Notes under the pieces: model-generated
The model's database searches: none
What the model was told of the DNA's origin: nothing
What the model saw: only the letters and a program-made list of their open reading frames with translations
Shown here: positions 1 through 64,000 of the stretch, piece by piece
Layout of the letters: every line of letters begins with the position of its first letter
How positions within the stretch are numbered: position 1 is the first letter of the stretch
Source of the DNA: a phage
Direction: 5' to 3' (one strand)
Sequence record: PZ452598.1
Length of the DNA stretch: 64,000 nt
Made by a program: the position numbers and the translations under genes

Positions 1-2618
1 ACAAACGATTTTTGGAACAAAGTTGAGTGGTCAATCCAAGATAGCACATCAGAACGAATTTCTTTTGGAAGTTCTGTACCCGATGGCCAAGCAATGCACT
101 TGTCACCAAATGGATTTCCTTCACGTAATGGAAGAACCATTACTTTATTTCCATCCAAAATTGGAGCTACACCTAAACCGCTAACAGCTCGACGATAAGT
201 TAGCACACCACGAATATGGAACGGGCATTTAAATCCTGGCCAACCTTTATCATCATATTTCGCTATATCGTTCGCAGTTTTTACTTCAGCAATAACTTTA
301 TAGTCAAGTTGACGATATTCTTTCTCGAAGTTCTTGTAGTATTCTTGGACAGACTCTTCACCTTCCTGAAGAATACGACGAATACTTTCTTCGAGAGCTT
401 CTTGCACTGCTTTTGGTGTTGAACTCTGCTGAGTTTCCATACCCATGATTTTTAGATGCGGTTCAGCAAATCGCTTATCTTCCATATCATAAACGTTCAG
501 AGCATAACGCTTTTTCGCTTTCCAAAATCCACCAACGCCCTTTGAACCAAGCGGAGGGCAAGAAATAGCTTCACGGTCCATATGCATCAGATGCTCGCGG
601 TTATTCATATAATCACATAACTCACGATATGCAGCATCAATCATAGGTTCCATCTTTTTCTTACCGAACTGATTCATGAATTCAACCAAATCGTTCTGCT
701 CTTTGAATCGGTCAAGACCAACTTTTTCAATAACTTTATCTACGCAAACATATACCGAATCAGTATCACCTGCTGCAATGAAATCTTCATCATTAGTTCC
801 GCATACTTTATTCAGATATTCATTAATTTTACGAGCAATCCACTGAATACCGACTTGGCCGAAAATTGTGATAGCAGTAGCATTTCGCAAATCATAGTAA
901 CGGAAATGAATATTACCAAGAGCACCATAAAGACTGTTAATGAGAATTTTACGGTTCAGCTGATTTGTATTAGCAAGTGTAGCTGCTTTTTCACATTCTT
1001 CAATCAGACTATTGAGAACAGATTCGGTGTAATTCGATAGTTCATTTAAGAAATCATCACTGAACTTAACATATCGTTCAACTTCTGGTTTAGTTGAACA
1101 AGACCCTGCGCCTTTCATAATAATCTTTTTAATAGCTTCGGCATTCATTTCTTCAGCGAACATTTTCTTTTTCCAGTCTTTACGCTGGAAAAATACTTTA
1201 GCGATTTCCTTTGGAATGATACCTTCTTGATGTTTATCATACATCCATCCATTCGGAGAACAAGAATATTCATCACTCGGTTTAGGAGCTGTTCCTGCGA
1301 TATATTCATGAATTGGATGAACTTTAAACTGACCACGAATAGTTTCAGGACTAATGTTAACCTGGCGAATAATGCTCGGATACAGAGACGTCAAGTCAAA
1401 ACTCATAATGTATCGACGTGCAATTGGTTTAGGTTCAAACACAAATGCACCCGGAAAACTCTGTTTAACGTGCGAACCTTGTTGAGGAATAACCTTATGT
1501 TCACCTTTCAATGAGTTAAAAATAATAGCATCCCAAGTTTTAATAGGACTCATTACACCAGAAAAAGGCATTTTAGCGTAATAAGACATACTTAAAACTA
1601 GATCGATAAACCCACGAATTTTATCGATTGCTTGAACTGATTCTACGTCAATGATGTTATAACTAATGTATCGTTGATGATTAGTCTCACGAAGTTTATT
1701 AATAGGACCGTCGTATGGTAATTTACCTTTTTTGGTTTCATGTTGAGCAACTGATTCCAAAGAGAATGACGGCAAATTAGTAAAAGCGAATTTCTTGTAC
1801 AAATCTAAATAATCAAGAATAGATACGCCATCAATAGAATAAATTTCTTTGCTACCGTACATATTTTGAATTAGTTTAGATTTTACCCGACCGATTGGAG
1901 AGAAACGTTTCATACTACGTTCACCCAGAATCATTTTAACACGATTCATGATATACGGAACGTCAAACCCCTCAATATTCCAACCAGTAAAAATAGCAGG
2001 TCGTTTCTGTTCCCAAAGATTGATATATTCCATGAGCATATCACGCTCATTATCGAATGGCATATAAATTACTCGGTCAAGAATTTCTTGAGGAACTTCA
2101 TCACCACCTTCACAGTCAAGCTTAGCAGCTAACTTTGCATCCCATTTTGATACTGAACCGTACATTGAATTCAAAAGGTCGAAAACATAAAAACGATCGT
2201 CAATTGAATCGTAATGAGTGATAGCATCAATTTCATATTCTGCTTTCATTGGGTCAGGAAATTTATCACCAGTAACCTCAATGTCACAGTTAGCTACACG
2301 AACAAATTTTCGGTCATAAACAATTTCTGAACCATATGTATCACTTATATAAGCGAGTTTAAAATCGTTCATACCGAGAGCTTCGAGACCGATGTCTTCC
2401 ATTCGCTTCATCCAATCTCGAGCATCTTTCATTGATGGAAATTTTTGAGGAGCGCAGTTTTTACCATAGATGTCTTTGTATTTTGACTCTTCCTTACAAT
2501 GCCTAAACATAGTTGGAAGATATTCTACTTCACGGGTACGTTCCTTTCCATTTTCATCAATATAACGTTCAACAATGTTATTTCCGACTGTTTCAATAGA
2601 GATATAAAATTCTTTCAT
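1..2618 (-). CDS. 43: DNA polymerase (family B), 3' end beyond window start
   Basis: Minus-strand ATG at 2616-2618 (rc ATGAAAGAATTT = MKEF) lies just downstream of regA as in T4. No long ORF on either strand is listed across 1-2600, consistent with one frame open to the edge, which was not translated in full. Confidence 0.88.
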   Translation of the reverse strand, partial: MKEFYISIETVGNNIVERYIDENGKERTREVEYLPTMFRHCKEESKYKDIYGKNCAPQKFPSMKDARDWMKRMEDIGLEALGMNDFKLAYISDTYGSEIVYDRKFVRVANCDIEVTGDKFPDPMKAEYEIDAITHYDSIDDRFYVFDLLNSMYGSVSKWDAKLAAKLDCEGGDEVPQEILDRVIYMPFDNERDMLMEYINLWEQKRPAIFTGWNIEGFDVPYIMNRVKMILGERSMKRFSPIGRVKSKLIQNMYGSKEIYSIDGVSILDYLDLYKKFAFTNLPSFSLESVAQHETKKGKLPYDGPINKLRETNHQRYISYNIIDVESVQAIDKIRGFIDLVLSMSYYAKMPFSGVMSPIKTWDAIIFNSLKGEHKVIPQQGSHVKQSFPGAFVFEPKPIARRYIMSFDLTSLYPSIIRQVNISPETIRGQFKVHPIHEYIAGTAPKPSDEYSCSPNGWMYDKHQEGIIPKEIAKVFFQRKDWKKKMFAEEMNAEAIKKIIMKGAGSCSTKPEVERYVKFSDDFLNELSNYTESVLNSLIEECEKAATLANTNQLNRKILINSLYGALGNIHFRYYDLRNATAITIFGQVGIQWIARKINEYLNKVCGTNDEDFIAAGDTDSVYVCVDKVIEKVGLDRFKEQNDLVEFMNQFGKKKMEPMIDAAYRELCDYMNNREHLMHMDREAISCPPLGSKGVGGFWKAKKRYALNVYDMEDKRFAEPHLKIMGMETQQSSTPKAVQEALEESIRRILQEGEESVQEYYKNFEKEYRQLDYKVIAEVKTANDIAKYDDKGWPGFKCPFHIRGVLTYRRAVSGLGVAPILDGNKVMVLPLREGNPFGDKCIAWPSGTELPKEIRSDVLSWIDHSTLFQKSF

Positions 2619-2660
2619 AGATATTCCTTAGTTTATAGCCCGAGTTATTAGGCTCTTGAT
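2619..2660 (-). promoter_or_regulatory. gene 43 translation initiation region; candidate autogenous translational operator
   Basis: Leader just 5' of the gene 43 ATG reads (mRNA sense) CAAGAGCCUAAUAACUCGGGCUAUAAACUAAGGAAUAUCUAUG with SD AAGGAA. T4 gp43 is known to repress its own translation at an operator here. Exact operator bounds not resolved. Confidence 0.45.
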
Positions 2661-2678
2661 ATATTATACTCCAAATAA

Positions 2679-2692
2679 GGGGCCGAAGCCCC
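2679..2692 (-). terminator. GC-rich hairpin with UUCG tetraloop (GGGGC-UUCG-GCCCC in mRNA) between regA and 43
   Basis: Plus-strand ggggccgaagcccc. On the minus transcript the loop is UUCG. Terminator versus stability/processing role not distinguishable. Confidence 0.5.
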
Positions 2693-2696
2693 TTGC

Positions 2697-3065
2697 TTAA
2701 TTACCAATCGTATATTTAGGAACGAGCTTCCATTCATGTTTTTGTTTAAAAGAAATAACTCGGAAGTTATTAGTTAAATCTTTCATAAAAGTTCTTTGAC
2801 CAGGAACGATTTCAATTAGTCCCCAATCTTCTAATAGCCATGCAATCGAATCACGACGAACTTCATCTTCTTCTGTCATTTCAACTTGACGACCATCCAT
2901 ACGAAGCATTTCTTTAAAATGAACGATATAGTATAGTCCTTTTTTCTGAAGAATATGACAGGACTGATATAGAACTTTATCTTTATTATTAGCAATTCCC
3001 ATACGAGTCAAAGTTTCTTTTACTTTCAGAAAATCTTCAGGTTTTTTAAGAGTAATTTCAATCAT
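2697..3065 (-). CDS. regA: translational repressor RegA
   Basis: 122-aa ORF (MIEITLKKPEDFLKVKETLTRMG...) matches T4 RegA in length and sequence from memory. Sits downstream of 62 as in T4. Confidence 0.93.
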   Translation of the reverse strand: MIEITLKKPEDFLKVKETLTRMGIANNKDKVLYQSCHILQKKGLYYIVHFKEMLRMDGRQVEMTEEDEVRRDSIAWLLEDWGLIEIVPGQRTFMKDLTNNFRVISFKQKHEWKLVPKYTIGN

Positions 3066-3066
3066 T

Positions 3067-3630
3067 TTACCATTCCAATGCTAGTTTTTTGAGTTGTTTC
3101 TGTTCTTTTACGTTCTTAGTCACTTCTTTCAAAAAATCATCCGTGACTAAACCTTTTAGTTCTTTTAATACTAAAGGAAGTTTTCCATTTTTAGTAAGAA
3201 TTGATTTATAGTTAATTGCATCATTTGTATTAACTTGATACCGCTTAGCAAGTAACTTAATAATCAATACTTCGGTGGAATCTTCAACCAGTTTTGCCCA
3301 TTTACCATATCTTTTACCACGAGGAACTGCAGCCATTAGATAATTAAAATGAGCTTCATCACTTAAGCCTGATCCAATTAAATTCATAGCATATACAGCT
3401 GGCATACACTCTGGAAATTGTGATAATGCATTTTCAACCATGAATTTTGAATAATCTTTTTGAGCAATAGAGCATTTAGTTTTATTATTAATAGCTCCAA
3501 TTATTTCAAAAAATTCATTTTCTGCTTTTTCTTTAAAAGAATCAGCAGCGGATTGGACAGCTGTCCAATCTTTTGAATACCAAGCAACTTGATGCTCGTT
3601 TAATTGAATATCATCTTTAAATAAGCTCAT
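3067..3630 (-). CDS. 62: clamp loader small subunit gp62
   Basis: 187-aa ORF immediately 3' of gene 44. Length and position match T4 gp62. Confidence 0.92.
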
Positions 3631-3631
3631 A

Positions 3632-4591
3632 TCACTTCCACTGCATTTCGCATGCTAATTGAATGAAAAGATAAGCTAAATGCAATTCAGTATTAGCTGC
3701 AATACCATGATACTGATTATTTTCGCCGACAATTTCGTACATACGAATAATACTTTGTGGAGTTACACGTGAATAGATTTCTTCGGCAAGTTTACCCACG
3801 AACCACGAATAATCAGCCGCATATTTTGGTGCTAAAGCTCTGAGTTGTTTAACATCTTTATTTTTGAGAGACTCAAGAACATCATCAATAGCACCACGAT
3901 CGTTAGTAACCAGTGATAAAATACCAGCATCCAAAACACCTTTAGACGAATAACTATCGAGCTCGCCAATAGTTTTACGAAAATCAGGAAAATTCTTTTT
4001 AACCAAAGCTGCTACAACTTTCATATCAGCTATAGCAATTCCTTCATGCTTGCAGATTTCAGTCAATCGACGAATCATCTGCTTCATCATTTCAATTTTA
4101 TCTTCATCAGTTGGTTGACCGAATGTAATAACTCGGCAGCGTGACTGAAGCGGTTTAATAATACCATCAATATTATTAGCAGTAATAATAATACTACAGT
4201 TTGAACTATAAGCTTCCATAAAGGAACGAAGATGTCGCTGAGACTCTGCTAACCCTGAACGGTCAAATTCATCAATAACGATTACTTTTTGACGACCATC
4301 AAATGAAGCGGCGCTGGCAAAATTAGTCAAAGGACCACGAACGAAATCAATTTTACAATCTGACCCATTCACAAACATCATATCAGCATTTACATCATGA
4401 CATAATGCTTTTGCTACAGTTGTTTTACCTGTTCCTGGAGAAGGAGAATGAAGAATAATATGTGGAATCTTACCTTTACTTGTAATAGATTTAAAGGTTT
4501 CTTTATCAAAGGCGGGAAGAATACATTCATCGATAGTAGATGGACGATATTTCTGTTCAAGAATGTGTTCTTTTTCATTTACAGTAATCAT
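3632..4591 (-). CDS. 44: clamp loader ATPase gp44
   Basis: Track ORF is 324 aa; start trimmed to MITVNEKEH (319 aa). Walker [11 protein letters not shown] and Walker B VIVIDEFD present. Confidence 0.9.
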
Positions 4592-4625
4592 AATTTCCTC
4601 ATTCAAGTTTTAGTGTAAATTATAA

Positions 4626-4639
4626 AGGGCCGAAGCCCT
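4626..4639 (-). promoter_or_regulatory. UUCG-tetraloop hairpin in 45-44 intercistronic region
   Basis: Plus-strand agggccgaagccct between the gene 45 stop and the gene 44 SD (GAGGAAAUUAUG). Confidence 0.45.
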
Positions 4640-4642
4640 CTA

Positions 4643-5329
4643 TTAAAAATCGTGGGTAGAATCAGCTTCAAGAGCTACCACATAATTCGCGTGTTCACCT
4701 TCAAATTTAGCAGCACCTTGTTTACCTTTTGCCCAAAGCAGAAGTTTATAATTTCCTGGTTGCATTTTCATATTTGCCATATTGATAATGAAATTAAATG
4801 TATTTTCACCATCATAATCACCAAGAGTCAAAGAATATTTAACACGGGTCAGAGCAGAATCTTCTACTTTATTAAAACCGTTAATTACGATTTTACCTTC
4901 TTTTACCGTGATAGCAATTGTATCAATTTGCAGACCACGAGATACACGCAACAGCTGTTGAAGGTCTTCAGCTTTAATTTCAGTAACAGCAGATGCTACC
5001 GGGAATGGAATTGGTTTATTAGGAGCAACTACTGTACTCGGATCGGCTGCTGGCCAAAAAATTGTTGAGCGGGCATCAGCAATTTTAATATTTCCATCTT
5101 CTGACTGGGAAATTTCTGCATCATCATTAACTAAAGACAGAATACCGAGAAAACCGTTCAAATCGTAAATTGCTACATCAAAATCAATAACGTCAGAAAT
5201 ATTTGCTTCCGCATAAGTTGTACCATTAACTGCGCGAGTCATAATAAATTGACCGGATTTAAGCATAATACCAGAGTTAATAGTAGCGAAATTTTTAAGC
5301 AGAGCAGTAGTATCTTTAGACAGTTTCAT
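4643..5329 (-). CDS. 45: DNA polymerase sliding clamp gp45
   Basis: 228-aa ORF (MKLSKDTTALLKNFATINSGIMLKSGQFIMTRAVNGTTYAEANISD...). Length and sequence match T4 gp45. Confidence 0.95.
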   Translation of the reverse strand: MKLSKDTTALLKNFATINSGIMLKSGQFIMTRAVNGTTYAEANISDVIDFDVAIYDLNGFLGILSLVNDDAEISQSEDGNIKIADARSTIFWPAADPSTVVAPNKPIPFPVASAVTEIKAEDLQQLLRVSRGLQIDTIAITVKEGKIVINGFNKVEDSALTRVKYSLTLGDYDGENTFNFIINMANMKMQPGNYKLLLWAKGKQGAAKFEGEHANYVVALEADSTHDF

Positions 5330-5384
5330 GTAATTTCCTTCAATTCAAATGAGATTTAATTTTATAACTAATTTAATAAAGCAA

Positions 5385-5774
5385 TTAACGATTAAAATCA
5401 GCCGCAATTGTTTCCGCAACAATTTGAGCAGCAACAATTAGACGTTCATCTGCATTACCGCAATAATCATCTTCAAGGCGTTCACCACATGAAGTCATAA
5501 TAAATTTAGCACCGGCGTTTAGGGATTCTGTAGTATGTTTGCGCATTAGTTCAATCCATTTATTACTTACTTCACGATCGATAGCTTCATAATACGCATG
5601 ACGAGCAGGTGCAGATTTAATTTTGTTCTGAATAACTTCCATTGCGTTATCAGAAAGAGACAAAACCCATGCTCGACGAATTTTATTTTGGTTTTGTGGA
5701 TTTGATTCAGAACGCACGTGTTTTGGCTGAATATCTTTTACATCAACAGTATAATTCACAGTAATTTTAGTCAT
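5385..5774 (-). CDS. rpbA: RNA polymerase-binding protein RpbA
   Basis: 129-aa ORF downstream of 45.2 and upstream of 45, the T4 rpbA position. Confidence 0.8.
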
Positions 5775-5783
5775 AATACACCT

Positions 5784-5972
5784 TTAGTCATAATAATCAG
5801 TAACAGTCCAAGCTTCATTTCTATTGGACATTATTTTTGTATATTCTGCTTTAAATGCATTCCTAAGCATAGATTCAGTAACTATATGCTCTTCATTAGA
5901 AAAATTATTTCTCAGAATATATCGTTTTATTTCAGGAATAGTTAATAGATGCTGTCCAGTTGAATATTCCAT
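5784..5972 (-). CDS. hypothetical protein (T4 45.2 position)
   Basis: 62-aa ORF between gene 46 and rpbA. Confidence 0.55.
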   Translation of the reverse strand: MEYSTGQHLLTIPEIKRYILRNNFSNEEHIVTESMLRNAFKAEYTKIMSNRNEAWTVTDYYD

Positions 5973-6027
5973 GTTTTTCCTCCATAGAGATTATACTCTA
6001 ATAAATTAAAGCATAATCTCTTATAAA

Positions 6028-7710
6028 TTAAACCATTACAGTAAATCGACCAACTTTCTTCATTTGAAGATGCTGACCATATTCTTGCGGGTCATGGTCT
6101 TTATGCGAAATTATAAAAACGTTAGTGTTTTTCATTGAATTTATAATATTAGCTACACCTTTAATACCTTCGGCATCAAATGACCCATCAAACACTTCAT
6201 CAAGAATTAATGTACTAATACTAACACCAGATACGATAGAAGCAATATCACGCCAAGTAAATAAAAGAGCAATATCGATTCGTGCCTTTTCACCTTCACT
6301 AAATGAAGCATAACTAAAATCTTCACGACCACGGGATTTAATTGTCTCATTAAATTCTTCATCTAATGTAAACACATAATCCGCTTCCATTATTTTAAGA
6401 TAATGGTTAATCTGCTTATTAAATAATGGAATGTACTTTTTAATAATAGCACCTTTAATACCAGAATCTTTGAGCATATCAGTCAAAATTCCTCGGTGGT
6501 ATTTTTCCATTACTAAATTAGTTTTTGTCTTAACAATTTTATCAAGTTCTTCTTGAAGCAGTGCTATTTCATCAGCATGGTCAATAAACTCAGAAGATGC
6601 TTTTTCTATAGCCGCTTTAACTTTTTTAGCTTTATCTACTGCTGCGATCAGAGATTGCTTTTTATTGCGAATATCATTTGCCAACGACTGCTGGGTTTTA
6701 ATATTATCTCGGTATTCATCAACAAGAACTTTTAAATTATCACGATGTGTTGAAAGCTGTTCAAACGAATGTGTGCATTCAGAAACTTTATCTTTAATTT
6801 TAGAAACAACTTTATCACCGGAACTCAATTGTGACAAACAGGTTGGACATAATCCACCTTCGTGATACATATTAATGACTTTATTATACGAGTCAATTTT
6901 TGATTTAATTAAAAATGCTTCTTGACCGATTTTATTAAATGCATCAGTCGGGTCTTCGTCCAAAACAATATTAACTAATCTTTCGTTAGCTTCTTCTATT
7001 TCCGATTTTAGCGTTCTAGCTTCTTTTGCCAAATCATCATACATATTTTGTAGACGAGTAAGGTTGTCACCCGTTAATTTTTTCTGGCGTTCAACATTAT
7101 CATTATATATTTTAATTTGTTGGATAATACTATCTTTTTTAACATCAAGCACTTGGTTCTGCGAATTTAATTCACGTATTAGTGCTTTATTAAGCTTATC
7201 CATTTCAGCTAATGTTCCTACCTCAAGCAGGTCTTCCACAAGCTTTCTTCGCGCAGGGGTCGACAAACCCATGAAAGGGGTATACCCTGCTGTACCAAGG
7301 ACAACAATCTGCTTGAAACTGGCATATGACATTCCGATAAGCTGTTCAAATTCTGCTTGGAAATCTTTACTGCTGGCAGATTCATTAAGACGTGTACCGT
7401 TAACGGTGATTTCGAAAACGTTTGGTTTTTGTCCTCTTTTGATATAGTACTTTTTCTCATCATATTCCATCCACAGTTCAACTAAAAGTTCTTTCTTATT
7501 TGTGCTGTTTATTAATTGACCTTTCTTTACATCGCGAAATGGCTTACCAAAAAGCCCAAATGTGATGGCTTCTAGCATAGTAGACTTACCACCGCCATTT
7601 CGTCCAGTAATAAGAGTTTTTTGAACCTTATCTAATTGAATGTCAATCCCATTTTGACCAACTGACATTATATTTTTATATTTTACTCTATTAAGTTTAA
7701 AATTCTTCAC
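6028..7710 (-). CDS. 46: recombination nuclease subunit gp46 (Rad50/SbcC-like ATPase)
   Basis: 560-aa ORF with Walker A GRNGGGKST and long central coiled coil containing a CPTC hook-like motif. Length matches T4 gp46. Confidence 0.95.
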   Translation of the reverse strand: MKNFKLNRVKYKNIMSVGQNGIDIQLDKVQKTLITGRNGGGKSTMLEAITFGLFGKPFRDVKKGQLINSTNKKELLVELWMEYDEKKYYIKRGQKPNVFEITVNGTRLNESASSKDFQAEFEQLIGMSYASFKQIVVLGTAGYTPFMGLSTPARRKLVEDLLEVGTLAEMDKLNKALIRELNSQNQVLDVKKDSIIQQIKIYNDNVERQKKLTGDNLTRLQNMYDDLAKEARTLKSEIEEANERLVNIVLDEDPTDAFNKIGQEAFLIKSKIDSYNKVINMYHEGGLCPTCLSQLSSGDKVVSKIKDKVSECTHSFEQLSTHRDNLKVLVDEYRDNIKTQQSLANDIRNKKQSLIAAVDKAKKVKAAIEKASSEFIDHADEIALLQEELDKIVKTKTNLVMEKYHRGILTDMLKDSGIKGAIIKKYIPLFNKQINHYLKIMEADYVFTLDEEFNETIKSRGREDFSYASFSEGEKARIDIALLFTWRDIASIVSGVSISTLILDEVFDGSFDAEGIKGVANIINSMKNTNVFIISHKDHDPQEYGQHLQMKKVGRFTVMV

Positions 7711-7970
7711 AAAAGATTCCTTTTAATGTATCTTTTAGACCATTCTATCATATCATCATAATCTAAAAAGTATTCATCAAATTCAGCCATGCAAACAACG
7801 CCTTGTGCTGTTTTTGATGTGATATAAATTATTCCAACATATCTAGAATCTTCTTCGGTATAATCAATATTTGCTATGAATTCATCATTAATGTCAAATG
7901 TCGAAAACTTCACAGTATGCATCCTTAATACAAGATACAGCCATATCTCGTAATGATTTAGGTGTGTCAT
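7707..7970 (-). CDS. hypothetical protein (T4 46.1 position); start uncertain
   Basis: 87-aa track ORF whose 5' part overlaps the 3' end of the upstream ORF. An internal ATG at 7922 is an alternative start. Confidence 0.5.
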   Translation of the reverse strand: MTHLNHYEIWLYLVLRMHTVKFSTFDINDEFIANIDYTEEDSRYVGIIYITSKTAQGVVCMAEFDEYFLDYDDMIEWSKRYIKRNLL

Positions 7971-8157
7971 TATCTAAAATGTTGAAGTTAAAAGATACAG
8001 CCCAGTCAGTGCAGACAGTAACCTTTTTAATACAATTATCTTCAACCTCTAACGGTTCAAACCAGTATTCAATAATTTCTTTATGACCAATATCATCTTT
8101 TACTTCACATTTAAAATGCTGACTCATCATAACATTTTTAAATTCATCAAAAGTCAT
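7894..8157 (-). CDS. hypothetical protein (T4 46.2 position)
   Basis: 87-aa ORF. Its stop overlaps the next gene and its start abuts the gene 47 stop. Confidence 0.55.
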   Translation of the reverse strand: MTFDEFKNVMMSQHFKCEVKDDIGHKEIIEYWFEPLEVEDNCIKKVTVCTDWAVSFNFNILDNDTPKSLRDMAVSCIKDAYCEVFDI

Positions 8158-9173
8158 TGTGTTGCCTCTACATATAGCTGATTTGCATATTGAATAAGTG
8201 CTTCACGGTCAGAATCAGTGATGTCTGGAATTGCATTAATATACTCTTCCATTAATGTCTGAAGCGATTGAACTTCAACTTCTTCACTGTCATCTGACTC
8301 GACAGAGTTATCAATCTTTGACACAACTCGTAATGAATGCACAACTTTTTCTAGTTCAGATTCGAACTTCGTCAGATTTTTGTCTACTTCAGTTACTATA
8401 ACACGTACTGATAGATTTGTAAAATCTTTATAGTCAATTTTTCCTTTAAATGGATAATGAATTCTACGATGCCAGGTAGTATTGTTTGGAATAAATTCCG
8501 TTCGTTCTGTTTCTGTATCAAACATCCAGAACCCACGAGGGTCATTCTCGTCACCTGCGGTTAGTGTCCATGGTGTCCCAATATATCTGACGTTTGCAGC
8601 CTCAGAAATAGTATGGAAGTGACCAGACCACACTTCTTTATAAGTCTTAAGGAAATCGGGTTCAAGACCATGAGATTTCATTCCTTTATAAAAATAAAAT
8701 CCATTCAGTTCCCAGTGACCAACACAAAAAGAAGCAGATGAAGTTTTGATATGCTCAAGAATTTCACCAGTATTTTCTTCGCACATCCAAGGAATCAAAT
8801 CAATCAAACACCCGTCAAAATCTACTGTAGTAGGCTTATCATACACTTTAACATTAGGATATTTAGCCAAAAGCTCAGTAGAAGCATTTGGATGCATTAC
8901 ATTTTTATAGTGGAGATCGTGATTTCCTACAATAGTGTGTAATGTAATTCCAGCATCATCAAGCGTTTGAACTATTTCACGGGCAAACTCCATAGTTTTA
9001 TGTGTGATCGCTTTTCGCACATCAAAAATATCACCGTATTGAATCCAGGTAGTAATTCCATTTTTCTTAGAATATTCTATCGCTTGCTTAATTCCATCAA
9101 TTTGAATACCGCGAATCCACTCATCATCAGCTTTAACGCCTAAATGCCAATCACCTAAATTTAAAATTTTCAT
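8154..9173 (-). CDS. 47: recombination nuclease subunit gp47 (Mre11-like phosphoesterase)
   Basis: 339-aa ORF with calcineurin-like motifs (LGDWHLG, GDIFD, GNHD). Length matches T4 gp47. Confidence 0.95.
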   Translation of the reverse strand: MKILNLGDWHLGVKADDEWIRGIQIDGIKQAIEYSKKNGITTWIQYGDIFDVRKAITHKTMEFAREIVQTLDDAGITLHTIVGNHDLHYKNVMHPNASTELLAKYPNVKVYDKPTTVDFDGCLIDLIPWMCEENTGEILEHIKTSSASFCVGHWELNGFYFYKGMKSHGLEPDFLKTYKEVWSGHFHTISEAANVRYIGTPWTLTAGDENDPRGFWMFDTETERTEFIPNNTTWHRRIHYPFKGKIDYKDFTNLSVRVIVTEVDKNLTKFESELEKVVHSLRVVSKIDNSVESDDSEEVEVQSLQTLMEEYINAIPDITDSDREALIQYANQLYVEATQ

Positions 9174-9310
9174 ATATCAAGAACCGTCATTGAAATGCAA
9201 AATAAAATTATTGAAATAAATCCATCTGGAGTGCTAAAGAACCCAATCCAACATGCTCTAGTGAATAGATAAAATGCAAGAAAAAGTATCACATATCCAA
9301 GAAATATCAT
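9170..9310 (-). CDS. small hydrophobic peptide (46 aa), below ORF-track length cutoff
   Basis: Hand-read minus-strand ORF MIFLGYVILFLAFYLFTRACWIGFFSTPDGFISIILFCISMTVLDI. Its stop overlaps the gene 47 ATG (ATGA). Confidence 0.35.
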   Translation of the reverse strand: MIFLGYVILFLAFYLFTRACWIGFFSTPDGFISIILFCISMTVLDI

Positions 9311-9335
9311 TATATCAAACTCCGTATAAAGCTAA

Positions 9336-9349
9336 AGGGCCGAAGCCCT
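9336..9349 (-). terminator. UUCG-tetraloop hairpin immediately 3' of a-gt stop, followed by a U-rich tract
   Basis: Plus-strand agggccgaagccct abutting the a-gt stop codon at 9350-9352. Confidence 0.5.
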
Positions 9350-10552
9350 TTATTTTGTAATAATGTCAAACTGTTCTTTAAAGCAGAAGCTTGAATCTTG
9401 ATGCTGATACAAAAATTCATATGCTTTTTCTCGCTCACGGTCATAAAGAGCTCGGTCAGATGACAGTTCTTTAATACGTTCAAATGTTGATTCCATATCA
9501 TTTTCATCAAACCAAATGATACCGCTATCATGCGAGGTCAAAGGAGTATTATCAACACGGAATTTTAAATTTTCGCCAGTAGATTTCCAAAATACCGGAA
9601 TTGTTCCACATGCACCAAGCTCGAGATGAGTATATTCGAGTGAGCGTTGTAAGTATTTCTGGTTAAGTTTACTCAACTGATATCCAAAGCCAGATTTACT
9701 CATTCGTTCAAGCATTTCACTATTAATATAACAATCTAGGATTTGTGCCGGTTGATTCGGCGCGAGATTCATTTTATCAATCTCACGATTACCGTAATAT
9801 TCATACGGAATACCTTTTTCCTTAATTGCAATAAAAGCAGGGGAACGTTCCAGACCTTCCATTACAGTGGATTTACCAGCAGGTTTTAAGAATTTTTCAT
9901 GAAAATCAAACATCTGGTAAAAACCTTTCCATGTAGTCGTACGACCAATCCAACGGTTGATATTCATGTTAATTTCAGAAACATCTTTCCAATAAGTTGA
10001 CCGAACCTTCACAATATCCATAGGAGGCTGAAAATTATATACTGTCGGTGCTTCTTCAATATCATCAAACAGAGAAACAGTTTCTGGATACCATTCTTTC
10101 ATCAGAACTTTATTAAAATCACCATTATCAGAATGGCTAAAAATAACATCAGCTCGACGAACAGTTTCTTCTAATCCCAAATTTCGACGCAAAGAAAGAA
10201 CAGAATGATCATGCTGATAAACTACAACACGAATAGAAGGTTTAATATTATCTAAAAGTTTTTTATAGTTATTAATCGTAGCTTCTTGAACGGAAGTAGC
10301 AGGAACAGAATTAATAATTAGAATATCACAATCATTTACTAGCTTAAGTGCTTTATCGTATTCTTTAGCTAAAATAACTGGAATTGAAAATGATTTGTGG
10401 TCATGAGAACTTGTACGAGTAAATGATTTATCTTTAGCATAAACCAAAGTTACTTCATGACCATTTTTAATAAACCAATCACGTTGCTCGAGTGAGAATT
10501 TTGTTACACCACAACCTTCAAGACCTCGAGCCATAAAAATGCAAATACGCAT
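9350..10552 (-). CDS. a-gt: DNA alpha-glucosyltransferase (glucosylation of hydroxymethylcytosine)
   Basis: 400-aa ORF (MRICIFMARGLEGCGVTKFSLEQRDWFIKNGHEVTLVYAKDK...) with GT-B-like N-terminus. Length and position match T4 alpha-gt. Confidence 0.9.
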   Translation of the reverse strand: MRICIFMARGLEGCGVTKFSLEQRDWFIKNGHEVTLVYAKDKSFTRTSSHDHKSFSIPVILAKEYDKALKLVNDCDILIINSVPATSVQEATINNYKKLLDNIKPSIRVVVYQHDHSVLSLRRNLGLEETVRRADVIFSHSDNGDFNKVLMKEWYPETVSLFDDIEEAPTVYNFQPPMDIVKVRSTYWKDVSEINMNINRWIGRTTTWKGFYQMFDFHEKFLKPAGKSTVMEGLERSPAFIAIKEKGIPYEYYGNREIDKMNLAPNQPAQILDCYINSEMLERMSKSGFGYQLSKLNQKYLQRSLEYTHLELGACGTIPVFWKSTGENLKFRVDNTPLTSHDSGIIWFDENDMESTFERIKELSSDRALYDREREKAYEFLYQHQDSSFCFKEQFDIITK

Positions 10553-10610
10553 AGTTTTCCTCTTTTCATTTAATAAATCATGTAAATAATATTTTATTTT
10601 CTATAAAACG

Positions 10611-11405
10611 CTACGAATAGGCCCAAACATATCCATAAGCAATTTTGCTTTTTCCAGATATGCACTTTTTAATATTAGACATGCATCCTTTAACGGATAC
10701 AGCTGCGTCTTTAATTCTAGGAAATACTCGTAATAATTTTCCAGTAGTATCATATTGAAATACTGGCACATTTCTTTTCTGAGTTATCCCACGTTTAGAT
10801 TTAGACATTTTTTGTTTAGTTGCATTAGACATCCTAGAGGGCTTTCCTATGTTATCAGAATAATAATATTTCCATTGAAATCCTCCAGCGGTTTTCCTTT
10901 TACCATCTACACATTGTTTAATTGAAGTTGAACAGCTATATGACATATCTTCTGCAGCATCTGTAATACATCTATATTTGCGAATAAAATTTCCATTTAA
11001 ATCATATTGATAAATTGGTTTTCCAGCATTTCGTCTAGCGTTAGACATGTATTTTTTATTATCATCATCTTTCCAGAACTCTTTCATGCTTTCCGATATT
11101 GAAGAAGATACAGCTGTTTTAATCCATCCATACATTTTATTATTTAGTCTTGTTCCGTCAGAACTATAACACATCATACGAATAGCTAAAGCCAATTTAG
11201 GAAGTCTATAAATTTTAAATAATAATAAATGCGCGGTAAAATGTTCTTCTGGTGTCAAAAGAACTAAATTAGTTTTATCATCTGTACCACCCATACATCT
11301 AGGAATTATATGATGTGTTTCAGTATAGTATGTCAAAAGACTTTTATCATTGCCTCTGTTTAGTCCTTTTTCGATCAGTAAATTATATATGTTTAAATAA
11401 TTCAT
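10611..11405 (-). CDS. mobB: HNH-family putative homing endonuclease
   Basis: 264-aa ORF with HNH motif (THHIIPRCMGGTDDKTNLVLLTPEEHFTAH) and basic C-terminal repeats. Sits between a-gt and 55 like T4 mobB. Confidence 0.8.
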   Translation of the reverse strand: MNYLNIYNLLIEKGLNRGNDKSLLTYYTETHHIIPRCMGGTDDKTNLVLLTPEEHFTAHLLLFKIYRLPKLALAIRMMCYSSDGTRLNNKMYGWIKTAVSSSISESMKEFWKDDDNKKYMSNARRNAGKPIYQYDLNGNFIRKYRCITDAAEDMSYSCSTSIKQCVDGKRKTAGGFQWKYYYSDNIGKPSRMSNATKQKMSKSKRGITQKRNVPVFQYDTTGKLLRVFPRIKDAAVSVKGCMSNIKKCISGKSKIAYGYVWAYS

Positions 11406-11441
11406 TTTAGTTTATTTTACCAAAAAATTTATAAAGCAATA

Positions 11442-11459
11442 TAGGAGCCGAAGCTCCTA
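11442..11459 (-). promoter_or_regulatory. UUCG-tetraloop hairpin (GGAGC-UUCG-GCUCC) upstream of mobB
   Basis: Plus-strand taggagccgaagctccta. Confidence 0.4.
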
Positions 11460-11648
11460 TCCACATAATACGCCATACAGAGGCTCGTTAGAACTTTTAA
11501 ATTTTATGCGCTTATATGTTATAGTTCCTTCTGCTTTAGCTTTATCATGAGCCTCTTTAAAGCGTCTCATCATTTCCTCTCTAGAGGAACGAATTTTATT
11601 ATAATCTATTTCAGAAGTCGGATGTTCATCTTTCACAGTTGCCACCAT
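11457..11648 (-). CDS. hypothetical protein
   Basis: 63-aa basic ORF. Its stop lies inside the hairpin. Confidence 0.45.
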   Translation of the reverse strand: MVATVKDEHPTSEIDYNKIRSSREEMMRRFKEAHDKAKAEGTITYKRIKFKSSNEPLYGVLCG

Positions 11649-11839
11649 TTTTTGACTTGATAAGAATCAACCCACACTTTCATATTAGGGTCTGCTCTTA
11701 CAATAGGAGGATTAACTTCTTTGATTGAACTATCACGGTATTCTTTTTCAGAAATTTTCACGCAAAGATGACCATTCAAAGATTCAGTAAATCCTGCATT
11801 AATTTTAAGACGCTTGAATTTTACGTGTGTAAGCATCAA
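11633..11839 (-). CDS. hypothetical protein
   Basis: 68-aa ORF in the a-gt to 55 interval. Confidence 0.45.
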   Translation of the reverse strand: MMLTHVKFKRLKINAGFTESLNGHLCVKISEKEYRDSSIKEVNPPIVRADPNMKVWVDSYQVKKWWQL

Positions 11840-12122
11840 TCATATCCTCAATCTGCGATCTAGTAGTCTTCCAAAGAATACTGATGAGTTCATCGTTATA
11901 TGGCTGTTTTAGAATATCCCGACTTTTCTTGATAGCATATTCGTATTGAGCAAAATTATTATTTTCAGCTGCGATCTGAGCGTGCTTATAAAGACGATTC
12001 AGTTCGCGTTTGTTTTTAGACAATAACTTATTTGCTTTTCTTTCTGCTTCAAGACGGTTCTTTTCTTCAATAGAAGAAATAAGCTTTTCCACTTCATCAT
12101 TAATTTCGGGTTTATCAGTCAT
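11805..12122 (-). CDS. hypothetical coiled-coil protein
   Basis: 105-aa ORF rich in charged heptad-like sequence. Confidence 0.5.
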   Translation of the reverse strand: MTDKPEINDEVEKLISSIEEKNRLEAERKANKLLSKNKRELNRLYKHAQIAAENNNFAQYEYAIKKSRDILKQPYNDELISILWKTTRSQIEDMIDAYTRKIQAS

Positions 12123-12123
12123 A

Positions 12124-12342
12124 TTATTTCTCTAATATAAAATAAAAATCATCATCTGTTAAATGATACCGATAGTTTAATTCTACACCATTAGATTTAA
12201 AAGCGGTATCATACGGATTTTCTGGATCAATATCAATGTCAAGAGCTAAAACTTCCCTGAGATACATTTTAAGTAAATAGGGAATAGCTTCAACTTCAGG
12301 TATTTCTTCCAAGAATCCGGAGAGGTTAATCGTTAGCCTCAT
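12124..12342 (-). CDS. hypothetical protein; start uncertain
   Basis: Track ORF 12124-12369 overlaps the gene 55 3' end. Trimmed to the internal Met at [10 protein letters not shown]. Confidence 0.4.
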
Positions 12343-12883
12343 ATAAAAAATCCAAACTAGGAGAATCATCTACAACACTTTTCTTTTCAGCCCCCGGTGT
12401 TCTATAGGTTGATTCTTCGTAATGCGTCATTTTATCATAGATGTCTTGAATAAAAGTTTCATCTACTAACGCAACCATATCGTCGTCACGGCTGTCATAG
12501 ACATTGTGAACGAAGTAACTATATTTCTTTGCAACTTCCTTACGTTCTTTTTTAATACGTTGGACGAATGCATTAAAACAAGCTTGAGTTATATACGCAT
12601 GTGGGTTTTTATATTTCGTTTCATCAAAATTGTGAAGCCCCTTAATAGAAGCTTCTATACCATCTGCAATCATTTCTTGTTTCCAAGACTGGGTGTATCC
12701 TGAAAAGTTGAAACGTTTAGATAAGCCTTCTGCAATAAGCATAATGGCTAATCCGATAGTATCATTCTGACGAACTACTTTATTTGGGTCTTTATTATTT
12801 GCTAATTCTGTTTTCCAATCAATAATAGCTTGTAAAAGCTCTTTATTGTTTACGTAATTATATTTAGGCTTAGTTTCTGACAT
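12326..12883 (-). CDS. 55: late-transcription sigma factor gp55
   Basis: Track ORF 187 aa; start trimmed to [23 protein letters not shown] (185 aa), matching T4 gp55. Confidence 0.9.
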
Positions 12884-12965
12884 TTTCACCTCTTAGCTCA
12901 ATTCATAGATCTATTATATCATAATATTTGAAGACCTATCTTAAAGCATAGAGGATGAATCAATT

Positions 12966-13181
12966 TCAAGCATTCATCAGATTAGCCGCTCCAAGAGCTG
13001 CATCTAGTGAATCAAATTGGTCAACATATTCAATTAATTCGCCGTAATTAGCGTATAACCACCATTGGCTAAATTCATACTCAAGGATGAATCCATTTCC
13101 TTCAATTTGAGTTAAACCAATGCCATTTGTATTTACTTCATACCCAGCGAGACGTAAATCGTTAATAAGAGCTTCGTTCAT
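12966..13181 (-). CDS. hypothetical protein (55.x region)
   Basis: 71-aa ORF. Confidence 0.5.
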   Translation of the reverse strand: MNEALINDLRLAGYEVNTNGIGLTQIEGNGFILEYEFSQWWLYANYGELIEYVDQFDSLDAALGAANLMNA

Positions 13182-13183
13182 AA

Positions 13184-13510
13184 TTATACCTTAGTAATTT
13201 TCAGGTCTGCAAATTTTTTCTTGCGTTGATTTTTCATGCGACGAATAGTTTTATCGGAAATTTCATGCTTTTGATAAGCTTTAGATTCTACACCAAAAGC
13301 TTTAACATCAAATTCTGACAAGATATATTGAACCAACAATTCACGGACAGTATTGCGTCCAATCTTCTGATCATTCTGTTTCATCGTTTGATGAAGCTCT
13401 TTTTCCCATTTATCCAAAATTTGAGGAGTTACAATATCGCCTTTTTCTAGCAAAGAAACTACTTTATCATATGCGTAAGAATTGATGGCGTTTTTAATTT
13501 GAATAGTCAT
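13184..13510 (-). CDS. hypothetical protein (55.x region)
   Basis: 108-aa ORF with basic C-terminus. Confidence 0.5.
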   Translation of the reverse strand: MTIQIKNAINSYAYDKVVSLLEKGDIVTPQILDKWEKELHQTMKQNDQKIGRNTVRELLVQYILSEFDVKAFGVESKAYQKHEISDKTIRRMKNQRKKKFADLKITKV

Positions 13511-13549
13511 ACATTATCCTCAATTACGTTAAAATTTTATTATCCAAAA

Positions 13550-13563
13550 AGGGCCGAAGCCCT
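13550..13563 (-). promoter_or_regulatory. UUCG-tetraloop hairpin between ORFs
   Basis: Plus-strand agggccgaagccct directly 3' of the 13563-13763 ORF stop. Confidence 0.45.
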
Positions 13564-13763
13564 TAGCTAAACTTTTTGGCACCCTTCCAGCCTTCGTACA
13601 TCATTGCGACTGACAATGACAAAGCTCCTTCACATGCTGCATACTTATTATTCCAGAACCAATTTAGAAAAACTTCATCCTCAATACCGTTGTGTTTCAT
13701 GTTCTGGAAAAATTTGGCGCGTTCTTCAGCAATTCGCTGCGATAATTTAGATTCAGGATTCAT
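13563..13763 (-). CDS. hypothetical protein (55.x region)
   Basis: 66-aa ORF. Confidence 0.5.
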   Translation of the reverse strand: MNPESKLSQRIAEERAKFFQNMKHNGIEDEVFLNWFWNNKYAACEGALSLSVAMMYEGWKGAKKFS

Positions 13764-13979
13764 TTAAATTTCCCAATTGCCATTTTCATCAATAAATTTA
13801 ATCCAGTCATTTACTGACCACTTGGTCGTATCGCCTTTTGGAGTAACATTTAAAGTGTATAGCCCTTGCTTAAAAAGCATGCGTTTGATATTCATATTTT
13901 CCTCAGCTGTAACGATAACACTCGTTTGATTTACGTTTAGCAACTCGTTGAGAAGTATTATAATCAAAATCATCATCAA
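13764..13979 (-). CDS. hypothetical protein (55.x region)
   Basis: 71-aa ORF with hydrophobic N-terminus. Confidence 0.5.
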   Translation of the reverse strand: MMMILIIILLNELLNVNQTSVIVTAEENMNIKRMLFKQGLYTLNVTPKGDTTKWSVNDWIKFIDENGNWEI

Positions 13980-14196
13980 TGTAAACTGATTTTTTCAACT
14001 TTCTTACTTCACCGCGTAATTGACGATTTAACTCATCTTTAACTTCTGAATCAATACCTTTCATTCTACGCCATTTATCTGAGCGAAAAATGTTTTCAAC
14101 CATATCTTTATGACTTACCCCATCAGGAGCTTTACGCTTTCCGAAATAGTCATAATCACGCACTTTTAAGTCTTTACGACGATACGTTTTACCCAT
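13903..14196 (-). CDS. hypothetical basic protein; start trimmed
   Basis: Track ORF 13903-14241. Start moved to ATG at 14196 (MGKTYRR), which has SD AAGGAAAT and sits just after the upstream stop. Confidence 0.5.
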   Translation of the reverse strand: MGKTYRRKDLKVRDYDYFGKRKAPDGVSHKDMVENIFRSDKWRRMKGIDSEVKDELNRQLRGEVRKLKKSVYIDDDFDYNTSQRVAKRKSNECYRYS

Positions 14197-14371
14197 GGAG
14201 TTTAATTTCCTTAGCAACTGAACTAAATACAGCACGATCACAAATCATACGTTTATGTAACTTGAGTATAAGATAGTAAACATCAAAACCATTTACATAA
14301 GTAACACGAACAACATTACCATTCACGAGATAATACTGTCCCTTTTTAATCTCTTTATCAACCACAACCAT
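14189..14371 (-). CDS. hypothetical protein, first gene of an early transcription unit
   Basis: 60-aa ORF (MVVVDKEIKKGQYYLV...) with SD GAGGAA, directly downstream of an early promoter. Confidence 0.55.
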   Translation of the reverse strand: MVVVDKEIKKGQYYLVNGNVVRVTYVNGFDVYYLILKLHKRMICDRAVFSSVAKEIKLHG

Positions 14372-14391
14372 ATCAATTCCTCAAAGGTAAT

Positions 14392-14433
14392 TCATATGTT
14401 AATAATACCACGGTTTGAACTTGTTGTAAACAA
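14392..14433 (-). promoter_or_regulatory. T4-type early promoter (GTTTAC at -35, extended -10 TGGTATTAT)
   Basis: Minus strand reads GTTTACAACAAGTTCAAACCGTGGTATTAT in the 160-bp noncoding gap after nrdH. Confidence 0.55.
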
Positions 14434-14512
14434 CTTTGTGAAAAATATTTTAGGGAATGATAAGAAAGGAACGATAGCTTAGAATGGTAATATACAGAAT
14501 GTGAGAAAGAAA

Positions 14513-14525
14513 GGCCCAGAGGGCC
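14513..14525 (-). terminator. rho-independent terminator-like hairpin 3' of nrdH
   Basis: Plus-strand ggcccagagggcc. On the minus transcript it is followed by UUUCUUUCU. Confidence 0.55.
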
Positions 14526-14529
14526 CGTC

Positions 14530-14838
14530 TTAATCTTCTATGATATCTCTATCATATCCAAGTGAAATGAGAGTTTCTTTGAAGTGTTTAATGTTCTTTT
14601 GTCTAGAATCATTAATGAAAATGACTGGATAACGAATGTTAAGAGATGTGAATCCAGCGCGTTTAGCAAGAGATACAATCAGCGGACGATCATACTCAAT
14701 CTTACCATTATTTGTAAGAACTTTATAGAAAGTAAAAGGAGCATTGAGCTCCTTTAGAAGTTTTGTAACTGATTGACATCCAGGACAACGACCTACTTCA
14801 TCTGGAATTCCATAGACTTCAATCTTATTTTGTTTCAC
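14530..14838 (-). CDS. nrdH: glutaredoxin-like protein NrdH
   Basis: 102-aa ORF with CPGC redox motif (GRCPGCQS) in a thioredoxin-fold context, adjacent to nrdG. Confidence 0.8.
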   Translation of the reverse strand: MKQNKIEVYGIPDEVGRCPGCQSVTKLLKELNAPFTFYKVLTNNGKIEYDRPLIVSLAKRAGFTSLNIRYPVIFINDSRQKNIKHFKETLISLGYDRDIIED

Positions 14839-14840
14839 AA

Positions 14841-15053
14841 CTATTCCTTACTAAGAGCAGCATTCAGCTTGTTAGTAATTTTATCCAGACGCTCATTGAA
14901 TTCACTAGAAGATAAGCCCTTTTCTGGAGAAATCAAACTAATCACGAAAAATATAGCAATAAAAGGAATAAGGAAAATAGCTCCAACTGCCATAAACAGA
15001 AAGAATGTTACAGTTGTAAGAAAATCAGCTAAACCTTTACGAAATTTATACAT
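14841..15053 (-). CDS. small membrane protein
   Basis: 70-aa ORF with one strongly hydrophobic segment (FLTTVTFFLFMAVGAIFLIPFIAIFFVISLI). Confidence 0.55.
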   Translation of the reverse strand: MYKFRKGLADFLTTVTFFLFMAVGAIFLIPFIAIFFVISLISPEKGLSSSEFNERLDKITNKLNAALSKE

Positions 15054-15171
15054 TTACATTTACCTTTAATTGATTAACCAAGCATTGATAAGCACTAAAC
15101 TATACTGCGAATAAAATTCTGGACCAAAATGAAAAATCATATCATTTATAGTATCCATAATGTAATTCAAT

Positions 15172-15642
15172 TTAATCATGTTTCCACACCCCATCGGTAT
15201 TTGACCAAAGTCGCTGATTATCTGATCCTCGCCACAGCTTTTTGGTCGGAAGATTTTTCTCATACTTCCCATCAATAATAACATCAACATATTTAAGCAT
15301 TTCTAGTTGTTTAATATCTTCAAACTTATATCCTGTCCACAACCAGATATCTTTCTCCGGAAATCTTGCTTTAACCCAAGAAACTAAATTTGAAATCTCT
15401 TCTCGGTTCTGTGGATAAAGTGGGTCACCGCCGGTTAAGGTAAGGCCTTGGATATACGATTTGCTTAAATGGGACGCAAGTTCTTTAACGGTATTCATAG
15501 TGAATAACTGTCCGTTACGAGCATTCCAAGTACTACGATTATAACAACCTTCGCATTTATGCAAACATCCAGTGACGAAGAGAACGACCCTACATCCAGG
15601 GCCGTTAACGAAATCGCATGGATAAATTCTATCATAATTCAT
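15172..15642 (-). CDS. nrdG: anaerobic ribonucleotide reductase activase (radical SAM)
   Basis: Track ORF 184 aa; start trimmed to MNYDRIYPCDF (156 aa). Contains CLHKCEGC cluster motif. Sits 3' of nrdD/mobC. Confidence 0.9.
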   Translation of the reverse strand: MNYDRIYPCDFVNGPGCRVVLFVTGCLHKCEGCYNRSTWNARNGQLFTMNTVKELASHLSKSYIQGLTLTGGDPLYPQNREEISNLVSWVKARFPEKDIWLWTGYKFEDIKQLEMLKYVDVIIDGKYEKNLPTKKLWRGSDNQRLWSNTDGVWKHD

Positions 15643-16264
15643 CTTTATATTTCCAAGTATATCCCTTATGAATAGATTGAATTCCTTTGCAACATTTATA
15701 AACAGCAGAATGAAAAAATCCTGCATTTCTTATTTCAGTTGCTCCAGTTAGTTCTATTGTATTTCCGTCTGGTGAATAGCCAATAACCGTTTTGGTGTTA
15801 AAGCGATTTCTAGAACTATTTTTGATATGCTCTTTATGATTAGTAGACAAAGTTCTTCCTGTTAGCCCATCAGATATCCTTTTTCCAAAATCATCAGGAA
15901 GAGTTACTTTAGACCTAGCTATGCTCATTAGCTTCTTAGTTTTATCGCTTCTTTTTGCGCCACGCTGATTTTCAAATTTCTTAGCTTTTGCATACGCGTA
16001 TTGTGAAGAAGTAACTTTTCTATGCTTACTATTACTCATTATCCAATATGCATCATACATCTTTCCACCATATATTTTAGCCAATAAATGGTGAGCAGTA
16101 TAGTGGGCCTTATAAGTTAAAAATACTAAGTTGTCTAAATCATCTGAACCACCCATACTTCTTGGAATTATATGATGAAGTTCATACCCGGCTTTAGTTT
16201 GACGGGGCTTAGATGGGTGTTCAGCAGAATTAACTAGATTTGAATAGATTCTGTCATAATTCAT
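15632..16264 (-). CDS. mobC: HNH-family putative homing endonuclease inserted between nrdD and nrdG
   Basis: 210-aa ORF with HNH motif (HHIIPRSMGGSDDLDNLVFLTYKAHYTAHH). Its ATG overlaps the nrdD stop (ATGA) and its first 7 codons (MNYDRIY) repeat the nrdG start. Confidence 0.8.
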   Translation of the reverse strand: MNYDRIYSNLVNSAEHPSKPRQTKAGYELHHIIPRSMGGSDDLDNLVFLTYKAHYTAHHLLAKIYGGKMYDAYWIMSNSKHRKVTSSQYAYAKAKKFENQRGAKRSDKTKKLMSIARSKVTLPDDFGKRISDGLTGRTLSTNHKEHIKNSSRNRFNTKTVIGYSPDGNTIELTGATEIRNAGFFHSAVYKCCKGIQSIHKGYTWKYKDEL

Positions 16265-17540
16265 TGGTGCTTAACCCTATGCATGATTTCTTTATTTTTA
16301 CCGAGATTAAATCCGCGTTCGTTCGGATTTCCCAAATAACCACATGTTCTTCTTATGGTATTCATCTTTTTAGGATCAGTTTCTCCACAAATAGAACAAA
16401 CAAATCCGTTTTCAGTAGGAGTCATTTCATGGGTACTTCCACATGTAAAACATTTATCTACTGGCATATTAACACCAAAATAATCTAAATGCTGTGCAGC
16501 ATAATCCCACACGGCCTCAAGACCTTTTAAGTTATTTTTCATATCAGGAAGTTCAACATAAGAAATGTGACCACCTGTCGCAATGAAATGATATGGCGCT
16601 TCACGAGAAATCTTTTCAAACGGAGTAATATTTTCTTCTACTGAAACATGGAAACTGTTAGTGTACCAGCCTTTATCGGTAACATCTTTTACGCTTCCAT
16701 ATTTTTCTGTATCGAGTTTACAGAAGCGATAACACAGGTTTTCAGCAGGAGTCGAATATAAACTAAAAGCAAATCCGGTTCTTTCAGTCCACTGTTTAAG
16801 ATGAGCATTCATTTTAGTTAAAATTTCTCGTCCAATATCACGACCGACAAGAATATTCAATTCGTGAATACCAATGTATCCTAAAGACACTGAACTTCTA
16901 CCGTTTTTAAATAACTCAATTATGTCGTCATCAGGTTTAAGACGAACCCCGAATGCACCTTCTTGGTAAAGAATAGGAGCAACAGTAGCTTTAACTCCTT
17001 TTAAGGAACTAATTCTACACATCAAAGCTTCAAAACATAAATCCATTCGTTCATTAAATAGCTCAACAAATTTCTGTTCATTGAACTGTGTTCCAATATA
17101 AGAATCTAACGCGATGCGAGGAAGATTCAGTGTTACAACACCAAGATTATTGCGTCCATCAAGAATTTCATTGCCAGTCGAATCTTTCCATACGCTCAAG
17201 AAACTACGGCAACCCATCGGAGAAACAGGAACAGATGAACCAGTGATAGCTTTATTGTTCTTAGCTGAAATAATATCAGGATACATCCTTTTGCTTGCGC
17301 ACTCTAGAGCAAGCTGTTTAATATCATAGTTCGGATCGTCTTTATAAAGATTAACACCTTCTTCAACGAACATAACAAGCTTAGGGAAAATAGGAGTTAT
17401 CCCATCACGACCAAGACCTTTAATACGATTTTTCAGAATTGCTTTCTGAATCATTCGTTCAGTCCAGTCAGTTCCCGTACCAAATGTAATTGTTACAAAA
17501 GGAGTCTGTCCGTTTGAACTGAATAACGTGTTCACTTCAT
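16261..17540 (-). CDS. nrdD: anaerobic ribonucleoside-triphosphate reductase NrdD, exon 2
   Basis: C-terminal glycyl-radical motif RRTCGYLG and Zn-ribbon cysteines (CFTCGS...CSICGE). Exon 1 plus exon 2 give 1818 nt, i.e. 605 aa, after removing a 1033-nt intron. Confidence 0.88.
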
Positions 17541-17561
17541 CAATGTGTTCAGTAGAGTTCG

Positions 17562-18338
17562 CTACTTCTCTACCCGTTTATATGAAACAATGTAATTTGG
17601 ATAATTGTCATCTAAACACAAATCTTTAATACGACTTGGGTGGAGTTTTAAATCTTTAGCAGCATCCACAAATGATTTATAGATATTGTCATTTATTTTA
17701 ACATATTCTGGGACGGGATGAATTGTTATTTTTATATCTATAACATTTGGATGATTACTAACCTGTTCTTCAGAGCATTTAAGAAATTTTGCAGCTGATT
17801 TAAAACTTCTAAATTTATTTCCGGATTTTAAAGCTATAGAAACAGTCTTTTTAGCCGTTCTACTACCAATATTATTTTTAACATGAGCTTCACTTCTACT
17901 ATTATTTTTATAATGCTCAATCAATTTCTCTCGTATCTTATCTTTATGTTTTAAAGATAAGATTTTACCTTTATGGGCATTACTAAGTTTTTGCTTATGT
18001 TCTTCTGAATCCGGATATTTGTTAAATTTATATCCACCTATAGATTTATTAAGAATAAATTCGTTATTAAAATATTTCCTAATAAGCATTTCTTCATGTT
18101 TAAGGGCCGATTCATAAGAATCAAAAACTTGAAGAATTATCCACTTAGCTTTATAATCTTTAAGCTTTTCTTTAACAAGCTTAGATGACGAATTGTATTC
18201 TTTCCAATTTGTATCTTTACCATATATAGTTTTGAATTTTTTAAAACCTATATAAAAAGACTTATCAGGAAATCTTACCATATAGGTAAATGCTACAGAA
18301 TTGGCAATTTTTAAGCTTTTTCTTAATTTCCATTTCAT
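17562..18338 (-). CDS. I-TevII: intron-encoded homing endonuclease I-TevII (GIY-YIG-like)
   Basis: 258-aa ORF (MKWKLRKSLKIANSVAFTYMVRFPDKSFYIGFKK...) lying wholly inside the nrdD intron. Length matches T4 I-TevII. Confidence 0.85.
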   Translation of the reverse strand: MKWKLRKSLKIANSVAFTYMVRFPDKSFYIGFKKFKTIYGKDTNWKEYNSSSKLVKEKLKDYKAKWIILQVFDSYESALKHEEMLIRKYFNNEFILNKSIGGYKFNKYPDSEEHKQKLSNAHKGKILSLKHKDKIREKLIEHYKNNSRSEAHVKNNIGSRTAKKTVSIALKSGNKFRSFKSAAKFLKCSEEQVSNHPNVIDIKITIHPVPEYVKINDNIYKSFVDAAKDLKLHPSRIKDLCLDDNYPNYIVSYKRVEK

Positions 18339-18356
18339 CGTTTCACCTCGTATTCA

Positions 18357-18364
18357 TATTTATA
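18357..18364 (-). promoter_or_regulatory. late promoter core TATAAATA inside the intron, embedded in a hairpin upstream of I-TevII
   Basis: Minus strand reads CCUCGUAUAAAUAUGAAUACGAGGUGAAACGAUGAAAUGG. The hairpin arms flank the TATAAATA and its 3' arm covers the SD. Confidence 0.5.
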
Positions 18365-18573
18365 CGAGGATAAACAGCTGCATGTCACCATGCAGTTCAG
18401 ACTATATCTTCAACTCTTAGAGTTGTCTGCCGTTTCGGGTCGCTTGACCCTACTCCCTTACATTCATCAGGGATAGTCGTTGGGCATTTACAGCTACTGC
18501 TGATTTAGCAACGGATTGTCTCAGTGAGAGTTTCCCGTTTTAGGCAGATTTTACATGAGCTTGACTTACGTTA

Positions 18574-19111
18574 ACTCATAAGCTTGGAATGCATCGTATA
18601 CGTCTTTTTCTGTTTTAGATTGAGCATAATTCAACGCATCAGCGATTTGCCATTTTTCTGCATCCTCAATATGTTTTGCATAGGTGCGTTTAACATAAGG
18701 AGAAAGTACTTTATCTACATTCGCAAAAGTCGTTCCGCCGTATTGGTGAGAAGCAACTTGCGCAGTAATTTGTGCCATAATTGCAGTAGCAACTCCAATT
18801 GATTTAGGAGTTTCAATCTGCGCATTACCAAGCTTAAATCCGTTTTCAAGCATTCCTTTTAAATCTACTAAACAGCAATTAGTAAATGGAAGAGCAGGGG
18901 AATAATCAATATCATGCACGTGAATAATTCCGCTTTCATGCGCTTTCATAATAAAAGACGGGACCATATTTTTGGCAATGTGTTTAGACACAATACCAGC
19001 CATAAGGTCCCGTTGAGTTGGAAAAACACGAGAATCTTTATTAGCATTCTCGTTTAAAAGGTCTTTATTAGTTTTATGAATTAATCCTTCAATTTCTTTT
19101 TCAATTGTCAT
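18574..19111 (-). CDS. nrdD: anaerobic ribonucleoside-triphosphate reductase NrdD, exon 1
   Basis: N-terminal 179 codons (MTIEKEIEGLIHKTNKDLL...). The track ORF runs 8 nt into the intron before its stop. Confidence 0.88.
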
Positions 19112-19581
19112 TTTAAACTCTTTCTAAGCTGCTTCTTGAATGAAGCTATTAATTGTGTTTTGGTGTCAGATTCATTATATTCAAATCCTCTTTGAAGCAT
19201 CTCGGCCATCATTTCCTCTTTTCCTAAACGAGAAAATTCCTTTGATTTATCTCCAACAAAGTTAGGGTGAATATTATTTTGGGTGTAATCGGATTTTAAA
19301 TAAGTAAGTAAATTTTCTAACCATTCAAGATAATCAACACCTTGTCCCTTTAAGCCAGAACGATTAAATTTATGCTTCATTTGACCTTCTGCAGCATTGC
19401 ATAGATTACAAAGCAATCCACGCACCTTTCCTGCTTTTGGTCCATTTAATTCATGGTCATGGTCGAGGTGATTAGCTTGAACATCAGGATTTAGTTCTCG
19501 TTGGCAAATTAAGCATTTACCGTTTTGTGCATCATAAAATTTCTGTTTTTCTTCTTTGTATAATTTGCCAGTCAATAACAT
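19108..19581 (-). CDS. 49: endonuclease VII (Holliday junction resolvase)
   Basis: 157-aa ORF with zinc-binding CLICQ...CNLCN. Matches T4 gp49 in length and sequence. Confidence 0.95.
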   Translation of the reverse strand: MLLTGKLYKEEKQKFYDAQNGKCLICQRELNPDVQANHLDHDHELNGPKAGKVRGLLCNLCNAAEGQMKHKFNRSGLKGQGVDYLEWLENLLTYLKSDYTQNNIHPNFVGDKSKEFSRLGKEEMMAEMLQRGFEYNESDTKTQLIASFKKQLRKSLK

Positions 19582-19622
19582 AATAAACCCTTACCTTAAA
19601 TAGATAAGGGTATTTATTATTT

Positions 19623-20108
19623 TCAAGTATTGTAAAACATTTGATGCAATCGCTTATATTGCTGAATCATTCGGTCAGAAAAAGAAATTTGAGTTTCAAG
19701 CCATTCAATGTACTCTGCGGCAGCTTGCATTAAATTTCCTTCATAGCCATCGTTATTTTCTTGTGCAGCTAATTTAGCTAATGCGTATGAAATACGTTCA
19801 CCTTGAAAATCGGCTTTAGGCTTCTGAACAACTTGATTAGTTCGCTCTACAACTTCTTCAATTTCGCCATTTTCTACTGATTCAGTATTCCACAAACACC
19901 AATACGTAATTGGCTTATCGTAGATGTTAATAATCTTTCCATCAGAAAGTTCAATTTCAATAATTCCAGTGTCAGGCTCTATATCATCTTCACATTCTTT
20001 TACAAGTTCACGAACTTTAAAGACAGTACCTGCACTAAGTTCCGGCCAGTAATTACACAGCCCTGTATCAGCACGATTAATTCTAAACCATTTATCTACT
20101 GTAATCAT
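19623..20108 (-). CDS. pin: protease inhibitor Pin (inhibitor of host Lon protease)
   Basis: Track ORF 167 aa; likely start at MITVDKWFRINRADTG (161 aa). Position 3' of gene 49 as in T4. Confidence 0.65.
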   Translation of the reverse strand: MITVDKWFRINRADTGLCNYWPELSAGTVFKVRELVKECEDDIEPDTGIIEIELSDGKIINIYDKPITYWCLWNTESVENGEIEEVVERTNQVVQKPKADFQGERISYALAKLAAQENNDGYEGNLMQAAAEYIEWLETQISFSDRMIQQYKRLHQMFYNT

Positions 20109-20231
20109 GTCCCATCTCCATATCAATTAAGTCATTTATCGTTGGTTCATTATACACCGTTTCTTCATCAGTGTAAACCGGTTCTTCCGGCTCTGGCTCT
20201 ACAGTTTCCCATCTAGCCGCCCACCAAGGTT

Positions 20232-20552
20232 TTATAGCGTAATCCATTCTCGTACTGTCTGAGTTACTACACGTTCTCGAAGCTCAACCAGTTCAACAGT
20301 AGGAACTGCATAATACCAGTCAGAATGGTAAGAACCTGAGCGAGATTCATTTACAGCCACATGTACATTATGTTTTGGACTAAAATAAACACACTGACGA
20401 TATTGGCATTTACCATCTTGCACCCAGTCTTCTATTTCGATAGGTTTAAGATAGTCGGAAAAATCGAAATCATAGTTTTCCGAAAATGCATCATGGTCTT
20501 CAATGATTTCGCTCAGAACTGCATCAACATCTAATTTATTTTCAATATTCAT
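20232..20552 (-). CDS. hypothetical acidic protein (49.x region)
   Basis: 106-aa ORF. Confidence 0.55.
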   Translation of the reverse strand: MNIENKLDVDAVLSEIIEDHDAFSENYDFDFSDYLKPIEIEDWVQDGKCQYRQCVYFSPKHNVHVAVNESRSGSYHSDWYYAVPTVELVELRERVVTQTVREWITL

Positions 20553-20857
20553 TTTTCACACCACCAACTGCTTACTTCAAAATCGGGTTCGCCATGTTCC
20601 CAGAACCAGGGGCCGATAGGAATCCACTTACCTTCATCGGTGACGTCATATTCTTCGGATTTAAGCCCAACGTATCGCCATTCGACTTCATAAGCGGTAC
20701 CACCGATTACAACTGTGTTCTCGCCATACGGGTTAGACACAACAAAGTCTATACCTTCTGCTTTAGCTAACCAAATCATGTATTCATAGAGTTTATATTC
20801 CAGGTCGCCTTCTGTTCCATCGCCTAGAAAAATAATTTGTTCATTTAATTCTATCAT
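20549..20857 (-). CDS. hypothetical protein (49.x region)
   Basis: 102-aa ORF. ATGA-type overlaps with both neighbours. Confidence 0.55.
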   Translation of the reverse strand: MIELNEQIIFLGDGTEGDLEYKLYEYMIWLAKAEGIDFVVSNPYGENTVVIGGTAYEVEWRYVGLKSEEYDVTDEGKWIPIGPWFWEHGEPDFEVSSWWCEK

Positions 20858-21117
20858 TTAAAGTATTCCCGCAATTGGTCAAATCCACCAATATGACTTC
20901 CATCAGGAGCAAATACCTGAGGCATTGTTAAGCCGATTTGAGTATCACGACCTAGTTTAGTCAGAAGCTCAGCAATTTTCTCATCATCAAAAACACCTTT
21001 TTCCGGCATAATGTTGATAAATTCAAACGGCTGTTTCTTCACAGTCAAAAGACGTTTTGCATTATCGCAATACACACATTTATGAATGTTGCTATCATAA
21101 CCATATACTTTAAACAT
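20854..21117 (-). CDS. nrdC: glutaredoxin/thioredoxin NrdC
   Basis: 87-aa ORF with CVYC active site (MFKVYGYDSNIHKCVYCDNAKRLL...). Matches T4 glutaredoxin. Confidence 0.92.
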   Translation of the reverse strand: MFKVYGYDSNIHKCVYCDNAKRLLTVKKQPFEFINIMPEKGVFDDEKIAELLTKLGRDTQIGLTMPQVFAPDGSHIGGFDQLREYFK

Positions 21118-21118
21118 A

Positions 21119-21361
21119 TTATTCCTTAATTCCTAGTACTTGTTTAAAAGTCTCGTCGTAATCAAGACTTTGGCCCGTTTGTTCTTTATGCTTGTATATA
21201 ATATCACTTACTTCTGATAGCATATTTTTATATGAACGAGTTAAAGCAGATTTAAGCACGCTGTATCTATCAGGAAATTTACCGTGTTCATTATAATAAG
21301 CTATTGCTAATTCACGGACTGCCTTTTCAGCAGTCTCCATATATTCTTTACGCTTTGTCAT
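21119..21361 (-). CDS. hypothetical protein; start trimmed
   Basis: Track ORF 127 aa has an N-terminus overlapping the upstream gene. Plausible start is [15 protein letters not shown] (80 aa). Confidence 0.5.
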
Positions 21362-21662
21362 TTTCTTCTCGGTCAAATCGGTGTTTACAATGGCGACATT
21401 TATAACGAAGATTATTAGTCTGCCAATGGACCAATTGCACCTGTTCAGTTCCACATTCAGGGCAATTAGGAACGTTTTTAGAAGCCCTTTCGCGACGTTC
21501 AACCATGACCATTACAGAATCCCAATTAACAGGAGGGCTATAATCATCACAACCATAAATCTTTCCACGCATTTCCAGATCGTCTTCTTCACCAGCCATA
21601 ATAATTTTAATTAGACTAGAATTACTTGAAGCTGCAATGTCTTCTAATAGACGCTTTTTCAT
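21348..21662 (-). CDS. small zinc-ribbon protein
   Basis: 104-aa ORF with CPECG...CRHCKH cysteine pairs. Confidence 0.55.
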
Positions 21663-22585
21663 TTCAATACCTCAATAGCATTACGTAAACCATTTGCTTT
21701 GGCGGTTAAATCCTTAAGAACTTTAGTATGCTCTTCAATCTGTTTTTCAACTTCAATCAAACGGGTACTGAGATATTCGCGTTCTTCTTTCATAGTATCA
21801 TTCCCATGATTGGGCTTTGGCGTAGGTTTAAATTTATTAGGGTCCTTTAACTTAATAACAACTTTAGTTTCAAACAGTGAAAGACCATAATTCGTATTAT
21901 CATCAAAGGATTCAACTACGTCCATTTTAGACAATAACGTACGAAGATTATAAGTCAAAGAACGAATCGTTTTATTATGTTTATTAGCTTCACATGGTTT
22001 CATATATGGAAGATTTTTATATATTTCATGCGGAGCACAAACAATAATTAACAATTCAAATGGTCCATTCTGTGATGATGGAATGAATTTAGCCGTAACC
22101 CAATCTTTTACATTTACATTAATAGTACGATCATCGCCATGACAAAACAGTCTACGAGAATGCTTAAAAAGCATATTCACATTATTATTAAATTCGTGTG
22201 AAAACTCACTGGCAAATTTTTCTTTACTATCTTTAGAAAACCATTCTTCTAAATAAGTTCTTTTCACGTCGTTAATAATATTAAATGTAACAACATTATC
22301 ATTTGATACATTAGTCTCAATGTAGCTTGGATACATAAATTTTTTAACATTATTAACAGCTATCACAGAAGATAGTAATCGGGAACGTTTGAACCACTCG
22401 AGCAAAGAACCAAGAGAATGTGAATACGCATTTTGTGTATCTTTACAAATATGGTTTTCCCATCCAATATAGTCTAAAAAATCACGAAGAATATTATTGA
22501 TTACTTCTCTATGTCCTTTCTGATAATCACGATGTTTAGTAATAAGACTGTCAAAATAATCAATATAATGTTTACGAGTTTTCAT
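21659..22585 (-). CDS. paralog 1 of a 4-member tandem family; C-terminal coiled coil
   Basis: 308 aa. N-terminus MKTRKHYIDYF and a C-terminal roughly 40-aa heptad region shared with the three following ORFs. Confidence 0.7.
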   Translation of the reverse strand: MKTRKHYIDYFDSLITKHRDYQKGHREVINNILRDFLDYIGWENHICKDTQNAYSHSLGSLLEWFKRSRLLSSVIAVNNVKKFMYPSYIETNVSNDNVVTFNIINDVKRTYLEEWFSKDSKEKFASEFSHEFNNNVNMLFKHSRRLFCHGDDRTINVNVKDWVTAKFIPSSQNGPFELLIIVCAPHEIYKNLPYMKPCEANKHNKTIRSLTYNLRTLLSKMDVVESFDDNTNYGLSLFETKVVIKLKDPNKFKPTPKPNHGNDTMKEEREYLSTRLIEVEKQIEEHTKVLKDLTAKANGLRNAIEVLK

Positions 22586-22639
22586 GTTCTTCTCACTTGG
22601 TTAATGATTTATACTCCGAGCCATCCTTGGCTTTAAATT

Positions 22640-23641
22640 TTACTTAATTAACTGCAAAGCTTGTTCTAGACGATCAAGACGATTAACGGATTCTTCCCAA
22701 ATCTTTTTAGCCTGCTCATATTCTTTCTGCGCTTTATTAGAAATTTCTAGAACTTCTTTATAAGCTTTTTCTAGTGCAATAACTTCTGGACGAATTTCTA
22801 TCGGTTCAGGTGAATCATCAAGACATTCCATTAGTTCCTCAAGGGTAGTTTCTTCTTTAGGAGTATTCACAATTTCATCACATTTTTGTTGGTAAATTTC
22901 TTTACTAGTAGGTGAATAAGCACATTTCACTTCACGAAGGCTAATTACGAGTTTATATCCTTCCCAACCGCATATATTCTTAAAAGGATATGTATGAATA
23001 TTTTCTACTGTTTCCATACAAAGTAATGCGGTCTCTAATTGACGAGTTATAGTGCTAGCAATTGAGAAAAATTTATTAATATTCTTTTGGTTAGTTTCTG
23101 GTGTAAAAAATCCATAATTCACAAAAATAGATACTTTATTTTTATCAAGTTCATATTCTTTTATGATAATCATATCAGAAGCCAAAGGATGAATTTGACG
23201 ATAATCGCCATAACATAATTTAGAAGCTGATTTTAGAATTTGCTTCTTGAAAAGTCTGAAATTACTAATCCAACGACGAGTAAAAATATTCTCAGGGTCT
23301 TCTTTATTATTGAGATGATAAGAATTAACATCACCGAACCAATTATATCCTACTACATCTTTAGTTCGTTTAATTTCTTTCCCAAAATTACCAAGAATAT
23401 CCCGATTAACCAAATATGAAAGAAGACGAGACTCTTTAAAGGTTTTCTTGATAACATCTTTATCTACACGGCTAGAAATTTTACGAATTTCATGAATAAA
23501 TTTAGTAGAAGAAACAATACTTGCATCAACACTATTGAGCCACTGATTGATAATAGAAAGAACGCTATTTTGGCCAAACATCGGTATAGCTTTATCATCA
23601 ATAACGCTATTGAATGATTTGATATATTCGTTACGAGTCAT
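22640..23641 (-). CDS. paralog 2 of the tandem family; start trimmed
   Basis: Track ORF 350 aa reads through the promoter. Likely start MTRNEYIKSF with SD GAGGAG. Shares the motif FRLFKKQILKSASKL with paralog 3. Confidence 0.7.
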   Translation of the reverse strand: MTRNEYIKSFNSVIDDKAIPMFGQNSVLSIINQWLNSVDASIVSSTKFIHEIRKISSRVDKDVIKKTFKESRLLSYLVNRDILGNFGKEIKRTKDVVGYNWFGDVNSYHLNNKEDPENIFTRRWISNFRLFKKQILKSASKLCYGDYRQIHPLASDMIIIKEYELDKNKVSIFVNYGFFTPETNQKNINKFFSIASTITRQLETALLCMETVENIHTYPFKNICGWEGYKLVISLREVKCAYSPTSKEIYQQKCDEIVNTPKEETTLEELMECLDDSPEPIEIRPEVIALEKAYKEVLEISNKAQKEYEQAKKIWEESVNRLDRLEQALQLIK

Positions 23642-23659
23642 ATTAATCTCCTCAGTAGA

Positions 23660-23699
23660 AAGTAAGAACATTATACCACATCCTTGTGGCAAAGTAAAC
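23660..23699 (-). promoter_or_regulatory. T4-type early promoter
   Basis: Minus strand reads GTTTACTTTGCCACAAGGATGTGGTATAAT (-35 GTTTAC, extended -10 TGGTATAAT). Confidence 0.55.
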
Positions 23700-24721
23700 T
23701 AGTTCAGTGCATTTAGTGCATTGTTCAGTTTAGAACGTTGCTTTGTCAGATTTTGAACCCTTGACTGAGCTTGTTCTAACGCCTTTTCAGCTTCTAGCAC
23801 TTCATTGGTCGCTTTAACTAATTCAGCATCTACTGCCTTAAGAGACTTCTCAATCGCATCCGCGTGCCATTTTTCAACAGGTTTAAGACTTGGATTTTCA
23901 ACAGGAAGAAAATTCACTTTATTGAATTTCCATGCATCTTTATTACCTGAGCTATACATCCAAAATTTAGGATCGTTTGATAAGTAATTAGATAAATTTA
24001 AGTTATCTTGCACTTCTTGCTTTTTCTCTTGTGTGACTTCGTCCTTTCTCAAAAATTCATATTTAAATGAAACGATCATATCAAGTTCATATGATGTTGT
24101 ATCTAACTTAAATCGTTCAAAACGAGGTAAAATCTTAGATTGAACAGCAGCAACAACATCCATATACTTAAATGCTTCTGTCAACTGCGATTTAAGGCAT
24201 TCGCAAATTGAAAGAGAATTTTTTGTATTAGGTTTAAAGCTAATTCGTGCAGTTCTATTATTTTCTTTTAACGGTCTTACTTCCATCTGAAGAGTATAAC
24301 CATCAAATTTCAGATTCTTTAAGTTAATGTCAGAGCCTTTTAATCGACTAGCAGTAGACAAAATTTGCTTTAATTGTCTACGGAACAGAGCAATAAATCT
24401 CCATTCAATACGATAATGATTTGGATTGAAAAATCCAGATGATAAATCGACCTTACTTTGACCAACGCCTTGAACAAATAGAGGATTTTTATAATCAATA
24501 GTTTTACAGAAATCGGTGAGCTGTTCACGAGCAGTCATTTGAGTAATATACCCTGCTTTACTAAAATTACGCACCCATTCACTGCTATTCGTATACTTAA
24601 AGTGATGAATAACACGATTAACTTTATCAGGGTCTAAATTATTTTCACACAAAAATGTCATAACATCACGAGTATAGCTGGCATTACGAACCATATCTTC
24701 AATTTGAGAACGAGTTTTCAT
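23699..24721 (-). CDS. paralog 3 of the tandem family
   Basis: 340 aa. N-terminus MKTRSQIEDM, internal FRRQLKQILSTASRLKG, C-terminal coiled coil. Confidence 0.7.
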   Translation of the reverse strand: MKTRSQIEDMVRNASYTRDVMTFLCENNLDPDKVNRVIHHFKYTNSSEWVRNFSKAGYITQMTAREQLTDFCKTIDYKNPLFVQGVGQSKVDLSSGFFNPNHYRIEWRFIALFRRQLKQILSTASRLKGSDINLKNLKFDGYTLQMEVRPLKENNRTARISFKPNTKNSLSICECLKSQLTEAFKYMDVVAAVQSKILPRFERFKLDTTSYELDMIVSFKYEFLRKDEVTQEKKQEVQDNLNLSNYLSNDPKFWMYSSGNKDAWKFNKVNFLPVENPSLKPVEKWHADAIEKSLKAVDAELVKATNEVLEAEKALEQAQSRVQNLTKQRSKLNNALNALN

Positions 24722-24729
24722 GGTGTTCC

Positions 24730-25620
24730 TTAAGATTTAAGTAAATCAACAATTTTAATTAACTTTTCACGCTCAGATTTAGCTTTACTACTCAATCCAG
24801 ATAGTCTGAAAATTTCATCATCATATTGTTGAATAGAAATATTCAGCTCTTCAATTTGCTTATTAAAATAATCAATTTGTTCAGAATGTTTTTCGTTACT
24901 ACGAACTGGTACAGGTTTTGTAGGCAATTTAGTTGAACTGGATTCATTCGGGCGATAAATTAAAATGCAATTTGAACCAATCGGGCATTTAGCACCAGAT
25001 GAATATTCTAACGTTCCAGCTTCTTTTAAAACTTCAAAAGCTAAACAGAGATGATGCCCCATATTAACATAATCAGTAGAGCGAGCTCTGATGTAATAAT
25101 CATCTCCACGAGTGCTAAATTTAAAGCATTTAAGGTCTTCTGTATTATTAGTTTTAAAAATCATTTGTTTATCTAGACCTTTAGCCAATCGAGCACCTAA
25201 TGCTAATAATCGTCGTTGATTTTCCCACAAATCTGCGATCATTTGGTCAAATGATAATTTCGGCATTAGCCGACCATAAAGGTCATATCCTTTATTATAA
25301 TTGCGAAGGATTTCACTCGCATTAATACGAGACAACGCTCCAATTTTATTAAGGGCTTTCATAATACGATTAGATAAACTCATTCCAGACCCGTTTGTTC
25401 GCTGTAAATGTTTTTCTAATCCAAATCCAATATCAACTTTAAATTTATCTAAAATTTCAGCATGAACATCTCTGTCAATAACATTCAAATCCAAAGTTGG
25501 GTTAAATCTATGAAAAAATTTATCTGGCTCTCCACGACGTAAAACAGTCCATTCATTCATCATTTTTTTATTAACTAAAGATTTAATTACTGCGTTGACA
25601 TTATTAATTACTACTGACAT
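24730..25620 (-). CDS. paralog 4 of the tandem family; start trimmed
   Basis: Track ORF 304 aa uses a GTG start. ATG at 25620 (MSVVINNVN) has SD AGGAAAAT. Shares QRRLLALGARLAKG and a C-terminal coiled coil. Confidence 0.65.
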   Translation of the reverse strand: MSVVINNVNAVIKSLVNKKMMNEWTVLRRGEPDKFFHRFNPTLDLNVIDRDVHAEILDKFKVDIGFGLEKHLQRTNGSGMSLSNRIMKALNKIGALSRINASEILRNYNKGYDLYGRLMPKLSFDQMIADLWENQRRLLALGARLAKGLDKQMIFKTNNTEDLKCFKFSTRGDDYYIRARSTDYVNMGHHLCLAFEVLKEAGTLEYSSGAKCPIGSNCILIYRPNESSSTKLPTKPVPVRSNEKHSEQIDYFNKQIEELNISIQQYDDEIFRLSGLSSKAKSEREKLIKIVDLLKS

Positions 25621-25627
25621 ATTTTCC

Positions 25628-26029
25628 TCACTCAATTTTACCAATTACGCGGAATAAGATTGAACAGACTATATAAGTACCACATATAGATTGAACTAAT
25701 GCCATTCCAAAGAACCAAACAATATTATCAAACCATGTCTGTTTTACGTCGAAAGGACGTAAACTTACAGTAATATTATCACCTTTTTCTATTGAAGAAT
25801 ACATCTCTGGGGAAATATATTCACTAAATCTATAACCGTCTTTGAGTTCATATACAGCAATAAACGATAAACTAGACCCCTTTCCTTGAGTTCCTGTAAG
25901 GGTATTAACTACAGTAACATCATAATCTTTATAATGCATATAATCATTAATTGCGTAATAACCATATGCAATTACTATACATAAACAACATATCAATAAA
26001 TTCAATCTTTTAATTATCAACTGTTTCAT
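25628..26029 (-). CDS. membrane protein
   Basis: 133-aa ORF with N-terminal and C-terminal hydrophobic helices. Confidence 0.6.
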   Translation of the reverse strand: MKQLIIKRLNLLICCLCIVIAYGYYAINDYMHYKDYDVTVVNTLTGTQGKGSSLSFIAVYELKDGYRFSEYISPEMYSSIEKGDNITVSLRPFDVKQTWFDNIVWFFGMALVQSICGTYIVCSILFRVIGKIE

Positions 26030-26084
26030 AATAATCTCAATTAAAAGGGCTTAGAACCATTATACCATCCTTGGTATAAAGCGG

Positions 26085-26612
26085 TTATGCGAGTACCGTA
26101 TTTAACCGTTCTTCAAACTTCCGAAGAGTGTTCTGGCGTTCAGCTCTTTGCTTTTTGTAAGTTTCAATACGCTCTGAAATGAGAGTGTATCGTTCATTTA
26201 CTGATTCTTTCATAAAATCAGGAATTTCACGAGAAGCTTTAATCTCGTCAAATTTATCAATAACAGCTTGCTCTTCAGCAATTAAGTTATCATACATCAA
26301 AATATCTTTCTTGATGAACTCAATATCTTCTTGAGTTACACGAGATAATTTAGATGCTTTATCCTTTTTGTACTGTTCGTTAGTATCACGAGACCAGTGT
26401 AATGTACGATTTTTATTCGTATTCTTGTAAATTTCTACAATACCAATCTCATCGATAATAACGATCCAATTCCAACGGGATTTGTAAATTTGTCCTCCAT
26501 TAACAGTGATTTCACCTCCGATTGAGATGTCATTAAAGAACTTGCTTTGTGCTTCTGATTTAAATTTACCATCGTTGTAATTTACCAGGTTGAAAATATC
26601 TTTAGCGTTCAT
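26085..26612 (-). CDS. hypothetical protein; start trimmed
   Basis: Track ORF 190 aa reads through the promoter/leader. ATG MNAKDIFNLV follows SD GGAGGAA. Confidence 0.6.
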   Translation of the reverse strand: MNAKDIFNLVNYNDGKFKSEAQSKFFNDISIGGEITVNGGQIYKSRWNWIVIIDEIGIVEIYKNTNKNRTLHWSRDTNEQYKKDKASKLSRVTQEDIEFIKKDILMYDNLIAEEQAVIDKFDEIKASREIPDFMKESVNERYTLISERIETYKKQRAERQNTLRKFEERLNTVLA

Positions 26613-26629
26613 TTTGTGTTCCTCCGTAG

Positions 26630-26672
26630 TTGATAGTTGTATAGTACCACAGCTCAAACGGAAAGTAAACCG
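26630..26672 (-). promoter_or_regulatory. T4-type early promoter with conserved leader
   Basis: Minus strand reads GTTTACTTTCCGTTTGAGCTGTGGTACTATACAACTATCAACTACGGAGGAA. Confidence 0.55.
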
Positions 26673-26708
26673 GTAAAATGAAAAAAAGTCTCCCGAAGGA
26701 GACTAATG

Positions 26709-27095
26709 TTATTCGAGGGAAAGAAGATACTTACTCTGGTAAAACATTCCAGTAATATCATCTATCGTGCTTTGGATGGCTGGAGGCATTTCTTTATAAA
26801 TGCTGTTAGATTGGTCTAGTATGCGATCAATCATTTTAATTGTGTCGGTAGGAAGTTTACTGGCATCTGGAATTGAAGGCGTGTATTTTCGACCAGAATA
26901 CCCCAAATATTGCTCACCAAATTTATCAATCAAATCTGGCAACTCGGAAAAAATAAAATCGTATGCTTTGTGTCTAGCATAACTTTTAGTTTCAAAATGT
27001 GCAGAATGAAAATAAGCTTGTGCAGCCATTAATAAACCTAAGTATTCATCTGCCTTTGAAGGTTTTCCACTTTGTGAAAAGTCGCTGAATTTCAT
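26709..27095 (-). CDS. hypothetical protein (T4 rI.-1 position)
   Basis: 128-aa ORF immediately 3' of rI. Confidence 0.6.
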   Translation of the reverse strand: MKFSDFSQSGKPSKADEYLGLLMAAQAYFHSAHFETKSYARHKAYDFIFSELPDLIDKFGEQYLGYSGRKYTPSIPDASKLPTDTIKMIDRILDQSNSIYKEMPPAIQSTIDDITGMFYQSKYLLSLE

Positions 27096-27385
27096 TCAGT
27101 CTCCAATTTAATGTTCATAATTCTAGCGTATGATTGTGCCATCTCCGCGCCTCGCTCTATACATTCAAAATCAGAAGAGCACGGGTCATTTTTATAGGTC
27201 GTTCTCATAAAACTATAGAATTGTTCAGACGATTCTACGCTTTTATTTTCAAAAAGCATATAAACGTGCCTAATACCAGATTCCATAAATTTATCAAAAT
27301 GAGGATCGACATTCGCTTCAATCGATGGAGATAAAACAAATGACAATCCTAGCATGGCAAAAAGTGCTGTTGCTTTTAAGGCCAT
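27092..27385 (-). CDS. rI: lysis-inhibition regulator RI (antiholin)
   Basis: 97-aa ORF with signal-anchor N-terminus (MALKATALFAMLGLSFVLSPSIEA). Length and sequence as remembered for T4 RI. Confidence 0.85.
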   Translation of the reverse strand: MALKATALFAMLGLSFVLSPSIEANVDPHFDKFMESGIRHVYMLFENKSVESSEQFYSFMRTTYKNDPCSSDFECIERGAEMAQSYARIMNIKLETE

Positions 27386-27397
27386 AAAGGCCTCCTA

Positions 27398-27610
27398 TCA
27401 TTTTTGTCCTGTATTTACTTTGTGCCGATGCACGGCCTTAACTTTATCAAGGTATTTTTCAAAATTTCGCAATCTAGTATAGTCTGCCGGAGATTGGTTG
27501 AGTGATACTTCTCGACGCAAAGCTGAAATGATATTTCCAACTTCCCTACGAATTTCATCTAATTGAAGAACAGTAAGATTGCGAAGTTGCTTTTCAGTTA
27601 ATTGTAGCAT
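27398..27610 (-). CDS. hypothetical protein (T4 rI.1 position)
   Basis: 70-aa ORF between tk and rI. Confidence 0.55.
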
Positions 27611-27652
27611 ATATACCCCTTTAGTTAGATAAACCTATTTATAACTTTTGCA

Positions 27653-28234
27653 CTAACCGAGCTTTTTAGTTAATTCATTCCAATGTTTTCTACACAAAGA
27701 AACATAAATTTCATCACCAATACAAATTTGATTACCTTCTTTAACTGGTGTTCCATCTTCCATTAATCGAGCTGTCATAATCGCTTTTTTACCACAATGA
27801 CAAACTGCTTTTAGTTCAATAAGTTTATCTGCAATCGCTAAAAGTTCTTTAGAACCTTCAAATAATTTTCCAGCGAAATCAGTCCTTAGCCCATAAGCCA
27901 TAACAGGAACATTATATGTATCAACAATTCGGCTCAATTGATGCACCTGTTCAGTTTTTAAAAACTGAGCTTCATCTACAAATACGCAATGAATATCTTT
28001 TTGTGCTTCAGCCCATTTATAGAACTCGAAAATATCCATATCATCTGTAATAATATTCGCTTCCTGCTTAATTCCAATGCGAGAAACGACTTCACAGACA
28101 GAATCGCGAGTATCAATAGCAGGCTTAAGAACTAATACACTCATTCCACGTTCTTTATAATTATGTGCAGCAGTCAAAAGAGAAGCAGATTTTCCAGCAT
28201 TCATTGCTGCATAAGTAAAAATTAAACTCGCCAT
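27653..28234 (-). CDS. tk: thymidine kinase
   Basis: 193-aa ORF with P-loop (AAMNAGKSASLL) and Zn-finger cysteines (CHCGKK...CRKHW). Length matches T4 Tk. Confidence 0.95.
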   Translation of the reverse strand: MASLIFTYAAMNAGKSASLLTAAHNYKERGMSVLVLKPAIDTRDSVCEVVSRIGIKQEANIITDDMDIFEFYKWAEAQKDIHCVFVDEAQFLKTEQVHQLSRIVDTYNVPVMAYGLRTDFAGKLFEGSKELLAIADKLIELKAVCHCGKKAIMTARLMEDGTPVKEGNQICIGDEIYVSLCRKHWNELTKKLG

Positions 28235-28235
28235 C

Positions 28236-28424
28236 TTAGTCCTTAGTTAAATTTTCTAAATATGTTTCTAAATCATTTTCAGCTTTATCGATAGATTTTA
28301 CTAATTCGTAATATGTTTCGGCATCTCCATATTCAGAAGATATTTCAAAAGACAAATCCTTTTCTAAACTAATAATTTCACCAACTAAAAATAATATTTC
28401 GTTCTTTTGTTCGCGAGTAATCAT
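28236..28424 (-). CDS. small acidic protein (T4 tk.1 position)
   Basis: 62 aa. Paralogous to the next ORF (shared TREQKNEILFLVGEI / SKEQKDTLFSLIHEV pattern). Confidence 0.55.
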   Translation of the reverse strand: MITREQKNEILFLVGEIISLEKDLSFEISSEYGDAETYYELVKSIDKAENDLETYLENLTKD

Positions 28425-28612
28425 AAGGAATTTATATAATCAATGAGTTCTTGTTCTTTATTATCGAATTCTTTAGAAAGTTCTTCGTACTCGTTTGCGC
28501 TAAAAGGACCGCATTCATTACAAACTTTTTCCAATTCACTATTTTTATCCATAACTTCGTGGATAAGAGAAAAGAGTGTGTCTTTTTGTTCTTTGCTTAA
28601 ACTCATAACCAT
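28421..28612 (-). CDS. small acidic protein (T4 tk.2 position)
   Basis: 63 aa. Paralog of the preceding ORF. Confidence 0.55.
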   Translation of the reverse strand: MVMSLSKEQKDTLFSLIHEVMDKNSELEKVCNECGPFSANEYEELSKEFDNKEQELIDYINSL

Positions 28613-28830
28613 GTCACCTTTAAGCAGTATTCTTCTACATGCTGTTTACGACCTTTCTTATCAATAAAGGTATATTCAACGAATGTTCCAATGTAGTCTT
28701 TATCTACATCATGTGGACTATTAATTGGACATTTAGTGCGACAAATGCGTTCCCATTGACGAATAATTACTGCCTTATTCTTTGGGTCATATGGATGTGG
28801 ATAATGTATATTCATAATAATGGTTCCCAA
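28603..28830 (-). CDS. hypothetical protein (T4 tk.3 position)
   Basis: 75-aa ORF. Confidence 0.5.
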   Translation of the reverse strand: MGTIIMNIHYPHPYDPKNKAVIIRQWERICRTKCPINSPHDVDKDYIGTFVEYTFIDKKGRKQHVEEYCLKVTWL

Positions 28831-29279
28831 TCAACAATCACAATTTCTAATTTAGAGGAATATGTATCTAAAATCCCCTCAATAATATCCCAGTTCCCTT
28901 TACCTATGCCTGCACCAATCCTAGGCATATAGATTGTAGGTTTAATCAGTTTATTTTCACCAAACTCATTTAATTCTAACATACAATTCATTAAAGCGGA
29001 ATACTCAAAATTTGGCCCTGGTTGAAATTGAGTATAAAGATTGAAGCAGTAAGCTTTATGAGTCCTAAAGTATTTTTCATAGACTGAGTAAGAACCGAGT
29101 TTAGTTACATCACCCCATTCAGTCTGTAATTTATCAGCTTCCAAAATTTTAGGGAAAGCTTTGGTTAATTGACCCGCTACGCCTGAACCCATAGTATGAA
29201 AACAATTACATCCATGTGCAATATTTTTACCTTCAGCGAAAAGGGCGACAATATCGCCCTTGATATATTTTACAATCAT
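28812..29279 (-). CDS. macro-domain-like protein (DarG/TARG1-type candidate ADP-ribosyl hydrolase); T4 tk.4 position
   Basis: 155 aa. N-terminal KGDI...IAHGCNCFHTMGSGVAGQL and distal PRIGAGIGKGNWD resemble macro-domain phosphate-binding loops. No search was run. Confidence 0.55.
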   Translation of the reverse strand: MIVKYIKGDIVALFAEGKNIAHGCNCFHTMGSGVAGQLTKAFPKILEADKLQTEWGDVTKLGSYSVYEKYFRTHKAYCFNLYTQFQPGPNFEYSALMNCMLELNEFGENKLIKPTIYMPRIGAGIGKGNWDIIEGILDTYSSKLEIVIVDWEPLL

Positions 29280-29623
29280 CTAGTACTCAATCCTCGATTA
29301 TAAGAATCTACCAAACGGTCAACCATTGAATGACAAGCGGCTTTATCTTTCTCCTCCGCAACTGAACATTCTAAGGTATTCCACTTTTTAGCATATCGTT
29401 TTAACAATGTATCGTTTTTGTATCTGCTTGATTTATCTCTTTCTCCGTCTTTATATGCATATATTAATTTCTGTGCAAATTCAGCTTGGCATGCCTTATT
29501 TTTCCCACAATAATCTGCCGCAGTGCGGTTTACATATTCTCTAATTTCAGTATATGATGTATCTGCTGACGCAGAAGCAGAAAATGAAATTAATCCTATA
29601 CATAAAACCAAAATTTTAGTCAT
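29276..29623 (-). CDS. vs: valyl-tRNA synthetase modifier Vs (secreted, signal peptide)
   Basis: 115-aa ORF with signal peptide (MTKILVLCIGLISFSASASA). Position between tk.4 and regB as in T4. Confidence 0.7.
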   Translation of the reverse strand: MTKILVLCIGLISFSASASADTSYTEIREYVNRTAADYCGKNKACQAEFAQKLIYAYKDGERDKSSRYKNDTLLKRYAKKWNTLECSVAEEKDKAACHSMVDRLVDSYNRGLSTR

Positions 29624-30161
29624 TTACTATTTCCAAAAGTTTATTATTTTTAAGGTAATTAGCCTTTTCTAGGACTTCAGAAGCATATTTAGAACCTGCT
29701 TTAACATTCCATCCCGAATTATAAGAGGATATTGCTTTTCTTATATCGCCCTTATGTATATTTAACCAATAAGAAAGTTCAATGTACGCCCAGGAAGCTG
29801 AATTGGATCGTTTATTCAACATTCTTTTTATTTCAGCATCGGTCATATTATAACCAAGTTCCTTAACTCTTGCTCGCATAGTAGGCAAATAATTTTGGAA
29901 CATTCCGTAGGCGTGATGCTTTGGTTTAGATTTTAAATTAACTCCGCCAGAGCTTTCTTGCCATAAAATGGCAGCCATTATATGACCTAATCCGCTCTTG
30001 TGGATATTTTTGTGTGTTTTATATTTTCCATCCTTAGAAAATTGTTCCCCGAATTGATACGCGTAACGCATGTTATCGAGTTGGACATTACTGAAAGTAT
30101 GCTCGGAGCTATGTGCCATCATTGAAATGGCCAATAGACCAGCGAGTAGTGCTTTTCTCAT
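29616..30161 (-). CDS. secreted lytic-transglycosylase-like protein (T4 vs.1 position)
   Basis: 181 aa with signal peptide and SLT-like motifs (ILWQESSGG, YGMFQ). Confidence 0.65.
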   Translation of the reverse strand: MRKALLAGLLAISMMAHSSEHTFSNVQLDNMRYAYQFGEQFSKDGKYKTHKNIHKSGLGHIMAAILWQESSGGVNLKSKPKHHAYGMFQNYLPTMRARVKELGYNMTDAEIKRMLNKRSNSASWAYIELSYWLNIHKGDIRKAISSYNSGWNVKAGSKYASEVLEKANYLKNNKLLEIVND

Positions 30162-30168
30162 GCTTACC

Positions 30169-30630
30169 TCATTGAGTTTTAATTACTGCTTTAGAAGCCT
30201 TTCCTGGTAAACGACGACTGTTGATAATTGCCATCCTACATTGAAGTGACGGGTCTTTGAACTTCTCGTTAGGTTTACAAACTGTAAATCCAAGCCAAAG
30301 ATTTCCATCTGTGATTTCTAAACGTCCAGGACGATATTCAACCCCATCAATAAAATCCTCGTCAATGTCAGGACGCGGAGGCATACTCAGGAATTCATTA
30401 ACTTCTAAAACATGGTCTTTTATTTTATGGAATAATTCAAAAACGTATGTCTCATCAATCTCCCGTTGAATTGCGCGATCAAGAAGATGTTGAGAATATT
30501 TTAGATGAAACGATGAGACTCCTGCTGCTTTTGATGCCTCACGAATCTCATTGTTAATTTGACGAAACTCCGACTCAAAGTGACGACGAAGCTTATTTCG
30601 ACGGATAAAAACTTCTGTATTGATAGTCAT
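30169..30630 (-). CDS. regB: sequence-specific endoribonuclease RegB (cleaves GGAG in early mRNA)
   Basis: 153-aa ORF preceded by its own early promoter. Length matches T4 RegB. Confidence 0.85.
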   Translation of the reverse strand: MTINTEVFIRRNKLRRHFESEFRQINNEIREASKAAGVSSFHLKYSQHLLDRAIQREIDETYVFELFHKIKDHVLEVNEFLSMPPRPDIDEDFIDGVEYRPGRLEITDGNLWLGFTVCKPNEKFKDPSLQCRMAIINSRRLPGKASKAVIKTQ

Positions 30631-30649
30631 GTTATTCTCCTCTTAACTG

Positions 30650-30690
30650 ATAGAAAAATTATACCACAGTCAAGAGGAAAAGTAAACAGT
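30650..30690 (-). promoter_or_regulatory. T4-type early promoter for regB
   Basis: Minus strand reads GTTTACTTTTCCTCTTGACTGTGGTATAAT. Confidence 0.55.
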
Positions 30691-30968
30691 TATTCTTTAA
30701 ATCTAATCAATTTATTCATAGACTTTGAAACTTCGGCACGAACCTCATGTAGATTTTTGAGCTGTTCAAGACGCTGCGTATAGTAAGCAATTTCATCTTC
30801 TTCGAGACAGTCCTGCGAATCTTCTTTAAGATAACGTGCATAGTCCTGGAAAGCGTTACGGACTACTTCCTGGAAGTCATCAAGACTTTGAATTTTCTTA
30901 GGAGCAACAGATACACGACGAGGGGCAGTATAATACTCATAACCAAACCCTGCGCTTAATTGAGCCAT
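30690..30968 (-). CDS. hypothetical protein (T4 vs.3 position); start trimmed
   Basis: Track ORF 106 aa. Likely start [13 protein letters not shown], whose ATG overlaps the upstream stop (TAATG). Confidence 0.5.
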
Positions 30969-31270
30969 TAGTATTTTTCCTCTGGTTGGAACACTGCACG
31001 ACAAGCCCACATACTGGCTTCTTTGAGTTTCGTTTTAGCAATAGTTAACTGATCGAGACTTTCAGCATAATTCTTCGCGAATTCACAGTCTTCGCAATTA
31101 TCTAGTGCTTCCCAGAATTCATCATATAAAGCATCAAAGATAAGTCCTAAACGAACTTCAGCGTCTTTAATAGCATTTACTTTACCGATTTTCTCTTCAG
31201 TATGTGGTTTATAACCCTTAATATCTTCAATCATATTTGACTTCCTCACCAGTACATAAATCGTATTCAA
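30968..31270 (-). CDS. candidate anti-CBASS cyclic-oligonucleotide sponge (Acb2-like; T4 vs.4 position)
   Basis: 100-aa track ORF with a TTG start; first ATG is at codon 13. Identity rests on position (second ORF after regB) and size. The sequence itself was not recognised. Confidence 0.45.
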
Positions 31271-31448
31271 CTAAACGAATAGGTTCATGAATGCCATAGC
31301 CTTGAACAGAAATTTCTGTCGTAGGATAAATTCCATCAATATCACCCATATTCCACGCTTCATTAAATTGCTGTTCGCCTGAGTTACTAAACCACTCGGC
31401 GAAAGCATTTAGCACATCTTCAGAACCTTCAATAATTATCTTTGCCAT
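31227..31448 (-). CDS. hypothetical acidic protein (T4 vs.5 position)
   Basis: 73-aa ORF. Confidence 0.5.
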   Translation of the reverse strand: MAKIIIEGSEDVLNAFAEWFSNSGEQQFNEAWNMGDIDGIYPTTEISVQGYGIHEPIRLVEYDLCTGEEVKYD

Positions 31449-31810
31449 TACAAACTTTCAGTAAAGGTACGAGCGATAACGTCGCGCTGCTGTTCCGGAG
31501 TCAGAGAGTTAAAGCGAACTGCATAACCGGATACACGGATGGTCAGCTGCGGATATTTTTCCGGATGCTTAACTGCATCTTCCAGAGTTTCACGACGCAG
31601 AACGTTAACGTTCAGGTGTTGACCACCTTCAATTTTAACTGTAGGTTGTGGCTCAATTTCAATTTCACGGGCATGCAAACCATAGAAAATTTCTGGGTCT
31701 ACAAAAGAGTCCTCTTTAAAGGTTTTAGAGACAATAATTCGTGCTTGAATACCATCTTCAAAATAAATAGTACCTTTATGTGTGCCTTCAAGAATTTGAT
31801 ATGCTTTCAT
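31448..31810 (-). CDS. autonomous glycyl-radical cofactor (GrcA/YfiD homolog; T4 Y06I)
   Basis: 120 aa. C-terminal half ([63 protein letters not shown]) is essentially the E. coli YfiD/PFL C-terminus with glycyl-radical motif RVSGY. Confidence 0.85.
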
Positions 31811-31817
31811 ATAAACC

Positions 31818-32147
31818 TCAATTAGAAAATAAATTTATCCAAGATTGTTCTTTAATTAAAAATGGCTCAGAATCATATGCCATTAAACTTTGCGTAATTA
31901 ATCCTTTAAAAGGTCCATCAATAAATTCCATGGTAAAATATGGAATTTTATTCATTAGCCGTGCATTAGGAGCAGTGCACAAAACTCTGCATCCTTTGAA
32001 TACGCCTTTTTGTAATTTGTATTGCTTGGGATAAAATTCGCTCAAAATGTTATTTTTTGCCAAAATTTCAAAATGATTCACCAATTTATTTTTAATAGTT
32101 TTTGGCGAAAAATAAAGATATTCGAAAAGCTGAGTGTCTGTCATCAT
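31818..32147 (-). CDS. hypothetical protein (T4 vs.7 position); start trimmed
   Basis: Track ORF 126 aa. Likely start [10 protein letters not shown] with ATGA-type overlap of the upstream stop. Confidence 0.5.
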
Positions 32148-32794
32148 TGCATTCCGATTACGAAAAACTGTGGACGAGTAATACCACCAATGCAACATTT
32201 ACTATTACAGCAGTAGTGTACGGTGTCAATATGGACACTATAAATCTTATCCATATCAGGAGATTTGACAGGCTCATCAATTATATACAAAATTCGCGAA
32301 AGCTTTAAACCTCTGAACTTGCTTCCTTTATTACCAATAAAACTGCGTACAGAATCAGTAAATAAACGAAAACGTATATCATCATTAGAATAACGCGAAA
32401 ATTCCTTTTTGATGTTATTTGCAGAAATTTTAGCATAAGCTGAAGTATTAGAAAGAACAATAACTGTTCCGCCATCATACAACCAATTAGCAGCAAAGTT
32501 AGTCACAGCAATTGATTTACCGGATTGACGTCCACCATCTAGTCGAAGTGTACAATACTGTTTAAGTAAGTCTTCAAATGGCGGGATATATTCGTTTTTA
32601 CAAATTTCTTCTACTCTAGCATCAGAATGGTGTGTAAAAGCATTCATCAGGGATAGATAAGGACCAGTTAAAAATGTTCTCATTTCTTCTCTATAAGTTT
32701 GGGCCATTCCGTGGCGCATGAATTGTCCATTTCTGTATTTACCCATTACCGCGCTTGGGCTCGACCTTATTACAGGTTGGCGGGAATCCCTCAT
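32144..32794 (-). CDS. P-loop NTPase-like protein (T4 vs.8 position)
   Basis: 216 aa with Walker A-like GGRQSGKS and Walker B-like ILYIIDEP. Cysteine-rich C-terminus (HYCCNSKCC). Confidence 0.55.
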   Translation of the reverse strand: MRDSRQPVIRSSPSAVMGKYRNGQFMRHGMAQTYREEMRTFLTGPYLSLMNAFTHHSDARVEEICKNEYIPPFEDLLKQYCTLRLDGGRQSGKSIAVTNFAANWLYDGGTVIVLSNTSAYAKISANNIKKEFSRYSNDDIRFRLFTDSVRSFIGNKGSKFRGLKLSRILYIIDEPVKSPDMDKIYSVHIDTVHYCCNSKCCIGGITRPQFFVIGMQ

Positions 32795-32820
32795 ATAATC
32801 ATGAGGTCCAGGTTGTTCCC

Positions 32821-33237
32821 TTATGCATAAATCGCCTTACCGTAGTATTTGTACCAAGTAGGACGTTGTGCAATTTTTTCATCTAAACGAGCTTGTGATA
32901 TAGCAATAGAAGCTTCATGGGGAATATAATCACCACGGAATTCCTGAGGAATATCACTAATATCCTGGACTGTAGTATCCTTGATATTAAAACCACGTTT
33001 TAAACATTCAGCTATAAGCTCAATTTGACGTTTACGTAAGAACTCGAGCTTATCGTAAAAGAATGTAACATGACCTGCGCCAAGGATAAAAGTAGGACTG
33101 ATTTTAAAATCACGAACACGTTTACCGTTAGCAACATGCTTACGAACTGCACCAAAAACACGCGGCAATTCACGATATTCAGCCATTAAGTGTTGGTCAG
33201 CCAATTCAGATACTAAAGTAAGGTTGATACGAGTCAT
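32821..33237 (-). CDS. denV: endonuclease V (pyrimidine-dimer DNA glycosylase/AP lyase)
   Basis: 138-aa ORF ([34 protein letters not shown]...). Matches T4 DenV in length and sequence. Confidence 0.95.
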
Positions 33238-33297
33238 TTTAGTGTTCTCCTGTAGTTGATAGGTCTATAGTATCATACCTACAGGAGATGTAAACTG

Positions 33298-33600
33298 TTA
33301 TTTATCTTTAATTGCTTTAGCTGCTTCGATAGCCGCTTGCTGAAGGTCATCCATAGACATGCCGAACTTAGAAGCAAAGTTATCAATTTTCTTTTCGACG
33401 GCATTCAAAGGCTTGGCCTGTTTACCTTCATTAGCGCCAGGAAGAGCGAGAATACGCTCTCTGTCAATATAAAGGCTTACAAGTTTCTTACGGTCTTTAT
33501 CGGGCAAATCATGAAATGAATGGGCCTTTTTATTTACAGCGGCTTCTAATTTACCTGCGCCCACTCGCGCTTCGGCAATAAATTCTTGATATGTTTTCAT
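33298..33600 (-). CDS. ipII: internal protein II
   Basis: 100 aa with capsid-targeting N-terminus MKTYQEFIAEA shared with ipIII. Lysine-rich. Confidence 0.85.
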   Translation of the reverse strand: MKTYQEFIAEARVGAGKLEAAVNKKAHSFHDLPDKDRKKLVSLYIDRERILALPGANEGKQAKPLNAVEKKIDNFASKFGMSMDDLQQAAIEAAKAIKDK

Positions 33601-33615
33601 ATGTTTCCTTTAAAT
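33569..33615 (-). repeat. 47-nt exact direct repeat, copy 1 (ipII 5' end plus leader)
   Basis: gcttcggcaataaattcttgatatgttttcatatgtttcctttaaat is identical at 34266-34312. Covers the SD and first 10 codons. Confidence 0.9.
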
Positions 33616-33639
33616 GTAAATATTTTTATTATTCTATCC

Positions 33640-33683
33640 TAGAATTGTGATAATATATTCACAATTCTAGGAGTTGTAAACTG
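33640..33683 (-). promoter_or_regulatory. T4-type early promoter upstream of ipII
   Basis: Minus strand has GTTTAC (-35) and an AT-rich -10 (TATATTAT) at appropriate spacing. Confidence 0.5.
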
Positions 33684-33715
33684 CTTTTATTTAAGCGTCC
33701 CAAGTATAAGCTTTA

Positions 33716-34297
33716 TTAAGAATTACCACGGGCTGCATTAGCAACGGCGTAAGCGTACTGAATATTAGCGTCTTTAAACTTACCTTTAGAGGTATCTATT
33801 TCTGCCTTAAAGCCGCCTTTAGTCATAACATCGGCAAATTCTTTACGGAAAGCCATTGCATCAAGACCTTTCCATGATGATTTATGCTTGGCAAATTCAA
33901 GACCTGCGAAGTTGACAGCTTTAGCCAATTTATTATCAATGACCCATTTACCGGCTTTAGGCACAAACTTCGGGCCTTTCTGTTTAGAGAACAGTTTTAA
34001 ATTCCAGCGGCGAAGGTCTGCATCAGCTTTAACAAATTCTGAGTCTAAGTTACTAGCAACAACATCTTCAATATGAGCAAATTTAAGTCCGTCAACTTCA
34101 ATATTTAAATCGGTACGCCAGCGAAGTCCTTCCCAAGCGAAGGCTTTAAAGTCGGAAGCCTTTGTAGCTAAGTACCGTTCAATAGGAGCTGTTTTAGGGT
34201 CAAAGCCGTTTCCTGATCGGTAGGTCCACTCATCTTTGTTAATGCCTTTGGCCTTTACTACAGAAGCTTCGGCAATAAATTCTTGATATGTTTTCAT
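33716..34297 (-). CDS. ipIII: internal protein III
   Basis: 193 aa, N-terminus MKTYQEFIAEASVVKAKG. Length matches T4 IPIII. Confidence 0.85.
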   Translation of the reverse strand: MKTYQEFIAEASVVKAKGINKDEWTYRSGNGFDPKTAPIERYLATKASDFKAFAWEGLRWRTDLNIEVDGLKFAHIEDVVASNLDSEFVKADADLRRWNLKLFSKQKGPKFVPKAGKWVIDNKLAKAVNFAGLEFAKHKSSWKGLDAMAFRKEFADVMTKGGFKAEIDTSKGKFKDANIQYAYAVANAARGNS

Positions 34298-34312
34298 ATG
34301 TTTCCTTTAAAT
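34266..34312 (-). repeat. 47-nt exact direct repeat, copy 2 (ipIII 5' end plus leader)
   Basis: Identical to 33569-33615. Confidence 0.9.
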
Positions 34313-34334
34313 ATTTTAATTAGTAATTGTCTAT

Positions 34335-34382
34335 TCAAGTAATTGTGAATATACTATCACAATTCCAAGAGAAAGTAAACAG
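34335..34382 (-). promoter_or_regulatory. T4-type early promoter upstream of ipIII
   Basis: Minus strand reads GTTTACTTTCTCTTGGAATTGTGATAGTATATTCAC. Confidence 0.5.
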
Positions 34383-34384
34383 CT

Positions 34385-35353
<969 letters not shown>

Positions 35354-35372
<19 letters not shown>

Positions 35373-35545
35373 TCAGTGATAAAGTTATTTAAATTTTGAG
35401 CATATTTCTTTTCATCAAAAATCTTTTGCTGTCTGCGTAACCGCCATGGCATTTCAATGAACATACGCCATATTCCTGATAATACTGCTGCTGTAAAAAT
35501 ATTAACAAGTATAGTTAAAAGAATCCAATCGCCTATTCTGTCCAT
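35354..35545 (-). CDS. small membrane protein, tandem family member
   Basis: 63 aa with N-terminal TM helix. C-terminus NFITECRKLK is encoded by the junction cassette tgcaggaaa. Confidence 0.55.
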
Positions 35546-35841
35546 TGGATTTTTATAAAAAAGTAAAATACGAATGATGATATAGGAAGACTAATGATAT
35601 ACCACAGAAGAACCTTCTTATCTGTGAACCAATCAGCATTCGTTAACTTAGCGCGACCATTTTGAATACACACGAATTTATCATCTGTTACAGTAAATGG
35701 CTTAGCTGCTTGATATCCCATTCTAAACTCCCTAATTAATCGTTTCTTTGTATCTTCGGAACAACCATTCCAATCAACTCTATCAACTGGAATGCCATCA
35801 TCCCCATCATCTAAATCATACCAGCGAGTTTTTAAAATCAT
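35533..35841 (-). CDS. small protein with C-terminal TM helix
   Basis: 102-aa ORF. ATGA overlap with the upstream gene. Confidence 0.55.
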   Translation of the reverse strand: MILKTRWYDLDDGDDGIPVDRVDWNGCSEDTKKRLIREFRMGYQAAKPFTVTDDKFVCIQNGRAKLTNADWFTDKKVLLWYIISLPISSFVFYFFIKIQWTE

Positions 35842-36200
35842 TTAATTTTCCTGCAATCAATCACAAACTCTTTCATTGATTCATTTTCAATATAAGACAT
35901 GTAGCTATTATATTCTTTTAATTGTATTTTGTAATCCTTTTTTCTTTGCCAATTTATTTTAAAATTATCATAATGAAAATATAAAATGATACCAAAGAAT
36001 GAAAACAATGAAATAATTTTAGTATAACAAAGCTCGCTCCAAACTTCTATTATATCTACTGTACCACTGATTTTTAAAATAAAACAGTCAATTAATAGTC
36101 CAATAAGACTACCTGTAAGAGCTGCAGCCAACGCCACAGCAAAAATTAAAAATGACTCAGAAAACGAATATTTGACTTTATTTAGCTTTGGCTTTTGCAT
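35838..36200 (-). CDS. two-TM membrane protein, tandem family member
   Basis: 120 aa, starts MQKPKL. C-terminus EFVIDCRKIK. Confidence 0.6.
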   Translation of the reverse strand: MQKPKLNKVKYSFSESFLIFAVALAAALTGSLIGLLIDCFILKISGTVDIIEVWSELCYTKIISLFSFFGIILYFHYDNFKINWQRKKDYKIQLKEYNSYMSYIENESMKEFVIDCRKIK

Positions 36201-36574
36201 CGTGATTCCTTAACAAATTTCATAATTTCATTAAATTCATACTCAGCAAGTTTAAGCTGGTGTTCCTTTTTAATCTTTTTGCACTGGGCTTTCCAATCAC
36301 GTACGCGTTTACGATAATGTCTTCCTTGATACCAGTATCCTATCCAATTTACGGGTACTAATAAAAATGGAACTACCAATGGAAGAGTTAGCATTAACAT
36401 AATTATTACGCCAGAATCAATATCAGTCATAACATCTAAAACACCTCCAATAATCAATAGAATTACAAATGATATAGCTATCACAGGACCTATTAATACA
36501 TCAGTAGAAATTATCTGGCGCTTTAATTCATACTTCAAAGGTTTACTTGGAAGGTATAGTGATGGCTTTGACAT
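36182..36574 (-). CDS. two-TM membrane protein, tandem family member; start trimmed
   Basis: Track ORF starts at TTG. ATG at MSKPSLYL has SD AAGGAA. C-terminus MKFVKESRCKS. Confidence 0.6.
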   Translation of the reverse strand: MSKPSLYLPSKPLKYELKRQIISTDVLIGPVIAISFVILLIIGGVLDVMTDIDSGVIIMLMLTLPLVVPFLLVPVNWIGYWYQGRHYRKRVRDWKAQCKKIKKEHQLKLAEYEFNEIMKFVKESRCKSQS

Positions 36575-37151
36575 ATTCTCTACATTCCTTAACAAATTTT
36601 TCTAGTAATAAATCACTTTCAAAATTAGGATTTTCCACTAATTTATCAAAAAGATCATCAACAATATTCAAGATATTTCTTTTACTAAGAATACGTTTAT
36701 TTTCATGCTTCGTTTCAGAATCAACTATAAGAGTAAAGAAATATTTCTTTCCCTGAAATTTTACCGTAGTATCAATATAAAATAAATTTGACTTTTGTAA
36801 ATTACGTTTAAACCATGCGTCACTTAAACTATAAACACCGAGATAATCAAAATCGTCGTTTAAATAACAAACTGACCATTCAGGAGAAATGAAATCAGTA
36901 AATTCAACATCAAAATCACATGTCAATGAATGAATTGATTCAATACTGTTAATAAGTATTCCAGGACGTATTAAAGACTTTTTACCTCTGGAAAATCTTC
37001 CAGAAAGACTTTCATCAGTTTCATATGAAGAACCCCAATAATAATTACGTCCTTTTGCCATATGTTTAAGAGCATTTAGTAATTGGTCTGGAACATCAAC
37101 GTGTCTTTGGAACTCTTCAAACATTGAATTGAAATCACTTTGCATTTTCAT
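36543..37151 (-). CDS. hypothetical protein
   Basis: 202 aa. C-terminus EKFVKECREY is encoded by the same junction cassette as the membrane paralogs. Confidence 0.6.
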   Translation of the reverse strand: MKMQSDFNSMFEEFQRHVDVPDQLLNALKHMAKGRNYYWGSSYETDESLSGRFSRGKKSLIRPGILINSIESIHSLTCDFDVEFTDFISPEWSVCYLNDDFDYLGVYSLSDAWFKRNLQKSNLFYIDTTVKFQGKKYFFTLIVDSETKHENKRILSKRNILNIVDDLFDKLVENPNFESDLLLEKFVKECREYVKAITIPSK

Positions 37152-37173
37152 TCCTATTTACTCCAAGTAATAG

Positions 37174-37187
37174 GGGGCCGAAGCCCC
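37174..37187 (-). promoter_or_regulatory. UUCG-tetraloop hairpin between ORFs
   Basis: Plus-strand ggggccgaagcccc directly 3' of the 37194-37787 ORF stop. Confidence 0.45.
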
Positions 37188-37193
37188 TTATCA

Positions 37194-37787
37194 TTATTTC
37201 AGAGAATTAATATATTCCTGAACATCGGCAGAGGTAGTTTCAACCCCAGAAATATTACCATTAAAGGTTTCAACTCGAGCAAGAGTATCTTCAATATCAA
37301 CCTTAGTCAGTGCTGCAATTTCAACTACATCATCAGCAGTACTAATTCCAAGGGCATTTGCTGCACGAGTTTCACGGATATATTCCAATTTAACTGCAAG
37401 TTCTTGGCGAGCATCATCTAACTCAACTACTTTCTTGGCGATTTCAATTCGCATTTCAGCATAACCATCAGCTTTAGTAGTCAGCTGTTCAGCTGTTCGA
37501 CGATATAGCAAGCCGAGTTTAGCATGCATTGTTACATCTTGACCTTCGGAAAGAAGCTTGCGAATTTCACGCTCTTTTGATTCGGCCTGTTTATTCTTTT
37601 CAACAATAAGTTCACGAATACGTTTTTCTTCATTAATAGATTTAACAGAAGCAGTTTTTAGGTCTTTAATTTTATCAAGTAGTTTTGCTGCTGCAGCAGT
37701 ATACTGTTCTTCAACAGATAGATTTTTAGCCATTGCAGAACCAAGTTTAGTGCGAATAAACTCAACAATTTTCTTCAGTGTGTTCAT
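37194..37787 (-). CDS. hypothetical coiled-coil protein
   Basis: 197 aa, largely heptad/charged sequence. Confidence 0.6.
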
Positions 37788-37809
37788 AGTATTTCCTTAG
37801 GTTGGTATA

Positions 37810-37851
37810 ATTAGATAATATAATATCACGTTTCTAATAGATTGTAAACTT
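37810..37851 (-). promoter_or_regulatory. T4-type early promoter
   Basis: Minus strand reads GTTTACAATCTATTAGAAACGTGATATTAT. Confidence 0.5.
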
Positions 37852-38185
37852 ATTCTTCGTCTAGCTCGTCGATAAAGGCGTTGATGGCCTCGATAATGGC
37901 ATCATTGATAGCCAATAAAATAAAATCATCGTCAGTACCTTTAGAAGATTCTAAAGCATTGATATATGCTTGGTTGACGAGTTCCCAAGCCTTTTTAAAA
38001 TAAGGAGCTTCATCATCAGGACAAATATCCCGCACGCCTTCAAAGATACGTTTGGCATAATCTAACACCCATTGTACAGGCATGTTTTGAGAACGTTCGT
38101 TAAACTCTTTAAAGTCCTTAGATTCAAAAAGCTCTTCAGGATAATTATTTCTATTACAAAAAGCTTTACTAAAGTTACGTTTCAT
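37850..38185 (-). CDS. hypothetical protein
   Basis: 111-aa ORF with SD GAGGAAAA. Confidence 0.55.
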   Translation of the reverse strand: MKRNFSKAFCNRNNYPEELFESKDFKEFNERSQNMPVQWVLDYAKRIFEGVRDICPDDEAPYFKKAWELVNQAYINALESSKGTDDDFILLAINDAIIEAINAFIDELDEE

Positions 38186-38199
38186 AATGTTTTCCTCAT

Positions 38200-38243
38200 T
38201 TGTATAGGCTCATAATATCTCAATCATGAGCCTATGTAAACTT
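38200..38243 (-). promoter_or_regulatory. T4-type early promoter
   Basis: Minus strand reads GTTTACATAGGCTCATGATTGAGATATTAT. Confidence 0.5.
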
Positions 38244-38505
38244 ATTTCATATTATTGAAATATTCTTCTGCGATTTCGTCGTTATCATGGTAAACTTTAG
38301 AAGACAGTTTAACATAACTTTCAGCAGTGAACATGTTAATCACAACCTTTACAGTATACCACTGACCGTCTTCATTACCCATTACTGCGTAAGTTTCAAA
38401 CATCGGATGGTCAGGACCGATAACTTTAATATCATTCACCGTACGACCGAAATCTTCTGAAACACATTTCATAAAGAAGTTGAAAAGTTCACCGTAATTA
38501 TCCAT
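38242..38505 (-). CDS. hypothetical protein; start trimmed
   Basis: Track ORF 108 aa reads through the promoter/leader. ATG MDNYGELF follows SD GGAGAA. Confidence 0.5.
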   Translation of the reverse strand: MDNYGELFNFFMKCVSEDFGRTVNDIKVIGPDHPMFETYAVMGNEDGQWYTVKVVINMFTAESYVKLSSKVYHDNDEIAEEYFNNMK

Positions 38506-38539
38506 TTTATTCTCCAAGTTATTTTCTGTATCAGTAGTT

Positions 38540-38580
38540 GATAGTTGTATAGTACCATGGAAGAACAAGGATGTAAACAG
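38540..38580 (-). promoter_or_regulatory. T4-type early promoter with conserved leader
   Basis: Minus strand reads GTTTACATCCTTGTTCTTCCATGGTACTATACAACTATCAACTACTGA. Confidence 0.55.
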
Positions 38581-38704
38581 TTTTGTGAAAAAATTTTTAA
38601 AAAGTTTTAGGGAATTCTAGGGCGGAGAGGGGCAATTAAAAGATAGGATAATATATTATAAAGGGTATAAACTAAATGATGCCTAGAGAGGTCTGGAAAG
38701 GCTT

Positions 38705-39050
38705 AGATACCAAAAAGCCCCAACCTTTCGGTCGGGGCTAAGCCTTGCGGCAACCTTGTCGGGGTTCCACCTGCCAAGGCAAGTGTTTGTACGAAACGCC
38801 GGGATTCGAACCCGGTTATTAAGTAGTTGACGCTACTCAATATTTTTAAAAGGCCATATCTCAACCATATCCGAACGTTCCGTCAAAAACGCTACTCGGC
38901 TTACGGCAAAGATATTTCCTCGAATCGATAATTTGGTGCGCCGTTTCTGCTGTGATGTAAGAGGGCATCAATAAACGCAAAGATTATTAACGCAATTCCT
39001 TACTCAGGGAACATCAGTCCGACGACTTACCGGTAGCGACCCGGTTTCTC
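38705..39050 (-). ncRNA. region expected to encode two small stable RNAs (T4 species 1/2, rnaC/rnaD-like) ending in a terminator hairpin
   Basis: About 350 nt with no ORF, 3' of tRNA-Arg. Contains a tRNA-like T-arm (GGGUUCGAAUCCCGG) and a terminal hairpin plus U-run near 38709-38737. Boundaries not resolved. Confidence 0.4.
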
Positions 39051-39052
39051 AT

Positions 39053-39127
39053 TTGGTATCCCGCCCTGGGATCGAACCAGGACCGCAAACTTAGAAGGAT
39101 CGTATGCTATCCATTACACCAGCGGGA
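39053..39127 (-). tRNA. tRNA-Arg (anticodon UCU), CCA encoded
   Basis: Hand-folded: acceptor GUCCCGC/GCGGGAU, T-arm GGUUCGAUCC, anticodon loop CUUCUAA, 3' ACCA. Confidence 0.8.
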
Positions 39128-39133
39128 CGTAAT

Positions 39134-39799
39134 TTAAAATTTCATTTTTCGACCTTTAAACCATCCTTCTGGAATTGGGTCAGTTTTCTTAATACGTTTA
39201 GAAACTTTTTCATCTAATGAATGAATCCACATCATACCGAATTGGGAATTCTTTTCACCTTTCTGGTGATTATTTTTGGCGTGAGATTCTTTCATTTTAT
39301 TAATAGTTTCAGGAGTATGATGCTTATTTAGAAATCTGCTATTATTTAAAAATTTTTCCCTGTATTCAGGAGTTGACCACAAACGTTTAAATACATTTGA
39401 ACCAATTTTACGATATTTTTCTTGAAGTAAAATATCATTTTCAAAACGTGACTTAAACGATTTAGCTCCTTTTAAGCTAGCATCTTTCTTCTGGTTTAGC
39501 ATTCCAGGAATATTTACATGATCCCATCCACCTTCACCGCCAAGTTTTAAATTATACACATCTGGTCTATTTAAAAACTCTTCTGTGACAATATTTTTCT
39601 CGGCTTCAAGCATAGATTCTTTATCGTCAAAATACTCTAATATTTCTTTAGAAAAATTTTCTATACCATATTTATCTTGGGCTCTTTTTAATAATTTACC
39701 AGAACCCATATATCCATCATCTAAATTTTCGGTAGAATGCACACCAATATAAATTTTATTATTAATTTTATTTGTTATTTTATAAGTGTAATAGAACAT
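39134..39799 (-). CDS. segB: GIY-YIG homing endonuclease within the tRNA cluster
   Basis: 221 aa with GIY-YIG motif ([32 protein letters not shown]). Position and length match T4 SegB. Confidence 0.85.
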   Translation of the reverse strand: MFYYTYKITNKINNKIYIGVHSTENLDDGYMGSGKLLKRAQDKYGIENFSKEILEYFDDKESMLEAEKNIVTEEFLNRPDVYNLKLGGEGGWDHVNIPGMLNQKKDASLKGAKSFKSRFENDILLQEKYRKIGSNVFKRLWSTPEYREKFLNNSRFLNKHHTPETINKMKESHAKNNHQKGEKNSQFGMMWIHSLDEKVSKRIKKTDPIPEGWFKGRKMKF

Positions 39800-39840
39800 A
39801 AATATCTCCTATTTCTAAGAGTATTTATGTTCTCAAAATA

Positions 39841-39914
39841 TGACCCAGACCAGATTTGAACTGGTAACCTTTCCCTTATGAGGGGACTGCTGCTAACCAT
39901 TGAGCTACAGGGCC
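39841..39914 (-). tRNA. tRNA with anticodon CAU (Ile in T4; Met by anticodon alone)
   Basis: Hand-folded: T-loop UUCAAAU, anticodon loop CUCAUAA, no encoded CCA. One acceptor-stem mismatch, so ends approximate. Confidence 0.7.
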
Positions 39915-39915
39915 T

Positions 39916-39991
39916 TGGTGCTGATTGACGGAATCGAACCGCCGACATCCTCATTACAAGTGAGGTGCTCTACCTACTGAGCTAAATCAGC
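39916..39991 (-). tRNA. tRNA-Thr (UGU), CCA encoded
   Basis: Acceptor GCUGAUU/AAUCAGC, D-arm AGCUCAGUAGGUAGAGC, anticodon loop CUUGUAA, T-arm GGUUCGAUUCC. Confidence 0.8.
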
Positions 39992-39998
39992 AAAATTA

Positions 39999-40085
39999 CG
40001 GAGGCGATAGGATTTGAACCTATGAGTCGCCGGAGCGACTGCCGGTTTTCAAGACCGGTGCATTAAACCACTCTGCCACGCCTCC
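39999..40085 (-). tRNA. tRNA-Ser (UGA), long variable arm
   Basis: 87 nt. Anticodon loop CUUGAAA, T-arm GGUUCAAAUCC, extended variable arm, no encoded CCA. Confidence 0.8.
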
Positions 40086-40087
40086 AG

Positions 40088-40161
40088 TCTCCATACAAGG
40101 ATTTGAACCTTGGACCTCCTGATCCCAAATCAGGCGCTCTACCAAACTGAGCTACACGGAG
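40088..40161 (-). tRNA. tRNA-Pro (UGG)
   Basis: Anticodon loop UUUGGGA, T-arm GGUUCAAAUCC, D-arm AGCUCAGUUUGGUAGAGC. Confidence 0.8.
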
Positions 40162-40171
40162 TAAATTAAAT

Positions 40172-40245
<74 letters not shown>

Positions 40246-40250
40246 AAATT

Positions 40251-40339
40251 TGGTGCGAGAAGTGGGACTCGAACCCACAAGGAAATCATTCCGCAGCATT
40301 TTAAGTGCTGTGCCTTTACCAATTTGACCATTCTCGCGC
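40251..40339 (-). tRNA. tRNA-Leu (UAA), long variable arm, CCA encoded
   Basis: 89 nt. Acceptor GCGAGAA/UUCUCGC, anticodon loop CUUAAAA, T-arm GGUUCGAGUCC. Confidence 0.8.
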
Positions 40340-40411
40340 TGGGAATAAAGGACTCGAACCTTTGCATCTAGCAGTCAAAGTGCTATGCCTTACCAACTTG
40401 GCTAATTCCCA
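40340..40411 (-). tRNA. tRNA-Gln (UUG), abuts tRNA-Leu
   Basis: Acceptor UGGGAAU/AUUCCCA, anticodon loop CUUUGAC, T-arm GGUUCGAGUCC. Directly adjacent to Leu. Confidence 0.75.
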
Positions 40412-40508
40412 ATTATTAACAAAGGCTCTCTAACAAGAACCCTTGATGATAGAGGGTATTAATCAGTGCGGTATGAGTTAATAATAACAAATAATTCTTA
40501 AAGCATAT

Positions 40509-40802
40509 TTACCATTTATGATGATACGTATTTACGATACATTCAAGACCCAAAGGATTCTTGAAAATATCATATTCAAGAGGACCTTTTTCTGTTTCAA
40601 TAAAGAAATCAAAATTTACTGTATTAAATTTACGGTCTTCCTTTACTAATTTAACTTGAGAAGATGAACGATCAATGTAAACCTTTTCAACTTCAAAACA
40701 CGTTAAAATGCCATAATCATCAATCAAGGCTTTAGCTGCTTCTTGATCATATTTATATCCATTTTCAACGGATGATACTTTCGCATAAAGAATCATCATC
40801 AA
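40509..40802 (-). CDS. hypothetical protein
   Basis: 97-aa ORF upstream of the tRNA cluster. Confidence 0.5.
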   Translation of the reverse strand: MMMILYAKVSSVENGYKYDQEAAKALIDDYGILTCFEVEKVYIDRSSSQVKLVKEDRKFNTVNFDFFIETEKGPLEYDIFKNPLGLECIVNTYHHKW

Positions 40803-41209
40803 CCTCTATCAACAATAGCATGAGTATGGGCATTTACGATTTGCCACCAGTCGAAACGATTGGAACCATAATCTGGTTTATTTTCATTTTCTTTAATGAT
40901 ATCACGCAGTTTATCTTCTGTTTCAGCATACGCAATTAAATCATCATATCCACCACAAGGATAATAATTATCACCTGCGAATAAAAGAAAATTTACCTTA
41001 GATGGATTTACGTAATAATGGTCTTTAGGATATTTAGTTCCTCTCCAATCAGTTACTTCAACATAACGGTAAGAAAATCCATTTTTACTTTCAATCCAAC
41101 TCCACGCTTCAAAAGGAGTATTAAAAACTTTATCAGGTATTAAATTACCTTCAAAATGAGAAGGATTTGCATAATCCCCGGCATAAACATAATATTCGTT
41201 AATACTCAT
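40799..41209 (-). CDS. hypothetical protein
   Basis: 136-aa ORF, Trp/Tyr-rich. ATGA overlap with the downstream gene. Confidence 0.55.
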   Translation of the reverse strand: MSINEYYVYAGDYANPSHFEGNLIPDKVFNTPFEAWSWIESKNGFSYRYVEVTDWRGTKYPKDHYYVNPSKVNFLLFAGDNYYPCGGYDDLIAYAETEDKLRDIIKENENKPDYGSNRFDWWQIVNAHTHAIVDRG

Positions 41210-41395
41210 TTATTCACCTTTAGAAATTTTATCCATAACGATAGCAATTAAACCAATTAAAAATGCTACTACAAGTGAAAACACATTTTCTGCTGTAGTT
41301 AATAATCCGCATATAAATCCAACAAACATTGAAAAACTAAAAGCAGAAGCAGAAATTGCAATAGCAACATTTCGAATTAATTCACAGCGTTTCAT
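41210..41395 (-). CDS. small two-TM membrane protein
   Basis: 61 aa, almost entirely hydrophobic. Directly downstream of an early promoter/leader cassette. Confidence 0.5.
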   Translation of the reverse strand: MKRCELIRNVAIAISASAFSFSMFVGFICGLLTTAENVFSLVVAFLIGLIAIVMDKISKGE

Positions 41396-41414
41396 TTTAT
41401 TCTCCTCAGTAGTT

Positions 41415-41456
41415 GATAGGGTAATAGTATCACAGCTAAAACCCTATGTAAACAAC
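41415..41456 (-). promoter_or_regulatory. T4-type early promoter with conserved leader
   Basis: Minus strand reads GTTTACATAGGGTTTTAGCTGTGATACTATTACCCTATCAACTACTGAGGAG. Confidence 0.55.
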
Positions 41457-41471
41457 TTTGTGAAATATTTA

Positions 41472-41759
41472 TTACAAAAGATTTTTAGCAATAATCTTGA
41501 GATGTGCCGCAGAAATGTGTTTAGCTTTAAACAACGCAGTTTCTTCAGCAGGAGAGATAACGATTGTAGCACCATCCTTTTTAGCAGACCACCCATCACC
41601 TAGGTAAACAGTACCTTTGATTTCTTCGCCATCAACCAGACTAATCATTGGTTTACCTTCTCGTCCTTTATTTGCTTTAATAACTTCAGAAGTAAGAGTA
41701 GCTTCGGTAATGGTAGAAACCGGGGTAGTTGTAGAAGTAAATTCTTTAAATGTTTTCAT
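41472..41759 (-). CDS. ipI: internal protein I (injected; anti-restriction in T4)
   Basis: 95 aa, N-terminus MKTFKEFTSTT related to the ipII/ipIII targeting sequence. Position upstream of 57B as in T4. Confidence 0.8.
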   Translation of the reverse strand: MKTFKEFTSTTTPVSTITEATLTSEVIKANKGREGKPMISLVDGEEIKGTVYLGDGWSAKKDGATIVISPAEETALFKAKHISAAHLKIIAKNLL

Positions 41760-41779
41760 TTTTATTTTCCTAATTAATT

Positions 41780-41822
41780 TTGATGAGGTAATAGTATCAC
41801 TACCTCATCAGTATGTAAACAA
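41780..41822 (-). promoter_or_regulatory. T4-type early promoter upstream of ipI
   Basis: Minus strand has GTTTAC then an extended -10 (TGATAC..TATTAC) within the ipI leader. Confidence 0.5.
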
Positions 41823-41832
41823 CTTTGTGAAA

Positions 41833-42529
<697 letters not shown>

Positions 42530-42530
<1 letters not shown>

Positions 42531-43255
42531 TATAGTACCTTTAGTGTATTTTTAATTTTAGAAAAAAGTTCTTCAAGAGAACCATCGTTTGTAATTACTA
42601 AATCGCCATCACGAATTGGCAATCCAGCTTCTGTAATATGTGTATCATTGGATTTTTGACCAGGACGAACTACATGAATTACTGTAGCACCCATCGCCCT
42701 AGCCGCATCCATTTCATGATCTTGACGGGTATCAGGAACGATATAATAATCATAACCTGAGTTAAATTTATCAAGATAATCTAAAGCAAATAATTTTACC
42801 CAGTACATGCGGTCGAAGTTATTAACAATCAAATCCGTACCTAGGGCTTGCATCAGACGACGGACTGACCATTGATCTTCAATATTATTTATAACGTCAG
42901 TAATCTTATTAAATGCTACGAAATTAACTGATTCTTTTCCTTCGTCATCAAAAACAAACACACCTTTAATTGGGCTTTTACCATTAAGATAACAAAATGC
43001 TTGTTCCATAATCGTGATTACTTCTAATTTAGTCAGATTTAAATTAGTCTCACGATCATAGTCAATTCCTTCAAACTCTTTACGAGTTAAGCAAGGATAG
43101 TCAGTGTTTGCTGCAAATACTCCCCATGCATAAGCCAATGCATCCTTAATAGGACCAGCAAGTTGGTATTTAACTGCAGAATAATTGCTCATGATAAAAT
43201 CAGCAGTAGTATCTTTTCCACTACGCTTTACACCGCTTAAAAAGATTAGTTTCAT
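42530..43255 (-). CDS. 1: deoxynucleoside monophosphate kinase
   Basis: Track ORF 254 aa; start trimmed to MKLIFLSGVKRSGKDTT (241 aa) with P-loop. Matches T4 gp1. Confidence 0.9.
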
Positions 43256-43304
43256 GTGTTTCTCCTCAAATTTAATTAAGATTATAACACACAAAACTGA
43301 AGCA

Positions 43305-43835
43305 TTAAACTTCTGCTATAATTTTACCATCTTTTTCTACTTGAAAATAGGTGTAAGGAATTGTTGCAGTACATACTAAAGCCGGGTCTGAATCTTCCGT
43401 GTAGCTAAATTCTACTTCAGATAGGTCAGAAACCCAAGGCTTATAAAAATTTATTGACATCACGATTTCAGTTTTGCTATTATCTAAGATGTAAAGCGTA
43501 ATGTACTCAGGACCTGTTTTTTGGGCAGTATTTTCACCTGTAAGATAGTTGCTAGTTCCTAGCATCCATTCATACATTCCTATCCACGACTTAAGTTCTT
43601 CATCAACTATAAATCTCACAATGAGTGGATCATACTCAAATGTAACACCTGGACGTTGTGCTCGGCCCAGTCCAAACGGCCCAGTCACGGTATCAGTAAC
43701 AGGTATTCTAATTCCTGGAATAGGAACTGACTGAGCATTTAAAGTAAAAGCAGATGTAGTATTACTATGTGGTATTGATACTACAAAGTTAGTTGTATTT
43801 GCTTGGTTAAAAATTTGTTGCAGAGCTTGCGACAT
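43305..43835 (-). CDS. 3: tail completion / tail tube terminator protein gp3
   Basis: Track ORF 203 aa; start trimmed to MSQALQQIFNQ giving 176 aa, the T4 gp3 length. Position between genes 2 and 1. Confidence 0.75.
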   Translation of the reverse strand: MSQALQQIFNQANTTNFVVSIPHSNTTSAFTLNAQSVPIPGIRIPVTDTVTGPFGLGRAQRPGVTFEYDPLIVRFIVDEELKSWIGMYEWMLGTSNYLTGENTAQKTGPEYITLYILDNSKTEIVMSINFYKPWVSDLSEVEFSYTEDSDPALVCTATIPYTYFQVEKDGKIIAEV

Positions 43836-43941
43836 ATATTCCTCATAATGCTTTATAACTGTTGGTGGTATAATGGGTCTAAGTCCCTTCCATTCAATTC
43901 CATTTAGAACAAACAACAGAAAAGAATGGAAGATAATAGAA

Positions 43942-44766
43942 TTAGATATTTGACCAGACTTTGTTTGCAGAGAAACGTTTTCCTTTTGAAACGAACTGCT
44001 GAAGTGGCATCAACACAACGTTCGCCCAGTCTTTCGGGGCGATTTCAACAAGGCTACCCATAATATTACCAGGTATATATGCCTTAATCATTTGGTCTGC
44101 ACCCCTAAATCCTTTCACTTGACTCCAATCAATTTTTAATTTCGTTTTATTAGTAATAGTAGGTGTATTTGCATATTGCTTTAAAAGCTCTTCTAGGAAT
44201 TGCTGACGAGCTTTAGGTGGAATATAGTGCAAGTTTAATCCGTACATTAAATTATGCTTACCTAAACCAAGGTAAATTATCAAAGGAAATTTATCCCAGT
44301 AAGGAAGAGTTTCCTTGTGTTTAGCATCATAAGCAAAAGCATATATTCGTCCCGGCTGCGGGCGAACAACTTTATGTCCTTTTACTTGCTTAATAGTTTC
44401 AGCAAACCACTTTCTGGTTTTATTATTAATTGCTGCGCCTTCATTACGAATTTTATCACGCAATGTTTGTCTGAATGAATTTATCATAAGCAGTTGTCTT
44501 TCTTGCTTATTGAGTTTATTCATTGGTTTTGATTCAAGTTTTTGAATCTTTTCAGCCGTTTTAATTCCTGAAGCATATTTTGACATTGCTGAAGTAAACG
44601 TAGAGTATTTGATTCCTCTTTCTTCAGCAAATTGCTTTCCTGTCATTCCTTTTGCTTTGGCCTTTTTATATTCAAGACCTATCTGAATCCATTTCTTTTC
44701 GTTTAATGATTGCTTAACCTTTGGAACTTGGGGAGTGCTTTCATTAATTATTTGAAAAATAGCCAT
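43942..44766 (-). CDS. 2: DNA end-protector protein gp2
   Basis: 274-aa basic ORF. Length and position match T4 gp2. Confidence 0.88.
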
Positions 44767-45218
44767 TATGCCCCCTTAAAGCCAAGAGCTCGTAATCCAT
44801 CTTCTGTTAGAATTCTAAATTTTATTCCACGCTTTTCAGCTAAAGATTGTGCTGCTTTCCATTTGTCAGTGTTCACAGACCAGGTATAAATTTCATTCAT
44901 AAATCTTTTCTTCGCTGCGGTCGTTAGATGTGCTGGTTTAACTGGTGGTTGTGTTTCTTTTTTAGGTTTTATTTCAATAAAAAATTCTTGTCCAGAAGAA
45001 TCTTTCATCCAAATATCCATGAAGTATCTACGTTTTTTCCCTTCTGCATTACAAAAATAAGGAATTACTGCTGTTTCACTACCCCATGCAATAATTTCTG
45101 GATTTTTATCTAACCATTCAAAAAAGAATTTTTCCCAATTTGATCTATACGTAATTTTTTTAGGGTCACCTCTATACTTTGATATATTTTTAGGAACCCA
45201 TTTTCCAGAATATGCCAT
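44766..45218 (-). CDS. 4: head completion protein gp4
   Basis: 150-aa ORF. First gene of the minus-strand block, driven from a late promoter in the 4/53 gap. Confidence 0.88.
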
Positions 45219-45229
45219 TGGATTCTCCT

Positions 45230-45237
45230 TATAAATA
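45230..45237 (+). promoter_or_regulatory. late promoter core TATAAATA for gene 53
   Basis: Plus-strand tataaata about 28 nt upstream of the gene 53 ATG. Confidence 0.6.
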
Positions 45238-45244
45238 GATAATA

Positions 45245-45252
45245 TATTTATA
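45245..45252 (-). promoter_or_regulatory. late promoter core TATAAATA for gene 4 (divergent)
   Basis: Minus-strand TATAAATA about 27 nt upstream of the gene 4 ATG. Confidence 0.6.
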
Positions 45253-45265
45253 AACAGGAGGGCCC

Positions 45266-45856
45266 ATGCTCTTTACATTTTTTGATCCGATTGAATATGC
45301 GGCCAAAACGGTGAATAAAAACGCGCCGACTATTCCTATGACAGATATTTTTAGAAACTATAAAGACTATTTTAAACGCGCTCTTGCGGGATACCGCTTA
45401 CGTACTTATTATATTAAAGGTTCACCACGCCCGGAAGAATTAGCAAATGCTATATATGGAAATCCACAGCTGTATTGGGTTTTATTGATGTGTAATGATA
45501 ATTATGACCCGTATTATGGATGGATTACTTCGCAAGAAGCTGCTTATCAAGCATCTATACAAAAATACAAAAACGTAGGTGGAGACCAAATAGTATATCA
45601 TGTGAATGAGAACGGTGAAAAATTTTATAATTTAATATCATACGATGATAATCCATATGTTTGGTATGATAAAGGCGATAAAGCTAGAAAATATCCTCAA
45701 TATGAAGGAGCGCTTGCTGCGGTCGATACGTATGAAGCTGCTGTTCTTGAAAATGAAAAACTTCGTCAAATAAAAATAATAGCAAAATCAGACATCAATT
45801 CATTTATGAACGACCTTATACGTATAATGGAGAAATCTTATGGAAATGATAAGTAA
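45266..45856 (+). CDS. 53: baseplate wedge protein gp53
   Basis: 196-aa ORF. Length and position match T4 gp53. Confidence 0.9.
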   Translation: MLFTFFDPIEYAAKTVNKNAPTIPMTDIFRNYKDYFKRALAGYRLRTYYIKGSPRPEELANAIYGNPQLYWVLLMCNDNYDPYYGWITSQEAAYQASIQKYKNVGGDQIVYHVNENGEKFYNLISYDDNPYVWYDKGDKARKYPQYEGALAAVDTYEAAVLENEKLRQIKIIAKSDINSFMNDLIRIMEKSYGNDK

Positions 45857-47567
45857 TAACCTTAATTGGTTTGTCGGTGTTGTTGAAGATAGAATGGACC
45901 CATTAAAATTAGGTCGTGTTCGTGTTCGTGTGGTTGGTCTGCATCCACCTCAAAGAGCACAAGGTGATGTAATGGGTATTCCAACTGAAAAATTACCATG
46001 GATGTCAGTTATTCAACCTATAACTTCTGCAGCAATGTCTGGAATTGGAGGTTCTGTTACTGGACCAGTAGAAGGAACTAGAGTTTATGGTCATTTTTTA
46101 GACAAATGGAAAACTAATGGAATTGTCCTTGGCACGTATGGTGGAATAGTTCGCGAAAAACCGAATAGACTTGAAGGATTTTCTGACCCAACTGGGCAGT
46201 ATCCTAGACGTTTAGGAAATGATACTAACGTACTAAACCAAGGTGGAGAAGTAGGATATGATTCGTCTTCTAACGTTATCCAAGATAGTAACTTAGACAC
46301 CGCAATAAATCCCGATGATAGACCGCTATCAGAGATTCCAACCGATGATAATCCAAATATGTCAATGGCTGAAATGCTTCGCCGTGATGAAGGATTAAGA
46401 TTAAAAGTTTATTGGGATACCGAAGGATATCCGACAATTGGTATTGGTCATCTTATCATGAAGCAGCCAGTTCGTGATATGGCTCAAATTAATAAAGTTT
46501 TATCAAAACAAGTTGGTCGTGAAATTACAGGAAATCCAGGTTCTATTACAATGGAAGAGGCGACGACTTTATTTGAGCGTGATTTGGCTGATATGCAACG
46601 GGACATTAAATCACATTCTAAAGTAGGACCAGTCTGGCAAGCTGTCAACCGTTCTCGTCAAATGGCGTTAGAAAATATGGCATTTCAGATGGGTGTTGGT
46701 GGTGTAGCTAAATTTAACACAATGTTAACTGCTATGTTAGCAGGAGATTGGGAAAAAGCGTATAAAGCCGGTCGTGATTCATTGTGGTATCAACAAACAA
46801 AAGGCCGTGCATCCCGTGTTACCATGATTATTCTTACGGGGAATTTGGAATCATATGGTGTTGAAGTGAAAACCCCAGCTAGGTCTCTATCAGCAATGGC
46901 TGCTACTGTAGCTAAATCTTCTGACCCTGCTGACCCTCCTATTCCAAATGACTCGAGAATTTTATTCAAAGAACCAGTTTCTTCATATAAAGGTGAATAT
47001 CCTTATGTGCATACAATGGAAACTGAAAGCGGACATATTCAGGAATTTGATGATACCCCTGGGCAAGAACGATATAGATTAGTTCATCCAACTGGAACTT
47101 ATGAAGAAGTATCACCATCAGGAAGAAGAACAAGAAAAACTGTTGATAATTTGTATGATATAACCAATGCTGATGGTAATTTTTTGGTAGCCGGTGATAA
47201 AAAGACTAACGTCGGTGGTTCAGAAATTTATTATAACATGGATAATCGTTTACATCAAATCGATGGAAGCAATACAATATTTGTACGTGGAGACGAAACG
47301 AAAACTGTTGAAGGTAATGGAACTATCCTAGTTAAAGGTAATGTTACTATTATAGTTGAAGGTAATGCTGACATTACAGTTAAAGGAGATGCTACCACTT
47401 TAGTTGAAGGAAATCAAACTAACACAGTAAATGGAAATCTTTCTTGGAAAGTTGCCGGGACAGTTGATTGGGATGTCGGTGGTGATTGGACAGAAAAAAT
47501 GGCATCTATGAGTTCTATTTCATCTGGTCAATACACAATTGATGGATCGAGGATTGACATTGGCTAA
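45840..47567 (+). CDS. 5: baseplate central spike with lysozyme domain gp5
   Basis: 575 aa. Lysozyme domain (MAEMLRRDEGLRLKVYWDTEGYPTIGIGHLI) is paralogous to gene e. C-terminal VxGxxxxx beta-helix repeats. Confidence 0.97.
   Translation: MEMISNNLNWFVGVVEDRMDPLKLGRVRVRVVGLHPPQRAQGDVMGIPTEKLPWMSVIQPITSAAMSGIGGSVTGPVEGTRVYGHFLDKWKTNGIVLGTYGGIVREKPNRLEGFSDPTGQYPRRLGNDTNVLNQGGEVGYDSSSNVIQDSNLDTAINPDDRPLSEIPTDDNPNMSMAEMLRRDEGLRLKVYWDTEGYPTIGIGHLIMKQPVRDMAQINKVLSKQVGREITGNPGSITMEEATTLFERDLADMQRDIKSHSKVGPVWQAVNRSRQMALENMAFQMGVGGVAKFNTMLTAMLAGDWEKAYKAGRDSLWYQQTKGRASRVTMIILTGNLESYGVEVKTPARSLSAMAATVAKSSDPADPPIPNDSRILFKEPVSSYKGEYPYVHTMETESGHIQEFDDTPGQERYRLVHPTGTYEEVSPSGRRTRKTVDNLYDITNADGNFLVAGDKKTNVGGSEIYYNMDNRLHQIDGSNTIFVRGDETKTVEGNGTILVKGNVTIIVEGNADITVKGDATTLVEGNQTNTVNGNLSWKVAGTVDWDVGGDWTEKMASMSSISSGQYTIDGSRIDIG
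47290..47460 (+). repeat. tandem octapeptide-coding repeats (gp5 C-terminal beta-helix)
   Basis: Repeated ggtaatg/gttaaaggt/gttgaaggt units encoding VEGNGTIL VKGNVTII VEGNADIT VKGDATTL VEGNQTNT. Confidence 0.6.
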
Positions 47568-47577
47568 TATACTTCCA

Positions 47578-48096
47578 ATGAGCGCTGATTTAGGAGAATC
47601 CATGGAAGGTTCTTCTATCGACGTCACCTTTACCGCTCAATTAGAAACAGGTGAAACGTTAGTATCTATAAATATAACTAGTTACGAAGAAACTCCTGGG
47701 GTTTTAGTAGAAGAAAATCGCTTATATGGAACATATGAATCTGTATTTGGTTTCGGAAATGACGCGTTGAAATATCGTTTAGGCGATGAATTTAAAACTG
47801 CTGCTTCATGGGAAGAACTTCCTACTGATTCTGATACTCAGTTGTATTTGTGGAAAGCTCCTCAAAACCTCCAGAAGACATTCACTTACGAAGTAACATT
47901 AATATATGACTACCAAGAACAAAGTGAATCTGGGGGTTCTGGCAGTAATTCTAGGTCATCTTCTGATACTACTGAACCGACAGATCCTCCTGCTCCAGTA
48001 AGAAAAACTCTAGTTAAAAATTATACTAAAACTATAGTTGGAAATTGGAGTCGTTGGGCTAATAAACTGAGAAAATATGCCTATGCAAGACCATAA
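47578..48096 (+). CDS. hypothetical acidic protein (T4 5.1 position); start uncertain
   Basis: Track ORF 47539-48096 begins at TTG inside the gene 5 3' end. First ATG after the gene 5 stop is at 47578 (MSADLGES). Confidence 0.5.
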   Translation: MSADLGESMEGSSIDVTFTAQLETGETLVSINITSYEETPGVLVEENRLYGTYESVFGFGNDALKYRLGDEFKTAASWEELPTDSDTQLYLWKAPQNLQKTFTYEVTLIYDYQEQSESGGSGSNSRSSSDTTEPTDPPAPVRKTLVKNYTKTIVGNWSRWANKLRKYAYARP

Positions 48097-48673
48097 ATAT
48101 TTTTATTTGTATTCAATAACTAATAAAACAACAGAAAAAATTTATGTAGGCGTCCACAAAACTTCAAATTTGGATGATGGGTATATGGGTTCTGGCGTTG
48201 CCATTAAAAATGCCATTAAAAAATATGGCATAGATAATTTTTATAAGCATATTATAAAATTCTTTGAATCTGAAAAAGCTATGTATGACGCAGAGGCAGA
48301 AATAGTCACAGAGGAATTTGTTAAATCTAAGAAAACTTATAATATGAAACTAGGCGGTATCGGTGGCTTCCCAAAACATAACACAGCGGGTGCTAAAAAT
48401 GGATTTTACGGTAAATCTCATTCGCGTGAAACTAGATTGAAAATTAGCATTAAATCGTCTAGAAAAAGAGGGCCTAGAGGGCCTAGAGGTAAAACTCTGA
48501 AGATGTGTGGCGCCAATAACCCAAGGTATGGCAAAATAGCCCCTAATGCTAAATCTGTTATTATCAACGGCGTTTTATATAAAAGTATTAAAATCGCAGC
48601 TAAAGCTCTTAATATAAATTATAGTACCTTAAAGGGGCGAGTTAAAGCGGGGTATTATAAATGTCAGGATTAA
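48077..48673 (+). CDS. segC: GIY-YIG homing endonuclease
   Basis: 198 aa with GIY-YIG motif ([32 protein letters not shown]) closely resembling segB. Position near gene 5 as in T4. Confidence 0.8.
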
Positions 48674-48954
48674 GTTATGATAAGTGTGTTACTGCTGGCC
48701 ATGAAGCGTGGCCTCCAACAGTTGTGAATGCTACACAAAGTAAAGTATTCACTGGAGGAATTGCTGTTCTCGTAGCAGGCGATCCAATTACAGAACATAC
48801 AGAAATTAAAAAGCCGTATGAAACACATGGCGGAGTGACACAACCTAGAACTTCTAAGGTATATGTCACTGGAAAGAAAGCTGTTCAAATGGCTGATCCA
48901 ATATCATGCGGTGATACTGTGGCTCAGGCATCATCTAAAGTATTCATTAAATAG
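48661..48954 (+). CDS. 5.4: PAAR-repeat spike tip protein gp5.4
   Basis: 97-aa ORF. Length and position match T4 gp5.4. Confidence 0.85.
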
Positions 48955-48962
48955 GATTTAAA

Positions 48963-50945
48963 ATGGCAAATACCCCTGTAAATTATCAATTAACAAGAAC
49001 AGCAAATGCTATTCCCGAGATATTCGTCGGGGGTACATTTGCTGAAATAAAACAAAACCTCATTGAATGGCTTAATGGCCAAAATGAATTTTTGGATTAT
49101 GATTTTGAAGGCTCAAGATTAAACGTTCTGTGTGACCTTTTAGCTTATAATACATTATACATTCAGCAGTTTGGTAATGCTGCTGTGTATGAAAGCTTTA
49201 TGCGTACTGCTAACTTACGAAGTTCAGTTGTTCAAGCTGCACAAGATAACGGATATTTACCTACTTCAAAATCCGCTGCGCAGACCGAAATTATGTTAAC
49301 ATGCACTGACGCATTGAATAGGAATTACATTACTATTCCTCGCGGAACTCGCTTTTTAGCATATGCAAAAGATACTTCTGTTAATCCATATAACTTCGTT
49401 TCTACCGAAGACGTTATTGCTATTCGTGATAAAAATAACCAATATTTTCCGCGTTTAAAATTGGCCCAGGGACGTATAGTAAGAACTGAAATCATTTATG
49501 ATAAATTAACACCTATTATCATTTATGATAAAAATATTGATAGAAACCAGGTTAAATTATACGTTGATGGAGCGGAATGGATTAACTGGACGAGAAAGTC
49601 AATGGTTCATGCTGGTTCAACATCAACGATTTACTATATGCGTGAAACTATTGATGGAAACACTGAATTCTATTTTGGTGAAGGTGAAATTTCTGTTAAT
49701 GCTTCTGAAGGAGCTTTGACCGCTAATTATATCGGAGGTCTTAAACCTACTCAGAACTCTACGATTGTTATTGAGTACATTAGTACTAATGGTGCTGACG
49801 CGAACGGAGCAGTCGGATTTTCATACGCAGATACATTAACAAATATAACTGTCATCAATATTAATGAAAATCCAAACGATGATCCAGATTTTGTTGGGGC
49901 AGATGGAGGCGGTGATCCAGAAGATATTGAGCGTATTCGCGAATTGGGTACTATTAAACGCGAAACCCAACAACGATGCGTAACTGCGACTGACTATGAT
50001 ACATTCGTTTCAGAGAGATTTGGTTCTATTATTCAAGCTGTTCAGACTTTCACTGATTCTACTAAACCTGGGTATGCATTTATTGCTGCTAAACCTAAAT
50101 CAGGATTGTATTTAACTACCGTACAGCGTGAAGATATTAAAAATTATCTCAAAGACTATAATTTAGCTCCTATTACGCCATCAATTATTTCTCCTAATTA
50201 TCTTTTTATTAAGACTAATTTAAAAGTCACATATGCTTTAAATAAACTGCAAGAATCCGAACAGTGGCTTGAAGGTCAAATAATTGATAAAATTGATCGC
50301 TATTATACCGAAGATGTAGAAATTTTTAACTCGTCTTTCGCTAAATCTAAGATGTTGACATATGTAGATGATGCAGATCATTCTGTCATTGGTTCATCAG
50401 CGACTATTCAAATGGTTCGTGAAGTACAAAACTTCTATAAAACGCCTGAAGCGGGTATTAAATACAATAATCAAATAAAAGATCGTTCTATGGAATCTAA
50501 TACGTTTTCATTTAATTCTGGACGAAAGGTTGTAAATCCTGATACTGGTTTAGAAGAAGATGTATTATATGACGTTCGTATAGTATCAACAGACCGAGAT
50601 TCTAAAGGAATTGGTAAAGTTATTATTGGTCCATTTGCTTCTGGCGATGTTACAGAAAATGAAAACATTCAGCCGTATACAGGCAACGATTTTAACAAAT
50701 TAGCAAATTCTGATGGACGCGACAAATACTATGTTATCGGTGAAATAAATTATCCAGCTGATGTGATTTATTGGAATATCGCTAAAATTAATTTAACATC
50801 TGAAAAATTTGAAGTTCAGACCATTGAATTATATTCTGACCCAACCGATGATGTTATCTTTACTCGCGATGGTTCACTGATTGTATTTGAAAATGACTTA
50901 CGTCCACAATACTTAACTATCGATTTGGAGCCTATATCACAATGA
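48963..50945 (+). CDS. 6: baseplate wedge protein gp6
   Basis: 660-aa ORF. Length and position match T4 gp6. Confidence 0.95.
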   Translation: MANTPVNYQLTRTANAIPEIFVGGTFAEIKQNLIEWLNGQNEFLDYDFEGSRLNVLCDLLAYNTLYIQQFGNAAVYESFMRTANLRSSVVQAAQDNGYLPTSKSAAQTEIMLTCTDALNRNYITIPRGTRFLAYAKDTSVNPYNFVSTEDVIAIRDKNNQYFPRLKLAQGRIVRTEIIYDKLTPIIIYDKNIDRNQVKLYVDGAEWINWTRKSMVHAGSTSTIYYMRETIDGNTEFYFGEGEISVNASEGALTANYIGGLKPTQNSTIVIEYISTNGADANGAVGFSYADTLTNITVININENPNDDPDFVGADGGGDPEDIERIRELGTIKRETQQRCVTATDYDTFVSERFGSIIQAVQTFTDSTKPGYAFIAAKPKSGLYLTTVQREDIKNYLKDYNLAPITPSIISPNYLFIKTNLKVTYALNKLQESEQWLEGQIIDKIDRYYTEDVEIFNSSFAKSKMLTYVDDADHSVIGSSATIQMVREVQNFYKTPEAGIKYNNQIKDRSMESNTFSFNSGRKVVNPDTGLEEDVLYDVRIVSTDRDSKGIGKVIIGPFASGDVTENENIQPYTGNDFNKLANSDGRDKYYVIGEINYPADVIYWNIAKINLTSEKFEVQTIELYSDPTDDVIFTRDGSLIVFENDLRPQYLTIDLEPISQ

Positions 50946-53900
50946 CAGTAAAAGCACCTTCAGTCACTAGTCTCAGAATTTCCAAGTTATCCGCAAATCA
51001 GGTGCAAGTACGCTGGGATGACGTTGGTGCTAATTTCTACTATTTTGTAGAAATCGCTGAGACAAAAACAAACTCGGGGGAAAATCTCCCGAGTAATCAA
51101 TATCGTTGGATTAATTTAGGATATACAGCAAATAATAGTTTCTTTTTTGATGATGCTGATCCATTAACAACATACATTATTAGAGTAGCCACAGCTGCGC
51201 AAGATTTTGAGCAGTCTGATTGGATTTATACCGAAGAGTTTGAAACTTTTGCTACAAATGCTTATACATTTCAAAACATGATTGAAATGCAATTAGCCAA
51301 TAAATTCATTCAGGAAAAATTTACTCTTAATAATTCTGATTATGTTAATTTTAATAATGATACTATAATGGCTGCATTGATGAATGAATCATTCCAATTC
51401 AGCCCATCGTATGTTGATGTTTCATCAATAAGTAATTTTATTATTGGTGAAAATGAGTATCATGAAATACAAGGTTCTATTCAGCAAGTATGTAAGGATA
51501 TTAACCGAGTTTATTTGATGGAATCAGAAGGAATTCTATATCTTTTTGAGCGCTATCAACCTGTAGTTAAAGTATCCAATGATAAAGGACAAACCTGGAA
51601 AGCTGTAAAGCTCTTCAATGACCGTGTAGGATATCCTTTATCTAAGACAGTATATTACCAATCTGCGAACACAACATACGTTCTAGGATACGACAAGATT
51701 TTCTATGGCCGCAAATCTACTGATGTTAGATGGTCAGCCGATGATGTCAGATTTAGTTCTCAGGATATAACATTTGCTAAACTTGGCGACCAATTACATC
51801 TAGGATTTGATGTAGAAATTTTTGCCACTTACGCGACTTTACCAGCGAATGTATACCGCATTGCAGAAGCTATTACTTGCACCGATGATTACATTTACGT
51901 TGTCGCCAGAGACAAAGTTAGATACATAAAAACGAGTAATGCACCTATAGATTCTGATCCATTATCTCCAACATATTCGGAAAGACTTTTTGAACCTGAT
52001 ACCATGACTATAACCGGAAATCCTAAAGCAGTATGCTATAAAATGGATTCTATCTGTGATAAAGTTTTTGCTCTTATTATTGGTGAAGTTGAAACATTAA
52101 ATGCTAATCCTAGAACATCAAAAATAATTGATTCCGCTGATAAAGGAATATATGTTTTAAATCATGACGAAAAAACATGGAAAAGAGTTTTTGGTAATAC
52201 CGAAGAAGAAAGAAGACGTATTCAACCCGGATATGCGAATATGTCAACTGACGGTAAATTAGTTTCTCTGTCTTCGAGTAATTTTAAATTTTTAAGTGAT
52301 AATGTTGTTAATGACCCTGAAACTGCAGCAAAATATCAGTTAATTGGCGCTGTTAAATATGAATTTCCTCGTGAATGGTTAGCTGATAAGCATTATCATA
52401 TGATGGCATTTATAGCGGATGAAACATCTGATTGGGAGACTTTTACTCCTCAACCAATGAAATACTACGCAGAACCATTCTTTAACTGGTCTAAAAAATC
52501 TAACACACGTTGTTGGATAAACAACTCTGATAGAGCTGTGGTAGTTTATGCTGATTTAAAATACACTAAAGTTATAGAAAATATTCCGGAAACATCACCA
52601 GATAGATTAGTTCATGAATACTGGGATGATGGTGATTGCACTATAGTAATGCCAAATGTCAAATTCACTGGATTTAAAAAATACGCATCAGGAATGCTTT
52701 TCTATAAAGCCTCCGGTGAAATAATTTCTTACTATGATTTTAACTATCGTGTGAGAGATACAGTAGAAATTATTTGGAAGCCAACTGAAGTATTTTTAAA
52801 AGCATTTTTACAAAACCAAGAGCATGAGACTCCTTGGTCACCAGAAGAAGAGCGTGGATTAGCTGACCCTGATTTAAGACCATTAATTGGCACAATGATG
52901 CCTGATTCTTATTTGTTACAGGATTCGAATTTTGAGGCATTTTGCGAAGCATATATTCAGTATCTTTCTGATGGATATGGAACTCAATACAATAATTTAC
53001 GAAATTTAATTCGTAACCAATATCCACGAGAAGAGCACGCATGGGAATATTTGTGGTCAGAGATATATAAAAGAAACATTTATTTAAATGCTGATAAACG
53101 CGATGCTGTTGCGAGATTCTTTGAATCACGTAGCTATGATTTTTATTCTACTAAAGGAATTGAAGCATCATACAAGTTTCTTTTTAAAGTTCTTTATAAT
53201 GAAGAAGTTGAAATTGAAATTGAATCTGGGGCTGGTACTGAATATGATATAATCGTTCAATCTGATTCTTTGACTGAAGATTTAGTAGGACAAACGATTT
53301 ATACGGCAACAGGAAGATGTAATGTTACTTATATAGAAAGAAGCTATTCTAATGGTAAATTGCAATGGACCGTAACTATTCATAATCTTTTGGGACGATT
53401 AATTGCTGGTCAAGAAGTTAAAGCAGAAAGACTCCCTAGTTTTGAAGGCGAAATTATTCGTGGGGTTAAAGGAAAGGATTTGCTTCAAAACAATATAGAC
53501 TATATTAATAGAAGTAGATCATACTATGTAATGAAAATTAAATCCAATTTACCTTCTTCCCGCTGGAAATCTGACGTTATTCGTTTTGTTCATCCAGTAG
53601 GATTTGGATTTATAGCAATTACCCTTTTAACAATGTTTATTAATGTTGGTTTAACTCTTAAACATACAGAGACTATAATTAATAAATACAAAAACTATAA
53701 ATGGGATTCTGGATTGCCTACTGAATATGCCGACAGAATAGCTAAATTAACTCCAACCGGTGAAATTGAGCATGATTCAGTAACAGGCGAAGCAATTTAT
53801 GAGCCTGGCCCAATGGCTGGTGTAAAATATCCTCTTCCTGATGACTATAATGCTGAAAATAATAATTCAATATTTCAAGGTCAATTGCCGTCTGAACGAC

Positions 53901-54040
53901 GTAAATTAATGAGTCCTTTATTTGATGCATCTGGAACAACATTTGCGCAATTTAGAGATTTAGTTAATAAACGTCTAAAAGATAATATAGGAAATCCAAG
54001 AGACCCTGAAAATCCAACACAGGTTAAAATAGATGAATGA
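50942..54040 (+). CDS. 7: baseplate wedge protein gp7
   Basis: 1032-aa ORF. Length and position match T4 gp7. Confidence 0.95.
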   Translation: MTVKAPSVTSLRISKLSANQVQVRWDDVGANFYYFVEIAETKTNSGENLPSNQYRWINLGYTANNSFFFDDADPLTTYIIRVATAAQDFEQSDWIYTEEFETFATNAYTFQNMIEMQLANKFIQEKFTLNNSDYVNFNNDTIMAALMNESFQFSPSYVDVSSISNFIIGENEYHEIQGSIQQVCKDINRVYLMESEGILYLFERYQPVVKVSNDKGQTWKAVKLFNDRVGYPLSKTVYYQSANTTYVLGYDKIFYGRKSTDVRWSADDVRFSSQDITFAKLGDQLHLGFDVEIFATYATLPANVYRIAEAITCTDDYIYVVARDKVRYIKTSNAPIDSDPLSPTYSERLFEPDTMTITGNPKAVCYKMDSICDKVFALIIGEVETLNANPRTSKIIDSADKGIYVLNHDEKTWKRVFGNTEEERRRIQPGYANMSTDGKLVSLSSSNFKFLSDNVVNDPETAAKYQLIGAVKYEFPREWLADKHYHMMAFIADETSDWETFTPQPMKYYAEPFFNWSKKSNTRCWINNSDRAVVVYADLKYTKVIENIPETSPDRLVHEYWDDGDCTIVMPNVKFTGFKKYASGMLFYKASGEIISYYDFNYRVRDTVEIIWKPTEVFLKAFLQNQEHETPWSPEEERGLADPDLRPLIGTMMPDSYLLQDSNFEAFCEAYIQYLSDGYGTQYNNLRNLIRNQYPREEHAWEYLWSEIYKRNIYLNADKRDAVARFFESRSYDFYSTKGIEASYKFLFKVLYNEEVEIEIESGAGTEYDIIVQSDSLTEDLVGQTIYTATGRCNVTYIERSYSNGKLQWTVTIHNLLGRLIAGQEVKAERLPSFEGEIIRGVKGKDLLQNNIDYINRSRSYYVMKIKSNLPSSRWKSDVIRFVHPVGFGFIAITLLTMFINVGLTLKHTETIINKYKNYKWDSGLPTEYADRIAKLTPTGEIEHDSVTGEAIYEPGPMAGVKYPLPDDYNAENNNSIFQGQLPSERRKLMSPLFDASGTTFAQFRDLVNKRLKDNIGNPRDPENPTQVKIDE

Positions 54041-55037
54041 TTCAAGTGTTATCTATCGTGCGATAGTTACTTCAAAATTTAGAACAGAAAAAATGTTGAA
54101 TTTTTATAATTCAATTGGAAGTGGTCCGGATAAAAACACTATCTTTATCACATTTGGAAGATCAGAACCGTGGTCATCAAATGAAAATGAGGTGGGCTTT
54201 GCCCCACCTTATCCAACCGATTCTGTATTAGGCGTAACTGACATGTGGACGCATATGATGGGAACAGTAAAAGTTCTTCCATCAATGCTTGATGCTGTTA
54301 TTCCTCGCAGAGATTGGGGAGATACTAGATATCCGGATCCATACACATTTAGAATTAACGATATTGTAGTGTGTAACTCAGCTCCTTACAACGCTACTGA
54401 ATCAGGCGCTGGTTGGTTAGTGTATCGTTGTTTAGATGTTCCTGATACCGGAATGTGTTCAATAGCATCTTTAACTGATAAAGATGAATGCCTTAAGTTA
54501 GGTGGAAAATGGACTCCTTCTGCTAGGTCAATGACTCCGCCTGAAGGTCGAGGAGATGCTGAAGGAACAATTGAACCCGGAGACGGGTATGTGTGGGAAT
54601 ATCTATTTGAGATTCCGCCTGATGTATCTATAAATAGATGCACGAATGAATATATCGTGGTTCCTTGGCCTGAGGAATTAAAAGAAGACCCGACTAGATG
54701 GGGATATGAAGATAATCTCACTTGGCAACAAGATGATTTTGGATTAATTTACCGTGTTAAGGCAAATACTATCCGTTTTAAAGCATATTTAGATTCAGTT
54801 TATTTTCCTGAAGCTGCATTGCCAGGAAATAAAGGATTTAGACAAATATCAATAATCACGAATCCTCTTGAAGCTAAAGCTCATCCAAATGACCCAAACG
54901 TTAAAGCTGAAAAGGATTATTATGACCCAGAAGATTTAATGAGGCATTCGGGTGAAATGATTTATATGGAAAATAGGCCACCTATTATTATGGCAATGGA
55001 TCAAACAGAAGAAATCAATATTCTGTTTACATTTTAA
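54033..55037 (+). CDS. 8: baseplate wedge protein gp8
   Basis: 334-aa ORF. Length and position match T4 gp8. Confidence 0.95.
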   Translation: MNDSSVIYRAIVTSKFRTEKMLNFYNSIGSGPDKNTIFITFGRSEPWSSNENEVGFAPPYPTDSVLGVTDMWTHMMGTVKVLPSMLDAVIPRRDWGDTRYPDPYTFRINDIVVCNSAPYNATESGAGWLVYRCLDVPDTGMCSIASLTDKDECLKLGGKWTPSARSMTPPEGRGDAEGTIEPGDGYVWEYLFEIPPDVSINRCTNEYIVVPWPEELKEDPTRWGYEDNLTWQQDDFGLIYRVKANTIRFKAYLDSVYFPEAALPGNKGFRQISIITNPLEAKAHPNDPNVKAEKDYYDPEDLMRHSGEMIYMENRPPIIMAMDQTEEINILFTF

Positions 55038-55042
55038 ATTAA

Positions 55043-55060
55043 GGGAGCCCATGGGCTCCC
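55043..55060 (+). terminator. rho-independent terminator 3' of gene 8
   Basis: Perfect palindrome gggagcccatgggctccc followed by ttttt. Confidence 0.7.
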
Positions 55061-55068
55061 TTTTTCTT

Positions 55069-55076
55069 TATAAATA
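55069..55076 (+). promoter_or_regulatory. late promoter core TATAAATA for gene 9
   Basis: Plus-strand tataaata 25 nt upstream of the gene 9 ATG, just after the terminator. Confidence 0.65.
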
Positions 55077-55100
55077 CTATAAACTCATAAGGAAACCGCT

Positions 55101-55967
55101 ATGTTCATTCAAGAACCAAAGAAATTGATTGATACCGGCGAAATTGGTAACGCTTCTACTGGTGATATCTTATTCGACGGTGGTAATAAAATTAATAGTG
55201 ATTTTAACGCAATTTATAATGCGTTTGGCGATCAGCGTAAAATGGCAGTAGCAAATGGCACTGGAGCAGATGGTCAAATTATCCATGCTACTGGATATTA
55301 TCAAAAACACTCTATTACAGAGTACGCAACTCCAGTGAAAGTTGGCACTAGACATGATATTGATACCTCTACTGTAGGTGTTAAAGTTATCATTGAAAGA
55401 GGCGAACTCGGCGATTGTGTTGAATTCATTAACTCTAATGGATCAATATCAGTTACTAATCCTTTGACAATTCAAGCTATTGATTCAATTAAAGGTGTTT
55501 CAGGTAATTTAGTAGTAACTAGCCCATATAGTAAAGTTACTTTACGCTGTATTTCATCTGATAATTCTACGTCGGTTTGGAATTATTCTATTGAAAGTAT
55601 GTTTGGACAAAAGGAATCACCAGCTGAAGGTACATGGAATATTTCTACATCTGGATCAGTTGACATTCCATTATTTCATCGTACTGAATACAATATGGCT
55701 AAATTGCTAGTTACGTGCCAATCGGTAGATGGAAGAAAAATTAAAACAGCAGAAATAAATATTCTTGTGGATACTGTTAATTCAGAGGTAATTTCTTCTG
55801 AATATGCTGTCATGCGAGTTGGGAATGAAACCGAAGAAGACGAAATCGCTAATATTGCATTTAGTATTAAAGAAAATTATGTAACGGCGACTATAAGTTC
55901 TTCAACTGTCGGTATGAGAGCAGCAGTTAAAGTTATCGCTACGCAGAAAATCGGGGTGGCTCAATAA
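55101..55967 (+). CDS. 9: baseplate wedge / long-tail-fibre socket protein gp9
   Basis: 288-aa ORF. Length and position match T4 gp9. Confidence 0.95.
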   Translation: MFIQEPKKLIDTGEIGNASTGDILFDGGNKINSDFNAIYNAFGDQRKMAVANGTGADGQIIHATGYYQKHSITEYATPVKVGTRHDIDTSTVGVKVIIERGELGDCVEFINSNGSISVTNPLTIQAIDSIKGVSGNLVVTSPYSKVTLRCISSDNSTSVWNYSIESMFGQKESPAEGTWNISTSGSVDIPLFHRTEYNMAKLLVTCQSVDGRKIKTAEINILVDTVNSEVISSEYAVMRVGNETEEDEIANIAFSIKENYVTATISSSTVGMRAAVKVIATQKIGVAQ

Positions 55968-57775
55968 TGAAACAAAATATTAATATCGGTAATGTTGTAG
56001 ATGATGGTACCGGTGACTACCTGCGTAAAGGTGGTATAAAAATAAATGAAAACTTTGATGAGCTTTATTATGAACTCGGTGATGGTGATGTTCCATATTC
56101 AGCCGGTGCCTGGAAAACTTATAATGCTTCATCAGGACAAACATTAACAGCAGAATGGGGAAAATCATACGCTATTAATACATCTTCTGGAAGAGTGACT
56201 ATAAATCTTCCAAAGGGTACAGTTAATGATTACAACAAGGTAATTAGAGCTAGAGACGTATTTGCTACATGGAACGTCAACCCAGTTACACTAGTAGCTG
56301 CTTCCGGCGATACGATTAAAGGGTCTGCAGTACCAGTTGAAATTAATGTTCAATTCAGCGATTTAGAACTAGTGTATTGTGCCCCAGGACGTTGGGAATA
56401 TGTCAAAAATAAACAAATTGACAAAATTACCAGTTCAGACATTAGTAATGTAGCTCGCAAAGAATTTTTAGTTGAAGTTAAAGGACAAACAGACTTTTTA
56501 GATGTTTTCCGTGGAACTAGTTATAATGTAAATAACATCAGAGTAAAACATCGTGGTAACGAATTGTATTACGGCGATGTGTTTAGCGAAAACAGCGATT
56601 TTGGCTCTCCAGGCGAAAATGAAGGAGAACTGGTTCCTCTTGATGGATTTAACATTCGATTAAGACAGCCTTGTAATATTGGTGACACTGTTCAAATTGA
56701 AACATTTATGGATGGTGTATCACAGTGGAGAAGTTCATATACAAGACGTCAAATTAGATTGTTAGATTCAAAATTAACGTCAAAAACTTCTTTAGAAGGA
56801 AGCATTTACGTTACTGATTTATCAACAATGAAATCAATTCCATTTTCTGCTTTTGGATTAATTCCAGGAGAACCTATTAATCCTAACTCTCTTGAGGTTC
56901 GTTTTAACGGGATTTTACAGGAATTGGCTGGCACAGTTGGAATGCCATTATTTCATTGTGTTGGTGCCGATTCAGACGATGAAGTAGAATGCTCTGTTTT
57001 AGGTGGAACTTGGGAACAATCTCATACCGATTATTCAGTTGAAACTGATGAAAACGGCATACCAGAAATTTTACATTTCGATAGAGTATTTGAGCATGGT
57101 GACATTATCAATATCACCTGGTTTAATAATGATTTGGGTACATTATTAACAAAAGATGAGATTATTGATGAAACTGATAATCTCTATGTATCGCAAGGAC
57201 CTGGAGTAGATATTTCTGGTGATGTAAATTTAACAGACTTCGATAAAATTGGTTGGCCAAATGTAGAAGCAGTTCAATCTTATCAACGCGAATTTAATGC
57301 TGTTTCAAATATCTTTGATACGATTTATCCTATTGGAACTATATATGAAAACGCTGTTAATCCAAATAACCCTGTTACATATATGGGATTCGGCTCATGG
57401 AAATTATTTGGGCAAGGAAAAGTTTTAGTTGGATGGAATGAAGATATTTCGGACCCTAACTTTGCTCTAAATAACAACGATTTAGATTCGGGTGGAAATC
57501 CTTCACATACCGCAGGTGGAACAGGTGGTTCTACTTCTGTTACATTGGAAAATGCTAATCTTCCTGCAACTGAAACAGATGAAGAAGTTCTAATAGTTGA
57601 TGAAAATGGATCAGTCATTGTTGGTGGGTGTCAATACGATCCAGATGAATCCGGTCCAATTTACACTAAATACCGTGAAGCTAAAGCATCTACTAACTCT
57701 ACTCACACTCCGCCAACATCAATAACTAACATTCAACCATATATTACAGTTTATCGTTGGATAAGGATTGCATAA
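55967..57775 (+). CDS. 10: baseplate wedge protein gp10
   Basis: 602-aa ORF. TAATG overlap with gene 9. Confidence 0.95.
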
Positions 57776-58434
57776 TGAGTTTACTTAATAATAAAGCGGG
57801 AGTTATTTCCCGCTTAGCCGATTTTCTTGGTTTTAGACCTAAAACTGGCGACATTGATGTAATGAATCGTCAATCAGTCGGGTCAGTGACAATATCTCAA
57901 TTAGCGAAAGGATTTTATGAACCAAACATAGAATCAGCTATTAATGACGTTCATAATTTTTCTATAAAAGACGTTGGCACAATTATTACTAATAAAACTG
58001 GTGTTTCTCCTGAGGGTGTTTCTCAAACTGATTATTGGGCATTTTCTGGAACTGTAACAGACGATTCTCTTCCTCCGGGTTCTCCTATTACGGTATTAGT
58101 ATTTGGTCTTCCAGTTTCAGCAACAACTGGAATGACGGCAATTGAGTTTGTTGCAAAAGTTCGCGTTGCACTACAAGAAGCTATTGCGTCATTTACTGCT
58201 ATCAATTCATATAAAGACCATCCAACTGATGGTAGTAAATTAGAAGTTACTTATTTAGATAATCAAAAACATGTATTAAGCACATATTCTACATATGGAA
58301 TAACTATTTCCCAAGAAATTATATCTGAGTCTAAGCCTGGCTATGGTACATGGAATTTATTGGGCGCACAAACTGTAACTTTAGATAATCAGCAGACTCC
58401 TACAGTATTTTATCATTTTGAGAGAACAGCATGA
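57775..58434 (+). CDS. 11: baseplate wedge protein gp11
   Basis: Track ORF 225 aa; start trimmed to MSLLNNKAG (219 aa), which overlaps the gene 10 stop. Confidence 0.9.
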
Positions 58435-60014
58435 GTAATAATACATATCAACACGTTTCTAATGAATCTCGTTATGTAAAATTTGATCCTACCGATACGA
58501 ATTTTCCACCGGAGATTACTGATGTTCAGGCTGCTATAGCAGCCATTTCTCCTGCTGGAGTAAATGGAGTTCCTGATGCATCGTCAACAACAAAGGGAAT
58601 TCTATTTCTTGCCACTGAACAGGAAGTTATAGATGGAACTAATAATACCAAAGCAGTTACACCAGCAACGTTGGCAACAAGATTATCTTATCCAAATGCA
58701 ACTGAAACTGTTTACGGATTAACAAGATATTCAACCAATGATGAAGCCATTGCCGGAGTTAATAATGAATCTTCTATAACTCCAGCTAAATTTACTGTCG
58801 CCCTTAATAATGCGTTTGAAACGCGAGTTTCAACTGAATCCTCAAATGGTGTTATTAAAATTTCATCTCTACCGCAAGCATTAGCTGGTGCAGATGATAC
58901 TACTGCAATGACTCCATTAAAAACACAGCAGTTAGCTATTAAATTAATTGCGCAAATTGCTCCTTCTGAAACCACAGCTACCGAATCGGACCAAGGTGTT
59001 GTTCAATTAGCAACAGTAGCGCAGGTTCGTCAGGGAACTTTAAGAGAAGGCTATGCAATTTCTCCTTATACGTTTATGAATTCATCTGCTACTGAAGAAT
59101 ATAAAGGCGTAATTAAATTAGGAACACAATCAGAAGTTAACTCGAATAATGCTTCTGTTGCGGTTACTGGCGCAACTCTTAATGGTCGTGGTTCTACGAC
59201 GTCAATGAGAGGCGTAGTTAAATTAACTACAACCGCCGGTTCACAGAGTGGAGGCGATGCTTCATCAGCCTTAGCTTGGAATGCTGACGTTATCCACCAA
59301 AGAGGTGGTCAAATTATCTATGGAACACTCCGCATTGAAGACACATTTACAATAGCTAATGGTGGAGCAAATATTACGGGTACCGTCAGAATGACTGGCG
59401 GTTATATTCAAGGTAACCGCATCGTAACACAAAATGAAATTGATAGAACTATTCCTGTCGGAGCTATTATGATGTGGGCCGCTGATAGTCTTCCTAGTGA
59501 TGCTTGGCGCTTCTGCCATGGTGGAACTGTTTCAGCGTCAGATTGTCCATTATATGCTTCTAGAATTGGAACAAGATATGGCGGAAACCCATCAAATCCT
59601 GGATTGCCTGACATGCGTGGTCTTTTTGTTCGTGGTTCTGGTCGTGGTTCTCACTTAACAAATCCAAATGTTAATGGTAATGACCAATTTGGTAAACCTA
59701 GATTAGGTGTAGGTTGTACCGGTGGATATGTTGGTGAAGTACAGAAACAACAGATGTCTTATCATAAACATGCTGGCGGATTTGGTGAGCATGATGATTC
59801 TGGGGCATTCGGTAATACCCGTAGATCAAATTTTGTTGGTACACGTAAAGGACTTGACTGGGATAACCGTTCATACTTCACCAATGACGGATATGAAATT
59901 GACCCAGAATCACAACGAAATTCCAAATATACATTAAATCGTCCTGAATTAATTGGAAATGAAACACGTCCATGGAACATTTCTTTAAACTACATAATTA
60001 AGGTAAAAGAATGA
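58431..60014 (+). CDS. 12: short tail fibre protein gp12
   Basis: 527-aa ORF with repetitive Thr/Ala/Gly-rich N-terminal fibre region and C-terminal receptor-binding domain. Confidence 0.95.
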
Positions 60015-61474
60015 CAGATATTGTACTGAATGACTTACCATTCGTTGACGGCCCTCCTGCAGAGGGCCAGAGCCGCATTTCCTGGATTAAAAACGGCGAA
60101 GAAATATTAGGAGCTGACACACAGTATGGAAGTGAAGGCTCAATGAATAGACCTACGGTTTCTGTACTAAGAAATGTTGAAGTTCTTGATAAAAACATTG
60201 GAATACTTAAAACATCTTTAGAAACCGCAAATAGTGATATTAAAACAATTCAGGGCATCTTAGATGTATCTGGTGATATTGAAGCTTTGGCCCAAATAGG
60301 TATCAATAAAAAGGATATTTCTGACCTCAAAACGCTAACCAGTGAACACACAGAAATATTAAATGGAACTAATAATACGGTTGACAGTATTCTTGCCGAT
60401 ATTGGTCCATTTAACGCCGAGGCCAACTCTGTATACAGAACGATCAGAAATGATTTACTGTGGATAAAGCGTGAACTTGGACAATACACTGGTCAAGATA
60501 TTAATGGTCTTCCTGTTGTAGGAAATCCTAGTAGTGGAATGAAGCATCGCATTATTAATAATACTGATGTCATCACTTCGCAGGGAATACGTTTAAGCGA
60601 ATTAGAAACAAAATTTATTGAATCTGATGTAGGTTCTTTGACCATTGAAGTTGGTAATCTTCGTGAAGAGCTTGGACCGAAACCACCATCATTTTCACAG
60701 AACGTTTATAGTCGTTTAAATGAAATTGACACTAAACAGACAACAGTTGAGTCTGACATTAGTGCTATTAAGACCTCAATAGGATATCCAGGAAATAATT
60801 CGATTATCACGAGTGTTAATACAAACACTGATAATATTGCATCTATTAATTTAGAGCTAAATCAAAGTGGAGGTATTAAACAGCGTTTAACCGTTATTGA
60901 AACTTCCATTGGTTCAGATGATATTCCTTCGAGTATTAAAGGTCAAATCAAAGATAATACAACTTCAATCGAATCTCTAAATGGAATCGTCGGTGAAAAC
61001 ACTTCATCTGGCTTAAGAGCGAATGTTTCATGGTTAAACCAAATTGTTGGAACTGATTCTAGCGGTGGACAACCTTCTCCTCCTGGGTCTCTTTTAAACC
61101 GAGTTTCTACAATTGAAACTTCTGTTTCAGGCTTGAATAACGATGTTCAAAACCTACAAGTAGAGATTGGTAATAACAGCACAGGAATTAAAGGGCAAGT
61201 TGTAGCGTTAAATACTTTAGTAAATGGAACTAATCCAAACGGTTCAACTGTTGAAGAGCGCGGATTAACCAATTCAATAAAAGCTAACGAAACTAACATT
61301 GCATCAGTTACACAAGAAGTGAATACAGCTAAAGGCAATATATCTTCTTTACAAGGTGATGTTCAAGCTCTCCAAGAAGCCGGTTATATTCCTGAAGCTC
61401 CAAGAGATGGGCAAGCTTACGTTCGTAAAGATGGCGAATGGGTATTGCTTTCTACCTTTTTATCACCAGCATAA
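60011..61474 (+). CDS. wac: fibritin (whisker antigen control)
   Basis: 487-aa coiled-coil ORF ending in the foldon ([27 protein letters not shown]). Confidence 0.97.
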
Positions 61475-61477
61475 CAT

Positions 61478-61493
61478 GGGGCCGCAAGGCCCC
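61478..61493 (+). terminator. hairpin terminator 3' of wac
   Basis: ggggccgcaaggcccc immediately after the wac stop. Confidence 0.6.
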
Positions 61494-61505
61494 AAAGGAT
61501 TTTAA

Positions 61506-63207
<1,702 letters not shown>

Positions 63208-63248
63208 TAAATATTATAAACTAATTAAAGCCCGGATTAGGAGAAGTC

Positions 63249-64000
63249 ATGTTTGGTTATTTTTATAATTCGTCTTTTAGACGATATGCTACCTTGATGG
63301 GCGATTTGTTTTCAAATATCCAAATCAAACGTCAGTTAGAATCTGGTGATAAGTTTATACGTGTTCCTATTACGTATGCATCAAAGGAACACTTTATGAT
63401 GAAATTGAATAAATGGACATCAATAAATTCACAAGAAGATGTAGCTAAAGTTGAAACTATTCTACCTCGTATAAATTTACATTTAGTTGATTTTAGCTAT
63501 AATGCTCCATTTAAAACAAACATTTTAAATCAGAATTTACTGCAAAAAGGTGCAACTTCTGTAGTATCGCAGTATAATCCATCTCCTATTAAAATGATTT
63601 ATGAATTGAGTATCTTTACTCGCTATGAAGATGATATGTTTCAAATAGTTGAACAGATTCTTCCATATTTTCAACCTCATTTTAATACAACTATGTACGA
63701 GCAGTTTGGAAATGATATTCCATTTAAAAGGGATATTAAAATTGTACTGATGTCTGCTGCTATAGACGAAGCTATAGATGGGGATAATTTATCTCGTCGT
63801 AGAATTGAATGGTCATTAACATTTGAAGTAAATGGATGGATGTATCCTCCAGTAGATGATGCAGAAGGATTAATTCGTACTACTTATACAGATTTTCACG
63901 CCAATACAAGAGATTTGCCTGACGGCGAAGGTGTTTTTGAATCTGTCGATAGCGAAGTTGTTCCTCGAGATATTGACCCAGAAGACTGGGATGGAACAGT
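63249..64000 (+). CDS. 15: tail sheath stabiliser / tail terminator gp15, 3' end beyond window
   Basis: ATG at 63249 with SD AGGAGAAG (MFGYFYNSSFRRYATL...). Frame open to the window end. Confidence 0.85.
   Translation, partial: MFGYFYNSSFRRYATLMGDLFSNIQIKRQLESGDKFIRVPITYASKEHFMMKLNKWTSINSQEDVAKVETILPRINLHLVDFSYNAPFKTNILNQNLLQKGATSVVSQYNPSPIKMIYELSIFTRYEDDMFQIVEQILPYFQPHFNTTMYEQFGNDIPFKRDIKIVLMSAAIDEAIDGDNLSRRRIEWSLTFEVNGWMYPPVDDAEGLIRTTYTDFHANTRDLPDGEGVFESVDSEVVPRDIDPEDWDGT

Follow-up and report, generated by a model that had tools for sequence, protein, structure and literature searches.

The region of bacteriophage T4 that runs from gene 49 through nrdD and mobC to nrdG is textbook T4 biology (PMC2988022). 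The mobC gene lies between nrdD and nrdG (Kutter/Miller annotation; PMC2988022), and in the same review the activity of MobC is entered as "ND" and its target as "unknown". Other homing-endonuclease genes (HEGs) offer instructive comparisons. SegH, of the GIY-YIG family, occupies the nrdD/nrdG junction of LZ2, U5, e11/2 and other phages (Sandegren et al. 2005, cited in PMC2988022). SegG/gene 32 and MobE/nrdB exemplify free-standing HEGs that cause co-conversion and marker exclusion (PMC2988022). Aeh1 mobE in nrdA (Friedrich et al. 2007) and the MobA/gene 60 cassette (bioRxiv 10.1101/2022.08.31.505936) are HNH HEG cassettes, like mobC; all three are inserted within a coding region and bring additional sequence through which the host gene stays functional.

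The T4 mobC locus departs from each of these systems. Like SegH, it is a free-standing HEG at the same site that overlaps both neighbours and brings a recoded host-gene end; however, SegH is a mirror image, bringing a replacement nrdD 3' end (26 differences in the last 60 nt vs wV7), with nrdG altered in its first ~30 nt only, and its nuclease is not of the HNH family. As with SegG and MobE, the HEG and a flanking host tract are co-inherited, distribution is sporadic and signals of the downstream gene are embedded, but the putative co-converted tract of mobC would cross a genus boundary and leave a chimeric protein. Aeh1 mobE and the MobA cassettes leave a split protein or a translational bypass, whereas next to mobC the host gene seems to have been rebuilt whole by a second 5' end, the HEG taking the original start. 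Neither the borrowed nrdG start nor the imported nrdG tract of T4 mobC is described in the literature consulted. The nrdD intron/mobC locus itself is already known, so the junction anatomy is a modest addition, part of which may have been published (e.g., Sandegren et al. 2005, NAR 33:6203).

The window analysed is a 64,000-nt stretch of phage DNA. Its positions 15100-19700 are 100% identical to Enterobacteria phage T4T (HM137666, 42361-46961), where gp49, nrdD (two exons), I-TevII, mobC and nrdG are annotated at matching positions; the window is phage T4. These genes all lie on the minus strand, and the gene 49 stop overlaps the nrdD start. The features outside the intron are as follows.

19108..19581, minus strand: gene 49 (endonuclease VII), the upstream neighbour (Pfam Endonuclease_7 and Endonuc-dimeris; T4T annotation)
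18574..19111, minus strand: nrdD exon 1, 538 nt (Pfam NRDD profile positions 1-141; junction from ungapped collinearity with intron-less G2540-3)
16261..17540, minus strand: nrdD exon 2, 1280 nt including the stop (Pfam NRDD positions 146-562 and Gly_radical)
15632..16264, minus strand: mobC, free-standing HNH homing-endonuclease gene, 210 aa (Pfam HNH above cut-off)
16244..16264, minus strand: upstream 21-mer copy, mobC codons 1-7; putative resident nrdG start, ATGA-coupled to nrdD
15343..16243, minus strand: putative imported block, mobC body and first ~300 nt of nrdG, about 900 bp (divergence profile)
15622..15642, minus strand: downstream 21-mer copy, the working nrdG start; overlaps the final 11 nt of mobC
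15172..15642, minus strand: nrdG, radical-SAM activase, 156 aa (Pfam Fer4_12 and Radical_SAM)
15313..15345, minus strand: putative right crossover zone, nrdG nt 298-330, an island conserved between both genera

NrdD carries the domains of a class III ribonucleotide reductase (PF13597, 2.7e-122; PF01228, glycyl radical, 9.4e-26) and NrdG those of a radical-SAM 4Fe-4S activase (PF13353, 2e-50; PF04055, 1.1e-7); together they are the class III (anaerobic) reductase pair. T4 does not need its anaerobic reductase in ordinary aerobic culture, and "essential operon", as the initial annotation had it, is therefore a misnomer. The same annotation bounded the locus at 15632-19111; its feature coordinates are correct, but most of nrdG (15172-15642) was left out because the interval ends at 15632. 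Two selfish elements reside in this region, the nrdD intron and the mobC cassette.

MobC matches PF01844 (HNH) at 27.6 bits, against a cut-off of 21.4, and shares a ELHHIIPRSMGG...N...H motif with its homologues, which number 13,277 in the representative library. Its ATG (16264-16262) overlaps the nrdD TGA (16263-16261) as ATGA, and an in-frame TAA 9 nt upstream excludes any earlier start; at the other end, the mobC stop follows 11 nt after the nrdG ATG. For the overlap of mobC with the ORF before it, PMC2988022 gives 24 bp, but the sequence has 4 bp. The proposal of an HNH gene wedged between nrdD and nrdG, overlapping the nrdD stop, is thus upheld by the sequence, by Pfam and by the T4T annotation. 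The first seven mobC codons, ATGAATTATGACAGAATCTAT (16264-16244), and the nrdG start, ATGAATTATGATAGAATTTAT (15642-15622), are 622 nt apart and identical at 19/21 positions. When the 64-kb window was searched with up to 3 mismatches, the nrdG copy was the sole other match; 0.02 matches were expected from shuffles, none of which (0/100) reached 2. The 21-nt repeat is real and non-random.

Relatives without mobC reveal the empty site. In wV7 and nine Tequatrovirus loci from IMG/VR (L010-L017, L032), nrdD and nrdG are directly ATGA-coupled, and nrdG starts ATGAATTATGATAGA(A/T)TTTAT; this is the positive outcome of the comparison proposed with the initial annotation, which had also noted the match of the mobC start to the nrdG start. 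The mobC ATG sits exactly where the empty site has its nrdG ATG, and the ATGA overlap is preserved. In three Klebsiella phages the Jiaodavirus-like mobC starts ATGAATTTCGACAGAATCTAT followed by TCAAATC, its first codons being those of that lineage's nrdG (MNFDRIY); the nrdG of the mobC-less phage K65 starts ATGAATTTCGACAGAATCTAC followed by CCTTC, 20/21 nt identical to that mobC start. Codon 3 of mobC is TAT in Tequatrovirus and TTC in Jiaodavirus-like phages, in each of the two lineages as in its own nrdG. Since the Jiaodavirus-like mobC copies the nrdG start of its own lineage, the mobC start appears to be borrowed from the resident nrdG, and we read the upstream 21-mer as all or part of the resident nrdG start, joined to mobC in frame. 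Other lineages also have codons 4-7 (GACAGAATCTAT) in their nrdG alleles (12/12 in L018-L023, 10/12 in the segH-carrying e11/2), so that the crossover can be placed within the 21-mer but not at an exact point; these codons also fit the HNH family consensus, D4 excepted. Klebsiella phage Roth77 provides an unambiguous, independent parallel of nrdG-start capture: a different 278-aa HNH gene before nrdG starts with the resident gene's first 13 codons (MNFDRIYPSDFVN) and ends ...WKYINEL, overlapping the new nrdG start by 11 nt, like T4.

The DNA that follows the upstream copy appears to have another provenance. Exon 2 of nrdD keeps to the Tequatrovirus type as far as the mobC ATG, with 1-3 differences per 60 nt, and divergence from 8 mobC-less relatives amounts to 12-33 differences per 60 nt in nrdG nt 60-300 and 0-2 outside. 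Three segments can be told apart in T4 nrdG: nt 1-120, cassette-specific (83% identical to wV7, 80% to K65); nt 121-300, Jiaodavirus-like (55% and 96.7%); and nt 301-471, Tequatrovirus-type (99.4% and 70.8%). The best non-mobC matches of the 297-nt nrdG tract are Klebsiella phages (88-90%), those to T2, RB27 and RB32 being partial and 72-84% only. The last Tequatrovirus difference falls at nt 297 and the first K65 differences after the tract at nt 301 and 330. Because nt 1-120 matches neither lineage well, at least one further host is implied; within this segment, mobC-carrying phages fall into two clearly distinct subtypes at nt 1-60, PCDF and PCCF. The downstream 21-mer thus appears to belong to an imported block of mobC plus ~300 nt of foreign nrdG, and T4 NrdG would be an inter-genus chimera, with residues ~36-100 of Jiaodavirus type and 101-156 of Tequatrovirus type.

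Among ~900 records holding the locus, 32 contain mobC, and its body is at least 99.3% identical in these phage records from two genera (Tequatrovirus, Jiaodavirus-like). Three Klebsiella phages are among the carriers, Wolf_ER13, Boboto (classified Jiaodavirus jd18) and Shark_ER15; their nrdG is about 70% identical to that of T4 across its 3' third, with 7-12 differences per 30 nt. Sporadic, near-identical copies with co-inherited flanking DNA, as in the Mob family, are what we find, and a recent lateral spread of mobC seems indicated. Flanking-tract similarity in a limited genome set suggests transfer from Jiaodavirus to Tequatrovirus. MobC may be an active nuclease that targets the 5' region of nrdG; its gene could also have spread by ordinary recombination, not endonuclease action.

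How the repeat came about can be viewed in several ways. The initial annotation took it for an insertion footprint that duplicated the nrdG initiation region, and copies identical at 19/21 positions do flank a 622-bp insert exactly at the empty-site nrdG start, as expected if an insertion in T4 itself had duplicated 21 bp of its own nrdG (staggered cut plus fill-in or similar). Such an origin is nevertheless very unlikely: the downstream copy runs on into ~300 nt of nrdG sequence foreign to Tequatroviruses (nt 121-300, 55% vs 97% to K65), Jiaodavirus-like phages have the same cassette preceded by an nrdG start of their own, and the heptad lies in register with the HNH N-terminus instead of being added to it. 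Of the footprint idea the upstream half survives, that copy being an nrdG start; the downstream copy would be imported, not a duplication made in T4. A target-site duplication, with both copies from the single target of the recipient, does not describe the site, the downstream copy being foreign-linked and the upstream one following the resident lineage. Gene conversion between repeats 622 bp apart, making or keeping their similarity whatever route mobC had taken, would suit a phage that recombines avidly, and the PCDF and PCCF subtypes show that exchange does occur in a short stretch. Yet the copies hold fixed differences (GAC/GAT, ATC/ATT or ATA) in 14/14 mobC-carrying genomes examined, those of Jiaodavirus-like phages differ at codon 3 (TTC vs TAT) and are not homogenised, and the trend so far is that the copies do not co-vary; we give conversion hardly any credence.

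The resemblance might also be fortuitous, MNYDRIY being the native N-terminus of MobC and no part of mobC coming from nrdG. The HNH family consensus is M-N-Y-[Q/K/E]-[K/R]-I-Y-[N/D]-x-L-I, with which the MobC heptad is in register (MNY-x-K/R-IY); an MNY start occurs in 84/160 family representatives, position 5 is K as often as R, I-Y at 6-7 is nearly invariant, and one representative (P0064) starts MNYDRIY. Similarly, T4 mobB (window 10611-11405) starts MNYLNIYNLLI, and a 45% identical MobC homologue of Cronobacter phage leE, directly upstream of nrdG, starts MNYHKIY. The family N-terminus would supply most of the amino-acid identity anyway, and with identical peptides in an AT-rich genome 19/21 nt is unremarkable. 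Nevertheless, codon 3 becomes TTC (F) exactly where the lineage's nrdG has TTC, with 20/21 nt identity; among 94 family N-termini matching a pattern that allows Y or F at position 3, F was found in none, and D at position 4 in two. Moreover, the Roth77 gene made its capture of 13 codons at this same site, and the mobC ATG is placed precisely on the empty-site nrdG ATG with its overlap kept. Pure chance is in our judgement very improbable.

We put forward, with considerable confidence, that mobC arrived as a cassette with a foreign nrdG 5' part and was grafted on the resident nrdG start. Rather than a bare gene, the incoming unit would have comprised the mobC body together with a substitute for the 5' part of nrdG; in its earlier host genome, that of a Jiaodavirus-like Klebsiella phage, it would have lain within nrdG, a few codons after the start. 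Its move to the T4 lineage would have involved a right crossover in the conserved island at nrdG nt ~298-330 and a left crossover inside the ~21-bp nrdG-start remnant heading mobC. As a result, translation of mobC would begin at the initiation site of the resident nrdG, which is coupled to the nrdD stop through ATGA, and that of nrdG would restart from the second start copy, embedded in the mobC 3' end. The fusion may be harmless: the HNH N-terminus (M-N-Y-x-K/R-I-Y) resembles that of NrdG (M-N-Y/F-D-R-I/F-Y), so that the borrowed codons would replace native ones in register, and this likeness probably supplied microhomology for the joint.

A broader reading, which we hold at slightly less than an even chance, would combine an active or recently active MobC with a target in the nrdG 5' part, a jump of the cassette from a Jiaodavirus-like to a Tequatrovirus genome, and a chimeric NrdG. 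In general form, free-standing HEGs would gain entry to operons with tight translational coupling by taking over the start of the downstream gene, fusing in frame to its first codons and bringing a replacement 5' end, a move eased for the HNH family by the chance likeness of its N-terminus to that of NrdG. Three HNH genes (T4 MobC, the leE homologue, Roth77 HNH) and the GIY-YIG SegH would then share a ~60-bp hotspot, and the two nt 1-60 subtypes of nrdG would reflect an arms race over the target. The near-identical copies in two genera and the co-transferred tract are apparently the first sequence-based sign of mobC mobility, and they narrow the search for the MobC cleavage site to the nrdG 5' region. 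They also illustrate how a selfish gene may slip into an ATGA-coupled gene pair with neither neighbour broken, and advise caution with the T4 NrdG of biochemical work, which would be a recombinant of two lineages.

The other selfish element comprises three features.

17541..18573, minus strand: group I intron of nrdD (sunY intron), 1033 nt (Rfam RF00028; junction bases; ORF restoration)
17562..18338, minus strand: I-TevII, intron-encoded GIY-YIG homing endonuclease, 258 aa (identical to annotated T4T I-TevII)
18346..18369, minus strand: hairpin CCTCGTAT/ATACGAGG, just upstream of the I-TevII ATG (read from the sequence)

I-TevII cuts intron-less nrdD alleles, and double-strand-break repair then spreads the intron. 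The element in the window is the T4 sunY intron without any difference, its likeness extending to the sequence, the 1033-nt length, the insertion site and the 258-aa GIY-YIG ORF. RF00028 matches at 18378-18609 over the full model (1-253) with 105.3 bits (E = 3e-27; gathering score 50); the 5' ~200 nt hold the catalytic core, and the ORF occupies the 3' portion. Exon 1 ends ...GAGT, placing U before the 5' splice site, and the intron ends ...ATTG, with a terminal G; excising 17541-18573 exactly yields an 1818-nt nrdD ORF of 605 aa (...AYEYEVNT...), which aligns gap-free and collinearly with the intron-less nrdD of phage G2540-3. The element thus has a group I core and precisely interrupts an ORF, as first annotated; the I-TevII gene, at intron nt 236-1012 (about 75%), reasonably fits the "3' two-thirds" assigned to it. 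Pfam matches of I-TevII are weak and just under cut-off (SegE_GIY-YIG, 21.6 bits against 25; NUMOD1, 22.5 against 22.8), and its family assignment follows from 100% identity to the annotated I-TevII. The intron is at least 99% identical in 25 phage records, and self-splicing is known for the identical T4 sequence (PMC2988022; Young et al. 1994). The hairpin at 18346-18369 may sequester the GAGG ribosome-binding site of I-TevII; a late-promoter consensus, TATAAATA, lies within it (18364-18357), a layout in agreement with the I-TevII regulation described in PMC2988022.

The anaerobic ribonucleotide reductase locus at 15100-19700 matches Enterobacteria phage T4T (HM137666, 42361-46961) at 100% identity, and the annotation of that record, namely gene 49, nrdD (two exons), I-TevII, mobC and nrdG on the minus strand, falls at the same positions as in the window. 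ORF listing and Pfam scans agree with this annotation:

Gene 49, minus strand: Endonuclease VII domains
nrdD, minus strand, two pieces: NRDD and Gly_radical
17541-18573, minus strand: group I intron of nrdD
17562-18338, minus strand: I-TevII ORF (intron nt 236-1012); GIY-YIG and NUMOD1 matches, both sub-threshold
mobC, minus strand: HNH, 27.6 bits against a cut-off of 21.4
16244-16264, minus strand: upstream 21-mer, mobC codons 1-7
15622-15642, minus strand: downstream 21-mer, nrdG start
nrdG, minus strand: Fer4_12 and Radical_SAM

Given the sub-threshold Pfam matches, I-TevII is identified by its 100% identity to the annotated gene. Intron, I-TevII and mobC are already known, as are their positions. 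The initial annotation spoke of an essential operon, a wording that is incorrect since the anaerobic reductase of T4 is dispensable under aerobic conditions. A sigma-70 promoter scan of the region, which does not cover T4 middle and late promoters, returned 13 sites against 19.3 in shuffles.

The resemblance between the head of mobC and the nrdG start had been read as the footprint of an insertion that duplicated the nrdG translation-initiation region. The near-copy itself is confirmed: the two 21-mers, spaced by 622 nt, share 19 of 21 nt, and with up to 3 mismatches allowed no further match occurs in the 64-kb window (shuffle expectation 0.02). The mobC ATG overlaps the nrdD TGA in an ATGA (16261-16264), and a TAA in frame with mobC, 9 nt further upstream, excludes an earlier start; the nrdG ATG (15642) lies 11 nt ahead of the mobC stop. 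The overlaps read from the sequence, 4 bp for nrdD/mobC and 11 bp for mobC/nrdG, differ from the review of T4 mobile DNA (PMC2988022), according to which mobC overlaps the upstream ORF by 24 bp and has its ribosome-binding site 27 nt upstream. In the 3' part of mobC we also observed a near-consensus T4 late-promoter motif, TATAAATG (15693-15700, minus strand), approximately 55 nt upstream of the nrdG ATG and preceded, still inside mobC, by a terminator-like hairpin (15705-15724, minus strand).

Relatives without mobC and without the intron (wV7 and the IMG/VR Tequatrovirus loci L010-L017 and L032) have nrdD and nrdG directly overlapping through ATGA, with nrdG starting ATGAATTATGATAGA(A/T)TTTAT. 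Thus, the upstream T4 21-mer stands exactly at the ancestral nrdG start position, which supports the core of the earlier interpretation. The part that does not stand is a plain duplication adding seven codons. We compared N-termini among 12 indexed homologues of the HNH family, and then among 160 representatives of the 13,277 hits that an exhaustive search returned. The native start is M-N-Y-[Q/K/E]-[K/R]-I-Y-[N/D]-x-L-I; MNY opens 84 of the 160 representatives, and MNYDRIY a single one. The same MNY..IY N-terminus is seen at a locus unrelated to nrdG, in a 264-aa HNH ORF (10611-11405, minus strand; MNYLNIYNLLIEKG...HHIIPRCMGG, protein start MNYLNIYNLLI) which by position and family is presumably T4 mobB. 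MobC (MNYDRIYSNLV) aligns with the family from residue 1 and has no N-terminal extension, thus excluding the addition of seven codons. NrdG, in turn, natively starts MN(Y/F)DR(I/F)YP in many lineages, so that most of the "copy", viewed as protein, is a chance resemblance of two unrelated families. A purely native HNH heptad is nevertheless rejected as the sole explanation by the Jiaodavirus-like junction, where codon 3 is TTC (F3): none of the 94 family N-termini matching a pattern that allows Y or F at position 3 has F there.

Across 32 phage records the mobC body keeps an identity of at least 99.3%; among them are the Klebsiella phages Wolf_ER13, Boboto (classified Jiaodavirus jd18) and Shark_ER15, whose nrdG 3' third differs from that of T4 by 7-12 per 30 nt (~70% identity). 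Exact-match scans with the mobC 5' body gave 0 matches in IMG/VR and in JGI metagenomes, so GenBank isolates supply the whole of the mobC context.

Heads of mobC and nrdG (a slash follows codon 7)
Klebsiella-phage mobC junction: ATGAATTTCGACAGAATCTAT/TCAAATC; MNFDRIY/SNLV
nrdG start of K65, a mobC-less Jiaodavirus-like Klebsiella phage: ATGAATTTCGACAGAATCTAC/CCTTCTGAC; MNFDRIY/PSDF
T4 mobC junction: ATGAATTATGACAGAATCTAT/TCAAATC

The Klebsiella-phage mobC head is identical to the K65 nrdG start at 20 of 21 nt, and T4 mobC shares its codon 3, TAT, with Tequatrovirus nrdG. The mobC head thus matches the resident nrdG in whichever lineage carries the gene, and is accordingly nrdG-derived. No mobC copy varies in codons 4-7 (GACAGAATCTAT), a stretch that fits both the HNH consensus and several nrdG alleles. 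Downstream, every mobC+ genome carries the cassette's own nrdG start, MNYDRIYPC[D/C]F. We also considered whether Ile6 of T4 NrdG (Phe6 in wV7 and LZ2) was copied from mobC, and rejected this, as MNYDRIY is also found in the mobC-less loci L010, L032, L022 and L024.

The nrdG gene itself carries a second signature. With intron and mobC removed, T4 was compared in sliding windows with eight mobC-less Tequatroviruses, which are nearly identical among themselves across the whole comparison. Differences number 1-3 per 60 nt on the nrdD flank up to the ATG, reach 12-33 per 60 nt in nrdG nt 60-300, and then drop abruptly to 0-2.

Identity of T4 nrdG to a Tequatrovirus (wV7) and a Klebsiella phage (K65)
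nt 1-120: wV7 83%, K65 80%
nt 121-300: wV7 55%, K65 96.7%
nt 301-471: wV7 99.4%, K65 70.8%

The top mobC-less database matches of the first 297 nt are Klebsiella phages (88-90%), and in the protein residues ~36-100 are K65-type and residues 101-156 Tequatrovirus-type. By these identities T4 nrdG is a chimera. The right crossover maps to nt 298-330, an island of conservation between the two genera (window 15313-15345), and this boundary is identical in all Tequatrovirus mobC+ isolates, which thus descend from one transfer. Locating the MobC cut site from it was rejected, one transfer giving no independent tract ends. On the left, Jiaodavirus-like phages have a small ORF between nrdD and nrdG. 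T4 has no such spacer, and so the left crossover into its lineage must, on this comparison, lie somewhere within the ~21-bp nrdG-start remnant. The spacer ORF is 77-79 aa long and overlaps both nrdD and nrdG (2796-3029 in L039, K65_evo1; 2775-3014 in L045-L047), its C-terminus changing from ..NLPF* without mobC to ..NLFKSS* with mobC.

From the observed anatomy, boundaries, junction sequences and distribution we put forward that the mobC body and a replacement nrdG 5' end formed a cassette resident in a Jiaodavirus-like genome. It would have reached the T4 lineage by recombination, with the right joint in nrdG nt 298-330 and the left joint in the nrdG-start remnant. Translation of mobC would then begin at the initiation site of the resident nrdG, in coupling with the nrdD stop, and nrdG would re-initiate at the copy inside the mobC end. 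The similarity of the HNH and NrdG N-termini may have supplied the microhomology and rendered an in-register fusion harmless. MobC, a putative endonuclease whose activity is listed as "ND" (PMC2988022), probably targets the 5' part of nrdG, where alleles linked to homing-endonuclease genes differ most and fall into two subtypes. These are sharply distinct in nt 1-60 (L047, L048, L051-L054, L038 and L040 against window 15583-15642), with approximately 10 of 60 nt differing inside an otherwise near-identical block: PCDF (T4, G2540-3, HP3, Pinarejo, Wolf, Boboto) and PCCF (SHFML-11, BCPSen, ELT1, BEU50, BCPEco, 215Ecol, Shark, Roth77). The difference may represent target-site variation. Full-text literature searches, whose coverage does not include the key locus paper (Sandegren et al. 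2005), returned no description of the borrowed mobC start, the 21-mer duplication or the chimeric nrdG. Overall, the initial annotation is a correct observation of a known locus, of low to moderate interest, with an interpretation right in spirit but needing refinement.

Independent parallels occur in other phages. In Klebsiella phage Roth77 (L040, 2175-3011) a different HNH gene, of 278 aa, precedes nrdG; the 13 codons at its head are those of the resident nrdG start (MNFDRIYPSDFVN), and its end, ...WKYINEL*, overlaps the new nrdG start by 11 nt, the same overlap as in T4 mobC. Start capture is thus seen a second time, independently and more clearly than in T4. In the Pseudotevenvirus leE of Cronobacter (L005, 3001-3642), a 45%-identical MobC homologue lies directly 5' of nrdG with an ATGA overlap at its stop; the gene upstream is not nrdD, and the nrdG start is recoded (MNYIRIY versus RB16-type MNFDRIY). 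The GIY-YIG gene segH occupies the T4 site in LZ2, e11/2 (L044, 839-1730), F13076 and GRNsp7. Here the last ~70 nt of nrdD are strongly recoded (26 differences from wV7 in the last 60 nt), and segH has its ATG (ATGCATAGG) inside the region of the new nrdD stop, so that the SegH cassette is a mirror image of that of mobC, bringing a replacement nrdD 3' end. SHFML-11 (L048, 2920-3000), BCPSen_003 (L038, 2820-2900), ELT1 and others (also L051-L054) combine a segH-type nrdD 3' end with mobC: ...MKEMVKRVKHA* is followed by a non-coding 12-nt remnant of the T4-type nrdD end, GGTTAAACACCA, and then by the mobC ATG, without ATGA coupling to nrdD. The joint falls at a 10-nt stretch common to both allele types, CATGCATAGG. 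These hybrid junctions point to repeated exchange at short homologies in a ~100-bp hotspot. In its behaviour the mobC cassette comes closest to SegH at the same site, SegG/gene 32 and MobE/nrdB co-conversion, Aeh1 mobE in nrdA, and the MobA/gene 60 cassette.

The nrdD intron, its anatomy, I-TevII and regulation are established T4 biology, and the 1033-nt group I intron of the initial annotation is borne out. The Rfam group I model scores 105 bits (gathering score 50) at 18378-18609, and removal of exactly 17541-18573 yields an 1818-nt nrdD ORF (...AYEYEVNTLFSS...) that aligns without gaps to the intron-less G2540-3 nrdD; U is the last base of the 5' exon and G that of the intron. For this very sequence, splicing across 18574/17540 is long since documented in the literature. 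The late-promoter consensus TATAAATA and a GAGG ribosome-binding site lie within a hairpin (18346-18369) directly 5' of the I-TevII ATG, in agreement with the regulation described in the review (PMC2988022). Copies with an identity of at least 99% to the intron occur in 25 phage records (T4 stocks and PST, fPS-2, Manna, G8, RPN226, U5 and EC128). At the same site, ELT1 (L054, 651-1660) has an ~85%-identical variant with an I-TevII-like ORF, and 215Ecol030PP (L051, 1217-1635) an ORF-deleted intron of ~420 nt, without T4 pre-mRNA positions ~792-1508. Between T4 and G2540-3 (compared at 17480-17540 and 18574-18600), synonymous differences cluster just 3' of the insertion site (GAGTATGAAGTGAACACGTTATTC versus GAATATGAAGTAAATACTCTCTTT), a pattern that exon co-conversion or I-TevII target-site variation would yield.

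Follow-up and report, generated by a model that had tools for sequence, protein, structure and literature searches.

The genes nrdC.3, nrdC.4, nrdC.5 and nrdC.6 are confirmed as ancient tandem paralogues encoding a protein specific to T4-like phages. They are the annotated names of four minus-strand open reading frames in the window, the whole 64,000-nucleotide stretch of phage T4 DNA analysed here (PZ452598.1), which is 100% identical to T4 records across the four-gene stretch. A sequence-only reading had placed all four frames correctly and proposed a tandem paralogue family, a proposal that profile comparisons bear out. nrdC.3 (21659..22585, 308 aa) is the paralogue nearest to nrdC.4 (22640..23641, 333 aa), which starts with an ATG at 23641 and has a GAGGAG ribosome-binding site ahead of it. 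The published anti-Dsr1 gene nrdC.5 occupies 23699..24721 (340 aa), and nrdC.6 (24730..25620, 296 aa) is the most diverged of the four paralogues, yet the best conserved between phages, and is present in 742 phage records.

Among the six pairs, plain BLASTP gives a significant match for nrdC.3/nrdC.4 (E 0.002; 271 aa aligned at 23.6% identity) and for none of the other five. When profiles made from homologues of each gene are compared with hhalign, nrdC.3 matches nrdC.4 (98.4% probability, E 5e-15), nrdC.4 matches nrdC.5 (88%, E 3e-6, 236 collinear columns) and nrdC.3 matches nrdC.5 (74%, E 3e-5); both nrdC.3 and nrdC.4 align to nrdC.5 over the full length. The invariant residues in the merged alignment of these three are T3, R4 and three phenylalanines, including F53 and F71. 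The common N-termini described in the sequence-only reading are likewise real for the three proteins it listed, nrdC.3, nrdC.4 and nrdC.5, and the M(K)TR motif is restricted to them, being absent from nrdC.6. Single-copy relatives occupy the same syntenic site in Marfavirus, Jiaodavirus and Kanagawavirus and bridge the families: F48 gp057 is matched both by the nrdC.5 HMM (4e-10) and by that of nrdC.4 (1.5e-8). That the shared motifs are chance matches among unrelated AT-rich phage genes, as the five insignificant BLASTP pairs might suggest, is scarcely credible against concordant profile-profile, HMM-bridging, structure-prediction and synteny evidence, and the significant profile alignments refute it for nrdC.3, nrdC.4 and nrdC.5. 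No DNA-level repeats common to the paralogues were found, and the duplications are therefore ancient rather than ongoing.

Among the sequence links of the superfamily, the profile link to the globular part of nrdC.6 is the weakest. Single-family profiles each match nrdC.6 weakly (P 0.01–0.085), a search of 1.84 billion proteins with the nrdC.3/4/5 profile missed it, and the bridge provided by IME523 gp085 runs mainly through the C-terminal helix. This helix is also movable, since in P0234 it is fused to an unrelated N-terminus. These observations would fit an nrdC.6 whose globular part is unrelated to that of the others and gained a portable C-terminal coiled coil by recombination or convergence, so that nrdC.6 would be no true paralogue. 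We consider this unlikely, because a broader nrdC.3/4/5 profile lacking the C-terminal helix still matches the globular part of nrdC.6 with P 2.8e-5 (probability 74%). The match spans 78 columns (nrdC.5 46–142, nrdC.6 83–160), takes in both conserved motifs described below, with the internal motif at its centre, and maps to equivalent helix pairs of the AlphaFold2 models of nrdC.5 and nrdC.6, whose secondary-structure elements correspond one-to-one from nrdC.5 H46 onward, with all later elements in order. In Foldseek searches of BFVD, two remote proteins from T4-like phages are matched by both models with probability 1.0, namely Mineola A0A2Z4QAR2 (8.7e-8 with nrdC.5, 7.3e-4 with nrdC.6) and fHe-Yen9-01 A0A1V0DXL6 (1.9e-5 and 9.5e-4, respectively), and the alignments of the nrdC.6 model to proteins shared with nrdC.5 exceed 300 columns. 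Part of the sequence link to nrdC.6 runs via the C-terminal helix, a region in which the composition of a coiled coil can pass for homology.

All four proteins are predicted to be built alike. A helical domain at the N-terminus is followed by two conserved helix pairs and a variable ββαββ domain, after which a disordered linker leads to a conserved coiled-coil helix at the C-terminus. This architecture derives from AlphaFold2 models of nrdC.5 (pLDDT 70.7) and nrdC.6 (pLDDT 78.5), in which the linker and coiled coil make up about a fifth of each protein, and was extended to nrdC.3 and nrdC.4 by full-length alignment to nrdC.5. The internal motif noticed in the sequence-only reading is genuine. 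In nrdC.5 it reads FRRQLKQILSTASRLKGSD (aa 113–131, 24329..24385, minus strand), and profile comparisons align it with equivalents on the same strand in nrdC.4 (23204–23260), nrdC.3 (22130–22192) and nrdC.6 (25171–25227); in both models it sits on the same helix pair (H105–115/H117–128 in nrdC.5, H124–133/H135–145 in nrdC.6). A second motif (F-K-x-S-R-L-L-S...F) reads FSKAGYITQMTAREQLTDF in nrdC.5 (aa 53–71, 24509..24565, minus strand) and aligns with minus-strand equivalents at 23384–23440 in nrdC.4, 22337–22393 in nrdC.3 and 25297–25353 in nrdC.6. The ββαββ domain has the lowest identity in every family, at 0.20–0.32 in diverged subsets of nrdC.4, nrdC.5 and nrdC.6 and 0.59 among three nrdC.3 sequences.

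The best heptad window of each of the four proteins is its C-terminus, where 75–92% of a/d positions are hydrophobic and only 0–7 of 2000 shuffles reach the observed a/d value, which upholds the C-terminal heptad region originally proposed for all four. The heptad helix covers aa 267–308 in nrdC.3 (21662..21787, minus strand; 83% hydrophobic a/d, 1/2000 shuffles) and aa 286–333 in nrdC.4 (22643..22786, minus strand; heptad test). In nrdC.5, aa 284–340 (23702..23872, minus strand; 92%, 0/2000) form a single helix in the model (284–339), and the corresponding region of nrdC.6 (aa 243–296, 24733..24894, minus strand; 7/2000) is modelled as a helical hairpin (243–272 and 278–295). A common ending, L-x-x-A/I-[LIV]-x-x-L-[KN], closes all four proteins. 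In nrdC.3 and nrdC.4 no segment is better conserved than the C-terminal helix, which also ranks among the best-conserved parts of nrdC.5 and nrdC.6; the last 24 residues of nrdC.4 show 82% identity among members, compared with just 32–49% elsewhere.

Existing databases already contain the individual genes, with no function assigned, and those searched do not unite the four in one characterised family. Three separate Pfam accessions appear in the match tables: PF26897 on nrdC.4 homologues, PF23882 (DUF7235) on nrdC.5 and PF26899 on nrdC.6 homologues. PHROGs 1435, 2351 and 2257 hold individual genes, nrdC.6 falling in PHROG 2257, and only PHROG 1435 joins two (nrdC.3, E 8e-101; nrdC.4, E 6e-168). 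DUF7235, with a gathering cut-off of 30 bits, exceeds it only in nrdC.5 (420.6 bits, E 5e-126); it scores 11.7 bits against nrdC.3, over the C-terminal helix only, and has no match in nrdC.4 or nrdC.6. Beyond DUF7235 on nrdC.5 and coiled-coil noise, no domain was found in Pfam, NCBIfam or PADLOC; sequence searches found no PDB relative, Foldseek with the nrdC.5 and nrdC.6 models found no known fold, and no catalytic signature was found in the four proteins. Many GenBank records label these genes thioredoxin/glutaredoxin, which seems to stem from the gene name nrdC.x; none of the four has such a match in Pfam or NCBIfam, and the modelled topology is unrelated.

Copy number and alleles differ between related phages, as expected of the variable region originally suggested. 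Across T4-like genera there are between 1 and 4 copies, and the array shows natural deletions, replacements by allele swap and chimeras; phages that are otherwise close carry nrdC.3 alleles falling into classes of >=90%, about 60% and about 56% identity. Gene-wide dN/dS (Nei–Gojobori) is 0.04–0.34 in all comparisons but one, a near-identical nrdC.3 pair at 0.82 (dS 0.02), and lies above that of core neighbour genes (about 0–0.03). The family is thus evolving faster than core genes; "diversifying" in the sense of positive selection goes beyond these gene-wide values, none of which exceeds 1 in the comparisons made. nrdC.6 is under strong purifying selection (0.04–0.16), and for this most widely kept copy a conserved housekeeping partner fits as well as a defence target.

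The sequence-only reading had guessed at host-interaction or anti-defence factors and named no described function. For nrdC.5 a function had in fact been published in 2022, and it bears out the anti-defence guess for this one member: when nrdC.5 is supplied in trans, a T4 deletion clone plates again on E. coli that carries Dsr1 (Srikant, Guegler and Laub 2022, eLife 11:e79549; PMC9391042). That study deals with nrdC.5 alone, as an early, non-essential accessory gene, and describes no structure, related genes or mechanism for it; its paralogy with the other three genes and the arrangement of the domains come from the present analysis. The relation to Dsr1 is one of genetic complementation only, and nrdC.5 is the sole member with an experimental defence link, the literature search having found no anti-Dsr1 data for nrdC.3, nrdC.4 or nrdC.6. 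Because nrdC.5 overcomes Dsr1, its three paralogues are good candidates for similar jobs. Dsr1 is a SIR2 NADase and acts by NAD+ depletion; it senses the phage major capsid protein via a TPR sensor (PMC12803255).

We favour, with a probability of roughly 0.55, the reading that nrdC.3–nrdC.6 encode early, non-essential, non-enzymatic, oligomeric counter-defence paralogues that bind host defence proteins. The NrdC proteins would be made before any late phage protein reaches the sensors of the host, their coiled coil would assemble them into oligomers, and the variable ββαββ domain, carried on the conserved helical scaffold, would bind a host defence protein and block its activation. For NrdC.5 this target would be Dsr1, with direct binding suggested by the lack of enzyme features in NrdC proteins, and the products of nrdC.3, nrdC.4 and nrdC.6 would most likely act against different defence proteins or other variants of them. 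The outcome would be analogous to that of DSAD1 from an SPbeta-group phage, which, according to PMC10981675 and PMC11087589, inhibits the defence-associated sirtuin NADase DSR2 by binding rather than catalysis, an inhibition also described in PMC13464706. DSR2 is triggered by the tail tube protein, whereas Dsr1 is triggered by the major capsid protein; the likeness between DSAD1 and NrdC would be functional only, and no DSAD1-like entry is among the fold matches of the NrdC models.

A possible though less favoured explanation is that the family serves host takeover or metabolic modulation by binding conserved host or phage proteins, and that NrdC.5 defeats Dsr1 indirectly, for example by altering the supply of NAD+, the availability of capsid protein or the stability of Dsr1. 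The published nrdC.5 evidence, being complementation with no reported mechanism, would accommodate this, as would the strong conservation of nrdC.6 and the position of the array amid nucleotide-metabolism genes. However, the domain searches detected nothing enzymatic or metabolite-binding, laboratory hosts do not require the genes and some phages have lost them naturally, and proteins that antagonise variable targets are the more typical bearers of a variable domain on a conserved scaffold. Far less probable is that NrdC.5-like proteins are themselves enzymes, either restoring NAD+ or degrading a signal, in the manner of NARP pathways; phage NAD+ reconstitution does counter Dsr1 (PMC13464706), but similarity to enzyme families is absent in Pfam, NCBIfam and PDB sequences, the invariant positions are hydrophobic save the N-terminal Thr-Arg, and the linker and coiled coil take up about a fifth of each chain. 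Within the counter-defence reading, a more speculative version, to which we assign a low probability, is a modular "anti-sensor" platform in which a hypervariable ββαββ domain is displayed by the helical scaffold and the oligomerising coiled coil, and in which every paralogue, and every allele class, neutralises a different capsid-sensing TPR-sensor protein (Dsr1 and Avs7-type sensors that carry other effectors). On this view the phage would hold, in the array, a repertoire that matches a family of sensors in the host, and the portable C-terminal helix might permit mixed oligomers.

The T4 genes tifA, dmd, adfA, ipI and ipIII are likewise accessory counter-defence genes. They are early or injected, are needed where the host carries a particular defence but not on laboratory hosts, and are lost through microhomology-mediated deletion. 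In contrast to these single small genes of unrelated sequence, the nrdC array comprises four proteins of 300–340 aa with a common scaffold. The neighbours of the array are nucleotide-metabolism genes such as nrdC, nrdD, nrdG and tk. Upstream of nrdC.8, a pattern search identified a promoter-like site of the T4 early type (26641..26669, minus strand), from which nrdC.8, nrdC.7, nrdC.6 and nrdC.5 could be read, with 7–57 bases between the genes; nrdC.5 is an early gene according to Srikant et al. (PMC9391042). A second putative early promoter, a pattern match reading GTTTACT...TGTGGTATAAT at 23670..23698 (minus strand), lies just upstream of nrdC.4.

The four tandem genes at window 21659–25620 are nrdC.3, nrdC.4, nrdC.5 and nrdC.6 of phage T4. 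In our ORF map they occupy the minus strand, flanked by nrdC.2 and nrdC.7, within a wider neighbourhood that extends from endonuclease VII, pin and nrdC at one side to rI and tk at the other. They encode proteins of 308, 333, 340 and 296 aa, respectively, from start codons with good ribosome-binding sites, and their boundaries coincide with the gene coordinates of an earlier sequence-only reading. Window 21300–26100 matches several phage T4 records at 100% identity, and RefSeq uses the same gene names and labels each product 'hypothetical'. Early-type promoter matches (GTTTAC...TGTGGTATAAT) stand upstream of nrdC.8 and of nrdC.4, which fits early expression of the array genes. Neither strand gave a match in Rfam or tRNA scans. 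The stop codon of nrdC.3 is overlapped by the start of nrdC.2 (window 21348–21662, 104 aa), whose product carries a C-terminal zinc-ribbon signature with weak matches to several Zn-ribbon Pfam families (best E 1e-4).

When the four proteins are compared pairwise by BLASTP, only nrdC.3 and nrdC.4 reach marginal significance (E 0.002; 271 collinear residues, 23.6% identical). Homologues of nrdC.4, nrdC.5 and nrdC.6 were drawn from a 5.8-billion-protein collection and nrdC.3 alleles from phage genomes, and the resulting family profiles were compared by hhalign. This links nrdC.3 to nrdC.4 (98.4% probability, E 5e-15), nrdC.4 to nrdC.5 (88% probability, E 3e-6, 236 collinear columns) and nrdC.3 to nrdC.5 (74% probability, E 3e-5); independently of these profiles, the PHROGs family phrog_1435 contains both nrdC.3 and nrdC.4. 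The outlier is nrdC.6, with P of 0.01–0.085 against each single family profile. Despite these low scores, its alignments to the single families are collinear and pair the same motifs every time. For a broader nrdC.3/4/5 profile, distant single-copy relatives were added and the C-terminal helix was cut from both sides, because coiled-coil composition might otherwise drive the match. This profile aligns nrdC.5 46–142 to nrdC.6 83–160 (P 2.8e-5, 74% probability). The helix-less match takes in the internal motif of the sequence-only reading (FRRQLKQILSTASRLKG versus QRRLLALGARLAKG) as well as a second common motif that had not been listed there (FSKAGYITQMTAREQLTDF, FKESRLLSYLVNRDILGNF, FKRSRLLSSVIAVNNVKKF, LNKIGALSRINASEILRNY). 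Together with a common order of predicted structural elements, these comparisons bear out the proposal of four paralogues, and we estimate a probability of about 85–90% for common ancestry of the whole set. A further candidate bridge between the nrdC.6 and nrdC.5 HMMs, gp085 of Enterobacter phage IME523 (5.9e-9 and 1.5e-5, respectively), is given little weight, because hhalign places most of its match in the C-terminal helix. The window holds no other paralogues, its sole extra match being a coiled-coil ORF at 6028–7668.

The two ends of the proteins differ in how widely they are shared. The proposed common N-terminus, M(K)TR, extends to nrdC.3, nrdC.4 and nrdC.5 and is missing from nrdC.6; T3 and R4 are invariant in all 38 sequences of the nrdC.3/4/5 alignment. 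A shuffling test confirms the C-terminal heptad pattern for each of the four: the top-scoring heptad window of each whole protein is its C-terminus, with 75–92% hydrophobic residues at positions a and d, and only 0–7 of 2000 shuffles equal it. All four also share the ending L-x-x-[AI]-[LIV]-x-x-L-[KN].

AlphaFold2 models of nrdC.6 (pLDDT 78.5) and nrdC.5 (pLDDT 70.7) have the same order of elements. From the N-terminus, a group of helices is followed by a helix pair, short strands, a second helix pair bearing the internal motif, a β-hairpin, a helix and a second β-hairpin (ββαββ), a low-confidence linker and a long C-terminal helix, which is folded as a hairpin in the nrdC.6 model. In Foldseek searches against predicted viral structures, the two models share remote matches at probability 1.0, namely A0A2Z4QAR2 of Klebsiella phage Mineola (8.7e-8 for nrdC.5, 7.3e-4 for nrdC.6) and A0A1V0DXL6 of Yersinia phage fHe-Yen9-01 (1.9e-5 and 9.5e-4). 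The nrdC.6 model also matches 300–335 aa proteins of Pectobacterium, Enterobacter and Acinetobacter T4-like phages. Among these are E5E4A2 and E5E4A1 of Acinetobacter phage Acj61 in BFVD (304 and 330 aa, consecutive UniProt accessions; E 2e-4 and 3e-3), a model-based match suggesting that tandem copies also occur in distant Acinetobacter T4-like phages. In the viral structure library, residues about 140–220 of the nrdC.5 model (ma50c6b3f0944) also align locally, and weakly, with proteins of the tail completion, tail terminator and head-tail connector types over about 110–130 columns (E 0.002–0.03, probability 0.96–0.99, TM-scores only 0.2–0.4). We record this resemblance because defence sirtuins sense virion proteins; it is probably a generic likeness of small α/β folds.

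Beyond the DUF7235 domain of nrdC.5, scans of the four proteins with Pfam, NCBIfam and PADLOC gave only coiled-coil noise (Prefoldin, CENP-F, BrxC, LmuB), profile searches against PDB sequences yielded no solved relative, and the residues conserved across nrdC.3/4/5 are hydrophobic except for the N-terminal Thr-Arg. The sequences therefore appear to be devoid of enzyme-like features. Many homologues are labelled 'thioredoxin' in GenBank and UniProt records. No thioredoxin or glutaredoxin domain was detected in the four proteins by the Pfam and NCBIfam scans, and the label appears to be an artefact propagated from the gene name nrdC.x. A second annotation problem concerns nrdC.6 itself, which in the reference T4 record (NC_000866/AF158101; 3481–4308 in locus L001) is 275 aa long with an unrelated C-terminus (...IEELIFLFNNMMMKFSDYLD). 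In the window (end at 24730–24810) and in newer T4 records it is 296 aa and ends in the conserved helix RLSGLSSKAKSEREKLIKIVDLLKS, so the reference gene probably contains a frameshift error that masks the coiled coil. The analysis would thus correct both a widespread mis-annotation and the frameshifted nrdC.6 of the reference record.

The duplications behind the array are, judged from sequence divergence, old. The paralogues share about 20% identity, and a DNA repeat search among them found only a 19-base match at the start codons of nrdC.3 and nrdC.5, and nothing that points to recent duplication or to gene conversion. Gene-wide dN/dS is 0.16–0.34 for nrdC.3, nrdC.4 and nrdC.5 (0.82 for one near-identical nrdC.3 pair with dS 0.02), 0.04–0.16 for nrdC.6 and about 0–0.03 for nrdC, gene 49 and tk. 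These genes therefore evolve faster than core genes, but no gene-wide dN/dS exceeds 1, and the values do not establish positive selection for a family described as diversifying. Conservation within each family is lowest in the ββαββ domain and highest in the helices that bear the motif and in the C-terminal helix; diverged relatives of nrdC.4, for example, show 82% identity over the last 24 residues as against 32% in the ββαββ domain. Between T4 and otherwise close Tequatroviruses, dS in nrdC.2 and nrdC.3 (window 21348–22585) is about 0.5–1.3, compared with about 0.1–0.25 in flanking genes; in phage pairs with a flanking dS of about 0.1–0.2 it is about 1. This points to allele replacement by recombination and a mosaic patch.

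The family is narrow. By tblastn, the genes are found solely in T4-like phages, in 554–742 of the 50,697 phage records. When 1.84 billion representative proteins were searched with a profile of the nrdC.3/4/5 alignment, 18 matched, none of them from the nrdC.6 family, and a related-locus search with the nrdC.6 alignment found nothing beyond close relatives. Most Tequatrovirus genomes carry nrdC.6, nrdC.5, nrdC.4 and nrdC.3, Mosigvirus JS09 has the nrdC.6, nrdC.5 and nrdC.3 types, and Dhakavirus and Gaprivervirus have the nrdC.6, nrdC.5-like and nrdC.4 types. A single copy occupies the same syntenic place in Marfavirus F48, Jiaodavirus JD18 and Kanagawavirus IME523, that of F48 being matched by both the nrdC.5 (4e-10) and nrdC.4 (1.5e-8) HMMs. 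Genes of ~257 aa upstream of these single copies were considered as family members and rejected. Within Tequatrovirus, LYE-01 (L025) lacks nrdC.4, and ACG-C40 (L007 6802–7213) retains only nrdC.6 and a remnant fusing the nrdC.5 N-terminus to the C-terminal 69 residues of nrdC.3. In Ec_YwIITB1 (L024 3938–4779), the nrdC.5 slot holds ORFs of 180 and 86 aa, of which the 86 aa one is related to the C-terminal helix of nrdC.5. Alleles of nrdC.3 fall into classes with identities of ≥90%, ~60% and ~56%. Two homologues from protein collections are mosaic: P0120 (299 aa) is an nrdC.4/nrdC.5 chimera with an nrdC.4-type Pfam domain and 94% identity to nrdC.5 over 37% of its length, and in P0234 (173 aa) an unrelated N-terminal part precedes some 65 residues of near-identity to the C-terminal helix of nrdC.5. 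The C-terminal helix therefore acts as a portable module.

Pfam and PHROGs already hold these genes, as separate families without assigned function; here they are joined as one superfamily, and no characterised family was found that takes in all four. This union is new, as are the domain architecture, in which a conserved scaffold and coiled coil accompany a variable ββαββ domain, and the lineage-specific copy number. The observation of the sequence-only reading is thereby confirmed, and its interpretation as an anti-defence family of undescribed function is partly supported and partly already in print: a role of nrdC.5 against Dsr1, a SIR2 NADase defence with a TPR sensor, was published in 2022. 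In that study, the only functional report found (Srikant, Guegler and Laub, eLife 2022, PMC9391042), T4 was evolved on toxIN cells, and one evolved clone with compensating deletions lost infection of ECOR17. Infection was regained on dsr1 disruption, and plasmid-borne dsr1 protects MG1655 from the clone; for nrdC.5 against Dsr1, the phenotype is a genetic one, in that nrdC.5 supplied in trans lets the deletion clone plate again on Dsr1-carrying E. coli. Literature searches returned no mechanism or later name for NrdC.5, no data on nrdC.3, nrdC.4 or nrdC.6, and no mention of DUF7235, PF26897 or PF26899. NrdC.5 is also absent from a 2026 listing of direct-binding inhibitors of NAD+-linked defences (PMC13464706).

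The nrdC.5/Dsr1 genetics and the domain architecture are established, and the simplest reading beyond them is that the NrdC proteins are stoichiometric protein inhibitors. They would oligomerise via the C-terminal coiled coil and present the variable ββαββ domain, on its conserved helical scaffold, to a defence protein. For nrdC.5 this target would be Dsr1, bound directly, and nrdC.3, nrdC.4 and nrdC.6 may, by analogy, act on other defences. The TPR sensor of E. coli Dsr1, common to Avs7, is reported to be triggered by the phage major capsid protein, with the ZL19 capsid protein as the trigger named for EcDsr1 (2026 preprint, PMC12803255), and synthesis of the inhibitor would precede the appearance of capsid protein. 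The chief alternative is that the family acts indirectly or in housekeeping, a reading that the strong conservation of nrdC.6 fits particularly well. With inhibition as the working hypothesis, nrdC.3, nrdC.4 and nrdC.6 are candidate phage counter-defence proteins rather than a novel type of system. Even in T4, the lytic phage studied in most depth, three of the four early proteins of 300–340 aa lack a known role. The family link converts the lone nrdC.5/Dsr1 observation into a testable family hypothesis with three ready candidate inhibitors of other defence systems, and the shared scaffold with its variable domain shows which domain to swap or mutate. Such inhibitors would help to explain host range and to engineer T4-like phages for therapy.

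Upstream of the array, a strong terminator-like hairpin (AGTCTCCTTCGGGAGACT and a T run; window 26687–26704, minus strand) stands between rI.-1 and the early-type promoter match ahead of nrdC.8, and would part the upstream transcription unit from the nrdC.8–nrdC.5 genes. The sequenced phage is itself a T4 deletion variant that lacks about 4.82 kb of reference sequence (NC_000866 about 53926–58745) and with it nrdC.9, nrdC.10, nrdC.11, mobD and mobD.1–mobD.5. No T4 record of the phage collection contains the junction in one piece. It falls at window 26636–26652, inside a direct repeat of 17 bases, GTTGTATAGTACCACAG. In reference T4 this repeat stands upstream of nrdC.8 and of mobD.5 and overlaps early-promoter -10 regions. 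This deletion is of the same kind as the short-homology deletions of Srikant et al. (PMC9391042).

Follow-up and report, generated by a model that had tools for sequence, protein, structure and literature searches.

The phage T4 gene tk.4 (adfM) encodes a stand-alone macrodomain with a probable DNA de-ADP-ribosylation role against DarTG2

The tk.4 locus

The window, the whole 64,000-nucleotide stretch of DNA analysed here (sequence record PZ452598.1), comes from the genome of phage T4. Its ORF listing holds, at positions 28812..29279 of the minus strand, a frame of 155 amino acids with an ATG start, whose stop codon occupies 28812-28814 and whose whole product is one macro domain. The product is 100% identical to the reference T4 protein Tk.4 (AAD42667.1; 155/155 residues), and the ORF is the T4 gene tk.4, renamed adfM. 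The original prediction had placed a 155-residue ORF exactly here, without giving the strand.

In the T4 annotation, the neighbours of tk.4 are vs and tk.3, and ATGA overlaps join the gene to both. The vs stop and the tk.4 start share positions 29276..29279 (minus strand; direct reading ...ACTAGATGATTGTA...); in the T4 reference vs ends at T4 61386 and tk.4 spans T4 60922-61389. On the other side, the tk.4 stop and the annotated tk.3 start share 28812..28815 (minus strand; direct reading ...TTATTATGAATATA...), the tk.3 start being annotated one base from the end of tk.4. The complete identity with T4 Tk.4, together with these overlaps on both flanks, indicates that the ORF is a real gene. The adfM of the T4 reference is the same gene in the same vs-tk.4-tk.3 position, with no difference within it, although about 4.8 kb of the reference is missing from the window genome some 2 kb transcriptionally downstream of tk.4. 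The polymorphism reported among T4 sublines at residue 36 does not separate the two sequences, since the window and AF158101.6 both carry Gly36.

The gene belongs to a co-directional string, regB-vs.1-vs-tk.4-tk.3-tk.2-tk.1-tk, and T4-like phages carry it within this regB-vs-tk string and not beside NAD+ genes. The best sigma-70-like match upstream of regB, at 30658..30686 of the minus strand (TTTACT-17-TATAAT with an upstream TG, 10/12 matches), may tentatively mark the start of the regB-to-tk string. A promoter and terminator scan around tk.4 detected 15 promoter-like sites, no excess over the 15.1 expected from shuffled sequence, and no minus-strand terminators, so that the case for a tk.4 operon comes from gene packing and overlapping codons only.

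Macro-domain fold and active site of Tk.4

The Pfam Macro profile (PF01661) matched Tk.4 with an E-value of 2.9e-6 and 27.7 bits, above its gathering score of 22, over profile positions 2-113 of 118, and the PADLOC DarG model did so with an E-value of 1.3e-9. Profile-profile comparison with hhalign related Tk.4 to an alignment of DarG, TARG1 and PhiKZ gp104 (probability 99.4%, E 2.5e-21) and to SCO6735 of Streptomyces coelicolor (PDB 5e3b) with BT1257 of Bacteroides (2fg1/2afc; 98.9%, E 2.7e-17). The AlphaFold2 model (pLDDT 95, pTM 0.90) comprises seven strands and five helices and has the three-layer alpha/beta/alpha architecture of macro domains around a central mixed sheet, and Foldseek returned 129 PDB matches for it at E<=0.001, the top 50 being macro domains or macro-scaffold designs. 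Human TARG1/OARD1 (4j5r) was the best structural match (E 5.5e-10, TM 0.74-0.81), and the nearest neighbours also included yeast Poa1p (6lfq; TM 0.80), DarG from Thermus aquaticus (5m31/5m3e) and M. tuberculosis (5m3i), BT1257 and SCO6735. These proteins and their relatives fill ranks 1-24, and viral and MacroD types appear from rank 25 with lower TM values.

Profile searches and the predicted structure, with matches far better than chance would give, thus confirm Tk.4 as a genuine macro domain of the ALC1/TARG1-like class. The original prediction of a macro domain in the DarG/TARG1 class is upheld on both counts, with the Pfam Macro score above gathering and with TARG1 and DarG among the top Foldseek matches; an A1pp/macro match of the tk.4 product has been known since 2006. 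A whole-genome tblastn and a search with the family HMM found exactly one family member in T4 and no second macro domain. The three motifs on which the prediction had been built were all located in the protein, KGDI at residues 7-10, IAHGCNCFHTMGSGVAGQL at residues 20-38 and PRIGAGIGKGNWD at residues 119-131, and the two DarG motifs that it had named, VNCVGVMGKGIA and PPLGVGNGGLDW, both occur in chain 5m3i, the DarG macrodomain of M. tuberculosis.

Residue conservation was read from a MAFFT alignment of 80 sequences, including 74 family members plus outgroups, and residue equivalences from this alignment and two profile-profile alignments, which agreed with one another. A pairwise HMMER alignment of Tk.4 with BT1257 was dropped for this use, as it put the NLYTQ strand and ANMIGQ in different registers. 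A PDB search with the C-terminal 95 residues aligned only 28 residues; the SCO6735 sequence was obtained through a BT1257 query, and its numbering fits the residue numbers of the SCO6735 paper. Loop 1 (residues 22-33, HGCNCFHTMGSG; 29181..29216, minus strand) contains His22 and Asn25 together with the first glycine-rich stretch for phosphate binding (Gly31, Gly33). Asn25 and Gly33 are invariant in the 74 family members and His22 is present in 69 of them; His22 and Asn25 correspond in hhalign to His24 and Asn27 of SCO6735. In the second, diphosphate-binding glycine-rich loop (residues 119-130, PRIGAGIGKGNW; 28890..28925, minus strand), Pro119, Gly122 and Gly124 are invariant among the 74 relatives, and the two glycines align with Gly126 and Gly128 of SCO6735. 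The codon of Asp49 lies at 29133..29135 (minus strand); this residue is Asp in 74/74 members of the phage Tk.4/Adpp family and Tyr in SCO6735, BT1257 and DarG. The CAA codon of Gln84, at 29028..29030 (minus strand), specifies a residue that hhalign aligns with the catalytic Lys80 of T. aquaticus DarG, Lys84 of TARG1 and Gln85 of SCO6735, and this position is Gln in every one of the 74 members.

The resemblance to DarG and TARG1 that was originally proposed therefore holds for the fold and the glycine loops but not for the catalytic residues: where TARG1 has the Lys84/Asp125 dyad, Tk.4 has Gln84 and, in the Asp125 column, Gly126. DarG and Tk.4 have the same fold class and target pathway, and both carry the pair of glycine-rich loops, but the catalytic lysine of DarG is replaced by Gln and its C-terminal DarT-binding domain is missing from the 155-residue phage protein, which reaches 30.3 bits where the NCBIfam DarG model (NF048014) requires 250, over positions 2-146 of 338 only. 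Judged by these alignments, the active site of Tk.4 is not of the DarG type, and the protein is closer to the SCO6735/BT1257/Poa1p branch than to DarG and TARG1. With SCO6735 and BT1257 it has in common the ALC1/TARG1-like fold, the Gln at the catalytic position, the His, the Asn and both sets of glycine-loop residues. Identity to these two is nevertheless only 22-30%, they are cellular and not viral proteins, and they carry Tyr and Ile in place of Asp49 and Tyr82. Moreover, Lys34 of SCO6735, which positions DNA, corresponds to Ser32 in Tk.4, and the loop bearing SCO6735 Lys89 is absent. The lack of the DarG catalytic lysine and of both DNA-positioning lysines of SCO6735 counts against an action of Tk.4 on ADP-ribosylated DNA. 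TARG1 and Poa1p, for their part, come from eukaryotic cells, where their physiological roles are different, Poa1p being an ADPR-1''P phosphatase.

Protection of T4 from DarTG2

Many bacteria defend themselves with DarT toxins, which ADP-ribosylate phage DNA; T4 counters the thymidine-modifying branch of this defence, the toxin-antitoxin system DarTG2, with Tk.4/AdfM. According to the passages on this gene in a preprint that has not been peer reviewed (bioRxiv 10.1101/2025.11.20.689424), a T4 transposon library screened on a DarTG2 host yielded one significant hit, the depletion of tk.4, with T5 as the sensitive control; a clean tk.4 knockout made the phage DarTG2-sensitive, and the gene was renamed adfM for anti-DarT factor Macrodomain. 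The genetic evidence given there is gene deletion, and enzymatic removal by T4 AdfM is described only as something that "seems likely". A whole-genome tblastn and the family HMM found no relative of Tk.4 in T5, which fits the DarTG2 sensitivity of that phage; T5.105, annotated as Sir2, was considered as a hidden macro domain and gave no match to the family HMM. No darT gene neighbours tk.4, and the T4 feature tables examined contain no DarT or toxin-antitoxin annotation. The anti-DarTG2 function of tk.4 is thus already known: the original guess was right, and the finding is not new. The reversal of DarT-type DNA ADP-ribosylation that had been foreseen agrees with these genetics, and we infer that the protection is enzymatic, with thymidine-linked ADP-ribose on DNA as the substrate of a Gln/water mechanism.

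Two characterised proteins bear on this chemistry. SCO6735 frees DNA of thymidine-linked ADP-ribose, gives protection from DarT, shows some activity on auto-modified PARP1, and loses its activity completely or nearly so in the Q85A/E and N27S mutants (PMC9411070). In vitro, PhiKZ gp104, likewise called AdfM, strips DNA of the ADP-ribose that DarT2 attaches (Cell Rep 2026, PMC13309987), showing that a strategy of DNA de-ADP-ribosylation exists in phages. Like Tk.4, it is a stand-alone phage macrodomain that counters DarTG2, but it is truly DarG-like, with the lysine kept and 138 bits in the DarG model compared with 30 for Tk.4, and BLASTP aligned only 23 residues of the two proteins (E 0.005). 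The lysine and DarG score of gp104, together with this poor pairwise match, mark the two proteins called AdfM as independent recruitments from different macro branches.

We consider it probable that Tk.4 is a stand-alone macrodomain enzyme which guards replicating T4 DNA from DarTG2 by hydrolysing thymidine-ADP-ribose. DarT2 uses NAD+ to place ADP-ribose on thymidine of single-stranded DNA and thereby blocks replication. Tk.4/AdfM, as an early-expressed, stand-alone protein of the ALC1/TARG1-like class, would most likely bind this ADP-ribose with both glycine-rich loops (residues 31-33 and 122-128) and split its C1''-N bond to thymine by hydrolysis, which would set the ADP-ribose free and leave the DNA intact. 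By analogy, the chemistry is probably that of SCO6735 and not the lysine type of DarG and TARG1: Gln84, held by Asn25, would position the distal ribose and a water molecule would start the reaction, an active-site geometry drawn from alignments alone.

Phage relatives and alternative activities

Tk.4 has homologues in phages of many genera, with 2,847 records. One homologue, Adpp of Vibrio phage Gary (KNV71_gp137), acts in the NARP1-AP pathway, and the purified protein was found by LC-MS to convert ADPR-1P to ADPR (bioRxiv 10.64898/2026.01.28.702374). It belongs to the same phage family as Tk.4, with 32-35% identity (tblastn E 5e-19 against T4, 35% over 140 residues; E 3e-15 in the phage collection), and has in common with it His22, Asn25, Asp49, Tyr82, Gln84 and both glycine loops. 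The two differ in context and in demonstrated effect, as the Gary gene sits between Adps and Namat and its product acts on soluble ADPR-1P, whereas the phenotype measured for tk.4 concerns DarTG2. That the closest experimentally characterised phage relative is a small-molecule phosphatase with the same conserved residues counts against thymidine-ADP-ribose hydrolysis by Tk.4. Among nine non-T4 loci inspected, the gene lay inside a NARP1 operon in three and near polynucleotide kinase or RNA ligase genes in another three. Positions 23 (Gly/Gln) and 83 (Thr/Gly) were considered as marks of the NARP1-linked proteins; they distinguish Gary and PaGz-1, whereas Aci01-1 does not show the difference, and no residue consistently discriminated NARP1-linked from T4-like homologues among the three NARP1-linked examples.

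These relatives raise the question of whether Tk.4 is mainly a small-molecule enzyme, an ADPR-1''P phosphatase or another hydrolase of soluble ADP-ribose derivatives arising from NAD+-consuming defences or RNA repair, with the DarTG2 phenotype as a side or indirect effect. Besides the activity of Gary Adpp and the NARP1, kinase and ligase contexts, this reading draws on a better sequence match of Tk.4 to Poa1p (2.8e-6) than to DarG (5e-4), on the name phosphatase carried by PHROG 335, and on the view of Iyer et al. 2022 that the targets of phage macro domains are mostly soluble ADP-ribose derivatives. It is nonetheless unlikely. The best tblastn matches to Adps and Namat in the whole T4 genome had E-values of 0.04-2, that is, no homologues were found, and in T4 ADPR made from ADPR-1P would consequently not rebuild NAD+. 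In addition, an ADPR-1P phosphatase offers no route to DarTG2 resistance, the sole phenotype measured for tk.4, and the placement of the gene in the regB-vs-tk string of T4-like phages, away from NAD+ genes, speaks against it.

Another way of reconciling the two activities is that the glutamine-type phage macrodomains of PHROG 335 (Tk.4/AdfM and Gary Adpp with their relatives, in about 2,800 phage records) form one dual-substrate family, an idea that we regard as possible but put forward tentatively. If true, a single site would cleave whichever leaving group is attached at C1'', thymine in DarT2-modified DNA or phosphate in the ADPR-1''P of RES-type NADases; Tk.4 would then have ADPR-1''P phosphatase activity too, and NARP1-linked Adpp would in turn confer protection from DarTG2. 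In the relevant passages of the 2025-26 preprints on AdfM and Adpp, each reports one activity in one phage. A text search of the Adpp preprint (bioRxiv 10.64898/2026.01.28.702374) gave no mention of DarT, DarG or AdfM, and ADPR-1P, Adpp and NARP1 are absent from the passages on tk.4, adfM, DarTG2 and macrodomain in the AdfM preprint (bioRxiv 10.1101/2025.11.20.689424).

Tk.4 could also protect mainly without catalysis, by binding DarT2 or the ADP-ribosylated DNA and mimicking an antitoxin through sequestration. Catalytically dead SCO6735 (Q85A), DarG (K80A) and TARG1 (K84A) inhibit DarT in vitro, SCO6735 most strongly (PMC9411070), and the tk.4 passages of the T4 preprint (bioRxiv 10.1101/2025.11.20.689424) report a deletion only and no catalytic mutant. 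Since SCO6735 and DarG inhibit DarT by direct binding as well, a non-catalytic contribution beside hydrolysis is possible. As the main mode of action, however, sequestration seems improbable: Tk.4 consists of the macro domain without the DarT-binding domain of DarG, and the strict invariance of the ADP-ribose-pocket residues Asn25, Gln84, Gly33, Gly122 and Gly124 among widely differing phages with widely differing hosts points to conserved catalysis and not to the binding of one toxin.

Alt and ModA/ModB place ADP-ribose on arginine, a linkage reversed by ARH-type enzymes. The linkages at C1'' that macrodomains are known to break are of the ester, phosphate and thymine kinds. The second role suggested originally, in which Tk.4 would erase or tune protein (or RNA) ADP-ribosylation by these three T4 transferases (modA and modB at T4 11.9-13.1 kb, alt at 123.5-125.5 kb), found no supporting evidence and is highly improbable, for although TARG1-class macrodomains can strip protein-linked ADP-ribose, as SCO6735 does to some extent from PARP1, the arginine linkage falls outside those known for macrodomains, none of alt, modA and modB neighbours tk.4, homologues are spread over many phage genera, and the sole measured phenotype is defence-specific.

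Tk.4/AdfM complements a second T4 protein, the NADAR enzyme AdfN (gene 30.3), whose task is the guanosine-modifying branch, DarTG1. This pairing is already in the literature, and the case mainly shows that a reading of raw sequence can recover a true function. Because Tk.4 lacks the lysine of DarG and TARG1 and has all its conserved residues in common with a phage ADPR-1''P phosphatase, it is a good system for studying how such a site chooses between leaving groups, a DNA base or a phosphate, and it could show whether a single phage gene blunts two different NAD+-based defences.

Identity and surroundings of tk.4

The source of the window is bacteriophage T4, and a 3.1-kb stretch around tk.4 matches several T4 records at 100% identity. 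The reference labels the ORF at 28812-29279 (minus strand) tk.4 (AAD42667.1, 'conserved hypothetical protein'), and our translation matches that protein at 155/155 residues. The reference annotation places tk.4 between vs (valyl-tRNA synthetase modifier) and tk.3, within a tightly packed, co-directional string formed by regB, vs.1, vs, tk.4, tk.3, tk.2, tk.1 and tk. An ATGA is found at both ends of tk.4, overlapping its start with the vs stop and its stop with the annotated tk.3 start, which suggests translational coupling of tk.4 and its neighbours inside one transcript. A consensus promoter scan around tk.4 was uninformative (15 sites versus 15.1 expected), with the best minus-strand match upstream of regB, and scanning from regB to tk found no minus-strand terminators. 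The gene directly upstream, vs (29276-29623, minus strand), showed the strongest depletion of all T4 genes in minimal medium according to the HIDEN-SEQ preprint (bioRxiv 10.1101/2025.11.20.689424). The ORF listing gives vs.1 at 29616-30161 (minus strand); its protein has an N-terminal signal-like sequence and is labelled an SLT transglycosylase domain protein in one record. For tk.3, mechanical ORF listing gave 28603-28830 (minus strand) with a TTG start at 28830 inside tk.4, but the annotated ATG at 28815, which forms the ATGA with the tk.4 stop, is more plausible.

The window is not collinear with T4 reference AF158101, of which 53926-58741 (about 4.8 kb) is absent together with nrdC.9, nrdC.10, nrdC.11, mobD and mobD.1 to mobD.5. 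The junction (window 26632-26652) is a 21-nt sequence around GGTTGTATAGTACCACAG, and since the reference has a copy at both ends, recombination between short direct repeats probably deleted this segment. A search of 50,697 phage records gave no single contiguous match across the junction. Ordinary T4 landmarks are a cluster of eight tRNA genes at 39054-40411 (minus strand; Arg, Met with anticodon CAT, Thr, Ser, Pro, Gly, Leu and Gln) and a group I intron at 18378-18609 (Rfam RF00028, 105 bits) in the position of the nrdD intron. The 75 nt at 38525-38599 are a short dispersed intergenic repeat, with 93% identity to reference T4 27027-27101, near imm.1 and just outside the window.

Macro-domain fold and function against DarTG2

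The original prediction had read this ORF as resembling a macro domain of the DarG/TARG1 class from three motifs, all of them present (residues 7-10, 20-38 and 119-131). Pfam Macro (PF01661) matches Tk.4 above its gathering score (27.7 versus 22 bits), and a PDB sequence search gave BT1257 (1.3e-9), yeast Poa1p (2.8e-6) and SCO6735 (3.3e-4) as best matches, with T. aquaticus DarG (5.2e-4), TARG1 (6e-4) and M. tuberculosis DarG (5.7e-3) further down. The AlphaFold2 model, with 65 homologues in the input, reached a mean pLDDT of 95 and a pTM of 0.90, and its Foldseek comparison with the PDB ranked TARG1 first (E 5.5e-10), then Poa1p, DarG, BT1257 and SCO6735, with viral Mac1-type and MacroD-type domains below them and with smaller TM scores. 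These results confirm the macro-domain observation and support its interpretation: DarG/TARG1 is correct as a fold class, but the catalytic residue is not DarG-like, Gln84 replacing the lysine.

An A1pp (macro) domain match of tk.4 orthologues dates from 2006 (PMC1524935), and present-day database labels read 'macro domain-containing protein' or 'phosphatase'. The main functional idea, that Tk.4 counters DarT-type DNA ADP-ribosylation, was right and is already known from genetics on DarTG2, the thymidine-modifying toxin-antitoxin defence. The HIDEN-SEQ preprint of November 2025 (bioRxiv 10.1101/2025.11.20.689424) reports that tk.4 was the single significant hit when a T4 transposon library was grown on E. 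coli expressing DarTG2, that its clean deletion rendered T4 DarTG2-sensitive, with T5 as sensitive control, and that the gene was renamed adfM (anti-DarT factor Macrodomain). There, enzymatic removal of ADP-ribose from DNA by AdfM 'seems likely' by analogy with AdfN, the NADAR enzyme of gene 30.3 that counters DarTG1. The key functional evidence on Tk.4 in T4 comes from this one preprint. In agreement with the genetic result, the whole genome of DarTG2-sensitive T5 yielded no family member (tblastn E<=1; family HMM).

A glutamine-type active site

When 65 Tk.4 relatives were aligned profile to profile with DarG, PhiKZ gp104 and TARG1 (probability 99.4%, E 2.5e-21), Gln84 shared a column with DarG Lys80 and TARG1 Lys84, and the identity of this lysine column was checked by residue counts along PDB chains. 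Gly126 of Tk.4 is the counterpart of TARG1 Asp125. Gln84 is kept in 74/74 aligned phage family members. Judged by these alignments, the active site is not DarG-like, and Tk.4 scores 30 bits on the NCBIfam DarG model (cut-off 250), over the macro half only. PhiKZ gp104, also a phage macrodomain and also named AdfM, strips DarT2-made ADP-ribose off DNA in vitro (PMC13309987, from which we took its sequence). However, gp104 is lysine-type and DarG-like, with 138 bits on the same model, and pairwise BLASTP barely aligns it with Tk.4; the T4 and PhiKZ proteins are independent recruitments.

Direct profile alignment of the Tk.4 family with SCO6735 and BT1257 (98.9%, E 2.7e-17) equates Gln84 with Gln85 of S. 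coelicolor SCO6735, Asn25 with Asn27, His22 with His24, and Gly122/Gly124 with Gly126/Gly128. SCO6735 is a proven thymidine-linked ADP-ribose hydrolase on DNA that shields Streptomyces from DarT; Q85A/E mutants are dead and N27S nearly so, and the proposed mechanism is water-initiated, with Gln85 positioning the distal ribose (PMC9411070). This chemistry without a lysine is a precedent for the reaction proposed for AdfM. Unlike SCO6735, Tk.4 lacks both DNA-positioning lysines (Lys34 is Ser32 and the Lys89 loop is absent). Asp49 (29133-29135, minus strand) and Tyr82 (29034-29036, minus strand) are invariant in the 74 phage members, whereas SCO6735, BT1257 and DarG carry Tyr and Ile/Pro at these positions; this family-specific signature could be a catalytic or specificity determinant. 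Lys127 (28899-28901), in the second glycine-rich loop, is Gly in 68/74 relatives, and we speculate that it might partly stand in for the DNA-positioning lysines of SCO6735. The residue roles proposed here derive from alignments and the SCO6735 literature.

Phage relatives and the activity of Tk.4 in T4

Relatives of Tk.4 were found by tblastn in 2,847/50,697 phage records across many genera. In a neighbourhood census of nine non-T4 loci, three, from the unrelated Acinetobacter phage Aci01-1, Vibrio phage Gary and Pseudomonas phage PaGz-1, hold the homologue inside a NARP1 (Adps-Namat) operon, with PRPS-like and nicotinamide phosphoribosyltransferase-like genes (Gary KNV71_gp137 at L003:4004-4480, the others at L002:4001-4474 and L005:4001-4480, these being our handles for the loci). 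Polynucleotide kinase or RNA ligase genes lie nearby in another 3/9 (UAB_Phi87, D482 and KPP-1); T4 gene order is kept in Skers but not in Kimel, and partially in Mm5, with regB upstream and a lysis-inhibition gene downstream.

A preprint of January 2026 (bioRxiv 10.64898/2026.01.28.702374) describes KNV71_gp137 under the name Adpp; in it, the purified enzyme converts ADPR-1''-phosphate, the aRES defence product, to ADPR, from which Adps and Namat (NARP1) can rebuild NAD+. Adpp has 32-35% identity to Tk.4 (E 5e-19 against T4) and carries all of the family's invariant residues, Asp49, Tyr82 and Gln84 among them; a text search of that preprint found no mention of DarT, DarG or AdfM.

We consider DNA de-ADP-ribosylation by a Gln-type mechanism the probable role of Tk.4 in T4, a role favoured by the T5 result and by the two points given below on a small-molecule enzyme. 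That dead SCO6735, DarG and TARG1 still inhibit DarT (PMC9411070) suggests a mainly non-catalytic Tk.4 that sequesters DarT2, a reading we judge improbable. We give equally little credence to Tk.4 being mainly a small-molecule enzyme: acting as a phosphatase would leave DarTG2 resistance, the sole measured phenotype, unexplained, and tblastn found no Adps or Namat homologues in the whole T4 genome (best E 0.04-2), where a genome-wide search detected tk.4 as the only macro domain, so that a NARP1-AP role makes no sense there. Erasure of T4's own Alt/ModA/ModB marks is very improbable. Since both reactions cut a C1'' bond of the distal ribose, the glutamine-type family (Tk.4 and Adpp) may conceivably be bifunctional, although we hold this only tentatively. 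The residual value lies in the mechanistic question and in the so far unremarked homology between AdfM and Adpp.

Follow-up and report, generated by a model that had tools for sequence, protein, structure and literature searches.

The open reading frame on the minus strand at positions 30968..31270 of the window (the whole stretch of phage DNA that was analysed, 64,000 nucleotides long) is vs.4 (acb2) of bacteriophage T4, which starts at the ATG at 31234 and encodes a hexameric cGAMP sponge that counters CBASS; we put the probability of this reading at about 98%. The gene, structure and mechanism of T4 vs.4/acb2 are already published, and the mechanism is established in the literature on the identical protein rather than inferred. 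Gene identity, family membership, functional residues and the start codon, the last by comparative and ribosome-binding-site evidence, come from the present analysis; for the hexamer, the Kd values, the inhibition of the effector and the phenotype of the knockout we rely on work on the identical protein.

Because it is identical to HM137666 over 28000..34400 and matches further T4 records, the window is bacteriophage T4. Window positions 28000..34400 are the same at every base as positions 60098..66498 of HM137666 (T4T), so that in this region the window position equals the T4T position minus 32098; in a megablast search of the phage collection, the query 30500..31900 matched several Escherichia phage T4 records, including T4T HM137666, MT984581 and KJ477684, at 100% identity and 100% coverage, and the 2003 reference NC_000866 at 99.7% identity. 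All genes of the interval lie on the minus strand. Annotation of the T4 records places regB at 30169..30630, vs.3 (92 aa) at 30690..30968, vs.6 at 31448..31810, vs.7 at 31818..32147, vs.8 at 32144..32794 and denV at 32821..33237; vs.4 occupies 30968..31234, with an ATG start, 88 aa and a TAA stop at 30970..30968, and is annotated at the corresponding positions of both NC_000866 and HM137666, while vs.5 (73 aa) occupies 31227..31448, with a TGA stop at 31229..31227. The original prediction had counted six reading frames between regB and denV, equated them with vs.3 to vs.8 and put the flagged one, the second, at the vs.4 position; the two annotated T4 records give exactly those six genes and name the second vs.4.

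The four genes from vs.6 to vs.3 are tightly packed: vs.6 and vs.5 overlap in a TAATG at 31448, vs.5 and vs.4 overlap by 8 nt (ATGATTGA), and vs.4 and vs.3 overlap by 1 nt in a second TAATG at 30968. These close overlaps suggest that vs.6, vs.5, vs.4 and vs.3 may be translationally coupled within one transcript. In the six-frame list, the vs.3 frame (30690..31010, minus strand) reaches a GTG at 31010 within vs.4, while annotation begins the gene at ATG 30968. Compared with NC_000866, the window has an additional G at 31398 and AT for TA at 31260..31261, in both of which T4T and other re-sequenced T4 genomes agree with it; because of these differences vs.5 encodes 73 aa instead of the 58 aa of NC_000866 and overlaps vs.4 by the 8 nt mentioned above. 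A 9-nt direct duplication (CTCTATAAG) of NC_000866 is absent from the window at 32688, within vs.8, which is therefore 651 nt long (216 aa) and not 660 nt; a further one-base difference from NC_000866 is found at 32716.

In a search of PDB sequences, the 88-aa product is identical at 88 of 88 residues to the six chains of entry 7UQ2, named 'Vs.4' (E=1.9e-57). It also matches the Pfam family PF24729 (Acb2_Tad1_hairpin; Acb2/Tad1, hairpin domain) with 71.4 bits (E=7e-20) over profile positions 1-58 of 58, against a curated gathering cutoff of 27 bits, and PHROG 717 with 113.6 bits (E=2e-32), the family from which Jenson et al. gathered 198 Vs.4 homologues (PMC10097602). The next PDB matches are to p26, which is Acb2 in Pseudomonas phage PaMx33 and is deposited in two forms (8H2J, 8IXZ and related entries); they are weak (E=0.027), and are collinear over residues 4-85. 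This alignment sets Y8 and K23 of Vs.4 on the Tyr and Lys of the PaMx33 motifs KIKGYRD and NRVKELG, numbered Y11 and K26 in PMC10312549, with which PaMx33 Acb2 binds cyclic dinucleotides. Since the pairwise match to PaMx33 is weak, it is the Pfam and PHROG profiles and the published structures that establish membership in the Acb2 family. At E<=1 the PDB sequence search returned only Vs.4, the two PaMx33 p26 forms and one unrelated chain, with no Tad1 chain among them, and the protein proved no closer to Tad1 than to Acb2. No NCBIfam model matched Vs.3, Vs.4, Vs.5, Vs.7 or Vs.8.

Translated from the ATG, the window protein has every published cGAMP contact (Y8, H11, K23, R79 and F82) and all of the hexamer-interface residues L29, A66, A73 and A77, in addition to T12, F33, L60 and S74, which are screen-hit or mutated positions, and Y37, A57, D61, T64 and T68, which have been discussed in connection with the missing trinucleotide pocket; all of these positions match the numbering of PMC10097602 and PMC10312549. 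The assignment to Acb2, which had been made from position, is thus borne out by the identity to 7UQ2, by both profile matches and by the complete set of published functional residues, and the alignment to T4 Vs.4/Acb2 proposed along with it is full-length for Vs.4, and weak if collinear for the PaMx33 protein.

Conservation was assessed in an alignment of T4 Vs.4 and 10 homologues sampled across the tblastn ranking, at 28-77% identity. G7, Y8, N20, K23, A66, E72, A73, M75, W76, A77, C78, R79, V81 and P84 are invariant among these 11 sequences, and H11, L29, S74 and F82 are conserved in at least 90% of them. Conservation is high over the first 33 and the last 24 residues and breaks down in the middle third (approximately residues 34-64), where the homologues are hypervariable and indels reach about 15 residues; the helix lining the cyclic-trinucleotide pocket of PaMx33 Acb2 (PMC10312549) falls in this variable part. 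At the equivalents of PaMx33 R67 and T74, by which the trinucleotide-pocket subgroup (PaMx33/JBD67 type) was to be recognised, the window protein carries D61 and T68, which sets it apart from that subgroup.

The published work on this protein joins genetics, biochemistry and structure. Of five T4 mutants sensitised to Cap2-defective CBASS, Jenson et al. (2023) found four with a mutation in vs.4, and a vs.4 knockout had an approximately 50-fold lower titre on the Cap2-mutant CBASS strain; the Kd of Vs.4 1-88 for 3'3'-cGAMP was about 31 nM, and a 2.0 Å crystal structure and ultracentrifugation revealed a hexamer with three bound molecules of cGAMP, every one of them lodged between a pair of protomers (PMC10097602). 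In the same study Vs.4 blocked the activation of CapV by cGAMP, an activity lost in Y8, F82, L29, A66, A73 and A77 mutants (PMC10097602). Independent isothermal titration by Cao et al. gave a Kd of about 84 nM for T4 Vs.4 and no binding of cA3 (PMC10312549). In the work of Sullivan et al., T4 acb2/vs.4 proved necessary and sufficient as the trigger of Panoptes; T4 Acb2 sequestered 2',3'-c-di-AMP without degrading it, the ligand coming off intact after proteinase K, and its effect was lost with either Y8A or F82C (PMC12657218).

Put together, translation from ATG 31234 yields a helical protein of 88 aa, six copies of which form a homohexamer, and each of its three dimer interfaces makes a pocket for one molecule of 3'3'-cGAMP or another cyclic dinucleotide, bound with nanomolar affinity. 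Y8 and F82 stack on the bases, while hydrogen bonds and salt bridges come from Y8, H11, K23 and R79. The signal that the cGAS-like enzyme of the host CBASS produces is thus held uncleaved and its concentration kept under the threshold of the effector, such as the phospholipase CapV, which is not activated, allowing the T4 cycle to be completed. The protein had originally been described as a sponge for cyclic oligonucleotides, and this stands as far as cyclic dinucleotides are concerned but does not extend to cyclic trinucleotides, which are not bound (PMC10312549); for that reason T4 Vs.4 is more accurately called a 'cyclic-dinucleotide sponge'.

Where the protein begins can be read in two ways. 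The six-frame list gives 100 codons from a TTG at 31270, with the ATG at 31234 lying 12 codons in and opening a frame of 88 aa, just as had been remarked at the outset; the minus strand reads ...CGTTTAG TTG AAT ACG ATT TAT GTA CTG GTG AGG AAG TCA AAT ATG ATT GAA... at this point. A 100-aa protein carrying a 12-residue N-terminal extension ahead of the Acb2 fold would be compatible with a frame that is open from the TTG and with the use of TTG as a permitted start codon in bacteria, yet the ORF caller reports TTG 31270 simply because an in-frame TAG stands directly before it and no start-type codon comes earlier. No Shine-Dalgarno core resembling GGAG or GAGG is present in the 30 nt that precede it (GCTATGGCATTCATGAACCTATTCGTTTAG); the ATG, by contrast, has a GAGG core 9 nt upstream (31244..31247, minus strand), read from the minus strand as ...GGTGAGGAAGTCAAATATG. 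The 36 nt of the extension (31235..31270, minus strand) lie outside vs.4 and entirely within vs.5, at the 3' end of its coding region. Comparison with 10 homologous loci argues in the same direction: their upstream in-frame peptides are mutually unrelated, so that the extension is not conserved, and in Yersinia phage TG1 an in-frame TGA stands directly ahead of the vs.4 ATG. The homologues start MIEDIKGY, M(S/A)IEDIKGY or, in phage BI-EHEC, MGIEDIKGY, the last encoded from GTG-GGA-ATC behind AGGAGG. Moreover, the Pfam domain begins at residue 7 of the 88-aa form, the N-terminus of PaMx33 Acb2 is longer than that of the 88-aa Vs.4 by only about 2 residues, the Vs.4 1-88 construct is fully functional (PMC10097602), the published numbering (Y8, F82, D61 and others) agrees with the ATG start (PMC10097602, PMC10312549), and GenBank X04567 annotates 'ORF 62.5 (AA 1-88)' with a ribosome_binding_site at vs.4. 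Initiation at TTG 31270, which lacks a Shine-Dalgarno core, falls inside vs.5 and would add residues that are unconserved in 10 loci and dispensable in the active 1-88 construct, was accordingly rejected and is hardly credible. On the comparative and ribosome-binding-site evidence, the start of vs.4 is assigned to the ATG at 31234; of the range of about 88-100 aa first proposed, the 88-aa form is the annotated and experimentally used gene, and the additional residues of the 100-aa form are not part of it.

A different question is whether CBASS inhibition is what Vs.4 mainly does in natural hosts, or whether it acts on some other nucleotide signal or in another physiological function, with cGAMP binding secondary. 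Such a role would fit the wide range of cyclic dinucleotides that T4 Acb2 binds, 2',3'-c-di-AMP included (PMC10312549, PMC12657218), as well as the hypervariable, indel-rich centre of the homologues, but the genetics point elsewhere, as most of the CBASS-sensitised mutants fell in vs.4 and the defect of the knockout is CBASS-specific (PMC10097602). The residues that contact cyclic dinucleotides are, in addition, the most conserved positions of the alignment, and neither cA3 nor cAAG is bound by T4 Acb2 (PMC10312549), which together make another main role very unlikely. Somewhat less remote, although still unlikely, are two ideas based on the gene overlaps and the small size of Vs.3 (92 aa) and Vs.5 (73 aa): either the vs.6-vs.5-vs.4-vs.3 run might be a counter-defence cassette, with Vs.3 and Vs.5 as anti-defence factors co-translated with Acb2, or Vs.4 might have a further ligand. 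Inhibition of CBASS by sequestration of cyclic dinucleotides is the reading retained here, with no sequence feature speaking against it.

Homologues of Vs.4 were found by tblastn in 1236 of 50,697 phage records, most of them Straboviridae of Escherichia, Klebsiella, Shigella, Enterobacter and Yersinia. E. coli phage vB_EcoS-716R3, a 46.7-kb partial genome, has a homologue with 30% identity, and Escherichia phage BI-EHEC, a Phapecoctavirus of the Stephanstirmvirinae and hence outside Straboviridae, has one with 78% identity (L003, 1495..1764). The presence of so similar a protein in a phage outside that family suggests that the gene may have reached BI-EHEC by horizontal transfer. The BI-EHEC gene has an apparent GTG start behind AGGAGG, and the deposited coding sequence (1606..1764) covers the C-terminal 52 aa only. 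In Karamvirus CC31, Jiaodavirus UTI-K4, Pseudotevenvirus RB16 and leE, and Slopekvirus phT4A (L006-L010, approximately 1133..1776), vs.4 comes right after vs.6 with overlapping stop and start codons, and vs.5 is absent or relocated; the pairing of vs.4 with vs.6, a GrcA-like glycyl-radical gene, is thus more conserved than the T4 gene order. Several homologues are misnamed in GenBank, as 'RegB-like RNA endonuclease' in Yersinia phage P8 and 'putative pyrimidine dimer DNA glycosylase' in WL-3, and that of CC31 bears a 'PRP8 spliceosome subunit' note (loci L005, 1501..1779; L007, 1495..1776; and H33, MT968995); the remaining ones are mostly 'hypothetical protein'.

Among the neighbouring products, Vs.3 matches PHROG 2037 (138.3 bits, function unknown), whose profile spans only residues 22-92 of 92, and Vs.5 matches PHROG 1986 (148.5 bits, function unknown). 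Vs.6 contains a glycine-radical domain (66.8 bits). Vs.8 has a Walker-A-like GGRQSGKS, belongs to PHROG 1488 (function unknown) and weakly resembles terminase large subunits in their ATPase region (PHROG 2, E=1.7e-5). Searched against Pfam, Vs.3, Vs.5, Vs.7 and Vs.8 gave no match over the cutoffs. Further along the minus strand, tk.4 (28812..29279) carries a Macro domain (27.7 bits, cutoff 22), and vs.1 (29616..30161) carries an SLT lytic transglycosylase domain (25.1 bits, cutoff 21.3) after a hydrophobic N-terminus.

Rfam detected no RNA family in or near 30968..31270; elsewhere in the window, it placed a group I intron at 18378..18609 (minus strand, 105 bits) and the T4 tRNA cluster at 39057..40411 (minus strand), with eight tRNAs, of which tRNA-Arg is separated from the other seven by segB. 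Between 29500 and 34500, promoter-like sites numbered 16 against 16.4 expected, none being assigned to vs.4, and terminator-like sites 3 against the 3.2 expected from shuffles. A terminator-like hairpin at 31003..31020 on the plus strand was discarded as not meaningful, the number of sites being about what chance would give. In the six-frame list, the plus strand at the locus holds nothing but short chance reading frames.

As the genetics, biochemistry and structure of vs.4/acb2 have been on record since 2023, and the gene has by now also been recognised as the trigger of the Panoptes decoy-nucleotide defence, the present result is no discovery. What the check adds is that inference from position alone was right in the regB-denV interval of T4, that the start codon can be placed at the ATG, and that many GenBank records still name vs.4 homologues 'hypothetical' or wrongly.

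Compared with known systems, the window gene is in all respects like T4 Vs.4/Acb2 (7UQ2; PMC10097602), with which it has every residue, the genome and the locus in common and from which no difference was found. PaMx33 Acb2 (p26; 8H2J, 8IXZ) resembles Vs.4 in its PF24729 domain, its similar length (92-93 aa), the aligned Y11/K26 and Y8/K23 pairs and a hexameric assembly with three cyclic-dinucleotide pockets; the two proteins are only about 24% identical, and PaMx33 Acb2 takes up cyclic trinucleotides in a second pocket, which involves R67 and T74, whereas T4 Acb2, with D61, T68 and an unkinked helix, binds neither cA3 nor cAAG, a capacity that a D61R mutant fails to restore (PMC10312549). Thoeris anti-defence 1 (Tad1) has the hairpin domain of PF24729 in common with Vs.4 and is likewise a hexameric small-molecule sponge, but its ligands are the gcADPR signals of Thoeris, and Vs.4 belongs to the Acb2 branch. 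Within T4 itself, the counterpart of vs.4 is acb1 (57B), which lies at 41833..42291 on the minus strand, is annotated as 57B in HM137666 and is identified by Pfam PF23474 (Acb1; 202.7 bits, cutoff 27) and by PDB 7T26 'Acb1' (E=4e-62). Encoding a cyclic-oligonucleotide phosphodiesterase, it is one of the two anti-CBASS genes of T4, approximately 10.6 kb from the other in the window, and the two products act against the same signals by different means, Acb1 being a nuclease that degrades cyclic oligonucleotides and Vs.4 a sponge that holds cyclic dinucleotides intact.
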